In this document: positions 1 to 64,000 of the stretch, piece after piece
How the letters are laid out: every line of letters begins with the position of its first letter
Numbering within the stretch: the stretch's first letter is position 1
Notes under the pieces: generated by a model
The model's input: only the letters and a program-made list of their open reading frames with translations
The model's database searches: none
Told to the model about the DNA's origin: nothing
Origin: Candidatus Latescibacterota bacterium
GTDB taxonomy: Bacteria > Latescibacterota > UBA2968 > UBA8231
Length of the DNA: 64,000 nt
Assembly: GCA_965203175.1 (NCBI GenBank)
Contig: OZ241867.1
Span: 2,976,001 to 3,040,000, forward strand
Direction: 5' to 3'
Translations under genes and position numbers: made by a program

Positions 1-1301
1 CGACCCAATGCCCGATAGGCGATGTCGCGGCGGCAATAGGCGTTGGCAAAGGCGATCTGATCTACTGCTGAGTAGGCTTTGGCGACGGCGGCTTGGAGAT
101 CGGCGTCCGCGGCCGTCACGCCGAGCACTCGGCCGCCATCCGTAATGAAGCGGCCCTCGCGCTGGGCGGTGCCAGCGTGAAAGACGACGAGGTCGTCGCG
201 GTCGGCAAAAGCCTCCAAGCCGCGGATCTCAAAGCCCTTCTCATAAGTTTGCGGATAGCCGTCCGAGGCCATGACCACGCAGACGGCCGCTCCGGGCGCG
301 CATTCGACTTGCACCTGGTCTAGGCGACCGTCACAGGCGGCGGTGAGCAAGTCGACGAGGTCGGTTTTGAGCAGGGGCATGAGGATCTGGCATTCGGGAT
401 CGCCGAAGCGGGCGTTGAACTCTACCACTTTAACGCCGGCGTCGGTGCACATCAGCCCGCAGTAAAGCACGCCTTGGTACGGAGTGCCCAGCCGGCGCAT
501 TTCGGCGAGCACGGGTCGGATGATGCGCTCTTCGGCCTCGCGCACTAGGGGCGGCGTCATCACCGGTGCTGGAGCGTAGGCCCCCATGCCGCCGGTGTTG
601 GGGCCTTTGTCGCCGTCGTAGATGGGTTTGTGGTCTTGGGCGGGCGTCAGGGTGATAAAATGTTCGCCGTCGCAGATTGCAAAGAGCGAGGCTTCCTCGC
701 CGGTCATGTATTCTTCGACGACGATGTGGTGTCCGGCCCCGCCTAAAACATCTTCGTCGAGCATTTCGCGTGCTGCTGCGAGGGCTTGATCTACGCTCTG
801 GCAGACGACCGCGCCCTTGCCGGCGGCTAGGCCGCTGGCTTTGACCACGATCGGGGCACCCTGCTCGCGGATATAGGTGCTGGCGGCTTGGCTATCGGTG
901 AAGCTCTGATGTCGGGCAGTGGGGACGCCGATGCGCTCCATCAGGTCTTTGGCGAAAACCTTGCTGCTTTCGATGCGGGCGGCGGCTTCCGTGGGGCCGA
1001 AAATCGCCAGCCCACTGGTGCGGAAGCGATCGACAATGCCGCCGGCTAGGGCGTCGTCTGGACCGACGACGGTCAGCCCGATTTGCTGTTCGTGGGCAAA
1101 GGCGACTAGACGCTCGATTTCGCCGACGAGTTTTTCGCGTTCGGCCACGGGGGTATCGACGCGGATATCGACGCATTCAGCGAGGGAGGCCATGCCGGGG
1201 TTGCCGGGGGCGACGTAGAGTTTGTCGATGCGCTGACTCTGTGCCAGCTTCCACACGAGGGCGTGTTCGCGCCCCCCTTTGCCGACGACTAGGACATTCA
1301 T
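1..1301 (-). CDS. purD: Phosphoribosylamine--glycine ligase (3' end runs off the window edge)
   Basis: Reverse strand from ATG at 1301 reads MNVLVVGKGGREHAL...; it also contains KASGLAAGKGA and AQDHKPIYDGDKGPNTGGMGAYAP, and ends ...CRRDIAYRALG at the edge. Not in the ORF track because no stop lies in the window. Confidence 0.95.
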   Translation of the reverse strand, partial: MNVLVVGKGGREHALVWKLAQSQRIDKLYVAPGNPGMASLAECVDIRVDTPVAEREKLVGEIERLVAFAHEQQIGLTVVGPDDALAGGIVDRFRTSGLAIFGPTEAAARIESSKVFAKDLMERIGVPTARHQSFTDSQAASTYIREQGAPIVVKASGLAAGKGAVVCQSVDQALAAAREMLDEDVLGGAGHHIVVEEYMTGEEASLFAICDGEHFITLTPAQDHKPIYDGDKGPNTGGMGAYAPAPVMTPPLVREAEERIIRPVLAEMRRLGTPYQGVLYCGLMCTDAGVKVVEFNARFGDPECQILMPLLKTDLVDLLTAACDGRLDQVQVECAPGAAVCVVMASDGYPQTYEKGFEIRGLEAFADRDDLVVFHAGTAQREGRFITDGGRVLGVTAADADLQAAVAKAYSAVDQIAFANAYCRRDIAYRALG

Positions 1302-1325
1302 TGGTTTAGCGTTCCTTTCTGAGAC

Positions 1326-2252
1326 TTAGAGATAACCAAATTCCCGCAAATCGCGCTCTTTGTTGCGCCAGTCTGGGCGGACTTTTACCCACAGTTCTAC
1401 ATAGACAGGCTCGTCGAGTAGTTCCTCCAGAGCAGTGCGGGCTTGGCGTCCGATTGATCGCAGGCGCATTCCCTTCTTGCCGATGACGATGCCCTTTTGG
1501 CTTTCGCGCCCGATGTAGATAATGGCGCGAATGTAGGTCTTGTGGCCCGGGCGCTGGCGGAATTCCTCGATGTGGATGTTGATGGCGTAAGGTAGCTCGT
1601 CCTCAAGGTGCTCAAAAGCTACCTCGCGGATGCGTTCAGCGGCAAAAAACCGCTCGGGCTGTTCGGCCACCATATCGTCTGGATAGAGCTTGGGGCCGCA
1701 GGGTAGTTGGGCCTCTAGGCACGATAGCAGTTTGCCGAGTCCGTCGCCGCGCAAAGCTGAGACCGGGATCGGGCTTGCGATGCCGAACTCGTCGGCGATG
1801 CTTTTTTGCAGGGCGTCTAGCTGGGTGGGTTGTACTAGGTCGATCTTGTTGAGCACGGCCAAGACTGGTGCTCGCGCACGCTCTAGAAAGTGCTTCACCA
1901 ACGCGCTGCGGTCTTTGGGGCGGGAGGCGTCGAACAGCAGCAAGACTAGGTCGGCTTGGCGGGCGGCTTGGTCGATTTGGTGGGCCATGGTCTCGTGCAG
2001 CTTGTAGGAGGACTCTAACAGGCCAGGCGTGTCCAAGAAAATTATCTGGCTCTGTGGACGAGTGAGGATACCGAGGATGCGGCTGCGAGTCGTCTGCGGT
2101 TTGGCGGTGACGATGGAGAGCCGTTGGCCCAAGAAGGCGTTGAAGAGGGTGGATTTACCCGCGTTGGGACGACCGGCCAAGGCCACGTAGCCGACGCGAG
2201 GTTGCTCAGAAGCGGAAGCTGGCGGACAACTGGTAGGTTGCTTCGAGCGCAT
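1326..2252 (-). CDS. era: GTPase Era
   Basis: G1 GRPNAGKST, KPQTTR, DTPG, NKID, KH-domain QKGIVIGKKG, LWVKVRPDW. Start uncertain: the only ATG overlaps the upstream gene by 47 nt. Confidence 0.93.
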   Translation of the reverse strand: MRSKQPTSCPPASASEQPRVGYVALAGRPNAGKSTLFNAFLGQRLSIVTAKPQTTRSRILGILTRPQSQIIFLDTPGLLESSYKLHETMAHQIDQAARQADLVLLLFDASRPKDRSALVKHFLERARAPVLAVLNKIDLVQPTQLDALQKSIADEFGIASPIPVSALRGDGLGKLLSCLEAQLPCGPKLYPDDMVAEQPERFFAAERIREVAFEHLEDELPYAINIHIEEFRQRPGHKTYIRAIIYIGRESQKGIVIGKKGMRLRSIGRQARTALEELLDEPVYVELWVKVRPDWRNKERDLREFGYL

Positions 2253-3138
2253 CGTGCTGCAAATAGGCGAGGTCGAGGTCGAGGCTGCGGTGGGGGGTAA
2301 GCCCTAGCCCAAAGGCTTGGCGGCCTTCCTCCAATCCAGCCCGCAAGGCGATGTAGCGATGGCGGTATTCTAGGCCGGCGTTGAGCGGGACGTCATCGGT
2401 TGCAGTGGATGCATCGCCGCCGGAGCGGGTGGCTAGGAGGGCGGTGGTCTGGCCCTCGGCGATGGGTATGGCGTACGCTACGCCCAAGAGCAGCGAAGGT
2501 TGGATGCGGTCGCTGCTGTCTGTATTCCAGACGATGGGCGTGGTGGTTGCGTCGCGCACGTTAGCTGCCAACGCGATTTGATGGCTCAATTGATAGCGCA
2601 CGCCTAGGTCGAGGCCAAAGCCGTAGGCGTTGATGGAGGCGACTTGGCGATAAATGGCCTTGGCGCTTAGCCCGAGGGATAAGCGCGCACCGAGCCGGCG
2701 ACTGCCCGACAGATACAGCGCGTAATCCGCGCTTTGTTCGGTCGAGGCGATGAGCGGACGGTTGCCAGTGCTGGGGGGCTGTAGAGGATCCGGGAGTTCG
2801 GTAAAGTGGATGTCGTCAATGCCCATGCGGACCAAGCTCAGGGCCATACCGTGCAAAAGGCGACCTGGCCGGGCAATGGCGACAAAATCGCGCTGGATGA
2901 GGCCGGAGAAGTGTTCGGAATGCGTCAGGTGAACTTGGCGACTGCTGAGGGCGGATAGACCGGCTGCATTCCAATAGCCCGCGGTGGCGTCGTCTGCGAG
3001 GGCTACATAAGCACTGCCCAAGGCCACAGAGCGGGCACCCGCGCCCAAGTCGAGGAACTCGCCGGCGTAGCGCGAGGCGGCGTGTACAGCCCCAGTCAGC
3101 AACAGGGCTAATGCAAGCGGAAGAAGACTCTTGGGCAT
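2206..3138 (-). CDS. PorV/PorQ-like (UPF0164) outer-membrane beta-barrel
   Basis: Signal peptide, then EFLDLGAGARSVALGSAYVALADDATAGYWNAAGL typical of the PorV/FadL-like N-terminus; alternating beta strands; C-terminal Phe (SASFRF). Confidence 0.75.
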   Translation of the reverse strand: MPKSLLPLALALLLTGAVHAASRYAGEFLDLGAGARSVALGSAYVALADDATAGYWNAAGLSALSSRQVHLTHSEHFSGLIQRDFVAIARPGRLLHGMALSLVRMGIDDIHFTELPDPLQPPSTGNRPLIASTEQSADYALYLSGSRRLGARLSLGLSAKAIYRQVASINAYGFGLDLGVRYQLSHQIALAANVRDATTTPIVWNTDSSDRIQPSLLLGVAYAIPIAEGQTTALLATRSGGDASTATDDVPLNAGLEYRHRYIALRAGLEEGRQAFGLGLTPHRSLDLDLAYLQHDALEATYQLSASFRF

Positions 3139-3217
3139 GGGTTGTAAAAAGCTAGTGGAAGGGTGGCCGAGTGTCAAATCGGCTCACTGCATCATCTCTT
3201 GCCGGGATGGACGATTT

Positions 3218-4546
3218 TCAGGCTATGAGGACGATTTGCAGATCCATGACGTTGGTACCCGTAGGCCCCGTGATGACGAGGTCGTCCAACGCTGCGAAGA
3301 AGGGATAGGAGTCGTGGCGGTCGAGAAAGGCACGGGCGTCGAGACCTTGAGCGCGGGCGCGGCTCAAGGTCTGGCCGTCGGCTAAGGCACCGGCGGCATC
3401 GGTGGGGCCGTCGGTGCCGTCTGTGCCGCCAGAGAGCAGAGTGATGGCGGCCCAACCGTCGAGTTGGAGGGATGCGGCTAAGGCCAATTCTTGGTTGCGT
3501 CCGCCCTTGCCGTTGTTGCGCAGAGTGACGGTCGTCTCGCCGCCGGCGATGAGACAGGCGGGCCGAGCGATGGGACGGTTGGTCTCTGCGGTTTCTTGGG
3601 CGATGGAAACCAATGCGGCCGCGGCGTGGCGCGCCTCGCCCTGTAAGCGGCTGGTGAGGACGCACACCTCGTAGCCGAGCGCGCTGGCTTTGTGCGCGGC
3701 CGCGTCGATGGCCAAGCGGCTGTTGCCAATGACCAAGCTCTCGGCGCGGGCAAAACAAGGGTCTCCAGGTTTGGGAGTCTCCGGCCGCTCGCCTTGGGTG
3801 CCAGCTTCGAGATGCTGACGGACTGGGGTGGGGAGTTGGTGGCGCAGGTCGTAGCGATCGACGATTGCTAGGCAATCGCCAAAAGTCGTGGAGTCTGGGT
3901 GGGTCGGGCCGGAGGCGATGGTGTCGAGGGGGTCGCCGATGACGTCCGAGAGCATGAGGGCGACGACGCGGGCGGGCGCGGCCGCGCGGGCGAGAAGTCC
4001 GCCCTTGATGGCCGAAAGGTGTTTGCGCAGGGCGTTGATTTCGTCGATGGTCGCACCGCAGGCGAGCAGGAGGCGGGTGGTTTCTTGCTTTTCTGCGAGG
4101 GTCAGGCTCTCGGCTGGGGCGGGCAGCAGAGCAGAGCCGCCGCCGGAGAAGAGGCCGAGGACCAGCGCGTCGGGATCCAAGTCTGCTAGCAGCGCAAGCT
4201 GACGGCGGGCACCAGCCACGCCTGCTTCGTCTGGGACGGGATGCCCGGCTTCAAAGGTCTCGACCCGCGCCAATGGCAGCGCATGGCCGTACTTAGTGTT
4301 GATGGCCCCGCAGTCAATGCGGTCGCCGAGGATCGCTTCGGTGGCCTCAGCCATGGCTGAGGTGGCCTTGCCGGCACCGACTAGGCGCAGGCTGGAAATG
4401 GTATCGAGGGAAAAGCGGAGCGAGCCACAGCGCAACTCATCGCCTGTGACCGCGAGGGCTTGGTGGACGCAACGGCCGGGATCGGCAGCAGCGACCCCGG
4501 CGTCAAAAATGGCGTGCGCGTGGGCGCGCCGCAAAGCAGCATCCAC
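3218..4546 (-). CDS. Glycerate 2-kinase (MOFRL/TtuD family)
   Basis: GAGKA, GHPVPD, SGGGSAL, RKHLSAIKGG, SDVIGD, IASGPT, GGETTV, GKGGRNQE, TDGTDG, TGPTGTNVMD. GTG start at 4546 just after the lexA stop. Confidence 0.9.
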   Translation of the reverse strand: MDAALRRAHAHAIFDAGVAAADPGRCVHQALAVTGDELRCGSLRFSLDTISSLRLVGAGKATSAMAEATEAILGDRIDCGAINTKYGHALPLARVETFEAGHPVPDEAGVAGARRQLALLADLDPDALVLGLFSGGGSALLPAPAESLTLAEKQETTRLLLACGATIDEINALRKHLSAIKGGLLARAAAPARVVALMLSDVIGDPLDTIASGPTHPDSTTFGDCLAIVDRYDLRHQLPTPVRQHLEAGTQGERPETPKPGDPCFARAESLVIGNSRLAIDAAAHKASALGYEVCVLTSRLQGEARHAAAALVSIAQETAETNRPIARPACLIAGGETTVTLRNNGKGGRNQELALAASLQLDGWAAITLLSGGTDGTDGPTDAAGALADGQTLSRARAQGLDARAFLDRHDSYPFFAALDDLVITGPTGTNVMDLQIVLIA

Positions 4547-4556
4547 CGAAGCGCAC

Positions 4557-5183
4557 CTAGAAACGGCGCATGAGGCCCACAACTTTGCCGGCGATGCTGA
4601 ACTCGTCGGCGTCGGACGGGACGACGATGGGGTCGAACGCCTCGTTTTCAGGCAGGAGCCGGATGCCGTCGGGGTCGGGAGCATAGCGCTTGACCGTGGC
4701 CTCGTCGCCGAGCAGCGCGACGACGATATCTCCGCGCTCGGCGCGGTCTTGCTGGCGGGCGATGACGATGTCGCCATCGAGAATCCCGGCGTTGCACATA
4801 CTCTCGCCGTGGATGCGCAGCGCGAAGACATCGCCCGAAGCGGGGACGAGCGATGTATCGACATTGAGCGTGTTCTCGATGTTTTCTTCGGCGAGGATGG
4901 GAGTGCCCGCGGCGACCCTGCCAACGAGGGGCACTTCGCGCAGGTCCGCGGAAAGGGAGGCGGGCCTGACGAAATCGACGAGTTCTATGCCCCGGGAGCG
5001 GCGCGCCCGGCGGCGGATGTAGCCTTTTTTCTCCAGGGTCTCCAGGGTGGTGCGCACGCCATTGGTGGAGTTGATGTCAAAGACGTCCATGATCTCGCGG
5101 ATCGTGGGAGGGCCTCCGGAGCGAATTGCATCGGCGATGAAGTCGTAAATCGCCTGTTGGCGCTTGGTTAGGGGTTTGGGCAT
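4557..5183 (-). CDS. lexA: SOS repressor LexA
   Basis: LTKRQQAIYDFI..PPTIREI winged HTH, VAAG cleavage site, GESM catalytic Ser, ATVKR catalytic Lys; GGAGG RBS upstream. Confidence 0.95.
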   Translation of the reverse strand: MPKPLTKRQQAIYDFIADAIRSGGPPTIREIMDVFDINSTNGVRTTLETLEKKGYIRRRARRSRGIELVDFVRPASLSADLREVPLVGRVAAGTPILAEENIENTLNVDTSLVPASGDVFALRIHGESMCNAGILDGDIVIARQQDRAERGDIVVALLGDEATVKRYAPDPDGIRLLPENEAFDPIVVPSDADEFSIAGKVVGLMRRF

Positions 5184-5234
5184 GAGTATACCTCCATAAC
5201 TGGGGGAGGAAAGGTGAAAGCAAACCTGAAAATA

Positions 5235-5263
5235 TATATACTGCACATTAGTTCATTTGTCAA
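5235..5263 (-). promoter_or_regulatory. Sigma70-type promoter of lexA with a candidate LexA operator in the spacer
   Basis: Minus strand TTGACA-17 nt-TATATA; the spacer holds TGAAC-TAAT-GTGCA (5242-5255). Confidence 0.7.
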
Positions 5264-5344
5264 GGGGCACCTCTTCGTCTAATTTGCCCTCCTTATTACT
5301 TGTTTAGGGGAATTTTCTGTTTTCGCGCGACGGGAACGAAGGCT

Positions 5345-6717
5345 ATGGAAGCCATAGTCGCCAGTGTGCGGCAAGTGCTACAGGAAGCGGGCTTGGAGGC
5401 CGATGCTAGCTTAGTCGTCGCTGCGTCGGGTGGCGTCGATTCGACTGTGCTGCTCGATGTTTTAGATGGCCTAGGATACCGGTTGCACGTGGCGCACTTG
5501 GACCACGCGCTGCGGCCGGATTCGGCGGACGATGGCCGTTTTGTCGCCGATGAGGCGCAACGGCGTGGGTTGCCCTGTTCGGTAGAGCGGCGCGACGTGG
5601 GGGAGTACGCCCGAACCGAGGGTTTGTCGCTGGAGGAAGCGGGCCGACGGCAGCGCTACGCCTTTCTCGACCAAGTCGCCGACCGGGCCGGGGCCGAGTT
5701 CATCGCCTTGGGGCACCACGCCGACGATCAGGCCGAGACCGTGATCTTGCGCCTGTTGCGCGGTAGCGGTGCCACTGGCTTAGGAGGGATGGAGATTGCG
5801 CGAGAGGGACGCTATCTGCGGCCGCTGCTGCGCGTGCGGCGTGCTGAGATCGAACAATACGCGCGCCAGCGGGCTTGCGCTACCGAGAGGATCTCTCCAA
5901 CCGCGACCCGCGCTTTTTGCGCAATCGGGTGCGCGGGGAACTAATGCCCTTGCTCAAGAGCTATAATCCTAACATCGCCGAGGTTCTAAATCGCACGGCC
6001 GCGCTGCTCAAGGCCGAGGACGACTTGCTTGCGAAGTTAACCCAAGAGGCTTTAGATACAGTGGTTTGTGAGCGTTGTGACGACAAGGTGGCCCTTGATA
6101 GTACTAGGCTTCTCTCTTATCATATAGCCATGCAAAGGCGCGTGCTGCGCGCCGCGCTCCAGGGCCTCGCCGCCGCGGATGGCCCTTTTGATTTTGCCCG
6201 CGTCGAGCAAGTGCGGGGCTGGATTGGGGCCGGAGACAAGCGCCTGCGGGTGTTGGGTGCTGGGCTGAGAGGTCAAAGCTGTGGTACGCGCTATATCCTG
6301 CGTCGCGGTCAGCGGCCGCCGGTCGCAGGCGGCTTCGACATACCCGGTGCGCTCGTGTTGAGAGAGCACGGCGTAAAAATCCGCGTCCAAGTCGTCTCGC
6401 CGGAGCACTTTGACAAGTCCCAGCTAGGAGGCGCGCAGGTGGCTTTAGACGCGGATCGCCTCGGCGCGTGGGTGCAAGTGCGCAGCCTGCGGCCGGGCGA
6501 TCGCTTCCAGCCGCTGGGCATGGAAGGGCACAAAAAACTGAGTGACTTTCTCATCGACGCCAAGTGGCCGAAAATCTCGCGCGACGAAGTGTTGGTGCTG
6601 ACCCAGGGAGAGGAAATAGCTTGGGTCGCGCCCCTGCGTTCTAGTCATGCCTTCAGAATAAAATCCACTACGCGCCGCATCGCCTTGTGCACGCTGAGGC
6701 ATTGGGACGGCGATTGA
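5345..6717 (+). CDS. tilS: tRNA(Ile)-lysidine synthetase, interrupted by a 1-nt frameshift near 5871-5873
   Basis: SGGVDS PP-loop, HLDHALR, HHADDQAETV and RPLL in one frame; EDLSN..FLRNRVR and PGDRFQPLGMEGHKKLSDFLID in another frame. Confidence 0.9.
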
Positions 6718-6732
6718 CCTAGAGCATCTGTC

Positions 6733-8670
6733 ATGGAGGGACGAAAAAAGCAATCCCAGGAGGAGCGCCCCACGCGCTTTAGGGACGACCGCGGGCTGAA
6801 TCGCCAAGAGGACGACGGCGAAGACAGGCCGCGCCGCTGGCGCCGCCCTTCGCGGACCCAAGCGTTTTGGCTCTTCTTTGTGTTGGTGATGATCTTCACC
6901 GCCAAGTTCTTTGGCAGCAACCCCCCCGATCCTCAGCTCGTCTCCTATAAGGAATACCGCCAATACTTGGAAGATGGCCGCATCGCCGAGGCCATCATAG
7001 TCGGTGAGCGCGAGTTCAAGGGAGTCTTACACGATGGGACTCGTTTTATGGTCAACTTGGGTCCAATAGACTCAGAGACCAAGCGCGAGTGGGGGGAACA
7101 AGGGGTCGATTTTCGCTTTGAGGAAGAACCCTTCCGCTGGTACAATTTCCTCTTCAGCTTTTTGCCGTGGCTGCTGTTTATCGCCTTCTGGATATTCATG
7201 TTGCGACAGATGCAGGGGGGTGCGCGCGGGCTGTTTTCCTTTGGCAAGAGCCGGGCCAAGCTCCTGATGGAGGATAAGCAAAAAACGACCTTTGCCGACG
7301 TGGCTGGGGCCGACGAGGCCAAGAAGGAGTTGGAGGAGATCATTGAATTTCTCAAGGATCCCCACCGGTTTCAGCGCCTCGGCGGGCGGATTCCCAAAGG
7401 CGTTTTAATGGTCGGGCCGCCGGGCACGGGCAAGACGCACTTGGCGCGCGCAGTGGCCGGCGAAGCAGGCGTGCCCTTCTTTTCGATTAGTGGCTCGGAT
7501 TTCGTCGAGATGTTTGTCGGCGTCGGAGCTTCGCGCGTGCGCGACCTCTTTGAACAGGGCAAGGCCAATGCCCCGTGCTTAATCTTCGTCGATGAGATTG
7601 ACGCGGTGGGCCGCCATCGAGGCGCGGGCATTGGCGGCGGCCACGACGAGCGCGAGCAGACCCTCAACCAGCTTCTAGTGGAAATGGACGGCTTTGAGTC
7701 CAATGATGGCGTCATTCTCATCGCCGCGACCAATCGCCCGGACGTACTCGATCCAGCGCTGTTGCGGCCCGGCCGCTTCGACCGCCGAGTGGTGGTTGAC
7801 CTGCCCGACGTCAGAGGTCGGGAGGGCGTACTCAAAGTCCACGTGCGCAAGGTGCCGCTGGATCCGAATGTCGATTTGCAAAAGGTTGCACAGGGCACGC
7901 CAGGGCTTTCCGGAGCCGATTTGGAAAATTTGGTCAACGAAGCTGCCTTGCTGGCCTCGCGGCGCGATCGCAAGACCGTTGACATGGGCGACTTTGAGGC
8001 GGCCAAAGACAAGGTGATGCTCGGGGCCGAGCGCCGCAGCATGGTCCTGACCAAAGAGGATCAGCGGCTTTCGGCATACCACGAAGCGGGCCACGCCTTG
8101 GTCGCCAAGAGCCTCAAAGGCGGCCCAGCCATTGGCAAGGCCACCATCATCCCGCGCGGGCAGGCCATGGGGATGGTTTCCTTTCTGGCCGACGAGCGGC
8201 GTTCGCTGACTGAGACGCGGCTAAAGGCGCATTTGGCCACGGCGCTGGGCGGTTGCGCAGCCGAGAAATTGATCTTTGCCGAGCGCTCGACTGGAGCCCA
8301 AGGCGACTACCAGCAAGTGACGCGCTTGGCTCGTTCGATGGTCTGCGATTGGGGTATGAACGAAGAGCTTGGTCCTCTCTCATTGGGCGGCGGTGACGAC
8401 GAGGTCTTCCTCGGCAAGGAATTCACCCGCAGCCGACACTTGAGCGAGGAGACGGCCCAAGCTGTCGATCGCGAGATCCGCAAACTGGTGGTGGAGGCCG
8501 AGGAAACGGCGCTGAGCATCCTCGGGGAAAAGGAGGACAAGCTCCACTCCTTGGCCCGCGCCCTCCTCGCGTATGAGGTGCTCGACGACGCGGAGATCGA
8601 CCAAGTCTTGGCTGGAGAGCCTCTCGCTCGCGACCCGGTACGCGCTTTGAGCGACGAGGATGAGGCGTGA
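6733..8670 (+). CDS. ftsH: ATP-dependent zinc metalloprotease FtsH
   Basis: Two TM segments, [20 protein letters not shown] ([21 protein letters not shown]), HEAGH. Confidence 0.97.
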
Positions 8671-9515
8671 TTTGGGAGTTGGGAGATCGCACTCTCCACT
8701 TTGGTGACCAAGTACAGATCATGGGCGTCCTTAATGCGACGCCCGATTCGTTTTACGACGGGGGTCGCTACTGCGAGCCGCAGGCTGCGGTGGAGCGAGG
8801 CTTGGAGATGGTGGAGGAAGGGGCGGCAATCGTCGATATTGGTGGTGAATCGTCGCGGCCGCCGACGTACGGGGTCGCCGAGGAGGTCTCGGTCACCGAG
8901 GAATGCGCCCGGGTTCTTCCGGTCGTCGAGGGCCTCCGTCGCCAGAGCGATGTGCCCATTTCGGTTGACACGGTCAAGGCCGAAGTGGCGCGCCGAGCCC
9001 TTGAGGTGGGGGCCGATATTATCAACGACATTAGCGCCCTGCGGCACGATCCGGCCATGGCCGAGGTCGCCGCAGGGGCCAAGACCCCCGTGATACTGAT
9101 GCACCGCCGGGGCACGGCGGTTACTATGCAGCAGAATACTCACTACGATGATTTGCTCGGGACGGTGTACGCCTTTCTACAAGAGCGCGTACGCGTTGCC
9201 CATGCCCAAGGCGTCGAGCGCGTGGCCGTGGACCCGGGCTTGGGATTCGGCAAGTCGCGGGAGGGCAACCTCGCCTTGTTGGGGATGCTAGAGCGCTTCT
9301 TGGACTTAGAGTGTCCATTAGTAGTGGGTGCTTCGCGCAAGTCCTTTATATGGAAGACGCTCGGGCTCTCGGCCGCCGAGAGCTTGGAGGGCAGCTTGGC
9401 GGCGGCGGCTCTGGCGGCTCGGGCCGGCGTCCACGTACTGCGAGTCCACGACGTGGCCGAGACGCTACGGACCGTCCGCTTAGTCGAAGCCGTGCAGGGC
9501 CAAGTACCGTGCTAA
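8667..9515 (+). CDS. folP: Dihydropteroate synthase
   Basis: MGVLNATPDSFYDGG, DIGGESSRP, SVDT, INDIS, DPGLGFGK, SRKS, RVHDV. Confidence 0.95.
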   Translation: MIWELGDRTLHFGDQVQIMGVLNATPDSFYDGGRYCEPQAAVERGLEMVEEGAAIVDIGGESSRPPTYGVAEEVSVTEECARVLPVVEGLRRQSDVPISVDTVKAEVARRALEVGADIINDISALRHDPAMAEVAAGAKTPVILMHRRGTAVTMQQNTHYDDLLGTVYAFLQERVRVAHAQGVERVAVDPGLGFGKSREGNLALLGMLERFLDLECPLVVGASRKSFIWKTLGLSAAESLEGSLAAAALAARAGVHVLRVHDVAETLRTVRLVEAVQGQVPC

Positions 9516-10279
9516 AAGACCCGGTCCTGTTCCACCTCTTCGGCTTTCTGCCCGTCTCGCTGACCTCCGTAGTGGATATCCTGCTGGTGGCCTTTATCTT
9601 TTTTCGCTTGCTCTCCCTGATCAAGGAAACCCGAGCCGCGCACATGGTCGCCGGGCTGCTGCTAATGGTGATCGTGGCCTTGGCTGCGCCTTGGCTCAAG
9701 ATGAGCGCCCTGTCTTGGCTTTTGGAGCAGGCGCGCTCTATCTTGTTGATTCTGCTGGTCATCCTCTTCCAGCCCGAGTTGCGACGGCTCCTCCAAGTCT
9801 TGGGACAGACCCCGGCGTTCCGCTGGTTTTACAAGGCCGAGACGTCACGGGTCATTGACGAGGTTGTCAGCGGAGTGGGGCGCTTGGCCGACTTGGGGTA
9901 CGGGGCGCTGATCGTGCTGGTGCGCCAAGTCCAGATTAGGCAGATCATTGACACCGGCGTGCCCTTGAACTCGGAGGTGTCGGACGATTTGCTGGCCACA
10001 ATCTTCAGCCCGCGAACCCCGCTGCACGACCGAGCCGTCGTCATCCAGGGCGAACGCTTGGTAGCGGCCCGCTGTACCTTGCCTCTGCCCGAAGAGGTCG
10101 AAGACCAGCGGTTGGGAACCCGCCATCGGGCGGCATTGGGTCTATCGCAGGAATCGGACGCGGTAGTTATCGTCGTCTCCGAGGAGAACAGCACCATTTC
10201 GCTGGCCATTGGTGGAGTTTTTTGGCGGGGATTGGACCGTCGGCAACTCAAGCTGCGCCTGCAAGAGCAGATGGCCTAG
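9509..10279 (+). CDS. cdaA: Membrane diadenylate cyclase CdaA/DacA (DGA motif reads DRA)
   Basis: Three N-terminal TM helices, ILFQPELRR, GALIV, PLHDRAV, LGTRHRAALG, VVSEE. GTG start overlaps the folP end. Confidence 0.88.
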   Translation: MLKDPVLFHLFGFLPVSLTSVVDILLVAFIFFRLLSLIKETRAAHMVAGLLLMVIVALAAPWLKMSALSWLLEQARSILLILLVILFQPELRRLLQVLGQTPAFRWFYKAETSRVIDEVVSGVGRLADLGYGALIVLVRQVQIRQIIDTGVPLNSEVSDDLLATIFSPRTPLHDRAVVIQGERLVAARCTLPLPEEVEDQRLGTRHRAALGLSQESDAVVIVVSEENSTISLAIGGVFWRGLDRRQLKLRLQEQMA

Positions 10280-10307
10280 GGCCGAGCGTAGCGCGGTTGC
10301 ACTTTGC

Positions 10308-10352
10308 TTGACACAGTTCCGGCAGTACTCTAATTTGAAATTTTTATTTCAA
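10308..10352 (+). promoter_or_regulatory. argR promoter with ARG-box-like palindrome
   Basis: TTGACA at 10308, -10-like TAATTT 17 nt later, then the 18-bp palindrome TTGAAAT-TTTT-ATTTCAA (10335-10352) in an AT-rich patch. Confidence 0.6.
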
Positions 10353-10368
10353 TTAAATAATAAAAATT

Positions 10369-10836
10369 ATGAGAAATAAACAGATGCGGCAGACCCGCAT
10401 ACGGGAGCTGCTCTACAGAAGGACCATTGATACGCACGAAAAATTAGCCGAGGTCCTCCAGCAACAAGGCATCGAAGTCAGCCAGTCGACCTTGTCGAAA
10501 GACTTGCGCGAAATAGGTGTGGTCCGGGTGCCCCAGGCCGATGGGGGATTTCGCTATACGCTGCCCGAAGCTGGGGCCACGTTGCGCGACCTGCATATTT
10601 TAGAGCGAGAGTTGCAGGACTTCTTGGTCCAGACCGAACAGGTGATCAACATGGTGCTGGTGCGCACTGCGTCAGGACACGCCCAAAGCGTCTGCGAGGC
10701 CATTGATCGAATTGGTTGGGCTGAGGTCGCGGGCACGCTTGCCGGTGAAAACACGATCTTTATCGTCACTCGTTCCGAGCAAGACGCGGCGAAGTTAGTC
10801 GATAAGATCAACGCGGTGTGCGGCGAGGAGAACTGA
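10369..10836 (+). CDS. argR: Arginine repressor
   Basis: RQTRIRELL, VSQSTLSKDLREIG, VRTASGHAQ, GTLAGENTIF. Confidence 0.93.
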   Translation: MRNKQMRQTRIRELLYRRTIDTHEKLAEVLQQQGIEVSQSTLSKDLREIGVVRVPQADGGFRYTLPEAGATLRDLHILERELQDFLVQTEQVINMVLVRTASGHAQSVCEAIDRIGWAEVAGTLAGENTIFIVTRSEQDAAKLVDKINAVCGEEN

Positions 10837-11723
10837 TGAACGCCGAAGTCTTGCAGGACTTGCAAGTCCAGATCGACAAAGCTGAGACCCTGATAGAGGC
10901 TCTGCCTTACCTACAGGAATTCCGCGGCAAAGTGATGGTCGTCAAATACGGCGGTAGCACTATGGGCAGCGGGGATACTGTGTACAAGGACATCGTCTTC
11001 ATGCAGGCGGTCGGCATCTGTCCGGTCGTGGTCCACGGCGGTGGCCCAGCCATCACCCGCCGCCTGCAAGAGTTGGGCATTGAGAGTCAGCGCGTAAATG
11101 GGCTGCGGGTGACGGATGCGGCGACGATGAAGGTGGTCGAGGATGTGCTCTTTGGCGAGGTCAACGCTCGGATCGTCCGCGAGATTGGCGTGCTAGACGG
11201 GCGGGCCTTGGGCGTCTCGGCCAAGGATGCCGGGATCATGCAGGTGCGCAAGCACTGGGTTCAAACCGACGGTGGAGCCATGGATATCGGCTATGTCGGC
11301 GATGTCGAGCACGTGGATACCGCGCCTTTGTTGGACTTGATAGACAAGGGCATGATCCCGGTGGTTGCGCCGATTGGCCGCGGTCCGGAGAGCGAGAGCT
11401 TCAATGTCAATGCCGATACGGCGGCTGGGGAAATCGCCGCCGCTCTACACGCTGAGAAATTAGTTTTTTTAACGGACGTACAGGGCATTATGCGCGATCT
11501 CGCAGATGATTCGTCCCTGCTATCAACCGTGCACGTCTCTGAGGTGGGCGAGTTGATTGACCAAGACGTGATCTGCGGCGGAATGATTCCCAAGGTCGAA
11601 GCCTGTGTCAAGTCCGTCAAAGCCGGCGTGCGCAAAACCCACGTCATTGACGGGCGCGTGCCGCATGCGATGTTGCTTGAGTTTTACACCCGGCAGGGTA
11701 TTGGCACCCAAATTGTCCAGTAG
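10836..11723 (+). CDS. argB: Acetylglutamate kinase
   Basis: LIEALPYLQ, KYGG, VHGGGP, GLRVTD, NVNADTAA, GGMIPKV. Confidence 0.95.
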   Translation: MNAEVLQDLQVQIDKAETLIEALPYLQEFRGKVMVVKYGGSTMGSGDTVYKDIVFMQAVGICPVVVHGGGPAITRRLQELGIESQRVNGLRVTDAATMKVVEDVLFGEVNARIVREIGVLDGRALGVSAKDAGIMQVRKHWVQTDGGAMDIGYVGDVEHVDTAPLLDLIDKGMIPVVAPIGRGPESESFNVNADTAAGEIAAALHAEKLVFLTDVQGIMRDLADDSSLLSTVHVSEVGELIDQDVICGGMIPKVEACVKSVKAGVRKTHVIDGRVPHAMLLEFYTRQGIGTQIVQ

Positions 11724-11739
11724 GACGACGGAGAAAACC

Positions 11740-12936
11740 ATGAAAACCGAAGACATTATCAAGGGCGAGGCGCAATACATTTTGCAGACCTACGGCCGGC
11801 CCGAGTTCGTACTGGAGCGGGGCAATGGGGTCTATCTCTTCGATATGGACGGCAACCGCTACCTCGATTTTGTCAGCGGCTTGGCGGTCAACGCGTTGGG
11901 CTACGGCGACTACGAGGTGCTCAAGGCCATTGAGGCACAGGCCGCCAAGCTGATGCACGTGTCCAATCTCTACCACACAATCCCCTCGGTCGAGGTGGCA
12001 AAGCGGCTAGTCGAGCACTCGTTTGCCGACCGGGTGTTCTTCTGCAACAGCGGCACCGAGGCGTGGGAGGCTTCGCTCAAGTTCTGTCGCAAGTGGGGCA
12101 ACACCACTTGCGACCAGCCCAAAAACCGCCTCATTGCCTTTGAAAATTCATTTCACGGGCGGACGTATGGCTCCATCTCGACGACCGGCCAGCCCAAGTA
12201 TCACAAGGGGTTTGAGCCTCTGCTGCCGGGCATCGACTTCGCCCAATTCAACGATTTGGCCTCGGTGGAGTCGTTGGTTACGGATCAGACTTGTGCGATT
12301 TTGGTTGAGCCGGTGCAGGCCGAGGGTGGAATCCACGCCGCGACTGCGGAATTTCTCACCGGGCTGAGGCACCTGTGCGACGAGCGGGAGATGCTGCTGG
12401 TCTTCGACGAGATCCAAGTGGGGTGCGGGCGCTTGGGTTCGCTATGGGCCCATCAACAGTACGAGGTTGAGCCGGATATTATGACCTTGGCCAAGGCCCT
12501 CGGCGGCGGCTTGCCAATCGGCGTCGCGCTCTTGCGGCAGAAGGTGGCCGACGCCATTGAGGCTGGCGATCACGCCGCGACGTTCGGTGCCAACCCCGTG
12601 GCCTGCGCCGCGGCGACCGCGGTTTTGGACAAGCTATTGGAGCCGGGTTTTATCGACGGGGTGCGCGAAAAAGGCGAACACTTGATTGATCGCCTACAAA
12701 AGCTGCAGCAGCGCTGGCCTGAGCACATCACCGGAGTTCGCGGCAAAGGGCTAATCGCCGGCGCGGTCACCAGTCAGCCGGCCGCTGACTATCTGGCCGC
12801 CTTCCGCCAGCGCGACATCTTGGTGGCCACGGCCGGAGCTGATGTGGTGCGTTTCTTGCCGCCGCTGATCGTCGAGCGGGATCGCATCGACGAAGTAGTA
12901 GATGTATTCGACGAGATTCTGCGCCAAGGTGTCTGA
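11740..12936 (+). CDS. argD: Acetylornithine aminotransferase
   Basis: YLDFVSGLAVNALG, HVSNLY, FCNSGTEA, SFHGRT, EPVQAEGG, DEIQ, AKALGGG; sits in the arg operon. Confidence 0.9.
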   Translation: MKTEDIIKGEAQYILQTYGRPEFVLERGNGVYLFDMDGNRYLDFVSGLAVNALGYGDYEVLKAIEAQAAKLMHVSNLYHTIPSVEVAKRLVEHSFADRVFFCNSGTEAWEASLKFCRKWGNTTCDQPKNRLIAFENSFHGRTYGSISTTGQPKYHKGFEPLLPGIDFAQFNDLASVESLVTDQTCAILVEPVQAEGGIHAATAEFLTGLRHLCDEREMLLVFDEIQVGCGRLGSLWAHQQYEVEPDIMTLAKALGGGLPIGVALLRQKVADAIEAGDHAATFGANPVACAAATAVLDKLLEPGFIDGVREKGEHLIDRLQKLQQRWPEHITGVRGKGLIAGAVTSQPAADYLAAFRQRDILVATAGADVVRFLPPLIVERDRIDEVVDVFDEILRQGV

Positions 12937-14321
12937 TGGCCGCGGTACAAACGCCTTGGGGTGGGCGGTTTCAGTCCGCGCCGGCCGAGCTGATGGAGCG
13001 CTTCAACGCCTCTATTGGCTTCGACCGCAAGCTATTGGAGGCCGATATTGCGGGCAGCGTGGCCTACGCCCGCGCCCTGCAGCGGGCCGGCGTCCTCAGT
13101 GCTGGGGAACTGGAGCAGATCGAAGCGGGGCTAAAGCAGGTGCAGGAAGAATTTTCAGCCCCGGACTGCGCGCTCCCCGACGCGCTTGAAGACATCCACA
13201 TGGCGGTGGAGCAGCGGCTGACCGAGCTGATTGGGCGGGTCGGAGGCAAGCTGCACACCGGGCGCAGCCGCAACGACCAAGTCAACTTAGACGAACGGCT
13301 CTACCTGCGGGGCGCGATTGCGTCGCTCCAGGCGCAGATTCGCCATCTGCAAGGCGTGCTGCTGGCGTCGGGCGAGCGGCACGGCCGCGTGGTGCTGCCC
13401 GGCTACACTCACTTACAACAAGCCCAACCGGTACTTTTCCCCCACTATGCGTTGGCGCTGTTCTGGATGTTGGAGCGCGATCTCGGACGGCTAGGGGACA
13501 CTTGGCGTCGGGCGGATTTTCTACCGTTGGGTTCTGGGGCGTTGGCTGGAAGTGCGTTTCCGCTCGACCGGACCTTTCTCGCCCGCGAACTCGGGTTCTC
13601 GCAGGTGACTCCCAATAGCCTCGACGCGGTTAGCGATCGGGATTTTCTGCTCGAGACTCTGTCCGCGCTGGCGATTCTAATGATGCACTTGAGCCGCTTC
13701 TGCGAGGATTTGATTCTCTGGTCGTCGGCCGAGTTTGGCTTTGTCGAACTCGACGATCACTTTGCCACTGGCTCTAGCATGATGCCGCAAAAGAAAAACC
13801 CGGACGCGCTGGAGTTGGTGCGTGGCAAGACCGGCCGGGTGTACGGCAGCTTGGTGGCATTGCTGACGACGATGAAAGCCGTGCCGTTGACGTACGCCAA
13901 GGATCTGCAGGAAGATAAAGAGCCGCTCTTCGATGCGCTGGAAACGTCGGCTATCTGCCTGGAGGTTTTCGCTGGTGTTTGGGAGAGCATGAAGGTGCGC
14001 GCCGAGCGGATGGAGTCCGCGGTGGATTCCACGGCCTTGGCAACGGATTTGGCCGACTATCTGGTAGGCCAAGGCATGCCTTTCCGCGAGGCCCATCGCG
14101 TCGTCGGCCGCTTGGTGCGGGACTCGCTAGAGCAAGGCCGCGCCCTCACCGACCTTAGCTTGGAAGATCTGCGCGCACACAGCGCGGATTTCGGCGAGGA
14201 CGCGCTGGGCCTGCTCGATGTGCGCCACAGCTTGGCGCGCCGTAATATAGAAGGTGGCACCGGCCCGCAGGCCGTAGCCGAACAGATGGAGAAAGCACGG
14301 CAGGTATGGGCCGGGAGCTGA
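12936..14321 (+). CDS. argH: Argininosuccinate lyase
   Basis: WGGRF, EDIH, HTGRSRNDQV, PGYTHLQQAQP, GSSMMPQKKNPD, DLQEDKE. Confidence 0.97.
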   Translation: MAAVQTPWGGRFQSAPAELMERFNASIGFDRKLLEADIAGSVAYARALQRAGVLSAGELEQIEAGLKQVQEEFSAPDCALPDALEDIHMAVEQRLTELIGRVGGKLHTGRSRNDQVNLDERLYLRGAIASLQAQIRHLQGVLLASGERHGRVVLPGYTHLQQAQPVLFPHYALALFWMLERDLGRLGDTWRRADFLPLGSGALAGSAFPLDRTFLARELGFSQVTPNSLDAVSDRDFLLETLSALAILMMHLSRFCEDLILWSSAEFGFVELDDHFATGSSMMPQKKNPDALELVRGKTGRVYGSLVALLTTMKAVPLTYAKDLQEDKEPLFDALETSAICLEVFAGVWESMKVRAERMESAVDSTALATDLADYLVGQGMPFREAHRVVGRLVRDSLEQGRALTDLSLEDLRAHSADFGEDALGLLDVRHSLARRNIEGGTGPQAVAEQMEKARQVWAGS

Positions 14322-14325
14322 CAGA

Positions 14326-15753
14326 ATGTTAGTGACGATTAAAGATATCGAATTTTACGTGCGCGAGATGCGCATGCGCATGCCGTTTAAGTTCGGCAAC
14401 GTGGTTGCTGATAGCCTGACTGCGCTGCACGTGGCCATGGATCTAGAGCTGAGCAATGGCCGGCGGGCACGGGGCTGGACTGCGGATATGCTGTCGCCTA
14501 GGTGGTTCGACAAGGACCCAAACAAGACGATGGCCGATGGCATCCGGGACTTGGTGGATGGAGCGCAAGCGGCCGCCACCGCTTATCGGGAGTCGGGTCG
14601 GGCTGGTGCGACCCCATTCGCAATATGGGAGGCAGGCTACGAGGCTGGTCGGACGTGGGGCCGAGAGCGGGGCACGAACGACCTGCTGGCGTCCAACGGC
14701 GCGGCCCTGATGGAACGTGCACTCATCGACGGTTTGGGGGTCGCGCTAGGGCAGCCCTATTTTGCGCTGTTACAGGACAATGTCCTTGGGTTGGCGCTGG
14801 GGAGGATTCACTCGGAGCTAGAGGGGTTGGAGCTTGCGGCAGTGCTGCCGGCGGCGCCAGTGCGCTCGCTGTACATCCGCCATACGGTCGGTCTGGTCGA
14901 TCCCATCCGCACGGCCGCGATTGCGCCCGAAGAGCGGTTGAACGACGGGTTGCCGCAGTCCTTGGAAGAATGCATCCAGGGCCAGGGCCTGCGCTATTTC
15001 AAGATCAAGATCGGCGGCGACTCCACTGATGATTTCGAGCGTTTAGCAGAGATCGCCTCGCTCTTGGACGAGAGCGGTACACAGTACCACATCACGCTCG
15101 ACGGCAACGAACAATACGGCGACGCGGCCGATTTGCTGGCTTTGTTGGAACGGATTGAACAGGACTTGGGGGCGTTTTACCATCGCATCCTCTATGTCGA
15201 GCAGCCCATGGACCGCGCCCTTTCCCTCAATCCCGCGCTAAAGAAAGACCTCGGGGTTTTGGCGGCGAAACGCCCCCTGCTGATCGATGAATCGGACGAA
15301 TCCGTGGATTCCTTCTACCGCGCGTTGGACTTGGGGTACAGCGGCGTTTCATCCAAGTCTTGCAAAGGGTTGGTCAAGGCGCTGGTCAACAGCGCACTCG
15401 CCTGGCAGCGCACGGCCGCGGGCCGCCCCTGTTTTGTCTCAGCCGAGGATCTGACTGTGGTGCCGGTGGTGTCGCTGCACCAAGATTTGGTGCACGTGGC
15501 GGCACTGGGGATCGAGCACGTCGAGCGCAATGGGCACCACTACGTGCGGGGGCTGGACCACTTGTCGGCTGCTGAGCGGGCGTGGTGCTTTGAGCGGCAC
15601 GGCGATCTGTACCGCTCCGAGGGCCAGAGCGGTTTTCTCGACATTCGCGACGGTCAGATCGCGGTCGGTTCCCTGCAGCGGTCTGGACTCGGGGTGGATG
15701 GCGCGGTCGATATTGAGGCCATGCAGCCGTTGGCGGAGATGCAGCGCTCGTGA
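14326..15753 (+). CDS. Uncharacterised enolase/mandelate racemase superfamily protein (paralog A)
   Basis: KxK (FKIK), LDGNEQ, YVEQP and IDESD metal-ligand motifs; N-terminal RMPFKFG capping region. Confidence 0.7.
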   Translation: MLVTIKDIEFYVREMRMRMPFKFGNVVADSLTALHVAMDLELSNGRRARGWTADMLSPRWFDKDPNKTMADGIRDLVDGAQAAATAYRESGRAGATPFAIWEAGYEAGRTWGRERGTNDLLASNGAALMERALIDGLGVALGQPYFALLQDNVLGLALGRIHSELEGLELAAVLPAAPVRSLYIRHTVGLVDPIRTAAIAPEERLNDGLPQSLEECIQGQGLRYFKIKIGGDSTDDFERLAEIASLLDESGTQYHITLDGNEQYGDAADLLALLERIEQDLGAFYHRILYVEQPMDRALSLNPALKKDLGVLAAKRPLLIDESDESVDSFYRALDLGYSGVSSKSCKGLVKALVNSALAWQRTAAGRPCFVSAEDLTVVPVVSLHQDLVHVAALGIEHVERNGHHYVRGLDHLSAAERAWCFERHGDLYRSEGQSGFLDIRDGQIAVGSLQRSGLGVDGAVDIEAMQPLAEMQRS

Positions 15754-17186
15754 GTGCCGTAGAAATAAGGCTTGAGGACGTGCGGTTTTACATGCGGAAT
15801 GTGCATACCCGCATGCCTTTCAAATACGGCGCGGCTGTGCTGACTGCCGTGCCGATCCTCCACGTGGTGGCTCACGGTGAGCTAAAAAACGGCACTCCGG
15901 TGAAAGGGGTTGCAGCCGACATTCTCCCACCTAAGTGGTTCGATAAGGACCCGGCCAAAAGTTACGAAGACAATGTCGCCGACTTGCTGTGGGCGGCGCG
16001 TGCGGCGCGGTCGGCGTACTTGGATGCGGCGCGGTCGCCCGCGTCGTTCTTTGCCATATGGCAAGCCGGTTATGCGCAGACGGTATCCGCTGGCGACGCG
16101 CACGGCCTGAATCGGTTGACGGCCGTCCACGGCAGTACGCTGATGGAGCGCGCCCTGATCGACTCGGTGGGGTGCGGTGTGGGCGCGAGTTACTTTGAGT
16201 CGCTCAAGGCCAATCTCCTAGGCTTGGATCTGGGAGCGATTCACCCCGAACTGCAAGGGGTAGATCCCTGCCAAGTGATAGGGGCTGCGCCGCTGGCGCA
16301 TTTGCACGTGCGGCACACGGTGGGATTGGCCGATCCGATTGTCCCAAGCGACATTGCGCCCGAGGAGCGGTTAGACGATGGGTTGCCGCAGTCGCTGGCC
16401 GATTGCGTCGAGCGCCAAGGGTTGACGTATTTCAAAGTCAAGGTAAACGGCGATTTGGAAGCCGACTTGGCGCGGTTGGCTGCGATTGCCGAGCTGTTGG
16501 ACGGGCGCGCCGCCGAGTACAAGGTCACGCTCGACGGCAACGAGCAATACCGTGAAATGGACGCGCTCATTGGCTTGATCGAGGCCCTTGCAGCCGAGCA
16601 GCCGCGTTTGTACGAGCGCATCCTCTACGTCGAGCAGCCCCTAGAGCGAAGCGTGGCTTTGGATGCTGCACTGGAACCGGGCATCCGGGCCGCGGCTGCG
16701 CGTCGTCCCTTGCTCATCGACGAGTCGGACGATGCGCAGGACACCTTCCGTCAGGCTTTGGCGCTGGGATACAAGGGCGTTTCGTCCAAAGCGTGCAAAG
16801 GGCTGGTCAAGGCGCTGGCCAATCTGGCGTTGGCGCGGCAGTGGGAGGGTTGTTTTCTCTCGGGCGAGGACCTGATGAACCTGCCGGTGGTGCCCCTGCA
16901 CCAAGATTTGGCGCACGTGGCGGCCTTGGGGATCGGGCACGTTGAACGCAACGGACACCACTACGTGCGGGGGTTGGATCACTTGACCGCAGACGAGCAG
17001 GCGGCCTGCTTGGCCACGCACGGACAACTCTATCGGGAGATGGACAGTGGGTTGGTGGCCTTGGATGTGCGAGAGGGAAAGATCGAGGTGGGGTCGCTGC
17101 AAGTGGCGGGTTTGGGCGTGGGTATGCCAGTGGCTGTGGATGAGATGGTGGAATTGGAGGAATGGGAATTTGCGTCGTTGGCCTGA
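15750..17186 (+). CDS. Uncharacterised enolase/mandelate racemase superfamily protein (paralog B)
   Basis: FKVK, LDGNEQ, YVEQP, IDESD, HVERNGHHYVRGLDHL shared with paralog A; GTGA overlap. Confidence 0.7.
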   Translation: MSAVEIRLEDVRFYMRNVHTRMPFKYGAAVLTAVPILHVVAHGELKNGTPVKGVAADILPPKWFDKDPAKSYEDNVADLLWAARAARSAYLDAARSPASFFAIWQAGYAQTVSAGDAHGLNRLTAVHGSTLMERALIDSVGCGVGASYFESLKANLLGLDLGAIHPELQGVDPCQVIGAAPLAHLHVRHTVGLADPIVPSDIAPEERLDDGLPQSLADCVERQGLTYFKVKVNGDLEADLARLAAIAELLDGRAAEYKVTLDGNEQYREMDALIGLIEALAAEQPRLYERILYVEQPLERSVALDAALEPGIRAAAARRPLLIDESDDAQDTFRQALALGYKGVSSKACKGLVKALANLALARQWEGCFLSGEDLMNLPVVPLHQDLAHVAALGIGHVERNGHHYVRGLDHLTADEQAACLATHGQLYREMDSGLVALDVREGKIEVGSLQVAGLGVGMPVAVDEMVELEEWEFASLA

Positions 17187-17194
17187 GCTAGGAG

Positions 17195-19584
<2,390 letters not shown>

Positions 19585-19613
19585 TTATATTTTTGGCGCG
19601 GAATGAGATAGAT

Positions 19614-20474
19614 ATGACTGCTACTTGGCGCGACTACTGGGAACTGACTAAACCGCGAATTGCCTTTTTGGTGCTGGTTACGGCCGCCTTGGGGTTTTTC
19701 TTGGGCGGGCAAGGAATCCACGCGCCGCTGCTTTTTGGCTGCCTGCTCGTCGGCACGGGCTTGACCACATGCGGCTCGTCGGTGCTCAACCACTATCTGG
19801 AGCGCGATGTCGATGGGTTGATGAAGCGCACGCGCAATCGCCCCTTGCCGACCGGCCGCGTCAAGCCGGGTACGGCTCTGTCGATGGGGTTTGTGCTGGT
19901 TCTAAGCGGCGTGTTTTTCCTGCTGTTTACCGCCGGGTTGTTGACGGCGTTTTTGGCGCTCCTATCTGCGTTTCTCTACGTGGTGGTGTACACCCCGATG
20001 AAGCGGCAAAATTGGCTCAATACCTCGCTGGGGGCCGTGCCGGGTGCCCTACCGCCCGTAGGGGGCTGGACAGCGGCGACTGGCGCGATTGATCCGGGGG
20101 CCGTGGTCCTGTTTCTCATTCTCTTTGCTTGGCAGCACCCGCACTTTTACGCCATTGCTTGGATCTTCCGCGACGACTACCGGCGCGGTGGTTTCAAGAT
20201 GTTGCCTGTCGTCGAGCCAGATGGGAACAGCACCTGCTGGCAGGTGATGGGCTACTTAGTGCTGTTGCTGATCTTTTCGGTGCTGCCTTCGTTCATGGGG
20301 CTCACCGGGCCGTTCTATCTAGCTGGGGCGCTGGTATTGGGCGCGTTGTTTCTCGCCTCCGGTCTCGCGCTTAGCTTTTCGCGCTCGGTGGCTAGTGCGC
20401 GACGGCTGCTCAAAGCTTCGGTCCTCTACCTGCCGCTACTGTTGGTGTTGAGCGTGGTGGATGCCGGATTTTAG
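19614..20474 (+). CDS. cyoE: Protoheme IX farnesyltransferase (heme O synthase)
   Basis: ELTKPRI, ERDVDGLMKRTRNRPLPTG, YTPMK, GAVPGALPP, WQHPHF, DDYRRGG. Confidence 0.93.
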   Translation: MTATWRDYWELTKPRIAFLVLVTAALGFFLGGQGIHAPLLFGCLLVGTGLTTCGSSVLNHYLERDVDGLMKRTRNRPLPTGRVKPGTALSMGFVLVLSGVFFLLFTAGLLTAFLALLSAFLYVVVYTPMKRQNWLNTSLGAVPGALPPVGGWTAATGAIDPGAVVLFLILFAWQHPHFYAIAWIFRDDYRRGGFKMLPVVEPDGNSTCWQVMGYLVLLLIFSVLPSFMGLTGPFYLAGALVLGALFLASGLALSFSRSVASARRLLKASVLYLPLLLVLSVVDAGF

Positions 20475-21044
20475 GAGTGCGGCTTGCGCCCGCTCGTACT
20501 CTTCGGGCGCGTTGAGATTGGCAAAAAGCAGGCCGCGGTCGTCGTAGGGCCGCCAATCCTTTTCTCTTACCAGATCCAAATTCAGATTGCTCAATAGGTC
20601 TCGCATGCCGAGCTGACCGGCCTGTATGGCGGCTTCTACGGCCGTTAAGCAAGACGGCTCGTAGAGCGCACAGAGCGGTTGCAGCCCTGTGGCCGCGTAG
20701 GGCACGACCGCTTGATGCAGCCCGCGCCGGTTGACGAGGTGGCGGAGGAAGTCCGGAGTGAGAAAGGGCAAGTCGCAGGCGAGGAGGAGCACGGGTGCGC
20801 CGGTTGTGCTGAGCGCAGTGTACAGGCCGCCTAGCGGCCCAAGTCCGGGACGGTGGTCGGGATGGACGGGCAGCCCGAGATGGGTATAGGCAACAGAGTC
20901 ACCGATGATGACGCGGGGATAGCCGAGGGGACGCGCCGCAGCGAGGACGCGCTCAATCAGAGTCTGGCCGCCTAGTTGCAGGAGGGCCTTGTCGCGGCCC
21001 ATGCGTCGGCTCTGGCCGCCAGCTAGCACGGCGACGTGGATCAT
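20436..21044 (-). CDS. mobA: Molybdenum cofactor guanylyltransferase MobA-like NTP transferase
   Basis: LAGGQSRRMGRDKA, GPLGGL, ACDLPF, QPLCALY, ANLNAPEE. 3' end overlaps cyoE convergently by 39 nt. Confidence 0.85.
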   Translation of the reverse strand: MIHVAVLAGGQSRRMGRDKALLQLGGQTLIERVLAAARPLGYPRVIIGDSVAYTHLGLPVHPDHRPGLGPLGGLYTALSTTGAPVLLLACDLPFLTPDFLRHLVNRRGLHQAVVPYAATGLQPLCALYEPSCLTAVEAAIQAGQLGMRDLLSNLNLDLVREKDWRPYDDRGLLFANLNAPEEYERAQAALLKSGIHHAQHQQ

Positions 21045-21805
21045 TCGGGGCGCTGGCTGGGGCGGCGATTGATCTGGGCAGCCGCGTACCCTGCGCCAAA
21101 GCCGTTGTCGATATTGACGACAACCACGCCGGCCGCACAGGAGTTGAGCATGGCCAAGAGAGCGGCGAGGCCGTGGAAACTCGCGCCGTACCCCACGCTA
21201 GTTGGCACGGCCACGACTGGAATATCCACCAGCCCGCCGACGACGCTGGCGAGCGCGCCCTCCATCCCGGCGACTACGACGATGGCCCGCGCCTGCTGCA
21301 AGAGCTCGCGGTACGCTAGGAGTCGGTGCAGACCGGCGACGCCGACATCGCAAACCTCCTCGACATGCGTGCCCATAGCGCGGGCCGTGACGACGGCTTC
21401 ACGGGCCACGGGCAAGTCCGAGGTGCCGGCTGCGACTACGGCCACTAGGCCCTCGGGCGTGGGGCGTTCGGTTCCTGGTACTAGAACCGTGCGGGCGAGA
21501 GGGTCGTGCTCGGCGCGGTCAAAGCGCTCGACGAGTGCTTGGGCCGTGGCTGTTTCGACGCGGGTGGCTAGCACCTGTGCACCATCCGCGGCTATGCGCT
21601 CGGCGATGGTCAGCACCTGCTCGCAGGTCTTGCCTTGGCCGAAAATGACTTCCGGGAACCCAGTCCGCAGGGCGCGGTGGTGATCGACATGGGCAAACCC
21701 GAGGTTTTCAAAGGGCAGGTTTCTAAGCCGCTCTAAGGCTTGACTCGGCGCGAGGTCTCCGGTGGCGACTCGCTCTAATAGATGGCGGAGTTGTTCTTGG
21801 TCCAT
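21041..21805 (-). CDS. larB: Nickel-pincer cofactor biosynthesis protein LarB (PurE-like)
   Basis: FAHVDHHRALRTGFPEVIFGQGKT, AGTSDLPVAREA, DVGVAGLHRL, AGMEGALASV, PTSVGYG, VNIDNGFGA. Confidence 0.92.
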   Translation of the reverse strand: MDQEQLRHLLERVATGDLAPSQALERLRNLPFENLGFAHVDHHRALRTGFPEVIFGQGKTCEQVLTIAERIAADGAQVLATRVETATAQALVERFDRAEHDPLARTVLVPGTERPTPEGLVAVVAAGTSDLPVAREAVVTARAMGTHVEEVCDVGVAGLHRLLAYRELLQQARAIVVVAGMEGALASVVGGLVDIPVVAVPTSVGYGASFHGLAALLAMLNSCAAGVVVVNIDNGFGAGYAAAQINRRPSQRPE

Positions 21806-21821
21806 GGCTGGGAATCTGGGA

Positions 21822-23210
21822 TCAACGGCAGCAGCGGAAGCCAAGGAGGGGCTGCTCGTAGTTTTGCAAGGGCGAGTCGGCGATGATTTCCGTTAAGACC
21901 CCTATATCATATGGATCTTGGCCTCCGATGGATAGGGTGCTCACAAGGGTCGCACCGTCGCAGGCACCACTCGAATATACGCTGCTTGCTGCGACGTACA
22001 CTGCTAGGTCGCCGGCGTCGTCGATAGCGGCGACCCATTCGTCCATGTTGCCCGTCAAGTCAAAGACGCCGGTCGCGCCGCCGCAGTTGGGAAACGAGCC
22101 AGAGGGCGCGAGTTGTTCGGCTGGGTCGCTGCTGAATTGGGAGAAGGCCGAACCCGGCACGTTGCAGAAGCGCATGCCAAAGTGGTCGCGGCTGTCGTAG
22201 GCAGCCAAATCGTCGGTCGAAGAAAAGTTCCGCATTTGGCCGGCTTGACAAGCAGCGCCCCACTCGCTTGGGCTGCACAGGCGCTTGTCCTCGGCCGCAC
22301 ACAGGCGCGCCGCTTGGAAAAACGAAGCGGACTGCGGCCGCTCGCCCCTAGCGTTGGGATATTCGTACGCGTCAATTTCGTATGTTTGACTGGTGGTTGG
22401 CAGAACCAGGCGCACCATGCCGCCAGCCGGCAAGGGCGGTTCGATTGGAACGTGGAGGGCGATTTCGCGCTCTATGGTCGCCGCGCCGTCGCTCGCAGAA
22501 ACGCGCAGTTTGTGGTCGCCGGGAAAAAAGGCTACGACGACGGCGCGCGATCCGATTTGCCGACCGGTTTCCTCGTCGCGGATGGCCTCTGGCCAAATGC
22601 TGAGGCTGTCCTGTCCGGCGACCTCTTCCCAGTGGTATTCGAGCCGATCGCCGTCTGGATCGCTGCCAAACGCGTCGATAACTATCTGCGGCGCGCTAAA
22701 CGCGCTAGTCGCGTCGGCGGTTACTTCCAACACGGGTTCGCGCTGCACGACCTCTATGAGGAAGTTTTCGACCAGCACCCGCGCGTCTTCGGCGCAGCGC
22801 TGGCGGTCGGCTAGATCGGGTACGGCATTGGCATTGCAGTTGCGGTCGGTTATGAGGACCTGCACGACAAATTGTTCGGTGGAGCCGACGCTTTGAGGGG
22901 CGAACCAAGAGTTGGTCTCTTGGGCCAGCGAATCGCGGAAGCTGCCTCCGGCTGAGGCTCTCCACTGGTAAAACAGGGGATCGTCGTCTTCGTCGGCCGC
23001 GCGGATTTCAAAACGAACCTCGCCGCCGCGCTGGACCTGGCAGGCCACATCCGCGCTATTGAGCAGGGTATCTGGGAAAGCCTTGTCCGGAGACTGGCAG
23101 ATCATCCGCGCCAAGTGCACGGTCGGAGGGTCGTTGGGAAGCTCGTCGTGGAGCACGCTGCAGGCACCGAAAGCGAGGAAAGGGACCAAAAGGCACCAAC
23201 CAAGGTTCAT
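21822..23210 (-). CDS. Lipoprotein with two Ig/PKD-like domains and a C-terminal FGE/SUMF1-like domain
   Basis: Lipobox AFGAC; ADEDDDPLFYQW and SDPDGDRLEYHW Ig-like motifs; IDAYEYPN, KRLCSPSEW, GVFDLTGNMDEWV, LGFRCCR. Confidence 0.7.
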   Translation of the reverse strand: MNLGWCLLVPFLAFGACSVLHDELPNDPPTVHLARMICQSPDKAFPDTLLNSADVACQVQRGGEVRFEIRAADEDDDPLFYQWRASAGGSFRDSLAQETNSWFAPQSVGSTEQFVVQVLITDRNCNANAVPDLADRQRCAEDARVLVENFLIEVVQREPVLEVTADATSAFSAPQIVIDAFGSDPDGDRLEYHWEEVAGQDSLSIWPEAIRDEETGRQIGSRAVVVAFFPGDHKLRVSASDGAATIEREIALHVPIEPPLPAGGMVRLVLPTTSQTYEIDAYEYPNARGERPQSASFFQAARLCAAEDKRLCSPSEWGAACQAGQMRNFSSTDDLAAYDSRDHFGMRFCNVPGSAFSQFSSDPAEQLAPSGSFPNCGGATGVFDLTGNMDEWVAAIDDAGDLAVYVAASSVYSSGACDGATLVSTLSIGGQDPYDIGVLTEIIADSPLQNYEQPLLGFRCCR

Positions 23211-24082
23211 TCGCTGTCGATCATTAGGTCGAGTAGTCGCTCTAGATCGCTATCGCTGTAGAATGCGATCTGGATCGCCCCCTTGTTCGCCGCTGTGCGA
23301 CGAATGTTGACCGCTGTGCCGAAGCGGTGTTGCAACCGCTCCTCATAGTCGCGGATGTGGGGGTCGCTGGGGGCTTCTTTAGAAGCCTTCTTTTTTTTGC
23401 GGCCTACACGCTGATTGGCGACCACCTTTTCGACTTCGCGGACAGCCATTTTTTCTTCGACCGCCCGGCGGCCTAGCGCGAGCCGGTCTTCGTCTTCTTC
23501 AAGACCGAGCAGGGCGCGGGCGTGCCCCATCTGCAATTGGCCGCGGCGCAAGAATTCTTGGACTTCGTGCGGCAATTGCAACAGCCTGAGGAGATTGGTC
23601 ACGGTCGAGCGATTTTTCCCCACCTTGCGGGCGACTTCCTCTTGCGTGAGGAAGCACTTGTCGGTCAGCGAGCGGTAGCCTTCGGCCTCTTCGATTGGGG
23701 TCAGGTCTTCGCGCTGGATGTTCTCGATCAGCGACAGCTCCATCAAATCTTGCTGAGACTCGATTTCGTGGACGATCGCTGGTATTTCTTGGATCCCCGC
23801 CTTCTTGGTGGCCCGCCAGCGGCGCTCGCCAGCGATGATCTGGTAGTTCTGACCGATGCGGTTGACGGTGATGGGCTGGATGACGCCTTTCTCTTGGATC
23901 GAGTGCATCAGTTCGTCGATGCTCTCCTCGTCGAACTCGGTGCGGGCTTGATAGGGATTGGGTTCAATCTCGTCGACGTTGAGATAGATGATCTGGCGCG
24001 AGGCGTCGCCTTGGCTGCTAGGTTCGGCATATTCCGGGATGAGGGCGCTGATGCCCTTGCCGAGGACCGGCTTCTTACCCAT
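23207..24082 (-). CDS. parB: Chromosome partitioning protein ParB/Spo0J
   Basis: [45 protein letters not shown]. Confidence 0.95.
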
Positions 24083-24842
24083 GGTCGATCACTTCTCCTG
24101 CGAGGCTCATGTAATCCTGAGATCCCTGCGACAAGATGTCGTAGAGTACGATGGGTTGGCCGTGGCTAGGGGCCTCGGCCAGACGCACGTTGCGGCTGAT
24201 GGAGGTCTTGTAAACCTTGTTGCCGAAATAGGACTTGACCTCTGAAGATACTTGGCGCGATAGGTTCAAGCGTCCGTCGAACATAGTGAGCAGGACGCCG
24301 GCGATCTGGAGCTTGGGGTTGAGATGGCGTTGGATTTGGCGCACGGTGTTGAGCAGTCGGCCAAGGCCCTCTAGCGCGTAGTACTCGCACTGAATGGGTA
24401 TCATCACCGAGTCGGCCGCGGTTAGGGCGTTGAGGGTCAGTAGTCCCAAAGAAGGCGGACAGTCGAGAATGACAAAGGCGTATTGGTCGCGGACTTGGTC
24501 GAGCAGCCCGTCCAACTTCTGCTCGCGGGCGATCATGTTGACCATCTCGACCTCGGCGCCCGTCAGGTTGATGTGCGAGGGAATCAAGGACAGGAAGGAT
24601 ATCTTGGTCTCGTAGGTGACCTCGGCAGTCTCCTTTTGCCCGATCAGCGCGTGGTAGATATTGGATGTTTCGACTTCCTCGCTGTTTTGAAAGCCGCAGC
24701 CCGAAGTGGCGTTGGCCTGCGGATCCATGTCGATGAGCAGGGTCTTTTGTTCGGCCACGGCGAGGCAGGCCGCCAAGTTGACGGCTGTAGTAGTCTTGCC
24801 GACTCCTCCTTTTTGGTTGGATATGGCGATGACCCGGCTCAT
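24075..24842 (-). CDS. parA: Chromosome partitioning ATPase ParA/Soj
   Basis: [48 protein letters not shown]. Confidence 0.95.
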
Positions 24843-24851
24843 GACAGAAAC

Positions 24852-27482
<2,631 letters not shown>

Positions 27483-27648
27483 TGCTTTCCTATTCTATAG
27501 CTAATGCGTTTTGAATCGAGAGGGCATCACGGCCTTGACAGCCTTTGCCGCTGAAATTGAGAAGGGGGCGAATTGGGGTGTTGGGAAGAGTCAAGGGGCG
27601 AACATGCTCGGTGCTTCGAGGAACGGCCTCACAGGGCTGAAAGGGCTG

Positions 27649-27677
27649 AATATATCCCAAAGGAGAGGTTCGTGCAA
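27649..27677 (-). promoter_or_regulatory. Candidate sigma70 promoter for the ppdK-parAB operon
   Basis: Minus strand TTGCAC-17 nt-TATATT. Confidence 0.5.
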
Positions 27678-27680
27678 GCA

Positions 27681-28700
27681 TTACGCCCACACTTGCTCCC
27701 ACCGCTGGCTGGCGGCCGAGCGATAGAGGGCCAAGGCAGTGCGCAGCTCGCCGAGGGCGTGTTCTGGCGGTGCGTCCGGGGCCTTGCCATCGAGGACGGC
27801 AGCGGCAAAATCGGCCAACTCCGGTCCAAAGGATTCGGTGTAACCTGGGCTGGCAAAAAGTCGCTTGCCTTCGGGATGGTCTGCGTCCCACAGCCAGAGT
27901 TCAGCGCCGTCGAGACCGGCGTTGATGGTCAGTTCACCCTTGGTGCCGGTAATTCGCCACCAAGGGTCCGGGGCAAAGACTGTGTCGATCATCATGGCGT
28001 CGAAGATGGCGGTCTTGCCCGAGTCGAAGCGGAAGAGCGCGCGGGCGAGGGACTCGCCCTCCATTTGCGCGAGCGGATGCCCCAGCACGCCGACCACCTC
28101 TTTGATTTCGCCCATCCACATGCGCAAGGGCCGGATCCAGTGCGAGCCGCCGTCGATGGCGATGCCGCCGCCGGTGCGCCCCTTTTCGTAGCGCCAGGGC
28201 CGCTCTTCCTTGAACCAGTAGTCGTCAAAGGGATAGACAAAGGCCGCGCGGGCGGTGATGATCTCGCCGATGGCTCCGGCTGCAAGGTGCTTTTGGGCCT
28301 CGACTATTTCGGGCCAGTACTGGCTGTTTTCCGCGACCATGAAGACGCCTGGGGCCGCGCTGGCGGCAGCGAGAATGCGGTCGCAGGCGTCGAGGGTGGG
28401 AGCCATGGGCTTTTCCAAGAGCACGTGCTTGCCAGCGGCGAAGCACTGGAGGGCGATGGACTCGTGTAGATCGTGGGGCAACATGATATCGACGGCGTCG
28501 AAGTCCCCCTTTTCGAGCGCTTCGTCGAGCGAGGTAAAGACTTGCCCTCCGGTTTCAGTGGCGTAGGCTTGAGCTTTGGACTCGTCGAGATCGACTAAGG
28601 CGGTGACATCAATGCGGGGAGCGTGGCCCTTGATGCCGTCGAGGTGAAAGCGAGCGATTGCACCGCAGCCAATAAAGGCGAGCTTAAGTTTGTCCGACAT
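27681..28700 (-). CDS. Gfo/Idh/MocA family oxidoreductase
   Basis: IGCGAIA Rossmann fold, HVLLEKPMA, GGGIAIDGGSHW. Confidence 0.88.
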   Translation of the reverse strand: MSDKLKLAFIGCGAIARFHLDGIKGHAPRIDVTALVDLDESKAQAYATETGGQVFTSLDEALEKGDFDAVDIMLPHDLHESIALQCFAAGKHVLLEKPMAPTLDACDRILAAASAAPGVFMVAENSQYWPEIVEAQKHLAAGAIGEIITARAAFVYPFDDYWFKEERPWRYEKGRTGGGIAIDGGSHWIRPLRMWMGEIKEVVGVLGHPLAQMEGESLARALFRFDSGKTAIFDAMMIDTVFAPDPWWRITGTKGELTINAGLDGAELWLWDADHPEGKRLFASPGYTESFGPELADFAAAVLDGKAPDAPPEHALGELRTALALYRSAASQRWEQVWA

Positions 28701-28959
28701 GAAATAAGTCTCCGATGACATAGGTGAATTAAGGCTGGGAAAATACGCAATGGAGACACGGGGAATCAATAGAGCGGGCGAGATCTATAGCGGAGAAGGG
28801 ATGGGAAGTGGAGATAGACCGCGCTACCGCTACGCGACGAAATTCCCGAAGAAATAATTTGCCTTTGCGCGGCAGCCCGCTACGAGATTACTTATTGGGT
28901 AGCGAGGTAGCGGGATCGGGTGCTTGGGGGTAGATTTAGGCCAAAATAAGGAGCTAGCC

Positions 28960-31833
28960 ATGAAGTACAAATTGCTTTTATATGCTCTCGTGCTGTGGGC
29001 GGGCGTCGCCTTCGGCGCAGAGGGGACGCTTTCCGGTGTTGTGAAGGGGTTGGAGGGTGAAGCGATCCCCGGTGCCAACATCGTCCTTGTCGGCGACCTA
29101 CTTCCAGGCGGCAAGATCGGCACGGCTACCGACGAAGATGGTCGCTTCCGCTTGGAGGGGCTGCCGACCGGCGAGTATCAGCTCAACGTCACGCATATCG
29201 GCTATAGGACCCTAATGCGAGAAGGCGTTGGCATCGTCAGCGGTGAACAGGAGTTGATGCTGACGCTGGAGACGGGGATCATCTTCCTCGACCAGAACGT
29301 AGTCTCGGCTTCGCGGCGGCAGGAAAAAGTCCTCGAAGCTCCGGCCTCGGTGGCGGTGGTCGAGGCCAAAGAGATCCGCAATCGGCCGGCGCTCAGCGTT
29401 GTCGAGCACATCCGCGACGTGCCGGCGGTGGACTTTTCCCAGACTGGTTTGGCGCAGAGCAATGTAGTTGTGCGGGGTTTCAACAATGTCTTTTCGGGGG
29501 CTTTGCTGACGCTGACCGACAATCGCATCGCCCGCGTCCCCTCGCTGCGACTGAATGCCTACAACTTCATTCCGGTGACCAACGACGACATCGAGCGCAT
29601 CGAGGTGGTGTTGGGACCGGGGTCGGCGCTATACGGCCCCAATAGCGCCAACGGCGTGATGCACATCATCACCCGCTCGCCGTTCACTTCGGGGGGAACT
29701 AATGTCAACGTTGGCCTAGGCGAGCGGAGTGTGCGCAAGGTCGGTATGCGCCACGCCGGGGCTGCTAGCGATCGGCTCGGCTACAAGATCTCGGCCCAGT
29801 ACTATACGGGAGTGGACTGGGAATACGAAGACCCGGTAGAGGTGCAGGCTAGAGCCTCCAATCCAGCCATCAAACCGCGCAGTTTTGACATTGAACGCCA
29901 GAGCGCTGAAGCGCGCTTGGATTACAAGGCCTCGGACGACTTGACGGCTATTTTGTCAGCCGGATACAACAAGGGTGATCAGATCGAGTTGACCGGCTTA
30001 GGGGCTGGCCAAGCCCAAGACTGGGCGTACAACTATGTCCAGCTTCGCCTGCTGTACAAGAATTGGTTTGCTCAGGTATTCCAGAACGGGAGCAACGCTG
30101 GCGACACCTTTACCCTGCGCGATGGGAATCCGATCGTCGATAAGTCCAAGCTGACCGCGTTTCAGCTCCAGCACTCCGCGACGATGGGAGTGCGGCAGCG
30201 CTTTACCTACGGGGCCGATGTGCTGCTGACGCGGCCCGATACCGAGGGGACCATCACCGGCGGGAACGAAGACTACGATCAGACCAACGAATTTGGGGCT
30301 TATGTGCAGAGCGAGACGGCCCTGAGTGAGATGCTGGACTTGGTGGTGGCTCTGCGCTACGACGACCACAATCGCATTCCCGAAGGCGAAATCTCGCCGC
30401 GCGCCGGGCTAGTCTTCAAGCCTAAAGAGACCCAGATCCTGCGGCTGACGTACAACCGCGCCTTTGCGACCCCGTCGAGCAACAACCTCTATTTGGACAT
30501 CCGCTCTCTGCAGGATCCCTTCGGTATTGGCGCGGCGTTTGCGCCGGTGCTGGGTTTTGCGCCGGCGATAGACATTCGTGCGCAGGGAACCTATCGCGAG
30601 GGCTTTGCTAGCGGCTGGACTTTTGCTCGCTCGGACAATGGCCGACCAAAGTTCCGTTCGTCTTTTGCGCCAGTGGCGGAGATGGACCCGGCCGACTTCA
30701 TCGACTTGGGGGATCCGATTTTTACCAATGTGATGTGGGGGCTGGGTCGCAGCGGAGTGTTGAGTGCGCTCAATACCCCGCTTTTTATGGGACTAGCGGC
30801 GACCCAAATAGGGGTGCTGCAAGGGCTGGACAAAGCAACGGCGGAGGCTGCCGCCCAGCAGCTATTGGGCGGGTTAGATGCGCTGGTACCCGCACAACTG
30901 ACGGGGTTGGACAACGCTCTGCTCAAGCTCAACTTGGAGAAGGTGGCGGCCGGTGATTCGGCTCCCTTTGATCCGGTAGCCGATGTTATCGACGTGCCAC
31001 TGACTCGCTCGACGACTACTGAGACTTATGAATTTGGCTATAAGGGGGTAGTCGGCGAGAAGCTGGTGGTGGCGGCCGACCTGTATCACACGCGGATAAA
31101 GGATTTTGTCTCTCCGATTCAGGTGCAGACGCCTAATGTCTTCCTCGACCCGGCTAGCCTCGGGGCGGCGCTAGGTGCTAGTATTGGCGGGGCGCTGGCC
31201 GAGAATGCAGAGTTGGCCGCGGCGGTCGCTCCGCTCGACAATATGCAGGTCCCGGGCACTTTGTCTGGCAATGGCGATGGCTCGCCAGTGGATGAAATTG
31301 TCACTTTGTTTGCCGGCGGGGCCGCGGGCATACCGTTTGGCACGGTTACGCCGGAACAGGCCTTCGATCCGACGGCCGTAATGTTGACCTATCGCAATTT
31401 CGGCGAAATCTCTCTTAACGGCTTGGATGTGAACTTGGCCTATTTCCCGAGCGACCAATGGTCGCTAACGGGCAGCTATTCTTATGTCGATAAGACTTTA
31501 TTTGAGAACGTCGATGGCATCGCCGATATAGCGCTCAACGCGCCGGGTAACAAGTTCAAACTAGGCACGTCCTACACCTTCGACCAAGAGCAATTAACCC
31601 TAGGAGCGCAGTGGCGCTACGTGGGGGCGTTTCGCCAGGAGTCGGGCGTGTTCGTCGGGGATGTGGACGAGTACTCGCTCCTCGATTTGAACGCTAGTTG
31701 TCTGTTGCCGTTCGGAAGCAACCTGCGGCTCGGGGTGGATGTTTCCAACGCGCTCGACAACAAGCACCGCACCTTTATTGGGGCACCGGAGATCGGCCGC
31801 TTGGTCTTTGGGCAATTGGGCGTGGCGTTTTAA
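28960..31833 (+). CDS. TonB-dependent receptor with N-terminal carboxypeptidase-like regulatory domain
   Basis: Signal peptide; IPGANI..TATDEDGRF; VVSASRRQE; plug IERIEVVLGPGSALYGPNSANGVMHIIT; C-terminal Phe; AAGGAG RBS. Confidence 0.9.
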   Translation: MKYKLLLYALVLWAGVAFGAEGTLSGVVKGLEGEAIPGANIVLVGDLLPGGKIGTATDEDGRFRLEGLPTGEYQLNVTHIGYRTLMREGVGIVSGEQELMLTLETGIIFLDQNVVSASRRQEKVLEAPASVAVVEAKEIRNRPALSVVEHIRDVPAVDFSQTGLAQSNVVVRGFNNVFSGALLTLTDNRIARVPSLRLNAYNFIPVTNDDIERIEVVLGPGSALYGPNSANGVMHIITRSPFTSGGTNVNVGLGERSVRKVGMRHAGAASDRLGYKISAQYYTGVDWEYEDPVEVQARASNPAIKPRSFDIERQSAEARLDYKASDDLTAILSAGYNKGDQIELTGLGAGQAQDWAYNYVQLRLLYKNWFAQVFQNGSNAGDTFTLRDGNPIVDKSKLTAFQLQHSATMGVRQRFTYGADVLLTRPDTEGTITGGNEDYDQTNEFGAYVQSETALSEMLDLVVALRYDDHNRIPEGEISPRAGLVFKPKETQILRLTYNRAFATPSSNNLYLDIRSLQDPFGIGAAFAPVLGFAPAIDIRAQGTYREGFASGWTFARSDNGRPKFRSSFAPVAEMDPADFIDLGDPIFTNVMWGLGRSGVLSALNTPLFMGLAATQIGVLQGLDKATAEAAAQQLLGGLDALVPAQLTGLDNALLKLNLEKVAAGDSAPFDPVADVIDVPLTRSTTTETYEFGYKGVVGEKLVVAADLYHTRIKDFVSPIQVQTPNVFLDPASLGAALGASIGGALAENAELAAAVAPLDNMQVPGTLSGNGDGSPVDEIVTLFAGGAAGIPFGTVTPEQAFDPTAVMLTYRNFGEISLNGLDVNLAYFPSDQWSLTGSYSYVDKTLFENVDGIADIALNAPGNKFKLGTSYTFDQEQLTLGAQWRYVGAFRQESGVFVGDVDEYSLLDLNASCLLPFGSNLRLGVDVSNALDNKHRTFIGAPEIGRLVFGQLGVAF

Positions 31834-31851
31834 GAGAGGATACAGCAGGCG

Positions 31852-31884
31852 AAAGGGGGACGGGCGATGTCCGTCCCCCTTTTT
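31852..31884. terminator. Bidirectional intrinsic terminator between convergent genes
   Basis: AAAGGGGGACGG-7 nt loop-CCGTCCCCCTTTTT. Confidence 0.85.
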
Positions 31885-32461
31885 ATGTCGGCTTGTTGCC
31901 GCGGGCCATGACCACCTTGCCGGTGCGCACCATTTCCTTGAGGTCGAATTTGCTCAAGAGCGATTCGAGCGCGTCCATCTTCTCGGTGGTGCCGGTGGCC
32001 TCGATGGTGATGGTGGCTCCTGAGATATCGACTGTCTTGCCGCGAAAAACCTCGGTGATCTGCAAGACCTCGGTGCGTTCTTCGACCGAGCAGCCGACCT
32101 TGAAGAGAGCCAACTCGCGGGTGATGGCATCGTCGTTCGAGTGGTCTTTGGCGTGGATGACATCGACTAACTTGTTGAGTTGCAAGATGATTTGGTTCAG
32201 CTCGGCGGCCGGGCCAATGCTGGTGATGGTCATGCGCGAGCACTGGGGGATATGGGCCGGCGAGACAACTAGGTTCTCGATGTTGTAGGCTCGGCGAGCA
32301 AAGCACTGGGCGATTCTCACCAATACGCCGGGACGGTCGTTGACCAATAGGCCGATGGTAGTCTTCTGTTGGGGTTCGGTCGGCCTGAGTTGTGGTGCGT
32401 CCACCGCCTCTTGGCGGGCATTGAGGTCTGCGGCGGCAAAGTCGATGGCAGTCGTAGACAT
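31883..32461 (-). CDS. ilvN: Acetolactate synthase small (regulatory) subunit
   Basis: LVNDRPGVLVRIAQCFARRAYNIENL ACT domain, QLNKLVDV, RELALFKV, EMVRTG; about 30-aa N-terminal extension. Confidence 0.92.
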   Translation of the reverse strand: MSTTAIDFAAADLNARQEAVDAPQLRPTEPQQKTTIGLLVNDRPGVLVRIAQCFARRAYNIENLVVSPAHIPQCSRMTITSIGPAAELNQIILQLNKLVDVIHAKDHSNDDAITRELALFKVGCSVEERTEVLQITEVFRGKTVDISGATITIEATGTTEKMDALESLLSKFDLKEMVRTGKVVMARGNKPT

Positions 32462-34179
32462 TAGGTGCTTCCTTTGGGTTGGGCCAGTTTCTGCTTGGGA
32501 GCCTCGATCAGCATATCGGTGAGCGCGGCCCCGGCGGGGATCATGGGGAAGACATTGTCTTCCTTTTCGCACTCGGCGTGGATGACGCAGGGGCCTTCGT
32601 CGTGGTCGAGGGCCTGCTTGAGGACTTTGTCAATGTCGGCGGTGCGCCGGATGCGAAAGCCCTTAGCGCCGTAGGCTTCGGCCAGCTTGACGAAGTCAGG
32701 ATTGCCCTCTAGGTCAACCCCGGAGAGGCGATTGTCGAAGAAGAGATTTTGCCACTGGCGAACCATACCTAGGTACTTGTTGTCGAGGACTAGGATCTTA
32801 ATCGGCAGCCGATGGACGACGGCGGTGGCTAGTTCGCACAGGGTCATCTGGAAGCCGCCGTCGCCGCAGATGGCGACTACGGTCTCTTCGGGGCGGCCAA
32901 ACTGAGCACCGACGGCTGCGGGAAAGCCAAAGCCCATGGTACCAGCGCCGCCGGAGGAAAGCCATTGGCGGTGGTGGGCTGTCTTGTAGAACTGAGCGGC
33001 CCACATCTGATGCTGGCCGACGTCGGTAGTCACCACGGCGCGGCCAGCGGTCAGCTCGTACAGGCGGTCGATGATAGTCTGCATCTTGAGGCCACCGCGT
33101 TTGCCGTATTTGAGCGGGTACTTCGTCTTCCATTCGTCGATTTGGGCCAGCCAAGCGGCCGTGTCTATCGGCTCGACGTAGTTGATTAGTTCTTCGAGCA
33201 CTTGGCGCGCATCGCCTTCGATAAAAACGTCGGGCATGACCACTTTGCCGTATTCGGCCGGGTCGATGTCGATGTGGATCTTTTTCGCGTCCGGGCAGAA
33301 TTCCGAGAGCTTGCCGGTGATGCGGTCGTCCCAGCGTCCGCCGACCGACATAATCAGGTCGCAGCCGACGACGGCTTTGTTGGCATAGGCCGTGCCGTGC
33401 ATGCCGAGCATACCCACTGAGAGCGCGTGCTGCTCGGGGAACGCCCCCTTGCCGAGCAGGGTGTTGGTCACTGGCATCCGCGTCTTTTCGGCAAAGGCCT
33501 TGGCCACCTCGTGCGCGCCCGAGGCGATGCAGCCGCCGCCCAAGTAGAGCAGGGGGCGCTTGCTGCGGCGCAGAAGAGTGGCGGCGGCTGCGAGCAGTTC
33601 GGGCGCGGGCTTGGTCTGCCAAGTGTAACCAGGCAGGTACACTTTCTCGGGAAAGTCAGTGGTGCATTCGGGGAAGGGGTCGCCTTGGGTGACGTCCTTG
33701 GGCAGATCGACGAGCACTGGCCCCTGGCGGCCGGTGGTGGCGATGTGGAATGCCTCGGTCATCACGCGGGGGATGTCGTTGGGGTCCCTGACCAGATAGG
33801 AATGCTTGACGACGGGCATGGAGATGCCGAAGACATCGGCCTCCTGAAAGGCGTCTTTGCCGAGCATGGGAGTGACGGTTTGGCCGGTGAGGGCGATGAC
33901 GGGCGCAGAATCCATCAGCGCGGTTAGCAGGCCGGTGATGGTGTTGGTTGCGCCCGGGCCGGAGGTTACGAGGACGACGCCGGGCTTGCCGGTGGCGCGG
34001 GCGTAGCCGTCGGCCATGTGGGTCGCGCCTTGCTCGTGCCGGGTGAGGACGAAGCGGATCTGCTCGGAGTTGAGCAGTGCGTCGAAGATGGGCATGGCCG
34101 CGCCGCCCGGATGGCCAAAGACGTACTCGACGCCGAAGCGATCGAGCGCTTCGATGACTTTGTCGGCTCCTCTCGCCAT
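32461..34179 (-). CDS. ilvB: Acetolactate synthase large subunit
   Basis: FGHPGGA, RHEQGATHMADGYAR, TSGPGATN, AFQEAD, GMHG, DVGQHQMW, GDGGFQM. Confidence 0.95.
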   Translation of the reverse strand: MARGADKVIEALDRFGVEYVFGHPGGAAMPIFDALLNSEQIRFVLTRHEQGATHMADGYARATGKPGVVLVTSGPGATNTITGLLTALMDSAPVIALTGQTVTPMLGKDAFQEADVFGISMPVVKHSYLVRDPNDIPRVMTEAFHIATTGRQGPVLVDLPKDVTQGDPFPECTTDFPEKVYLPGYTWQTKPAPELLAAAATLLRRSKRPLLYLGGGCIASGAHEVAKAFAEKTRMPVTNTLLGKGAFPEQHALSVGMLGMHGTAYANKAVVGCDLIMSVGGRWDDRITGKLSEFCPDAKKIHIDIDPAEYGKVVMPDVFIEGDARQVLEELINYVEPIDTAAWLAQIDEWKTKYPLKYGKRGGLKMQTIIDRLYELTAGRAVVTTDVGQHQMWAAQFYKTAHHRQWLSSGGAGTMGFGFPAAVGAQFGRPEETVVAICGDGGFQMTLCELATAVVHRLPIKILVLDNKYLGMVRQWQNLFFDNRLSGVDLEGNPDFVKLAEAYGAKGFRIRRTADIDKVLKQALDHDEGPCVIHAECEKEDNVFPMIPAGAALTDMLIEAPKQKLAQPKGST

Positions 34180-34237
34180 GTCAATTTCTCCCTAAAAATG
34201 GATGATTTGAAGATTATTATGTAACTAACTTGAGCAA

Positions 34238-34266
34238 AGTATAGGAAAAAATAGCAATAATGACAA
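34238..34266 (-). promoter_or_regulatory. Sigma70-type promoter of ilvBN
   Basis: Minus strand TTGTCA-17 nt-TATACT in an AT-rich intergenic region. Confidence 0.7.
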
Positions 34267-34341
34267 GAAGGAGAAAAATTTTTGAACGATTTGTAACGAA
34301 AAAGAAGAGTATGTAGAGATAGGCTTAGATGTTGTTGCGCA

Positions 34342-35430
34342 TCAAGAGCGGCTCCACACGTCCTTGAAGAACCGGATCCAGTTGTCGGAGAAGATGCCTG
34401 CGATGTCTGCTGGCGAGTAGCCACGGCGCGCGAGGATGGGCTGGAGTTTTTGCAGATCGGCGATGGTGTTGAGATCGCGCGGGGCTTGCTCGGTGCCGAA
34501 GCCGCCGTCGAGATCGGTGCCAATGCCGCAGTGGCGCGAGGTGCCCAAAAGCTGACAGATGTGGTCGATATGGTCGGCGACGGTTTCCAATGTGGCGCTG
34601 GTCAGTTGTTCAAAGGCGGGGACTTTGCGCTGCCAGCCTGGGTCGAGCATCCAGGCGTCGAAGGCCGCGCCGATGACTCCGTCGCGCTCGGCGATGGAGT
34701 GGATCATTTCGTCGGTAAGCTGGCGCTGGCCGGGAACCAAGGTGCGACAATTGTGGTGGGAAGCGCAGACCGGGCCGTCGTACAATTCCAAAAGTTCCCA
34801 GTGGGCTTGGTCGGTCAAGTGGGTCAAGTCGACGATGATGCCGGCCGCTTTGAGCGCGTCGAGCAGGGGTTTGGCCGGCGGCAGCAGTCCGCCTTCGGTG
34901 CCGGTGCCGTGTGAATAGGTGCTGGTGCCGTAATGCGAGATCGACACTAGGCGCAAGCCGAGTTCGCGCCATTCGGGCACTTGGTCCGGGCCTAAAATGG
35001 GATCGGCGCTTTCCATGGCGAGGATTAAGCCGAAGGGAGTGGTTGGGTCGGGGTTTTGCCAAGCGGCGATGGTTTCGTCTAAATCCGCGATGCTTTTGAC
35101 GAAGCGAAGCAAACCCTCGCGTTCGAGTGCTTGATAGTAGGCCAAATGTCCGCGGCCGACGCCGTGGCATTGGGCTTGGCAGTACATGCCGGTGCGAGTC
35201 CAGCGGTCGTTTGGGTCCAAGCGCGACATCACTGTACCGCAGACGAGGCCGACCTTGCCACGGCGCAGCTCGGGGAAGGTCACCGTGCAGGAGCCGAAGC
35301 CCTCCATAGTCTGCACGGAGTCGTGGACGCGCACGGTGGTCGCCTTTTGCGTTAGGTCGCGGTTGATTTGCAGGGCGGAGAAGGCTAGATCGAGGTGGCT
35401 ATCGAGGATTAGCGGGCGCGCGTCGGTCAT
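34342..35430 (-). CDS. Membrane dipeptidase (peptidase M19) family, paralog 2
   Basis: DSHLD, MESAD, DLTH, ASHHNCR, RQLTD, DHIDHI, IGTDLDGG. Confidence 0.87.
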   Translation of the reverse strand: MTDARPLILDSHLDLAFSALQINRDLTQKATTVRVHDSVQTMEGFGSCTVTFPELRRGKVGLVCGTVMSRLDPNDRWTRTGMYCQAQCHGVGRGHLAYYQALEREGLLRFVKSIADLDETIAAWQNPDPTTPFGLILAMESADPILGPDQVPEWRELGLRLVSISHYGTSTYSHGTGTEGGLLPPAKPLLDALKAAGIIVDLTHLTDQAHWELLELYDGPVCASHHNCRTLVPGQRQLTDEMIHSIAERDGVIGAAFDAWMLDPGWQRKVPAFEQLTSATLETVADHIDHICQLLGTSRHCGIGTDLDGGFGTEQAPRDLNTIADLQKLQPILARRGYSPADIAGIFSDNWIRFFKDVWSRS

Positions 35431-35434
35431 TGTA

Positions 35435-36568
35435 TTAGCTCCAGGCTTGGCGGAAGAAGCGCGAGAGGTTGCCGTGGGCTATGGCCGCAATGTCGTCGGT
35501 CGAGTAGCCCCGCCGGTCGAGGATGTCGAGGAAGCGCTGTAGGTCGGCGATGGTGTCGTAGTCGATGGGTGCCATTTCGCGGCCGAAGCCGCCGTCTAGA
35601 TCGGAGCCGATGGCGACGTGGTCGCAGTTGCCGACGAGCTGGCAGATGTGGTCGATGTGATCGACGACAGCCGACATGGAGCGCCGAGCGGTTTGCGGAT
35701 AGGTCGCCGGATCGTCGAAGTCGATCTCGGGATTGAGCATGAACTCGGCGAAGACCGCGCCGATGACACCGCCGCGCTCGGCGATGGCTTGGATCATCTC
35801 GTCGCTGAGGTGGCGCTGGCCGGGGACCAAGGCGCGGCAGTTGCAGTGGCTGGCGTGGACCGGCCCTGACCAGTGGTCCAAAAGCTGCCAGAAGACCAAG
35901 TCCGAGGCGTGGGTCAGGTCGAGGGCGATGTTCGTTGCGGCGAGCGCGTCGAGCAGGGGATAGGCATCGGCGTACAGCCCGCCGCGAGTGCCGGTGCCAT
36001 GACCCCAAGTATTGGCACCAAAATGCGTCAGCCCCACCGAGCGCAGGCCCTGTTCCCACCACCAGCTTACTTGCTCGGGATCTAAGATGGGGTCGGCGCT
36101 TTCCATACTCAGTATCAGGCCAATCGGGGTCGTTGGGTCGGGGTTTTGCCAAGCGGCAATGGCCGCGTCGAGGTCGTTTGTGTCGCGGATGAAGCGCAGT
36201 TGGCCCTCGCGCTCTAGTGCTTTGTAATAGTAAAGATGCGATTGGCCGACGGAGTGAGCCGCTTCTTGGGTCCTCATGCCGTCGTCGAGGAGGCCGGTGG
36301 GCATTTGCACTCGGCACATGACGGTCGAGAGCGCGATGCCGACGCAGCCTTGGCGCATCTGCGGTAGGGATACGGTGGCCGTGCCGCGCGAGGTGCTTTC
36401 GGGGCGCTTTCTGTCGCGCAGCGAGTCGGGGTGGGAAGGGCCTGGAGGTTTGGGGTCTTCGCGCTCGCGCAGGACGTGGATGTCTTGGGTGAGGTCGCGA
36501 CGGTGGTACAAGGCGTTGAAGGCCAAGTCGAGGTGGCCGTCTATAATGAGCATGGGTTGATCGGGCAT
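35435..36568 (-). CDS. Membrane dipeptidase (peptidase M19) family, paralog 1
   Basis: DGHLD, MESAD, DLTH, ASHCNCR, RHLSD, DHIDHI, IGSDLDGG. Confidence 0.87.
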   Translation of the reverse strand: MPDQPMLIIDGHLDLAFNALYHRRDLTQDIHVLREREDPKPPGPSHPDSLRDRKRPESTSRGTATVSLPQMRQGCVGIALSTVMCRVQMPTGLLDDGMRTQEAAHSVGQSHLYYYKALEREGQLRFIRDTNDLDAAIAAWQNPDPTTPIGLILSMESADPILDPEQVSWWWEQGLRSVGLTHFGANTWGHGTGTRGGLYADAYPLLDALAATNIALDLTHASDLVFWQLLDHWSGPVHASHCNCRALVPGQRHLSDEMIQAIAERGGVIGAVFAEFMLNPEIDFDDPATYPQTARRSMSAVVDHIDHICQLVGNCDHVAIGSDLDGGFGREMAPIDYDTIADLQRFLDILDRRGYSTDDIAAIAHGNLSRFFRQAWS

Positions 36569-36617
36569 GATGGGAAACCCCTTGGGTTAATTCGCTAGGT
36601 ATTTTTCTACTATCTCT

Positions 36618-37841
36618 TCATTGATCGTCGCGCTTAGCTACTAAGTCCTGGGTCAGGCGCTGAGCTAAGGAACCTTCTTGGGCCAACGCATAGACCATTA
36701 CATTGATGGCGAGCATCAGCTCGGCTTCATCACTAGCCCACTGCGAAGATTCCAAGGGATTTACAAAGACGAGTCGATCCTTTATAAAATGTCCTTTTAG
36801 GCCCTTAGTAATGTAACATGCTATAGATGGGTCTGGATGAGGTTCCAAGAAGTACGATTGGAAACCAATAGTAAAAAAAGCGTTGTAAATGGGATGGTCC
36901 TCTAGCAGTGCCTCCGACCAGAAGTCTTTCCTTTCTACCAAGCCTCCGTTCACCAATACTTGGGAAAGATGTTTTTCCACATCACCAATGCCTCCCATAA
37001 TGAATCCCCCCTGAATTAGGTACTGGAACTGGTTGGCTTCTTCAATCTCATTCAGGTGTAAGCTGCGGTATATGGAACCAATGAGCAGGGGAAATTTAAA
37101 TATGCGATCGTCATCAAACGAGATCGGGCCGAAGGCTTCTGCCCGCAAATTAGTGTATTTATTGATCCCATCGGCCAACGCATCAATACGCCTACTTAGA
37201 GCTATCCCTCGCATATCCAGCGCTTTTCTCGGCACCACAAGGGGCAACTTGATAAATCCCTTAAGTGATTTCGGATCGTCGGGGTCTTGGATGACGACGG
37301 CCTGATGCTGCCCAGTGTCTAGACTGTTTACGTCTAGCATCTCCAAGGCGAGATCAATTTTGTTTTCGGATTGGCGGGTGATTCCTATTGCGCGTTCCCC
37401 GAAGAGGTGATCGGCTCCTAGTTGCCGCTCGGCATCTAGCGGACGCGGTGTACTGCTGTGGGGTAGGCTGACAAGAGACAGGGCACCCGGTATAGAGCCC
37501 TGCTTCATGGGAGCTTCTGTAGTGACGTTTGTAGTCAGATGGACGGGATCTGTGCGGATCGGCGTGGGTTGTCTCTTGCGGACCATCGGCTGTTGCTTAG
37601 GCTGTGAAATTTTACGCACAGACAACGGCTTAGTTGGGCGCGGCTGACGCTTGATGTACTTGACGGTCGGCGGATGAGGCGCACTCGGCACAACGCGCCC
37701 AAACGGATCAATAAGCGCTAGTGCCGCAAGCAAGACCGCTGACAAAGCCACACTGTACCACAAACTCCGACGCTGGGGACGCAACAAAGCATCGAGGTCG
37801 AAGGAGGTCGAAAATGATGCAAACCGACGGGAGGCTTTCAT
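36618..37841 (-). CDS. Membrane-anchored protein with DUF4159-like C-terminal domain (lower GC)
   Basis: N-terminal TM, Pro/Lys-rich linker, then KYTNL..DDRIFKFP..YLIQGGF..DHPIYNAFF..KDRLV..INVMVYAL pattern. Confidence 0.55.
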   Translation of the reverse strand: MKASRRFASFSTSFDLDALLRPQRRSLWYSVALSAVLLAALALIDPFGRVVPSAPHPPTVKYIKRQPRPTKPLSVRKISQPKQQPMVRKRQPTPIRTDPVHLTTNVTTEAPMKQGSIPGALSLVSLPHSSTPRPLDAERQLGADHLFGERAIGITRQSENKIDLALEMLDVNSLDTGQHQAVVIQDPDDPKSLKGFIKLPLVVPRKALDMRGIALSRRIDALADGINKYTNLRAEAFGPISFDDDRIFKFPLLIGSIYRSLHLNEIEEANQFQYLIQGGFIMGGIGDVEKHLSQVLVNGGLVERKDFWSEALLEDHPIYNAFFTIGFQSYFLEPHPDPSIACYITKGLKGHFIKDRLVFVNPLESSQWASDEAELMLAINVMVYALAQEGSLAQRLTQDLVAKRDDQ

Positions 37842-37852
37842 GGAGTGGCTCC

Positions 37853-38965
37853 TCACGGAACTAGGTATCGTTCTACTATCTCTTCGTTGATGGTCACGCC
37901 CAACCCCGGTCCCTCCGGCACGTGAACGTAGCCATCGACGACCGCGAATTTTTCGTGCGTCAGGTCGTGGCGCAAAGGCGATTCGGCCATGCAGTATTCG
38001 AAGACCTCGCCGTGGGGAACTGCCGCAAGTCCGTGCAGGGAGGCGGCGATGGTGATGCCGCTTTTGAACGAGTGGTTGACGACCTTGCGGTGCAGGCGGT
38101 GGGCGAGGCGGCCGACCTCGACCATGGTCGAAAGCCCGCAGCGGCCCGGGTCCGGCTGAACCCAGTCGATGCGGCCATTGACGAGCAGCCGCTCAAAGTC
38201 CTGATAGCGCGACTCGGCCTCGCCCGTGGCGATCGGCACCGGGCTGCGCTCGCAGAGGTGTGCATAGCCTGCGACATCCTCGGGGTGCAAAGGTTCTTCG
38301 AGCCAGAATATGCCGTATTCGGCAAACTGCTCGGCGCGCTTGAGGCCGGTCTTCCAGTCCCACACTTGCCCAGCATCTACCAAAATGTCCACATCCGGCC
38401 CGGCCCCCTTCCGCGCTTCGCGCACCAAGGCGATGTCGTTTGCCTCGCTCTGTCCCATCGGTCCCCAGCCGAACTTGATGGCTGTGAACCCTTCACCAGC
38501 AAAGCGGCGGGCCAGTTCGCCGGTCTCTTGTGGTGTGTCGCCGAAGAGGATGGAGCAATACGCGCGGAATTTGGTTTGATGGGGACCGCCGAGCAGTTCG
38601 TAGGCCGGGCAGTTGCGCACTTTGCCGGCAATGTCCCACAACGCGAGGTTGACGCCGGCCATGGCGTGCGTGCCCACGCCGACGCGACCGTAGTAGTTGG
38701 CTGCTTCGAGCATGCGCGCACCGCATACGTCGATGGCTAGCGGGTCCAGGCCCTCTAGTGCATTGGCGAGGCCGTTGCTAATCTGGTGGGAGAGCGGGGC
38801 CTCGACGACGGCCTTGACCACGGTGGGAGCCGAATCAACTTCGCCCCAGCCGGTGATGCCGGCGTCGGTTTCTATTTGGATTAGACAGGTGTCCTGCGTG
38901 CCGTCGCAGCGAGTGGTGACATCGGGCAGGCGCAGATAATGGGCTGATACGCGAGTGATTTTCAT
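37853..38965 (-). CDS. Mandelate racemase/muconate lactonizing enzyme family protein
   Basis: IETDAGITGWGE, ALWDIAGK, IKFG, LVDAG, WLEEP, ATGE, QPD, VPEGPGLG. Confidence 0.9.
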   Translation of the reverse strand: MKITRVSAHYLRLPDVTTRCDGTQDTCLIQIETDAGITGWGEVDSAPTVVKAVVEAPLSHQISNGLANALEGLDPLAIDVCGARMLEAANYYGRVGVGTHAMAGVNLALWDIAGKVRNCPAYELLGGPHQTKFRAYCSILFGDTPQETGELARRFAGEGFTAIKFGWGPMGQSEANDIALVREARKGAGPDVDILVDAGQVWDWKTGLKRAEQFAEYGIFWLEEPLHPEDVAGYAHLCERSPVPIATGEAESRYQDFERLLVNGRIDWVQPDPGRCGLSTMVEVGRLAHRLHRKVVNHSFKSGITIAASLHGLAAVPHGEVFEYCMAESPLRHDLTHEKFAVVDGYVHVPEGPGLGVTINEEIVERYLVP

Positions 38966-38967
38966 AA

Positions 38968-40596
38968 TTAAAAGTCGAATACGGTTTCGAGGGTCATGAT
39001 TTTGTGGCGTTGCAGGTGCCGATTGGCGGAGCGTTCGAATACGAAGCGAGTATCCCAGCGCACGGAGGTGCCTTCTTTCATGTTCAGTCCGACGTCAAAG
39101 CCGTAGAAAGTGTCCTCGGTCGGCTCGAAGAAGTCGTCCCGCCCAGTGCCGTCTTCGTTGGGGTTCCGGCCGATGTTGTTCTTGTGGAAATAAGCATATG
39201 CGCGCTTGAGGCGGGGGAAGTATTTGAGCAGTTTGCGCGACAGGGATGCGCTGGCGATGAGCTGCTGTTTTGGGTCGCCAGTGCCCGTCAAATACTGATA
39301 GGAGACCGAGGCGTACGCGTACGAGCCGAGTTCCGTGCCCAAGTGACCGAAGAAGCCGGAGAGATTGTTGCTGTAGCCGAGCCGCGCGTCCTTGGACTGG
39401 GCCTGTCCGGTGGCGAGGTCGAGGTGAGCGCGGTCGAGTTCGTACAGCTCGTCGAAGTAGCGCGAGTCGAAATCGCGGCGGAAGTGGCGGAAGTCCAATT
39501 GGCCGTTGAGCGGGCCTAAAGCCAGCCACAGGCCCGGGGCGGCGATTCCGAATCCGGTCGCTTGGCGGTTGCCGGGGGAGACGCCCTGCTGTTGCGCCTC
39601 GAAGCTGGAGAGGGCGTCGTCGTCGTCGATCAGCATGGCGAATTGGCCGTAGAGCTTGAGCTCTAAGCCTAGATCGCGGATGAGTGGGTAGGCTAGGTCC
39701 ACGCCCAAGATCGAAAAGAAGTCTTGGCCAACGCGGTTTTTGTTGAAGGGCTTGTGGCGGTCCACGTCTTGGTCCACTGGGAAGGCGTTGCCATAATTGG
39801 CGTTGAGTCCCAACAAAGCGGAGGCGATATCGGCGGAGAGGCCGCTGCCGGCGTCGGCGTCGATGATGCCGTCGTTGTCGTCGTCGCTGTCGATGTGGTC
39901 GGGTACGCCATCGGCGTCGTTGTCGAGGGCAAAATCGCCGTCTTCTGGGAAGGCGTCAATGGGGTCGGGCACGCCGTCGGAATCGCTGTCGCGCAGGCCG
40001 CTGTACTGGTCGAGATCGGCGACAAAGGTTACACCCACTTCGAGATCGGCGGCGTAGCCAAAGGTTCGCAGCCCGATGAGGGCACCGCCCTCTTGGAAGT
40101 CTTGGAGGTTGTTGATCACTCCTTCGAGTCCGATATTAGTGCTGGCAAAATTGGCGATGCGGAACTGGAATCCGGTTTTCTTGATGCCGGGATAGTGCAG
40201 GGTGTTGCGGTAGTTGTCCATGATGAGGCCGTACCCCAACGTCACATCGTCGAGTGCGCCAATTTTGACGTACACCGCGTCATTAGGACGCCCATAGCGC
40301 ACGTAGTAGATTTTGCGCAGGATCGAGTCGAAGGTTTGGGTTGACGAGCCAGCCTCCCAGCCGCGTGAACCAAGATCGCCATTGCGCTCGACAAACAGCT
40401 CTAAGTCGAGGCCAATACCCAAGCGGCCCAAGGGAAAGTCGGGCCGGAGGCTGAGGCGATACAACTGCTCTTGATCGACGGTGACGCTACCCATGCTGAG
40501 TGAGTAGCCAAACATGGCCACCGAGGGCTGAGCTGAGGAGGCGACCGGGTAGGACAAGAGCAGTAAGACCAAGACGAGGTTACAGCGAGAATTCAT
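38968..40596 (-). CDS. Outer-membrane beta-barrel protein with inserted TSP3-like Ca-binding repeats
   Basis: Signal peptide; amphipathic strands; DSDSDGVPD..DAFPED..DNDADGVPD..DSDDDNDGIID; C-terminal ETVFDF. Confidence 0.65.
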   Translation of the reverse strand: MNSRCNLVLVLLLLSYPVASSAQPSVAMFGYSLSMGSVTVDQEQLYRLSLRPDFPLGRLGIGLDLELFVERNGDLGSRGWEAGSSTQTFDSILRKIYYVRYGRPNDAVYVKIGALDDVTLGYGLIMDNYRNTLHYPGIKKTGFQFRIANFASTNIGLEGVINNLQDFQEGGALIGLRTFGYAADLEVGVTFVADLDQYSGLRDSDSDGVPDPIDAFPEDGDFALDNDADGVPDHIDSDDDNDGIIDADAGSGLSADIASALLGLNANYGNAFPVDQDVDRHKPFNKNRVGQDFFSILGVDLAYPLIRDLGLELKLYGQFAMLIDDDDALSSFEAQQQGVSPGNRQATGFGIAAPGLWLALGPLNGQLDFRHFRRDFDSRYFDELYELDRAHLDLATGQAQSKDARLGYSNNLSGFFGHLGTELGSYAYASVSYQYLTGTGDPKQQLIASASLSRKLLKYFPRLKRAYAYFHKNNIGRNPNEDGTGRDDFFEPTEDTFYGFDVGLNMKEGTSVRWDTRFVFERSANRHLQRHKIMTLETVFDF

Positions 40597-40696
40597 ATAG
40601 GGAAGATGCGGTCGCCGGGCCGCGCATGCAATGGCAAGGCGGTCCTTTTGGGCACCGCAAACGACAACGATATAACTCACCAGAAAGAGGTTTGCG

Positions 40697-42535
40697 ATGG
40701 GACAGACGCTAAGAGATTTGCTCGACCATAGCTTCGCAACCTGTGCCGAACAGACGGCCATTCGAGAACTCAAGCCCGTAGAGGGCAGCCGCACATTGAG
40801 CTACCAGCCCGTGACCTACGCTGAGCTCAAAAGCCGCCGCGATCGGCTCGCGGCCGGCCTTGCAGCGCAGGGTTTGGCCAAGGGCCAGCGCGTGGGCATC
40901 CTCACCGATGGTGGCAGCGAGCCGCTTTTGATCTTTCTGGCGACCGACTGCATTGGGGTCAGTGCAGTGCCGCTGTGCATCCAGTCGCCTAACGAGCCGC
41001 TCGCCCACAGCATCGCACACTCTGCGGTTGAACTACTGGTCGTAGATCGCAAAGGATACGAGCGGTTTGACACCATCCGAGAGCGACTGGACAAGACACC
41101 GCGGATTGCGTTGACCGAGGGCGAGGGCGAGGGCGCGATTCCTTGGGAAGAGCTGGCGGAGAGCAGCGCGGCCGTGCCCGAGGTCGAGGTGCTGCCGGAA
41201 GATGAGTCGAAAATTCTCTATACCTCGGGTTCAACCGGCCTGCCCAAGGGCGTGATCCAGACCCATGCCAACATCGTCGCCAACGTCGAAGAGGTTTGGG
41301 ACGTGATTAGCAAGCGCGAGCCTCTGCGCATGTTCAAGTCTGCGCCCGACTACCACTCTATGGGAATTCTCAACATCTACTATCCCTTGGCCAAGGGGTG
41401 GATTTTGGACTTGGCGCGCTCGCCCGACCGCGTCCTCAGCGACATTCGCCTCTCAGAGCCGGAGGGCTTCCTCACCGTGCCGCTGATACTCGACAAAGTG
41501 TACGGCAATGTGCGCAAGGAAATCGACGGCGGCGGCCTCAAGGGGAGCTTGATCCAGCGCTCGGTTGCGGCCAAAGAGCGGTCGGCACACGGCCAGGCTG
41601 GGCTAGGCGACAAGCTCTTTTTGGCTGCCATCGGCCGTTCAATCATTGGCAAAATTCGCGCTCAACTCGCCACGCGAGTCGGGCCTCATCTAGAGCTTTT
41701 GATCGTCGGCTCGGCCAAGGCCGATCCCAAGGCATTGGACTTCTTTCACGAAGTGCTCGATATCACCACGTACGAGGGCTACGGCACGACCGAGTGCGCG
41801 CCGCTGATTGCTGCCAACCATCTCGAAGGGCGCAAAAGCGGTACGGTGGGGAGGCCGTTGCAGGCAGTGAAGATCGTAGCCGAAGACGGGTCGGAAATTG
41901 GGTACAACGATCCAGCGCAGGACAAGTGCCGATCTAGCGGCGATCAGGTCGGGGAGCTGTGGACTAGCGGCCCCAACGTCATGCGCGGGTATTTACACGA
42001 CCCCGAGCAGACCGAACAGGTGCTAGTGGAAGAAGGCGGTCAGATCTGGTATCGGACCGGCGACTTGTTCAGCATGGATGACGAGGGTTTTCTCTCGTTC
42101 CACGGGCGAGTTGGCCGACAGTTCAAGCTGCGCAACGGCGAGTTTGTCAATCCCGAAGCCTTGGAGCGGATTTTCGCCCGAGTGCCCCTAGTCGAGCACG
42201 TGATCGTGTACGGCGACCAGCAGCGCGACTATCCTCTGCCGTTGGTGACGGTGGATGTGGAGGAGGCAAAAAACAGCGGCATCGACGGGTTGCCGCTAGA
42301 GGACGAGGACGCCCTGCGCACGCATCCGAGCTTGGGCGAGCGGATCCGCGAAGGGTTCCTCGCCGAGGCTACGGCTGCTGGCCTGCCGAGCTACCAGCGG
42401 CCGCAGCGCGTCGCGCTCTTGCCCGAGCCGCTGAGCGAGGACGCCGGAACTTTAACCAAGGGCCTGAAGAAAATCGTGCCCAAGGCGATCGTCGAGCGGT
42501 ATCGCACGATCGTCGAACAGACCTACGCATCCTAG
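40697..42535 (+). CDS. Long-chain fatty acid--CoA ligase (AMP-binding)
   Basis: YTSGSTGLPKGV, EGYGTTE, GPNVMRGY, YRTGDL, FKLRNGEFVNP, GTLT..LK. Confidence 0.88.
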   Translation: MGQTLRDLLDHSFATCAEQTAIRELKPVEGSRTLSYQPVTYAELKSRRDRLAAGLAAQGLAKGQRVGILTDGGSEPLLIFLATDCIGVSAVPLCIQSPNEPLAHSIAHSAVELLVVDRKGYERFDTIRERLDKTPRIALTEGEGEGAIPWEELAESSAAVPEVEVLPEDESKILYTSGSTGLPKGVIQTHANIVANVEEVWDVISKREPLRMFKSAPDYHSMGILNIYYPLAKGWILDLARSPDRVLSDIRLSEPEGFLTVPLILDKVYGNVRKEIDGGGLKGSLIQRSVAAKERSAHGQAGLGDKLFLAAIGRSIIGKIRAQLATRVGPHLELLIVGSAKADPKALDFFHEVLDITTYEGYGTTECAPLIAANHLEGRKSGTVGRPLQAVKIVAEDGSEIGYNDPAQDKCRSSGDQVGELWTSGPNVMRGYLHDPEQTEQVLVEEGGQIWYRTGDLFSMDDEGFLSFHGRVGRQFKLRNGEFVNPEALERIFARVPLVEHVIVYGDQQRDYPLPLVTVDVEEAKNSGIDGLPLEDEDALRTHPSLGERIREGFLAEATAAGLPSYQRPQRVALLPEPLSEDAGTLTKGLKKIVPKAIVERYRTIVEQTYAS

Positions 42536-43578
42536 CTACGCCGCAACTGGTGCAAGCGGTGGCTTAGCTCGGTTGGCGAGGCCGTGCCGGTCGTGCCAAC
42601 CTGCTGAGCGGTAATTGACGCGGCCAAGCAGGCTATCGCCGCCGCTTCCGTCAGTTCAGCACCTGCCGCCAAGGCCGCGCTGAGGGCAGCCGCACAAGTG
42701 TCTCCGGTGCCGACTGGGTCAACGGGTGCAGTGAGACACACGGCCGGCACGTGCTCGACCCTGCTGCCGTCGGCTACGAGGATCCCCCTATTGCCAAGCG
42801 TTAGAAACACCGGGCGACCAGTCTGGTTACTGAGTACGTGGGCGTGGTGGCGCGCTGCCTTGAGCGACAGGCTCCCTTGGCCGCCGAGTGCGGCCCAAGC
42901 TTCGCGCTGGTTGGGTTTGAGGATGGCGCGCTTAAAGAACCCAATGCGCGTGCGCGAATCGGCGAGGACCACGAGCTTGGGCTGAGTATCGAGCGCAGCG
43001 GCGATGGCGCGGCGCACGAGCGAGGTAAGGACGCCGCAATTAGTTTCGGTGACTTGGTCGATGAGTACGAGCCCGTCCCAGTGGCTCAGGCGCTGATGGA
43101 CGTGATTGATGAGATTGCGTTGGAGACTGGTCGGGGTCGGGCGGCGGTTTTTGGCATCGAGCCGCTCTAGTTCCTCGAGGACGGGTCGGCCGCGCTGGCT
43201 GCTATCGACGTAGCAGGGCTTGTCATAGGTCGGGGTCAAGCGGCCCGGAGCTGTGAGAAATCCCGTCAAATCTAGGCCCAGCCGGCGCATGGCTCGCCGC
43301 AACTCGTAGCCTTCTCCGTCGTCGCCGCAATAACCTACGCCCTCGACTGCTCCTACGCCGAGGGCGCGCAAGTTGGCGGCGACATTGCCGGCGGCCCCAG
43401 GTTGGCGGCGATAGCCGATTACCTGATAGCAGGTTTTGCCGGTCTCCAGCGACTTTTCGTCGAGGACCGGGTCGCATTCGCGATAGGAGTCGAGGAAAAA
43501 GTCTCCAACTACGCCGATGCGTAGCGCGGGAAATGCTGCCATGAGGGCGCGCAGGCGAGTTGGGGACAAGTTAAACAT
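42532..43578 (-). CDS. PfkB-family sugar kinase, RfaE/HldE kinase-domain-like
   Basis: VVGDFFLD, PGAAGNVAANL, LKPNQREA, TLGNRG, DPVGTGD. Confidence 0.8.
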   Translation of the reverse strand: MFNLSPTRLRALMAAFPALRIGVVGDFFLDSYRECDPVLDEKSLETGKTCYQVIGYRRQPGAAGNVAANLRALGVGAVEGVGYCGDDGEGYELRRAMRRLGLDLTGFLTAPGRLTPTYDKPCYVDSSQRGRPVLEELERLDAKNRRPTPTSLQRNLINHVHQRLSHWDGLVLIDQVTETNCGVLTSLVRRAIAAALDTQPKLVVLADSRTRIGFFKRAILKPNQREAWAALGGQGSLSLKAARHHAHVLSNQTGRPVFLTLGNRGILVADGSRVEHVPAVCLTAPVDPVGTGDTCAAALSAALAAGAELTEAAAIACLAASITAQQVGTTGTASPTELSHRLHQLRRS

Positions 43579-43700
43579 AGGATTGGCGGCGCAAGGGCGG
43601 GTAAGTCGGGCTTGATTTAGTACCTATAGCTTCCTATTTTCACTAGGTGCTATATTTAGTTATGTCCTTGATTCTCTTAAACTTAAAATAAAAAGAGAAC

Positions 43701-44570
43701 GTGCCGATTCGCAAAGCCGTATTCCCCGTAGCAGGTTTGGGCACCCGCCTGCTGCCAGCGACCAAGTCCCAACCCAAGGAGATGCTGCCCGTTGGTTGCA
43801 AGCCAGTCGTGCAGTACGTGGTCGAAGAGATGATCGAGCAGGGGTTAGACAAGTTTCTCTTTGTAACGGGCCGCAAGAAGCGCTCGATTGAGGATCACTT
43901 CGACGACGATCCAGAGCTTGCGGCGCGCTTGGGCGATAGCGCGATCGGCGAGGTTGACTACGCAGCCGCAGGCGTTGAATTCTACTATGTGCGGCAGCGA
44001 CGGCCGGCCGGCAATGCCGATGCCGTGCGTCAGGCGCGGGAATTCGTCGGCGACGAGCCGTTTGTGGTGGGGTTTGGCGACACGATCATCTCCTCGCCGC
44101 GGGTGCCAGGCGTGGTCGGCCGGATGATGCAGTCGCATGTCCAGCGGGGTGCGGCCGCCACTATTGCCGTATGGGAAGTGCCGCGCGAAGAGACCTACAA
44201 GTACGGGGTCGTCACACCGCAAGGCGAGGCCGACGACGACTTTGCCATCGCCGATATTGTTGAAAAACCGCCGGTGGAAGCTGCGCCGAGTTGTCTTGCG
44301 GTTGCGGCCCGCTATATTTTTTCACCGGAGATTTTCGCCGCTATTGATGAGATTGAGCCTGGGGTTGGCGGTGAGTTGTGGTTGACCGATGCTATCCGCG
44401 TCCTGATCCAGAGCGGGGCTGAGGTCCGCTGCACACGCCTTGCAAGCGATGAGGCGCGCTACGACATAGGAACGCCGCTCACATACTATCGGGCCTTCGC
44501 GGATTTCGCCTTGGCCGACCAGGAGTTCGGCGCGGCGTTTCGCGCCTATCTAGAGGACAAATTGGCTTAG
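43701..44570 (+). CDS. galU: UTP--glucose-1-phosphate uridylyltransferase
   Basis: KAVFPVAGLGTRLLPATKSQPKEMLP, KRSIEDHFD, IVEKP, GELWLTDA, RYDIG. Confidence 0.85.
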   Translation: MPIRKAVFPVAGLGTRLLPATKSQPKEMLPVGCKPVVQYVVEEMIEQGLDKFLFVTGRKKRSIEDHFDDDPELAARLGDSAIGEVDYAAAGVEFYYVRQRRPAGNADAVRQAREFVGDEPFVVGFGDTIISSPRVPGVVGRMMQSHVQRGAAATIAVWEVPREETYKYGVVTPQGEADDDFAIADIVEKPPVEAAPSCLAVAARYIFSPEIFAAIDEIEPGVGGELWLTDAIRVLIQSGAEVRCTRLASDEARYDIGTPLTYYRAFADFALADQEFGAAFRAYLEDKLA

Positions 44571-44579
44571 GCATACGCA

Positions 44580-45854
44580 ATGAAAGTAAAGCTCGACTAT
44601 GGCCGCGACGGCCTCAAAATCGAAGTGCCCAACTCGGCCGCGGTATTGCAGATGGCTCCGAGTGAGGGGCTCGACCGGATCGAGGAGCGGATAGATCACG
44701 TGCTGGCCCGCCCGATAGGGACTCCGTCTTTGCGGCGGCTGGCGCGGGGACGCAAAAACGCCTGCATAGTCATTGCCGATATTACCCGCCCGGTCCCCAA
44801 CGCCGTTATTTTGCCACCAATGCTGCGGATTCTCGAAGAGGAAGGCATCGCTCGCGAGGATATTACTCTGTTGGTCGGCACTGGCCTGCACCGGCCCAAC
44901 GAAGGTGAGGAATTGGTACAGCTCGTCGGGGCTGACATCGCCTGCAACTATCGCATTGTCAACCACACCGCCCGCCGCCGCGAGACCCTGACGTATCTGG
45001 GGGAAACCTCGGGGGGTGCCCCAATATGGATCGCCGCGCTTTATGTAGAGGCCGACCTGAAAATCGCTACCTCGCTGATCGAGCCGCACTTGATGGCTGG
45101 GTACTCGGGTGGCCGCAAGGCCATTTGCCCAGGATTGATGGGCATTGAGACGATGCGCGTCCTACACGGCCCCGAATTGTTGAGTCACCCTCGGGTGTGC
45201 GAAGGCTCTATTGAAGGAAATCCCTTCCACCGCCAAGCCCTCGAAGTGGCGCAGCGCGCTGGCGTTGATTTTACATTTAATGTGGCCATGAATGACCAGC
45301 GGCAAATCACCGGCCTGTTCTGCGGCGACCTAGAGAAGGCCCATGCCGAAGGGGCCCGCTTCGTCGAGCAACAGAACGGCGTCTTGGTTGACGAGCCGGT
45401 TGACATCGCGGTCACTAGCAGCGCTGGCTGGCCGCTCGACCTGACGTTTTACCAAGCCGTCAAGGGTCTGACGGCGGTGTTGCCAATCGTCAAAGAGGGT
45501 GGGACGATCCTCATTGCTGCCCGCTGCGCCGAGGGTTTGGGCAGTGCAGAATTTGTAGCGATGCTGTTAGGCGCATCCGGTGCCGCCGAATTCTCGGACC
45601 TCCTTGCGGACTCCGATTTCTTCGCCATCGACCAATGGCAATTACAAGAGCTGTGCAAGGTACTCGACAAGGCGGAGGTTATGTTCTACTCGGAGGGGAT
45701 TGATCCTCAGTACCGCGACAAGGTATGGGTCGAGGTCATTCCCTCTGTGGAGCAAGGGCTAGCTGCGGCGCTAGCGCGGCACGGTATCGGAGCGCGCATA
45801 GCGGTCGTGCCCCAAGGCCCTTACGTACTCACGCAAACCAAAGGAGAGCACTGA
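44580..45854 (+). CDS. larA: Nickel-pincer-dependent lactate racemase family protein (LarA/LarAH)
   Basis: DITRPVP, GTGLHR, EPHLMAGYSGGRKAI, DLTFYQAVKG. Confidence 0.88.
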   Translation: MKVKLDYGRDGLKIEVPNSAAVLQMAPSEGLDRIEERIDHVLARPIGTPSLRRLARGRKNACIVIADITRPVPNAVILPPMLRILEEEGIAREDITLLVGTGLHRPNEGEELVQLVGADIACNYRIVNHTARRRETLTYLGETSGGAPIWIAALYVEADLKIATSLIEPHLMAGYSGGRKAICPGLMGIETMRVLHGPELLSHPRVCEGSIEGNPFHRQALEVAQRAGVDFTFNVAMNDQRQITGLFCGDLEKAHAEGARFVEQQNGVLVDEPVDIAVTSSAGWPLDLTFYQAVKGLTAVLPIVKEGGTILIAARCAEGLGSAEFVAMLLGASGAAEFSDLLADSDFFAIDQWQLQELCKVLDKAEVMFYSEGIDPQYRDKVWVEVIPSVEQGLAAALARHGIGARIAVVPQGPYVLTQTKGEH

Positions 45855-46936
45855 TGTCCGCTAGACACAGGTGGTTTTTGCGAGGGGGACTTGCTTTGTT
45901 GGCCGCGCTGTACTGGGGGGCAGACGGAAGGGCGGCTGTGGTGCCGATTATGGGGTTGGGCGATCAAAAGGAAGAGGAGGAAGCTCCAAAGGATTCAGTG
46001 GTCAGCGACAGCGCCATCTCGGAGGGGCTGAAGCAGCGGCTGCTTTTCATGCCCTTTCGCGACAAGTCGAAATATAAGGGCGAGTGGGACATATACTCGG
46101 CCATACCCCGAGGCTTGGCCGATTCGTTGCGCGGCAGTGCCTTTTTCAGCACTGTGTCTATTGATTCGGCGCTGGTGCGATTAAAAAAGAAAGAATTGCA
46201 GGGCAAGCTCGATGTTGGGCTCGCCTTGGCCATTGGCCGCGAGGTGGATGCCGACTACGTCGTCTTGGGGCAGATCGACGAGATGAGTATGAAGCGCTTT
46301 CGCGCCACCGTGCCCATCGGCGGCTATCGCAGCTATCAGGGTCTGACCACGGTGCGGCTGTATCCCTATAAGGTCATAGACGGGGAAGCAGCCGGCGAGG
46401 TGATGCGGGAAGTAGCTGAGGACAGCAAGCGCTATGGGATCACCAATCCGGCGGCCTTCGTGCCACTGGAAAAAGAGTACTTTCTCTTGGGACAGATGGA
46501 GTGGGGGAGCGAGGAATTCCACAATACCTTGCTAGGCAAGTCGGTGGGTCGATGTCTAGATCACTTGGCCGCCGGGCTAGATAGCCTCATCCAACCTCCC
46601 GCCGCACTCAAGGTCTCCGAGCCGAAAATCATAGAAGTGGTGGCTGACACGGTGCAGGCTGATACAGGGGAAAACGGCCAATCTGTGCGAGTGCGATTGA
46701 GCGCTTATATTAATGTGGGATTAGCCGATTCAGTGCAGAAAGGCAACAAGTACGGCGTGTGGGACAAGGGGCGGGAACTGAAAGATCCAGATACCGGCGA
46801 GGTGTTGGGAACGTCCCTGCCGCGCCGGGTCGGCGTCGTGCAAGTCGAACAGGTGCTCAGCCAACACCTGTCGCTGGTGAGGATTCTGCAAGGGGAAGAC
46901 GCCGTGCAAAAAGACTACGGAATTCGCGCCGAATAA
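45854..46936 (+). CDS. Exported protein, CsgG/TolB-N-like domain plus FlgT-C-like domain
   Basis: Signal peptide; LLFMPF..LADSL..AIGREVDADYVVLGQI; C-terminal YINVG..KG..V..GRELKDPDTGEVLG..VGVVQV. Confidence 0.6.
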   Translation: MSARHRWFLRGGLALLAALYWGADGRAAVVPIMGLGDQKEEEEAPKDSVVSDSAISEGLKQRLLFMPFRDKSKYKGEWDIYSAIPRGLADSLRGSAFFSTVSIDSALVRLKKKELQGKLDVGLALAIGREVDADYVVLGQIDEMSMKRFRATVPIGGYRSYQGLTTVRLYPYKVIDGEAAGEVMREVAEDSKRYGITNPAAFVPLEKEYFLLGQMEWGSEEFHNTLLGKSVGRCLDHLAAGLDSLIQPPAALKVSEPKIIEVVADTVQADTGENGQSVRVRLSAYINVGLADSVQKGNKYGVWDKGRELKDPDTGEVLGTSLPRRVGVVQVEQVLSQHLSLVRILQGEDAVQKDYGIRAE

Positions 46937-46946
46937 AGGTCGAGAT

Positions 46947-47402
46947 ATGAACGCACTACGAACGGCATGGACGACGGGCTTGGTCTTGCTGCTAGTCTCA
47001 GCGAGTGGAACTAGCAGCGGTCAGATTTATGACCTGCCGGAAGACAGCCGCGTATTCTACGTCTTCTCGCACGATAGGACCCCGCAGCGCCAGCGGATTT
47101 TGCAGCTATGGCAGCAGTTTAGCGCGCAAGATGCTGAGCAGCGGTTTATCGCCATTGCCCGCGACGAGCAAGTGCTAGCGATGGCCGAGGGCCTGACCTT
47201 GTGGTCGGCCGCTATGGCCGCGCAATCGCCGGAGGTACCTGCGTACATTAAGGCGCGGTTGGACGCCGACGGGGATTATTTCGCAGCCATAGATTCCGAG
47301 GGCACTTTGTACTTGGCCGGCCTAGGACAAGACCTGCTGCAACCCTTGTCCACGGAAGTGGATGAAAGCACTTGGGGCAAGGTAAAGGACTTGTTCAGAT
47401 AG
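46947..47402 (+). CDS. Small secreted protein with C-terminal STWGKVKDLFR tail
   Basis: Signal peptide; ends TEVDESTWGKVKDLFR. Confidence 0.65.
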   Translation: MNALRTAWTTGLVLLLVSASGTSSGQIYDLPEDSRVFYVFSHDRTPQRQRILQLWQQFSAQDAEQRFIAIARDEQVLAMAEGLTLWSAAMAAQSPEVPAYIKARLDADGDYFAAIDSEGTLYLAGLGQDLLQPLSTEVDESTWGKVKDLFR

Positions 47403-47406
47403 GATC

Positions 47407-48090
47407 ATGTCCGCCGAGTCTGAGCATAAAGACTTCTCCATTAAGCGCATAGATGCTTTCGCCTGCTGTGCCCGCTTGCTCGCGGCAGGAGCCATGCGGT
47501 ATCACCGTTTGGCGGTCGAAGGTAGTCGCAATCTGCCGCGCGAGGGGCCGGCCCTGATTTTGCCCAAGCATTGCGCGTACCGCGACATTCTGCTCGAAGG
47601 GGTCTTGCTGTATAGGTTCACCCGGCGCTATGCCAACTACATTATGAAGGTTGGTCTGTGGGGGGTGCTAGAGTTGATGGGGGGGGTCAAGGTGGTAAGG
47701 CCCAAAGACATTAGGCGGATCGCCGATCGGGAGCAACGCCGCGCTGAGATTCGGCGCGCGCGCGCGGCCAACCAACAGATGCAAGACTATTTAGATGGGC
47801 TGTACCAGCGCGGGGAATTGGTCGTTTCACACCCGGAAGGCATGCGCTATCAAGACAAGTTAGGACCCCTGCAAAAGGAAGTAGTCGAGCATCTGGTACA
47901 GGCCGAAGAGCGGTTGGGGATGCGCGTGCCGTTGATTCCCATCGGCTTGGAGTACGATAGCTACGCTCGGCCTGGGGCGCAGGTGTACTTTCGGGTTGAC
48001 GAACCGCTCTACGCGGATTCCTTCGCCAATGTTAACGAACTGATGGATCATCTCGGCAATCGCTTGCGAATACTCAGCGGTCTAGCCTGA
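47407..48090 (+). CDS. Lysophospholipid acyltransferase (PlsC family)
   Basis: EGSRNLP, HCAYRD (HxxxxD), HPEG, VPLIPIG. Confidence 0.8.
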   Translation: MSAESEHKDFSIKRIDAFACCARLLAAGAMRYHRLAVEGSRNLPREGPALILPKHCAYRDILLEGVLLYRFTRRYANYIMKVGLWGVLELMGGVKVVRPKDIRRIADREQRRAEIRRARAANQQMQDYLDGLYQRGELVVSHPEGMRYQDKLGPLQKEVVEHLVQAEERLGMRVPLIPIGLEYDSYARPGAQVYFRVDEPLYADSFANVNELMDHLGNRLRILSGLA

Positions 48091-48124
48091 TGGCTGAGTG
48101 TGCAATACCCAGTAAGGAGAATAC

Positions 48125-49300
48125 ATGTTCAAGCTATTTGCACTGGTTTTAGCCGTCGCGATCGCAGGATGTGGCTCGAACCAAGTTAAAATCGAGATCA
48201 AGGGCGGGGACGGCCAGCTCGTGCGCTTAGATGCCAATGACGTCCAATACAAATTCAACCACTTGGTCAAAGCTGGAACCTACGTCTTGCCCGAACCGGA
48301 CAGTAAAATCGAATTGGGCGGTGGTGCGTACGCCGTCAATGTCGCCGCGGGGGATTATCTGGGGAATGAGGTCTTGCAAGTGGAATCGCCGCCGCTATGG
48401 GGCATGCGGACCTACGAGGCGATATTCGATATTCCCGCTAGTAGCAATGCCCCTTTCAAGCGCGAGGGCACGATTCTCTACGCCTCGACTAAGAAAAACG
48501 TCCGCAACTGGGACTTGTTCATCATTAAGGCCGATGGCAGCGACCGCCAGCAGCTAACCAACACTCCCGAACCCGAGCAGCATCCCTCTTGGTCGCCCGA
48601 CGGCAAGAAGATTCTCTTCACCCGCGGCGACGTGATGAGCAACATCGACCTCTACGTCATGGATGCCGATAGCTCTAATGCCGTGCGCCTAACCGAACAC
48701 CCCGAGCGCGACCAGCGCGGTGTTTTTTCGCCCGACGGCGAGACGATCGCCTTCGTCAGCCAGCGCGACGGCGATGTGGCCGTCTGGCTCATGGACGCCG
48801 ATGGGGCCAACCCGCGGAAGTTGGTCCAAGGTGATCAGCCTTCGTTTTCGCCTGATGGCCGCCGCATTGCCTTTACTTCTTCGGCCTTCGACGACAATGC
48901 CGAGATCTACCTCATCGATCTCGACGGGTCGAATCGGACTCGCCTCACCGAGAATCGGCGCAAGCTCGACTTGTTCGCGTCGTTTTCTCCAAAAGGCGAC
49001 CGCTTGGTTTACAACTCGGAGGAGTTTGGTGGTCAAGAGCTGATGCTCATGCGGCCCGACGGGCAAGGGCAGACTCGCATCTCCATTGCCGAGAAGACCT
49101 ACGAGCAAGAGCCAGTCTGGTCACCCGATGGCAAGGGGATAGCTTATGCGGGCAGGATGGGCGACGATGAATACGACATTTACTTGGTCGGAACGGCTGG
49201 ATTCGACTTGGACGAGATGGACGCGCCACCGCTGATGCCCATCAACCTGACCGACAACGACGACCGCGACGATATGTCGCCGAGTTGGCGCTCCTACTGA
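48125..49300 (+). CDS. TolB-like PD40 beta-propeller lipoprotein
   Basis: Lipobox IAGC; repeated WSPDG/FSPDG units and DLYVMDAD. Confidence 0.85.
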   Translation: MFKLFALVLAVAIAGCGSNQVKIEIKGGDGQLVRLDANDVQYKFNHLVKAGTYVLPEPDSKIELGGGAYAVNVAAGDYLGNEVLQVESPPLWGMRTYEAIFDIPASSNAPFKREGTILYASTKKNVRNWDLFIIKADGSDRQQLTNTPEPEQHPSWSPDGKKILFTRGDVMSNIDLYVMDADSSNAVRLTEHPERDQRGVFSPDGETIAFVSQRDGDVAVWLMDADGANPRKLVQGDQPSFSPDGRRIAFTSSAFDDNAEIYLIDLDGSNRTRLTENRRKLDLFASFSPKGDRLVYNSEEFGGQELMLMRPDGQGQTRISIAEKTYEQEPVWSPDGKGIAYAGRMGDDEYDIYLVGTAGFDLDEMDAPPLMPINLTDNDDRDDMSPSWRSY

Positions 49301-49306
49301 TCTGAC

Positions 49307-50917
49307 ATGCAAGCGAAGGGGGCTACGGGCGTTTCTTATCTCTATATCGTCCTTGCCCTGGGGCTGGCCCTGCGGCTTGTGAACCTGCAAGCGCCCCTGA
49401 CCGACAAGCAGGCTTGGCGTCAGACGGACACGGCCGCCATTGCCCGTAATTTTTACGAAGAGGGCTATTCGCTCTTCTATCCACGCGTCGATTGGCGCGG
49501 CACCACCCCTGGGTACGTGGAGACGAATTTGCCGCTGTACCCCTTTGTCGTTGCCCTACTCTATACCATAGCCGATGGTTCCTATGAGTGGCTCGGGCGC
49601 CTCGTGGCGGCACTGTGTTCGACGGCGGCCGCGGCATTTCTCTATTGGCTGGGTCTGCGATTGGGCATGGGGCGGCTGGGCGCGCTTTTAGCTGCTCTGC
49701 TCTATTTGCTTTTTCCCATGAGCATCTACTACGGGCGCACCTTTATGCCCGAGGCGCTGATGATCCTTTTGAGCGTGGGCGCGCTTTGGGCTTTTGCTCG
49801 GTGGATTGACAGCGGTCGCCGATGGGACTTCGCGCTGGCTGCACTGTTGGCCGCCCTGTGTTTCCTCGTCAAAATACCTACCCTCTATCTCGGTTTTCCG
49901 CTGGTCGCCTTAGCGTGGATTCGCTGGGGGTGGCGCTTCTTCATCAGGCCTGCGCTTTGGCTCTATCTCGCGCTGGTCTTAGTGCCTTCTATACTCTGGT
50001 ACTGGCATGCCAACCTGCTCTTTGAGGAAACCGGCCTGACGTTTGGCATCTGGAATCGCTACGGCTATGACAAGTGGGACCACAGCCTGCTCTTTACGGC
50101 GGATTTCTACTGGACGCTATTGAAACGCTTCTGGCATAGCGTCTATACGCCTGTGGGGGCGGTCCTGGTTTTGGCGGGACTCGCCCTCGCGCCTGTCCAA
50201 CGGCGCGAGTGGACACTGTGGGTGTGGATGGGAGGGCTGGTACTCTACTTCTTTGTCGTCCCCGAGGGCAATCGCAGGCTGCATTACTACCAGTTACCCT
50301 TTGTCCCGGTGGGGGCCCTGCTAGCCGGGCGGGTACTCGAAGCCGTTATTGAGACAGATGCCGCATCGGCCGGGTGGTGTAGATTCGCGCGGAACTGGAA
50401 GCACCGCTGGCGCGTCGCTTTAGTATGTACGCTGGTCGTTGGGGTTACCGCCTACAGTGCTTGGGCGGTTGGACCGTATTACGCACAGCCCAACAATTGG
50501 CACAATTACTACCAGAGCTGCCATTTGGTGGGTCGGATAATCGACGCCAAGTTGCCGCAGGATGCGCTGCTGGTCATCGGTGACGAGGACGAAAACACCG
50601 GAGTGCCGCACCGGTCGCAAAGCCCGACCTTGCTCTATTACTGCCATCGCAAGGGATGGCAAATAACTCCGCCCGAATTTGCGCCAGAGCGGCTCGACAG
50701 CCTAGCGGCCGAGGGTGCAGACTATTTTCTAGTCGCGGCTGGCTTCGCCGTGGATAACGAGCCTTTTTGGCAAGATCTCTTGCGCCGGGGCGTGACGATC
50801 CCTTCAGCGCACCCGCGTCAGTGGCACGACAGAGCAGAGTTCATGCGCTTTGTTACCCGGCAGCCAAGAAAGGATCGTCACTTCATTCTCGTATCTCTTG
50901 CAGCCGACGGCGAATAG
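49307..50917 (+). CDS. GT39/ArnT-PMT family polyprenyl-phosphate-sugar glycosyltransferase
   Basis: WRQTDTAAIARNF, E.NLPLYP, GRLVA, YGRTFMPEALM; many TM helices. Confidence 0.8.
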   Translation: MQAKGATGVSYLYIVLALGLALRLVNLQAPLTDKQAWRQTDTAAIARNFYEEGYSLFYPRVDWRGTTPGYVETNLPLYPFVVALLYTIADGSYEWLGRLVAALCSTAAAAFLYWLGLRLGMGRLGALLAALLYLLFPMSIYYGRTFMPEALMILLSVGALWAFARWIDSGRRWDFALAALLAALCFLVKIPTLYLGFPLVALAWIRWGWRFFIRPALWLYLALVLVPSILWYWHANLLFEETGLTFGIWNRYGYDKWDHSLLFTADFYWTLLKRFWHSVYTPVGAVLVLAGLALAPVQRREWTLWVWMGGLVLYFFVVPEGNRRLHYYQLPFVPVGALLAGRVLEAVIETDAASAGWCRFARNWKHRWRVALVCTLVVGVTAYSAWAVGPYYAQPNNWHNYYQSCHLVGRIIDAKLPQDALLVIGDEDENTGVPHRSQSPTLLYYCHRKGWQITPPEFAPERLDSLAAEGADYFLVAAGFAVDNEPFWQDLLRRGVTIPSAHPRQWHDRAEFMRFVTRQPRKDRHFILVSLAADGE

Positions 50918-50946
50918 TTGACAGCAGCCGAGGGCCTATATATTAT
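50918..50946 (+). promoter_or_regulatory. Near-consensus sigma70 promoter
   Basis: TTGACA-17 nt-TATTAT, followed by an AAGGAGG RBS for the 50997 gene. Confidence 0.75.
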
Positions 50947-50996
50947 GGCTCTTAGGTAATTGTCCGTTTTCTACGGTCCGTCACAAGGAGGGAGAG

Positions 50997-51692
50997 ATGG
51001 CGTCGAAGGTCGAATATACCCAGGTGCGAAAGTGGCTTCTGGTCGGTGCTCTAGCGGCTGTTGTAGCTGGCTGTGCCACCACCGGAGGCAGCGGAGGTGG
51101 TTATGGTCTGCCGCCCATTCCCGAGGGCAAGGGGCGGCTCATGTTGGAGACGGGAGGGATCAACGAAGTAAATTACTACGTACTCGACGGAGAGACTGGC
51201 GAGGAGGTCCACTCGGAATCGCCGCGCATGGCCGCGAGTTCACCCATAGGATACGAGACGGGCTACCGCTCTCTGCCGCAATTCGTCGATCTAGACCCTG
51301 GCAGCTATACCGTTGTGGTCAATACGGATATCGATGACAGTGTTGAGAAGGAAGTCGATGTCCTGATGGGACAGGAAATGTACGCGACCATACCCATCGG
51401 TCGTTTTCAGGTCATTTTTTCTGACGCACAGGGTCGCAGTCAGGTGCCTTTCCTGATTTTTGACTACAATTTGCGGACTATGCTAGGCCGGGGCATGACC
51501 TCGACAGAGGTGCGATACTTTATCGTGCCGGTGGGCGAGTATAAGGTTCGAATTGAAAATTCCCCCACTGGTTTGGACGAAATCAGGCCCGTACAGGTGA
51601 GCATGGGACAGACCCAAAACATTCTCATCGGCCCGCCGCCTTCGCCGGCACAACCGGGCGAAAGTGGGAGCGAAGGGGCCGCACAGCCTTAG
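50997..51692 (+). CDS. Lipoprotein with two small beta-sandwich repeats
   Basis: Lipobox VAGC; GRLML..LDPGSYTVVV and GRFQV..VPVGEYKVRI. Confidence 0.7.
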   Translation: MASKVEYTQVRKWLLVGALAAVVAGCATTGGSGGGYGLPPIPEGKGRLMLETGGINEVNYYVLDGETGEEVHSESPRMAASSPIGYETGYRSLPQFVDLDPGSYTVVVNTDIDDSVEKEVDVLMGQEMYATIPIGRFQVIFSDAQGRSQVPFLIFDYNLRTMLGRGMTSTEVRYFIVPVGEYKVRIENSPTGLDEIRPVQVSMGQTQNILIGPPPSPAQPGESGSEGAAQP

Positions 51693-51712
51693 GCTTATCG
51701 CGGAGCAATACC

Positions 51713-52618
51713 ATGAAGCGCACAGGACTATGGAGTGGGGTTGCACTCTTGGCCGCGTTGTGGGTATCGGCCAGTGAAGCTGCTACTTCCCCTCTCAAGG
51801 CGACCATTATCGATCGCTATGGCAACCAGCACCAAGTAGATAAGTTCACCTTTCAGGGGCGTCAGGATTTGGAAATCTACTTCCAAGGGCAGCGTCGTTT
51901 GGTGAAACTAGTCAAGGTGGCTCGGTTGCGCTTTGAAGGGGAACGCAGCGACGAGGAACAGCGCGTCGTGCTCGTATTCCGGAATGGCGTCCAAGAAGCG
52001 GGTTTGATGGTGACGGGAGGCTCTTCTTCGCCCCACCAGGATGCCGTCGGTGGTGGAAGCAGCGGGCGTCGCTTTGCTGGGGTGACCGAGTTGGGGCCTT
52101 TCTTCATCCTCGCCAGCGATGTGCAAGAGATTGTCTTGCGCCATCCCGTCGGCGAGGAGCCGCCGGCAGAAAAAATCCTCAAGGCCACGATCATCACGAC
52201 AAACGGCAGACGCTTTGAGGTGGAAGATTTGCGCTCTCACGGCAAGAAGCGGCTCGACTTTTTCAAGGGACGCAACAAGCGCTTTATCCCTTTAGATAAA
52301 GTGGCGCGAATCGACTTTGAAGACAGCGGGACGGGCGATGAGTTCAGGCCGATAACGGCTACCTATTGGTCGGGGAAAACCGTTATGGGCACGGTCGAGG
52401 CGAGCCTAGTTCGCCTTTCGGGCGAGACCGACAAGAGCTATTTCGAGCGCGTCAACCAAGCCTTTACAGGCGTCGTGGGCTCAAGTCCGTTTGCGATTGG
52501 TATGCACGACATAAAGCACATTCGCTTTCGGAAGGATAGTGATGAAGAGAGAGCTGACGATAAGGCCGAAGACAGCACCGACGACAGTGATAGCAACGGT
52601 GCCGGAGATTCTCAATAA
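51713..52618 (+). CDS. Secreted protein with an internally duplicated unknown domain
   Basis: Signal peptide; two LKATII..G..V....G...L....G......L.KVAR..FE units; acidic tail. Confidence 0.7.
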   Translation: MKRTGLWSGVALLAALWVSASEAATSPLKATIIDRYGNQHQVDKFTFQGRQDLEIYFQGQRRLVKLVKVARLRFEGERSDEEQRVVLVFRNGVQEAGLMVTGGSSSPHQDAVGGGSSGRRFAGVTELGPFFILASDVQEIVLRHPVGEEPPAEKILKATIITTNGRRFEVEDLRSHGKKRLDFFKGRNKRFIPLDKVARIDFEDSGTGDEFRPITATYWSGKTVMGTVEASLVRLSGETDKSYFERVNQAFTGVVGSSPFAIGMHDIKHIRFRKDSDEERADDKAEDSTDDSDSNGAGDSQ

Positions 52619-52701
52619 GTAAATGGCCTCACTCCCCTCTCGATAAATTTCTTATCGGGCGCATGGCCAACAGGCCAGTCTCATGCAAGAATGTAAAATA
52701 C

Positions 52702-52730
52702 TTGCAGACCAGGGGAGATTTCTCTATATT
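52702..52730 (+). promoter_or_regulatory. Candidate sigma70 promoter of the downstream cassette
   Basis: TTGCAG-17 nt-TATATT, about 175 nt upstream of the 52906 ATG. Confidence 0.55.
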
Positions 52731-52905
52731 GCCTCGACTACAAGCCCTCTGCAGCAGTTCCGACTGGTCAGGAAAGAGTCGGAGCGGTTGCTAGTGGGCG
52801 TAATTTTTCACAGGGAAGACAGACCTACGGTAGATCGTAGCCGAAAAGGTCGCCGTCCCAAACCACCACTCTCCCAATAGGGAGTATGAGAAGGAGTCGT
52901 AGCTT

Positions 52906-53808
52906 ATGAAACGTCTATATGGCCTCCTCGCTATGGGCCTAATAGTGGGCCTGACGAGCGGTGCCAGTGCGCATATTGGCGAACAGGTTTACCTGCTCTT
53001 TGAGATCTCTGAGGCCGATCTGGCTGACATTGACTTGCGCGATGCCGATATAGCCGACTGGGAAGATGTCGTTGGTGATGCTTCGCTGATCACCACTGAC
53101 TTTTTTCAGGATCCGACTGTGGGCGACGGTGCCCAGTACGATCCGGCGGATCTAGACTATCGCATCTGGCTAGGCTGGAACGGCAATCTCGGCACCATGT
53201 GGATGGCTATGGAGCGCATCGACAACGTGTACATTAACGAGTACGCTGGCGGTGACTTAGGTAGCTTGTGGAGGCAAGATGCCATTGAGTTCATGCTTGA
53301 TGGCGACCACACTGGTGGCGATTACACTGGTTCGGCTGATGAGAACTGGACCGACGAAGAGAAAGACCTGAATAACAACCGCACGGCTCAGCAGTACGTG
53401 GCTATCGGTGATACTCCTGATGGCCGCCACGTCGGCTATCTGGGCAAAGGCACCGAGTGGGTCAATGCACTGCCCTATGCTGACGGCGGTGGAGGGTCAA
53501 CCGGCGATGGCCCGACGACCACAATCATTGAGTTCTTCGTCACGCCTTTCGACGACCTGATCTGGAACAGCCCGGACGATAGCGTAGCTTCGGAGCTGGT
53601 CGATGGCAAGATCATTGGTTTCCAGATTTCGGCTCAGGACATGGATGAGGGGCCGAGTGACTACCGCGCTTTTCACACCTTGTCTGGTCAGGCCGCGACT
53701 TGGCGCTTTGCCGAGCGCTTCGTCGATGGTCGCTTGGTCGGCGTTGGTGGTGACGGTACGGCGGTCGAAGAAGACTCTTGGGGTCGCATCAAGGCCGCGT
53801 TTGAGTAA
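52906..53808 (+). CDS. Secreted CBM9/DOMON-like (putative sugar-binding) protein with C-terminal SWGRIKAAFE tail
   Basis: Signal peptide (ASA); D..I.DW, DLDYRIWLGW, W..DAIEFMLDGD, IIGFQI..D.D pattern; AAGGAG RBS; very acidic. Confidence 0.65.
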   Translation: MKRLYGLLAMGLIVGLTSGASAHIGEQVYLLFEISEADLADIDLRDADIADWEDVVGDASLITTDFFQDPTVGDGAQYDPADLDYRIWLGWNGNLGTMWMAMERIDNVYINEYAGGDLGSLWRQDAIEFMLDGDHTGGDYTGSADENWTDEEKDLNNNRTAQQYVAIGDTPDGRHVGYLGKGTEWVNALPYADGGGGSTGDGPTTTIIEFFVTPFDDLIWNSPDDSVASELVDGKIIGFQISAQDMDEGPSDYRAFHTLSGQAATWRFAERFVDGRLVGVGGDGTAVEEDSWGRIKAAFE

Positions 53809-53834
53809 CAGTAGCGTCCTGCTGTTTTCCTAAA

Positions 53835-53872
53835 TTTTAAGGAGAGGGGGAATATTCCTCCTCTCCTTAAAA
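53835..53872. terminator. Strong hairpin after the 52906 gene (terminator or stabiliser)
   Basis: TTTTAAGGAGAGG...CCTCTCCTTAAAA, a perfect 13-bp inverted repeat. Confidence 0.7.
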
Positions 53873-53986
53873 TCATCTTATGGCTATCGCATAGCTTGGG
53901 TAGCACCTTCCTCGCGTCATAATACCTCGCTCCTAGTTGCCCATGTGAAAACCTAGGCAGCGCAAATTCTACCGGGGAGTAACGGA

Positions 53987-56464
53987 ATGAGAATTGGGAT
54001 TTGTGTCGCCGTGCTGGTTTTGACAGGTTGGGTCGTAAATGCTGTTGCGGAGTTGCGTCTGTTCGCCATTCCGGGCAACACAACTTGGGCCGATGCTAAG
54101 CAGGGGCCGCTTTCAGAGAGTCGCTTCATTGAAGTAATCGACTTTGAAAGCTATGAGAATGGCATTGGACCCATCACGCCAACGCGCGTAGTGCCCGTTC
54201 CCGAAATTCCTCTCACCGCCGCCGAAGTGGACGCGGCAATCGATTCCAGCCTCTTTGCCTTCTCGCTTAATGTAACTAGAGCCGATGTAGTAGCACCGAC
54301 TGATATCGAACTCGAAGATGGTGAGATCGTAAAGGCGGGTACGGTCTTGATTCCTCGTTGGAATCCCTTTCCGCGTAACCTAGAGGCCGTCCAGTTATTG
54401 CGTCGGGCTGGCATCAGCGAGATTGAGGCCATGATTAATGTGGCCGAATCCTTTCCCCGCCCTCCCAGCGGTGACAAGTACAACAAGGGGCTCAACCTCA
54501 CGCCTCACGGCATTTTTGAAAGGGCTTTGACTGACCAGCGACTCCAGGAGGGCCTCTGGCACGTTTTCGATGGCGATCCACAGACCCATTTCGAGCGCAT
54601 CGACCGAGTTGGGCAGGACGTCAAACAGCAATGGAGCCTCTATATCGACTTGGGACGCTACTTTCCAGTTCGCTTGTTTCGCCTCTATCCCAGTCTTGAA
54701 GAGCCCTCGCGCGTTTCCGCGTATACCTTCTCTAGGGGGCTGCCTGGGACTGAGAAGGTAATCGCCGGTCTTAGTCTCGACGATCCGAGTGTTGGGCAGT
54801 TGGCATTCCCTAGGTTCAATAAGATAGCTTCGACTTTTCCGACCTTCGTTCTCGAGGCGAGCGCACCGGTCAATGTGGAAGACACCATTGCCGTGGCCTT
54901 TGAGCCGCAGGCCTACATGCGCTATGCGCGCTTTGAGTTTCAGACTCCACTGGATTACGATTTAGCTGAAATGGAGTTTTTAGCCGACGGTTTTGTGCCT
55001 GAAGCGATTTATACTTCCAACGCACTACCGCTGCCCCCAGCGACCTTGGGGCGGATCTTCTGGGACGAGCGAAAAATTGGCGATCCCACCAGATCGCGCG
55101 CTATCGTGCGCGTACAGACAGGCGTTAATACCGAGACGGAGGTCCTTTTTCGCGTCAACAAATTCGAGCGCTCGGTGGAGTGGAAAGAGGAAGGGGCGAT
55201 CATCACCGACCAACGGCTTGGCTCTAAGACCTTCGGCCAGGAAGTGGACCTAAACGATGAGGCTTTCAATCTGGAGGCCCGTGAGATTTTCAGTGCTGCC
55301 TTGTCCGAGGACCGAGCGCGAGTCCGCCTGACCCGCGACGAGTACAAGAAGCTGCCGGGCAATGAGCGGCGTCACGTCGAACCCGATCTCGAGTTTTGGA
55401 GCGGCGTCCAGTTGGCCAACAATGGCCAGTTGATCAATGCGCCGGGTGGTCGGCCCTTCATTCAGATTGAGGTTGAGTTTCTGAGCGAAGAGCCCGAGGC
55501 GGCCACGATTATTAGCAACTTGCGCTTTGAATACTCCGCTCCGCAGATCACAGAGCAGGTCTTCGGCGAGATTGCTCCGGCCGTGGATGTGATTGCTGGC
55601 CGCGACACCACCTTTGTGCTGGTCCTCAATGCTGGGTTAGGGGCTGAGAATAACGGGTTCAACCGCTTGCAGGTTTTCACGCCGGCGCGTGCGGAGGCCA
55701 TTGAGGGGGTGGAGGTGGATCTAGGCGACGGAGAGTTCCTGAACTTGGAACGAGTGGATGGCGACGGCGAGATAGGGGAGGGGCAGTTTCGAGCGTTGTA
55801 CGTTGCCGACGATCAGTTCGTCGTTGGTTTCCCAATCATAGGCCCAGCCGAGGAAGATCAAGTCCGCAACGCATTGGTAAAGGTCCGCTTTCAAGGCCGG
55901 GTCATTGACTTCCGCACCAACTTTGCTGCCAATGTCTTTTTAGACACTTTAGGTGCAGAAGCAGAACGACGCTTTACCAGTAGCGGCATTTTGGCACTCG
56001 GGGGTAATGAGAGTGCGCTCGATACGCTGGCCATTTTCTTGCCACAGCGGGTGGAGGACAATGACGTGGTGGATTTCGCGGCGACGGACCGGCTCTCAGA
56101 TCGCAATTCCCTAGCGGTGATTGCCGATATTTCAGCGCAGAGCGAGAGCCTAGTGACCAATTTCAAGGTCGTGCCCAATCCTTTTACGCCCAATGGCGAC
56201 GACGTCAACGACGAAGTAGTCGTGACTTTTGACGTCCAGCGGCTACTAACGCCGAAGCCTGTGCAGTTGGAGATATTCGATCTGAACGGTCGGCGTCTGC
56301 GCCTCATTGAGCGCCAGCTATCGTCGGGGGGATATTCGCAGCAGTGGGATGGCCGCGACGATGTTGGACAGGTAGTGCCTCCAGGACTATACCTATTGCG
56401 CATTTCGGCCGAAGCCGATCGTGCAGGTGAGGCCCAGACGCGCGTCGTTTCCGTAGCGTATTAG
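53987..56464 (+). CDS. Large secreted protein, discoidin-like domain plus C-terminal CHU_C/FlgD-Ig-like domain
   Basis: Signal peptide; VFDGDPQT..YIDLGRYFPV..RLYP; C-terminal PNPFTPNGDDVND..IFDLNGRRLR..WDGRDDVGQVVPPGLY. Confidence 0.75.
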   Translation: MRIGICVAVLVLTGWVVNAVAELRLFAIPGNTTWADAKQGPLSESRFIEVIDFESYENGIGPITPTRVVPVPEIPLTAAEVDAAIDSSLFAFSLNVTRADVVAPTDIELEDGEIVKAGTVLIPRWNPFPRNLEAVQLLRRAGISEIEAMINVAESFPRPPSGDKYNKGLNLTPHGIFERALTDQRLQEGLWHVFDGDPQTHFERIDRVGQDVKQQWSLYIDLGRYFPVRLFRLYPSLEEPSRVSAYTFSRGLPGTEKVIAGLSLDDPSVGQLAFPRFNKIASTFPTFVLEASAPVNVEDTIAVAFEPQAYMRYARFEFQTPLDYDLAEMEFLADGFVPEAIYTSNALPLPPATLGRIFWDERKIGDPTRSRAIVRVQTGVNTETEVLFRVNKFERSVEWKEEGAIITDQRLGSKTFGQEVDLNDEAFNLEAREIFSAALSEDRARVRLTRDEYKKLPGNERRHVEPDLEFWSGVQLANNGQLINAPGGRPFIQIEVEFLSEEPEAATIISNLRFEYSAPQITEQVFGEIAPAVDVIAGRDTTFVLVLNAGLGAENNGFNRLQVFTPARAEAIEGVEVDLGDGEFLNLERVDGDGEIGEGQFRALYVADDQFVVGFPIIGPAEEDQVRNALVKVRFQGRVIDFRTNFAANVFLDTLGAEAERRFTSSGILALGGNESALDTLAIFLPQRVEDNDVVDFAATDRLSDRNSLAVIADISAQSESLVTNFKVVPNPFTPNGDDVNDEVVVTFDVQRLLTPKPVQLEIFDLNGRRLRLIERQLSSGGYSQQWDGRDDVGQVVPPGLYLLRISAEADRAGEAQTRVVSVAY

Positions 56465-56505
56465 CCTTTAGCGAGAACGAAAAACGCGGGAAGAAAGGAA
56501 ATGCT

Positions 56506-59500
56506 ATGAAACGGTTGCTAAAGTGGCAGATGGCTCTCTTCGTCCTACTATCCCTGCCTAGTTTTTGTGTGGCCCAAACGGATGCCTATCGAATTTTCGG
56601 CAGCTCGATCCGCGTAGATAGGGCTTCGCACTGGAGAAACTGGATTTATCAGAACGATCTAGTCACAAATTTAAACGTACCAATCCGCGATGCGGACATT
56701 TTTCAGGTTGAGGCCGATGGGCTGCGGCCGACTTTCTTTCGCCGCAATATCAACGTGGCTCCGACGGCTGTCGATTTCACCTATCCCGATTTGGTCCGCG
56801 CTAACGGCGATCTAGTCTCTGGGGGTGCAACGGCCAAATCCAACGATGCCTTGGCCAATAATATCATTGATGGCGACTTGAATACCTTCTGGGAGCCGGA
56901 CACGCCGGTCAGTTATGCAAGCCGCTTGACCCGCCCTGGAGATTTCAATCCCGACGGTCTGCGCAACTGGGAAATTGAAATCGATCTGGGGCGGCTGGTC
57001 TTTGCCGATAGCCTGACGATCATTTTCCCCGCTGGTCAGTTCGAAGACGAGTTCCTCGGCGAGCCGGTCAAGTCCTTCGTGCTTTTCGCCTCGATGGGTG
57101 AGCGCTTCCCCTTTCCCTTGGGTAACAACCTCAAGTTTTCCGTCATCGGTCAAGTCTCTACCGGCTTTGTCGCCGGCAAATTGGCCCAGTGCGTACGCGA
57201 TGAAAGCGCGGGCTACGCTGGCGAGACCCGCTGTGCAGAAGAGGAAGTAGGTGAGACCGGTGAAGTGACGCTGGTTCCGATGCCTGGGACTGAGGGTCGC
57301 TACGCGCAGATGACCTTCTCGCTCTTGCCGCTGGATCGAGCTGACTGGGACGAGGATGGCCGACCCGATATTAGCGGAGCTTTCATCCATTACGTCCGCA
57401 TTAAAGTTACGGATTCAGACCTCTGGCGCGACGCCTTTTTGGGAACGGGGGAAGAGGCGCGCCTCGCCTATGAAGCATTGCCCCAAGAACAGCGCGGTGC
57501 GATCCTCTATCAGCGCCAGACTGCCGGCGGCCTACTCGTCGATCTTCAAAACGACGATAACCTGACGGCTGAAGAAAAGTATCAAGTTCTGCCCGAGGAA
57601 AAACGCGGTCCGATCCTCTATTATAGCAGGGAGGTTCCCCGGATTGCCGAGGTTCAGGTCTGGGCCAAGGGCGACAACTACGCGCTGCAACCCGAAAGGC
57701 GCGGGGGGGCCTCGTTTGAAAACGGCGGTTTGGGTGCGCCCAATTTGTCCACGGATGGGCTGTACGACTCGGAGTGGGTGGCCAATACATGGTCGCCGGT
57801 ATACCTCAAGGGCACGGCTTGGTACGACTTAGGAGCCGTGTTTTGGGTCGACAATGTCTCAGTGGTCAACAAGCGCATTAACCAGAGTCACAAAGGTGCC
57901 TTTTTGGGACCGGATATTTTGGTTTCCGACGGCACGTTGCTCAAACCCGTGAGTATGAACGATCGCGACGACTTCCCCCAGCTGGAAGAAGCGCTCAAGT
58001 GGGACAACATCATCAGCGAGGAGCACGTCGATAACCGCGATCCGGTAGTGCGCATTTTTCGCGAGACTTTTCCCTACCGCAAGATTCGCTTTCTACAAAT
58101 CCGCGACATTGACGTCACCGGGCAGCAATCCGGTCGCTATGGCGCGCTAGCGACGTTGGGCGAGATTCAGCTTTACGGCGAGGGATATCCAGTCAGCGTG
58201 TGGGCGTACTCGCCACCGATCACGCTGACTGATTCGCGTGGCAATTTCATTCGCAAAACCCTGCCGCGCATCGCTTGGGAAGGCGATGTCATCGTCCACG
58301 AGACCGATCCGCTCACCGGCCAAGCCATCGAACGCATCGAGCCGTTGAATCTTCACCCAGATGTCCGCTTACAGGTACAGACTCGCACTTCGGATCAGAC
58401 TGACACCAATTTCACGTATTACCAAGTCGTGACCGTCGCTGGCAACGAAGAGCGCACGGAAGTGACGAAAGAGGTTTACGACGAGATCGCCTTGGAGTGG
58501 ACGGCCTGGGAGATCTGGCAGACCCTGCCCGCCAGCCAGAAACACGCCTCGCGCACCGACGACGACGGCGACGGTCTGGTGGACGAGGATCGGATTGACC
58601 TGATTGACAACGATGGCGATGGTCTGGTGGACGAGGACGGCAGGAAGCTGCGCCGGGCACCGCGCTCGAGCTTTGCCAAGGACGGCGAACTGGCGTTTGT
58701 CGGCTGGAGCGAGTGGAGCGAGAGCTACCTGCCGACCCATGGCGTCAACGAGGCGACCATCACCTCACCCAACCCGCGCAAGTTCGTTCAGGTGCGGGTC
58801 AATCTCTCTTCAGAAGATCCCTTCAAGACGGCGCGCATCCGCAGTTTGCGCATTGAGTTGGCACCACCGCTGTCGCTTGAACTGGCTGGCGAGTTGGCGC
58901 TCCTCACCGACGAGGGAGTAGCGCGCGTGCCGACCGATTTGGGTGTCCTGGTTTCGGACTACACGCCGCCGCGCAATATCGATCCGCTCGCGCCGCAGCA
59001 GTTTTCTTATTTCATCCGCGCTGCCGCGCCCGACCCGACCGATGCAACGGTGCGCGACGGCTTTAACGAGGTGCTGGTTGTCGCGCCGCGCGATGCGCGC
59101 TTGACCGGTGTGCGCTTGGGGCAGGTCGCCATCGCCCAGACGCCTTCGCTCCTCAACCCGGAGGAAGTGCTGACCTCGGCGACGACTACGAAGTTCGACC
59201 GCGCCTTTGTCCCCGGTGACGACGGGGTCTTGCGCGATGCAGACGGCGCAGTGTTGGAACGCATGGCGACCGGCGCGGATTCGATCTGGGTGCGTTTTCC
59301 CTTTTCGCTCAATGCCGACCTGCCGGCTGGCCAGCATGCCCTCATTGAGGTGCAGTTTGAATCGCAGAGCTTCCGCGAGGGCATTGAATTCGCCTCGTTT
59401 GTGCGCTCTTCAGATTCAGAAGAGGGCCTATTCCAACGGGTGGACACCGCCGATAAGGATGCGACCGAGTTGGTGGATTCTTCGACGGCGCAGGTCAGCT

Positions 59501-59841
59501 TGATGGCGCTGCCGGGGTCTTTGATCCAAGACGTAGTGCTAGCACCGGTCTTTACGCCCAACGGCGATGGGATTAACGATGAACTCTTGGTGCATTTCGT
59601 TTTGTTGAAGGTACAGGAGGAGCGTCCGTTAGACGTTGCATTTTACGATTTGGGAGGACGCTTGGTAGGTCAAGGGCAGGGCTCGGCGGTTGGTGGCAAG
59701 GTAGGGACGCAGGCGTTTGTGTGGGATGGACGGGATATGAATGGTCAGATTGTGCCACCGGGGATCTATCTCTGTCAGATCAAGCTAGAAGCCGACGATC
59801 AAGCCAGCAAATTGACGCGCCTTGTTCACGTAGCTTATTGA
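56506..59841 (+). CDS. Large secreted protein, two discoidin-like domains, Ca-binding repeats and C-terminal CHU_C/FlgD-Ig-like domain
   Basis: NIIDGDLNTFW..IDLGR; STDGLYDSEW..YDLGAVFWV; DDDGDGLVDED x2; VFTPNGDGIND..YDLGGRLV..WDGRDMNGQIVPPGIY. Confidence 0.75.
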   Translation: MKRLLKWQMALFVLLSLPSFCVAQTDAYRIFGSSIRVDRASHWRNWIYQNDLVTNLNVPIRDADIFQVEADGLRPTFFRRNINVAPTAVDFTYPDLVRANGDLVSGGATAKSNDALANNIIDGDLNTFWEPDTPVSYASRLTRPGDFNPDGLRNWEIEIDLGRLVFADSLTIIFPAGQFEDEFLGEPVKSFVLFASMGERFPFPLGNNLKFSVIGQVSTGFVAGKLAQCVRDESAGYAGETRCAEEEVGETGEVTLVPMPGTEGRYAQMTFSLLPLDRADWDEDGRPDISGAFIHYVRIKVTDSDLWRDAFLGTGEEARLAYEALPQEQRGAILYQRQTAGGLLVDLQNDDNLTAEEKYQVLPEEKRGPILYYSREVPRIAEVQVWAKGDNYALQPERRGGASFENGGLGAPNLSTDGLYDSEWVANTWSPVYLKGTAWYDLGAVFWVDNVSVVNKRINQSHKGAFLGPDILVSDGTLLKPVSMNDRDDFPQLEEALKWDNIISEEHVDNRDPVVRIFRETFPYRKIRFLQIRDIDVTGQQSGRYGALATLGEIQLYGEGYPVSVWAYSPPITLTDSRGNFIRKTLPRIAWEGDVIVHETDPLTGQAIERIEPLNLHPDVRLQVQTRTSDQTDTNFTYYQVVTVAGNEERTEVTKEVYDEIALEWTAWEIWQTLPASQKHASRTDDDGDGLVDEDRIDLIDNDGDGLVDEDGRKLRRAPRSSFAKDGELAFVGWSEWSESYLPTHGVNEATITSPNPRKFVQVRVNLSSEDPFKTARIRSLRIELAPPLSLELAGELALLTDEGVARVPTDLGVLVSDYTPPRNIDPLAPQQFSYFIRAAAPDPTDATVRDGFNEVLVVAPRDARLTGVRLGQVAIAQTPSLLNPEEVLTSATTTKFDRAFVPGDDGVLRDADGAVLERMATGADSIWVRFPFSLNADLPAGQHALIEVQFESQSFREGIEFASFVRSSDSEEGLFQRVDTADKDATELVDSSTAQVSLMALPGSLIQDVVLAPVFTPNGDGINDELLVHFVLLKVQEERPLDVAFYDLGGRLVGQGQGSAVGGKVGTQAFVWDGRDMNGQIVPPGIYLCQIKLEADDQASKLTRLVHVAY
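58573..58637 (+). repeat. 17-nt direct repeat at 48-nt period encoding a duplicated DxDGDGLVDED motif
   Basis: GGTCTGGTGGACGAGGA at 58573 and 58621. Confidence 0.8.
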
Positions 59842-59887
59842 TAAAGCAGTAGTTCGGACCGGAATTCGACAACAAGGGAGGGTATTT

Positions 59888-62638
59888 GTGAATATAGTTA
59901 GGAGTTTCCGCATCGGTGTGGTGGCAATCGTGATGTTAGGAGTGATGGTGGAAGACCTCCCCGCACAGGAAGATTTCGGCTCGCGCTTGGGCGTGCGTCG
60001 TGGCGGGGAGGTTTTTTACGACCCCATCGGGCCAGGGGTACTTTTCGATGCGTTGGATCCAGCGGTGAAGAAGTGGTACGTGCCGCAGGAACTCTTCAAC
60101 GAGTACCAATGGCGGCAACAGGACTATACCAATTACGCCCGGCGGCACTATTCGCGCTATGTGAACACAAGCCAAGAAGGCGATTATTTTTACGATCTGT
60201 ACGGGAATTACATCACCCGCGGCGAACTCATTTACGACTGGAGCATTGCAGCGCCGCAGACCTCGGGTAGCAGCCTGTTTAAGACCACCCGATTCAATAG
60301 CTGGTTTACGAACTTGGTCATCGCCTCGGATCAGAAGGGCCAATACGCCTATGCCCTGACCATTGGCGACCGCATCCGCACGACGCTGACGCCGATGACC
60401 TTTTCCAAACCGACCTTTGCCGGTATTCAGTTTGACCTAGCTACGGACAAATACGAGGCGACCTTTCTCGCCTCGCGCCCTAGTGCGCCTGGTTACGTCG
60501 GAGCCTCAGCAACGGCTACTACCGGTCGTTTCCGCTCGAATGACACCAACTTGATCGGCGGACGCGGCACCATGCAGGTCGGCGACTTTGTCAAGTTGGG
60601 AGCGACCTACATCAATGCTTTCAACTCTTCGACCAAAGGGCAGGCATTTCAGGGCAACCCCTTCAAGGGCACGCTCACCGAGGGCCAGAACAACGCAGAC
60701 GTTTCGCGTATTGAAGTGCGCTTGAGCGACGATTCGCCCGAGGATGGCAGGGCGGGCGCGGCCTTCTTTCAGGAGGAGATGATCATTACGACCATCGATG
60801 GCGAGCGCATCAGCAACCGTCGTCGCATCGGCAATAGCAACATACTCGCCTTCGGCCCCGCGGTACAGGGCGGTTTTCGCCGCGAGGGTTTCCTCGCGGC
60901 CGATGGCAACGAGGTCATCGTACTAGTGTACGATTTAGAAGGCCCTCAGTACCGCAACTCCTTCGGCCCCCAGCCAGAGCAGATCAAGAGCATTGAGTTC
61001 CTGTTGCTTTTGGCCAACGACTACCGGATCGACGTTACCTCCAACCGCCAGCTCAACGCCAACGGCCAGCCGGTCTTGATCTCTGAGGGCATTCCCGAGC
61101 GCACGATGCGCGCCGACGGCAACGTGCAGGATGGCTCGAATCAGGGATTTGTGAGCGTCAAATACGGGTTGCCGGTAGCCAATGAGATCTTCGGCTTTAC
61201 GCTCGATATTATGGATGTCAGCGGATTTTACTTATCGGGGGAATACGACCGCAATCGCCAGCACTTTCGCTATCCACGGCGGTCGGAAACCGACGTGACC
61301 CAGCATACGGCGTACAACAGCTCGGCCGACGCTTGGTTTGTCAATGTGTATAAACGCGCTTATCCCTACTTTGGCTTCGGCGAAGTCTATAATGTTGATC
61401 CCGACTACAGCACTAGTTCCTTTCTAGCTGGTACCCAAAACGATGCAGCGGACATCAATTACGACGATGACATCCGTTTCGTTTACGAATTCGTCGATGA
61501 CAACGACGATCAAGATCGCAATCCCGACTGGCTTCGGGCCAATTTCTCGCAGGATAGGGAAGTCTTCCCAGGGTTCGACGAAAACAACGACTTCATCAAC
61601 GACTTCAATCAGAACGACTCCGAGTGGCGCGAGAACACAGTGCCTGATTACGAGGAGCCGTTTCTGCGCTACGCATCCGATCGACCTGAGTTCCTCTTTG
61701 GTCTTGATATGAACAACAACGGTATCATTGACCGCTTTGAAAACGACATTTTACCAGACTATCTGTACAAACGGGATCGGCGCGGCTACAACATCTATGT
61801 AGGTTCTCATTTAGGGCCGGAGGCACGGCTGACTGTCGGTCGCCTCGACGAACGCCAGCTAGCAGACGCTCGCGAGAACGCCACCAACTACGCCTTGCTG
61901 ACCTTTGACAAGGACTACGCCAGCAAGGGGCGCGTGCAAATATACAACAACTATCGGCAGGTCCGCGACGATATTCGCGACAATGTGATAGAGTGGGTTG
62001 TGCGCGAGGGATCGCGCGGCGACCTAGTGCCCTATACCGACCCTCTCCCTCTGCGCGATGGCTGGGCTAATACCTTGTATCTCGGCTATCAGTACCAGAG
62101 CGACCACATCCACTTTAAGAACCGCCTTAAGTGGGAGGTTTTCAAACAGGACAATTTCGGCGAGCGACCGCTTGATGAACAGGACATCCGCGAGACGGCG
62201 TCCTTCTTCGGAGTCCTCAACAAGATCGATTATACGTTCAACCTCGGGATCCTCAAGTTCCAGCCGCGCTGGAAGAGCGAGTTCCAGCGCCAGCGGCCCT
62301 CGCGCCGCCAGGATACGCAGGTGCGGGTAGCGACCACCGAGTTGCACGAGCTGTGGTCGCTGGTTGTGCACGTCCCAATTCTGTCGCGCACCCAATTGCA
62401 GACCGGCCTAGAGTACCTGCTCGTCGAGCAGTTCCGCGAGGAGTTGGAAACCCATTTGCTGCGCTCGGACCGCAACGAGTTGGTCTATGCCTTGCAGTTT
62501 ACCAACAACGCCGAATACCTAGGCTACAACCTGTGGACCCAGACTGGATTTCGCGTGTCGCGGATTGATCGCGCTTCGGCCGAAAGGGCACGCACTGAAA
62601 CGGCCATATTCGTCACTGTGTACGCCGGTCTTGAGTAG
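59888..62638 (+). CDS. Large exported protein, probable outer-membrane beta-barrel with EF-hand-like loops
   Basis: Signal peptide; Tyr/Phe-rich amphipathic strands; DDNDDQD, DENNDFIND, DMNNNGIID; last strand IFVTVYAGLE. Confidence 0.6.
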   Translation: MNIVRSFRIGVVAIVMLGVMVEDLPAQEDFGSRLGVRRGGEVFYDPIGPGVLFDALDPAVKKWYVPQELFNEYQWRQQDYTNYARRHYSRYVNTSQEGDYFYDLYGNYITRGELIYDWSIAAPQTSGSSLFKTTRFNSWFTNLVIASDQKGQYAYALTIGDRIRTTLTPMTFSKPTFAGIQFDLATDKYEATFLASRPSAPGYVGASATATTGRFRSNDTNLIGGRGTMQVGDFVKLGATYINAFNSSTKGQAFQGNPFKGTLTEGQNNADVSRIEVRLSDDSPEDGRAGAAFFQEEMIITTIDGERISNRRRIGNSNILAFGPAVQGGFRREGFLAADGNEVIVLVYDLEGPQYRNSFGPQPEQIKSIEFLLLLANDYRIDVTSNRQLNANGQPVLISEGIPERTMRADGNVQDGSNQGFVSVKYGLPVANEIFGFTLDIMDVSGFYLSGEYDRNRQHFRYPRRSETDVTQHTAYNSSADAWFVNVYKRAYPYFGFGEVYNVDPDYSTSSFLAGTQNDAADINYDDDIRFVYEFVDDNDDQDRNPDWLRANFSQDREVFPGFDENNDFINDFNQNDSEWRENTVPDYEEPFLRYASDRPEFLFGLDMNNNGIIDRFENDILPDYLYKRDRRGYNIYVGSHLGPEARLTVGRLDERQLADARENATNYALLTFDKDYASKGRVQIYNNYRQVRDDIRDNVIEWVVREGSRGDLVPYTDPLPLRDGWANTLYLGYQYQSDHIHFKNRLKWEVFKQDNFGERPLDEQDIRETASFFGVLNKIDYTFNLGILKFQPRWKSEFQRQRPSRRQDTQVRVATTELHELWSLVVHVPILSRTQLQTGLEYLLVEQFREELETHLLRSDRNELVYALQFTNNAEYLGYNLWTQTGFRVSRIDRASAERARTETAIFVTVYAGLE

Positions 62639-62648
62639 GAGGTTTCCC

Positions 62649-63407
62649 ATGCTGAAATATTTCACACCACTGCTTTTGGTCGGGTTACTTTTTCCGGGCT
62701 GCTCCTATCGCTACTATGCCGAAGACCTCAAACCACTGAGCGAGGCCGAGCAAGGAGCCAACAAGACGGTGGCCGACGATGGCACCGTATCCTATACCCA
62801 GGCTCGCCTTGAGATCAGCCTGCGGCCGATGACCGACGCGGAGTTGAACCGTCAGTTCAGCGCGTACTCCAACGAGGGGCCCAACTCACAGAACCCCTAC
62901 ACGTTTGGCAACTCGACGTACTTTCGCACTGGGGACACCCCGCAGCGCTTCACTGTTTTCCGCATGTATGTTTCCAATTACGAATATCCCAAAGTCTATC
63001 TCGATCCCAAAAAGGTCTATGTAACCACTCCTAACGGGCGCAAGTACTACGCGTTGAGATTCGAACAGCTCTCAATATACTATCGTCGCTACGTCGGCAG
63101 CGGCAAAGGCGGTGGGGAGCCTGGGATGCCCGGCAATGCCATGTTCACTTGGAAAGAGCGCGAAAGCATCTTGCGGCGCACGATGTTTCCCGATGAGGAT
63201 GTGTTCAGCGCTCAGGAGAACGAAGGGTATATCGTCTTCAAGCCACTGGCCCCGGATGTGGAGGAACTGACTGTTCATATCCCCGATGTGGTAGTGCGAT
63301 TCGACTATAAGGGGGATCCGATAGAGGACGTGGATATCGAAATGCACTTTGAGCGCGAGATTGGTCGCATCTATCCCGACGGACGCAAAGTGGCGACCAG
63401 CCAATAG
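62649..63407 (+). CDS. Uncharacterised lipoprotein
   Basis: GGAGG RBS; MLKYFTPLLLVGLLFPGC lipobox. Confidence 0.75.
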   Translation: MLKYFTPLLLVGLLFPGCSYRYYAEDLKPLSEAEQGANKTVADDGTVSYTQARLEISLRPMTDAELNRQFSAYSNEGPNSQNPYTFGNSTYFRTGDTPQRFTVFRMYVSNYEYPKVYLDPKKVYVTTPNGRKYYALRFEQLSIYYRRYVGSGKGGGEPGMPGNAMFTWKERESILRRTMFPDEDVFSAQENEGYIVFKPLAPDVEELTVHIPDVVVRFDYKGDPIEDVDIEMHFEREIGRIYPDGRKVATSQ

Positions 63408-63490
63408 GGCAGCGCGGAACTCACAATTGAACTTTAACTAGCTGCGCGGTGCCAAAGCGGTACCGCGCAGTTTTGTACTGGGAAAAACGT

Positions 63491-64000
63491 ATGTCTTGGC
63501 GATTTTTTGTCTGCGGCATCTCCTTAGCCGTTGCAGGTTGCGCGTCGGAGAATGAACCGGCCACCCCAGAGACGGTTTTGGCCACGGTGGGGGAGGAGAT
63601 GATCACGGCTTTGGACCTCCACCGCTACGAGCAAGCGCTGCCCGACTATCTGCACTCGAAGAAAGAGGGGGTAGCCGCCCGCGGCGAAAACCTACAGACC
63701 CTAGTCGACAAGGAGCTCATGCTGCGCGAGGCCTACAAGCGGGGGTTGGACCAGTTGCCTGGGCTCGCCTATACGCTGTCCGACATGGTCAATAAGCGCT
63801 TGGCCGAGAAACTATCGCGCGAGTGGATCGACGCCCGGCTCAAGGTGACCGAGGAGGAACTGCGCGCCGCGTACGAGGAGCATTTGCTCGGTTGGGAAAT
63901 CTGGCCGGCGCACATTCTCTCGGCTACCGAAGAAGACGCTTGGGCCATCATCCGCCAATTGGAAGCCGGGGCCAACTTTTCCGAATTGGCACGCCAGCAC
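63491..64000 (+). CDS. PrsA/SurA-like parvulin peptidyl-prolyl isomerase lipoprotein (partial)
   Basis: MSWRFFVCGISLAVAGC lipobox; VLATVGEEMIT; LVDKELMLREA; VTEEEL..AY; AHIL..TEEDA..LEAGANFSELARQH; runs off the window. Confidence 0.85.
   Translation, partial: MSWRFFVCGISLAVAGCASENEPATPETVLATVGEEMITALDLHRYEQALPDYLHSKKEGVAARGENLQTLVDKELMLREAYKRGLDQLPGLAYTLSDMVNKRLAEKLSREWIDARLKVTEEELRAAYEEHLLGWEIWPAHILSATEEDAWAIIRQLEAGANFSELARQH

Follow-up and report, generated by a model that had tools for sequence, protein, structure and literature searches.

The SusC/SusD utilisomes comprise dozens of paralogous loci, in which an outer-membrane barrel is combined with surface glycan-binding folds, energy is provided by ExbBD and further inner-membrane proteins are encoded nearby. 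The Agl-Glt and Agl-Nfs machineries of Myxococcus bring together an ExbB-type subunit and two ExbD-type subunits, a giant TPR protein, outer-membrane barrels, a lipoprotein and a surface adhesin. In the T9SS of Bacteroidota, according to two studies, type-B cargo forms pairs with its cognate PorP/SprF barrels and stays on them (PMC9143113, PMC12618676). A third study mentions the possible presence of T9SSs in further phyla of the FCB group (PMC11285876), and a preprint refers to a different SprA-linked FCB operon (bioRxiv 10.1101/2025.01.14.632903).

The cassette compared here with these systems is carried by the genome of an uncultured marine Candidatus Latescibacterota bacterium (6.58 Mb in a single contig, rated 93% complete), in which the window, that is, the whole stretch of 64,000 nucleotides that was analysed, spans positions 2976001-3040000. 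More than one fifth of the words of the region are present in seven RNA-library runs from three sponge studies, and the nearest relatives of its barrel, with 94-96% identity, belong, going by record titles, to Candidatus Latescibacterota or Gemmatimonadota bins. The original prediction had described six co-oriented genes for exported proteins. Their reading frames were confirmed, and all six products have signal-peptide-like or lipobox-like N-termini, as read from the sequence (Table 1). The genes are real, but the cassette as first drawn was incomplete, since a seventh conserved gene (gene G) belongs to it; moreover, the host has 40 paralogous loci of this kind, the cassette included.

Table 1. 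Features of the cassette and the PorV/PorQ-family gene of the window (window positions unless stated otherwise)
Feature	Position	Strand	Description
Gene A	52906-53808	+	300 aa, secreted acidic CBM9-like protein, TAVExxSWGxIK tail; 45 paralogues
Hairpin	53834-53873	+	18-bp purine/pyrimidine hairpin, 3' of gene A
Gene B	53987-56464	+	825 aa, family B; CBM32/discoidin fold, more beta-sandwich domains, Tyr-ended CHU_C/FlgD-type tail
Gene C	56506-59841	+	1111 aa, family B; two discoidin-like stretches (alignment), DxDxDG repeats, tail of the gene B type
Gene D	59888-62638	+	916 aa, unnamed predicted giant outer-membrane beta-barrel; 62 paralogues
Gene E	62649-63407	+	Unnamed lipoprotein, 252 aa from ATG; longer TTG frame from 62565; 18 paralogues
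Gene F	63449 to past the window (genome 3041152)	+	567 aa, SurA/PrsA-like parvulin lipoprotein; 43 paralogues
Gene G	Outside the window, 2 nt after gene F		672 aa, SGNH hydrolase + TPR
PorV/PorQ-family gene	2206-3177	-	NF033709, 96.5 bits (cut-off 90); one of 11 host matches; 50 kb from the cassette

The paralogue totals of Table 1 come from searches of our own ORF calls with profiles made from the host genome's own sequences. The same searches placed the giant barrels in 40 loci and returned 234 proteins with a terminal tail; the labelled families, including a few smaller ones, make up about 13.5% of the host genome on these ORF calls. Of 101 genomes sampled across the phylum, 58 have the giant barrel, among them all 31 of its own family and none of the 38 from two sister families.

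Conservation of the gene order was analysed in 20 loci fetched round the top-scoring barrel matches, a sample that is therefore not random. The full order A-B-C-D-E-F-G was found in nine of them, from four genera, and three more agree with the cassette as far as the contig end. The other eight are a sister version, with a barrel 54-58% identical and the same core order, some of them without gene F or with gene E moved. Thus, the order is kept in related loci. The convergent neighbours (ASPIC/UnbV, TPR, PMT-TPR glycosyltransferase and a further family-B gene) are largely conserved too. Beside the cassette, a conserved convergent operon at genome 3043148-3052672 encodes a family-B protein, a PMT_2-TPR glycosyltransferase, TPR proteins and an FG-GAP/ASPIC protein. 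On the other side, before gene A, window positions 49307-52618 hold genes for a PMT_2 glycosyltransferase, a 231-aa lipoprotein and a 301-aa protein without assigned function, of which at least the latter two were seen in eight of the nine complete orthologous loci.

Gene A alone gave no Pfam match; the profile of its family (32 sequences) matches the CBM9 structure 1i82 (E 6.9e-7), in agreement with the CBM9 likeness first noticed. In most gene A paralogues the mature protein begins with His and a DHSGG motif is kept. The single promoter with a long leader that had been assigned to the six genes is not supported: no sigma-70-like site was found on the plus strand, and the upstream region aligns poorly over ten orthologous loci. 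The intergenic region 53809-53986 folds with a z-score of -4.13, none of 200 shuffles being equally stable, and its hairpin stands between gene A and the remaining cassette genes. A similar hairpin occurs in 13 of 14 related loci. Hairpins below -20 kcal/mol accompany 41 of 45 gene A paralogues compared with three of 45 sampled family-B genes, the values for barrels and parvulins being 12 of 45 and ten of 43, respectively. The element is likely a terminator or an mRNA-stabilising structure, and gene A would be transcribed or stabilised in excess of the other genes of the cassette.

The tails reported originally, WGxxK in the product of gene A and FTPNGD..WDGRD..VPPG.Y in those of genes B and C, are present in the sequence. 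The tail of gene B passes Pfam CHU_C (29 against a cut-off of 27), that of gene C stays below it at 24.8 bits, and both score below the cut-off of TIGR04131. In the model of gene B the tail resembles the uncleaved domain of PorU/PorZ, whose tails are described as uncleaved in PMC11285876. The same model displays the expected discoidin-like domain as a CBM32/discoidin fold (fold match); in gene C two such stretches were located by alignment. Judging from these modelled folds the cassette would capture glycans, but CBM32-type folds also occur, by fold match, in proteins that bind no sugar (IFT25, DOC domains), which weighs against a role in glycan capture and import.

Among the tailed proteins, 173 cluster by a common body and constitute family B. 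All except four of these (169 of 173) end in Tyr, mostly with TPNGD. The remaining 61 have varied bodies, with PNPFN in 57 and a terminal Tyr in none. A third tail, TAVExxSWGxIK, is found at the end of 92 host proteins that differ in kind. In 76 of the 92, a T[ASG][VI] linker stands ahead of this WG tail, and T[AS][VI] ahead of PNPFN in 40 of 68 and of TPNGD in nine of 169, the search windows for these counts being unequal (12 vs 40 residues). The linker is a candidate processing site without counterpart in family B, and the short WG tail, which shares it with the PNPFN class, is a candidate miniature sorting signal. In the form T-x-V-E-x-x-S/T-W-G-x-I/V-K the tail is seen at window positions 46947-47402 and in about 90 genes genome-wide, many of them for unrelated secreted proteins.

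The product of gene D, earlier described as barrel-like, is predicted to form a large beta-barrel (model pLDDT 83) of about 24-26 strands by count, with a beta domain as an insertion and with conserved loops rich in Asp; the model is poor over residues 1-83, the part in which a plug would be expected. At E 0.1 it had no match in Pfam or NCBIfam, TonB-dependent receptors included, and the profile search returned no solved relative. The top Foldseek rows are LptD, MtrB, the FimD/PapC ushers and Deinococcus SlpA, with query TM of 0.17-0.31, rmsd of 16-32 and identity of 7-11%. These large plugged barrels are of a similar size class and have the general barrel shape alone in common with gene D. 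In gene E, Cys18 is invariant across 14 aligned copies; the protein has no meaningful Pfam or NCBIfam match, and none to PorE, TPR, WD40 or OmpA. Gene F encodes the predicted parvulin chaperone lipoprotein, the rotamase domain of which matches PF00639 with 59 bits (cut-off 21.7).

The surroundings of gene E were surveyed in eight relatives, mostly with one or two E copies each. In four of the eight the genes come in the order family B, small PorV-like gene, one to three barrels, TPR (about 1090-1180 aa), ExbB, two ExbD and E, with DUF4159 present in two of these four operons. A fifth has the same core order without a detected PorV-like gene, a sixth is rearranged, one contig is too short and one relative has only E and the PorV-like gene. 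The run TPR-ExbB-ExbD-ExbD is in order in five of the eight genomes and rearranged in one more. ExbBD-TPR-DUF4159 and gene E are parts of an ancestral core operon, the single operon to which the system is reduced in low-copy relatives. In the host, a block at genome 3053056-3061643, 13-22 kb past the window end, contains paralogues of genes A and E together with a PorV/PorP-like gene, TPR, ExbB, ExbD and DUF4159, most of the energy module being located at 15-22 kb. The idea of a system without an energy module is therefore not supported, given that the ancestral operon includes ExbB-ExbD, the giant TPR protein and a DUF4159 protein of TonB-like shape. The latter possesses a Lys/Pro-rich linker and one or two membrane helices, and seven of 13 distinct membrane-anchored copies carry an S/A-x3-H helix motif that we take to be TonB-like. 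In one relative genome cassette and energy block form a single co-oriented run. Over 14 stretches downstream of the cassette, the block is full in three and partial in two, and another barrel cassette follows in five; its full presence in only three of the 14 counts against import.

The 311-aa gene located 15 kb past the window scores 48.8 against the PorP cut-off of 90.55 and 73 against the PorV cut-off of 90, both insufficient. A copy 92% identical to it lies at genome 4466216-4467226. Elsewhere, a 663-aa membrane protein (genome 2809837-2811828) comes after another PorV-like/TPR/ExbBD core locus. The original prediction took the 916-aa barrel as the partner that type-B tails require. Since a separate small PorV/PorP-like gene is placed between cargo and giant barrel in four of the eight relatives, most of them low-copy, the secretion shuttle is more likely to be this small barrel than the product of gene D.

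ExbB with two ExbD, a giant TPR protein, barrels and a lipoprotein echo the Agl-Glt/Nfs layout. GT-C (PMT_2) glycosyltransferase genes on both flanks of the cassette and the SGNH protein at its end, in conserved order, would also suit a complex for the export, modification or spreading of a polymer or glycoprotein layer at the cell surface, in the manner of the Myxococcus machineries. Such a function in envelope building is nevertheless very improbable, for the NCBIfam matches of the core proteins include no Glt family and no polysaccharide-synthesis cluster recurs by the loci; moreover, T9SS tails, CBM32 cargo and massive paralogy set the cassette system apart from Agl-Glt/Agl-Nfs.

Directly upstream of the barrel there is a family-B gene in 42 of 62 cases and another barrel in 14. 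The clade of a barrel tends to agree with the class of the gene upstream of it, and the tree distances of the 42 barrel-cargo pairs are correlated (Mantel rho 0.30 for the tail, 0.43 for the body), although cassette duplication alone could yield such a correlation. A copy of gene C, 90% identical and looking like a recent duplication, is found at genome 1357881-1361141 with no barrel near, adjoining a cluster for WG-tailed propeller proteins. Tight barrel-cargo pairing and type-B-like tails, together with the permanence of type-B cargo on its cognate barrels in Bacteroidota reported in PMC9143113 and PMC12618676, favour surface display only. The giant barrels would then serve as anchors or scaffolds of lectin adhesins secreted by the T9SS, with a role in adhesion, host interaction or a surface coat and no import, as an enlarged type-B cargo/PorP/PorE module. 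FG-GAP/ASPIC or TPR proteins beside 35 of the 40 barrel loci (a cluster merged via TPR repeats) and the small number of enzymes agree with this. We place it on the unlikely side, however, since an anchor needs neither a barrel of about 24-26 strands nor an ExbBD motor, the core operon already encodes a small PorV/PorP-like barrel and the system is also found in relatives from free-living settings, e.g. groundwater, going by record titles.

The likeness to the type-B/PorP/PorE module includes the CHU_C-like tail, the cargo gene beside the barrel gene, the many paralogous pairs, the operon lipoprotein, SprA in the genome and, in low-copy relatives, the small PorV/PorP-like gene after the cargo. 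By contrast, gene D is about three times the length of PorP and bears no likeness to PorV, gene E is not PorE-like, no GldKLMN was detected, ExbBD, TPR and DUF4159 are linked, and all 169 cargo proteins share one body. With SusC/SusD the system has in common the many loci, the combination of barrel and lectin folds, ExbBD and the proximity of inner-membrane proteins. It differs from it in that T9SS tails replace lipid anchors and few enzymes lie near the loci; the cassette has, as predicted, no TonB-receptor or SusD match. Because the defining parts of type-B/PorP are only partly matched and those of SusC/SusD are not, the cassette is filed under neither. No profile library or literature search named it, and no description came from the literature searches, which had most subscription journals and paper supplements outside their reach. 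The conserved order and the models support a multi-gene envelope module with T9SS-like tails, lectin-fold cargo and a real barrel, and none of the three outcomes that would have refuted the original prediction was observed.

The T9SS components of the host were surveyed as the original prediction had suggested. SprA (TIGR04189 above cut-off, 2129-aa ORF) and PorU (above cut-off), which adjoins PorV, were found, but the GldKLMN motor was not detected: GldL, GldM and GldN had no match in searches run without positive control, and GldK had partial matches only, far below cut-off. PorP/SprF (TIGR03519) gave one weak match in the host, none above cut-off and none within the cassette. The porU-porV pair is located at genome 2958213-2963109, 13-18 kb before the window, and is followed by the gene for an M6-peptidase-like protein with a tail. 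The predicted PorV-like gene of the window is a genuine family match (Table 1), with no evidence, at its distance, of membership in the cassette.

Co-occurrence was analysed in 35 genomes picked by barrel status, the 15 negatives coming from two families only. Family B is present in 20 of 20 barrel-positive and none of 15 barrel-negative genomes, and SprA in all 35. In 20 genomes, gene E occurs in 12 of 12 positives and gene A in 10 of 12, and both are absent from the eight negatives. The barrel-negative genomes are kin and not independent, and may represent one or two losses. Two sister families retain SprA and at least 23 DUF6785 genes without the barrel, family B, A or E at the thresholds used.

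The lack of Gld matches above cut-off, the co-encoding of cargo, barrel, foldase and motor, a match of the TPR protein to PorW/SprE below cut-off (117 of 250 bits) and the presence of ushers and LptD among the weak fold matches of gene D would be in keeping with dedicated export, in which the giant barrel itself is the family-B translocon and energy from ExbBD-TPR-DUF4159 replaces the missing GldKLMN. We judge this unlikely, in view of the fact that 62 translocon paralogues would be unusual, that the family-B tail folds like known SprA clients and that the Gld searches were run without a positive control. Moreover, the presence of SprA in all 15 genomes without the barrel system implies that the module is not a general motor of SprA.

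The reading that we favour, and to which we give nearly an even chance, is that the cassette, like its paralogous loci forty in all, encodes a version of a giant-barrel module without a name, and that this module is a proton-powered surface machine which captures glycans or glycoconjugates and imports them. Paralogy as extensive as that of utilisation loci, the lectin folds, ExbBD, a single SusD match elsewhere in the host (PF07980) and the proximity of DUF6785 membrane proteins to barrels (33 of 51 within 20 kb, compared with eight expected) point in this direction. The likeness of DUF6785 to peptide transporters, with a score of 0.78, is only a lead. On the other hand, DUF6785 is missing at the cassette (nearest 36.6 kb), equally expanded in all 15 genomes without the barrel and not present in four that have it. 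Degrading enzymes are also scarce by the loci: a sulfatase-like family accompanies six of the 40, no glycoside hydrolase family was recognised among the most recurrent neighbours, a minority of which were scanned, and the SGNH domain of gene G is the only candidate for a degrading enzyme in the cassette. In addition, the host already has 29 TonB-dependent receptor matches, and the plug region of gene D is the poorly modelled one.

For this capture and import machine we propose the following model. Proteins B and C would cross the outer membrane via SprA, guided by the Tyr-ended tail and the small PorV/PorP-like shuttle. The tail would probably be retained, and B and C would dock on barrel D with their CBM32 domains outward as substrate-selecting arms. 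The product of gene A, likely made in excess, would be a soluble or surface binding protein, while parvulin F would assist the folding of the large clients or hold them, with lipoprotein E as a constant partner of the barrel. Energy from ExbB-ExbD would be transmitted via the DUF4159 protein and the giant TPR protein, shared in trans among many accessory cassettes, each of them tuned to its own substrate as in polysaccharide utilisation loci. In its widest form, which we hold to be somewhat doubtful, the proposal would define a new class of proton-powered outer-membrane transporter, with a barrel of about 24-26 strands, gating by TPR/DUF4159 in place of TonB and swappable lectin arms delivered by the T9SS; three-signal sorting (PNPFN, Tyr-ended, WGxIK) would operate on a T9SS without known motor, and the system would be the way in which Latescibacterota feed on complex polymers.

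The present analysis adds the synteny of the cassette and its tie to the ExbBD block, a candidate shuttle in the small barrel, the classes of tails and the hairpin. Despite their spread through the sampled genomes of the phylum, the barrel and the lipoprotein have neither a family name nor a solved relative. Whatever the function, T9SS parts (SprA, PorU, PorV and two or three tail classes) are used without detectable GldKLMN, and the system is a candidate for connecting, outside Bacteroidota, the energy of ExbBD with T9SS cargo. In the relatives, the core operon in one copy constitutes a small gene set open to expression and testing. If polymer import is true, the module would be an independent solution to the job of SusC/SusD and would explain the feeding of an uncultured phylum.
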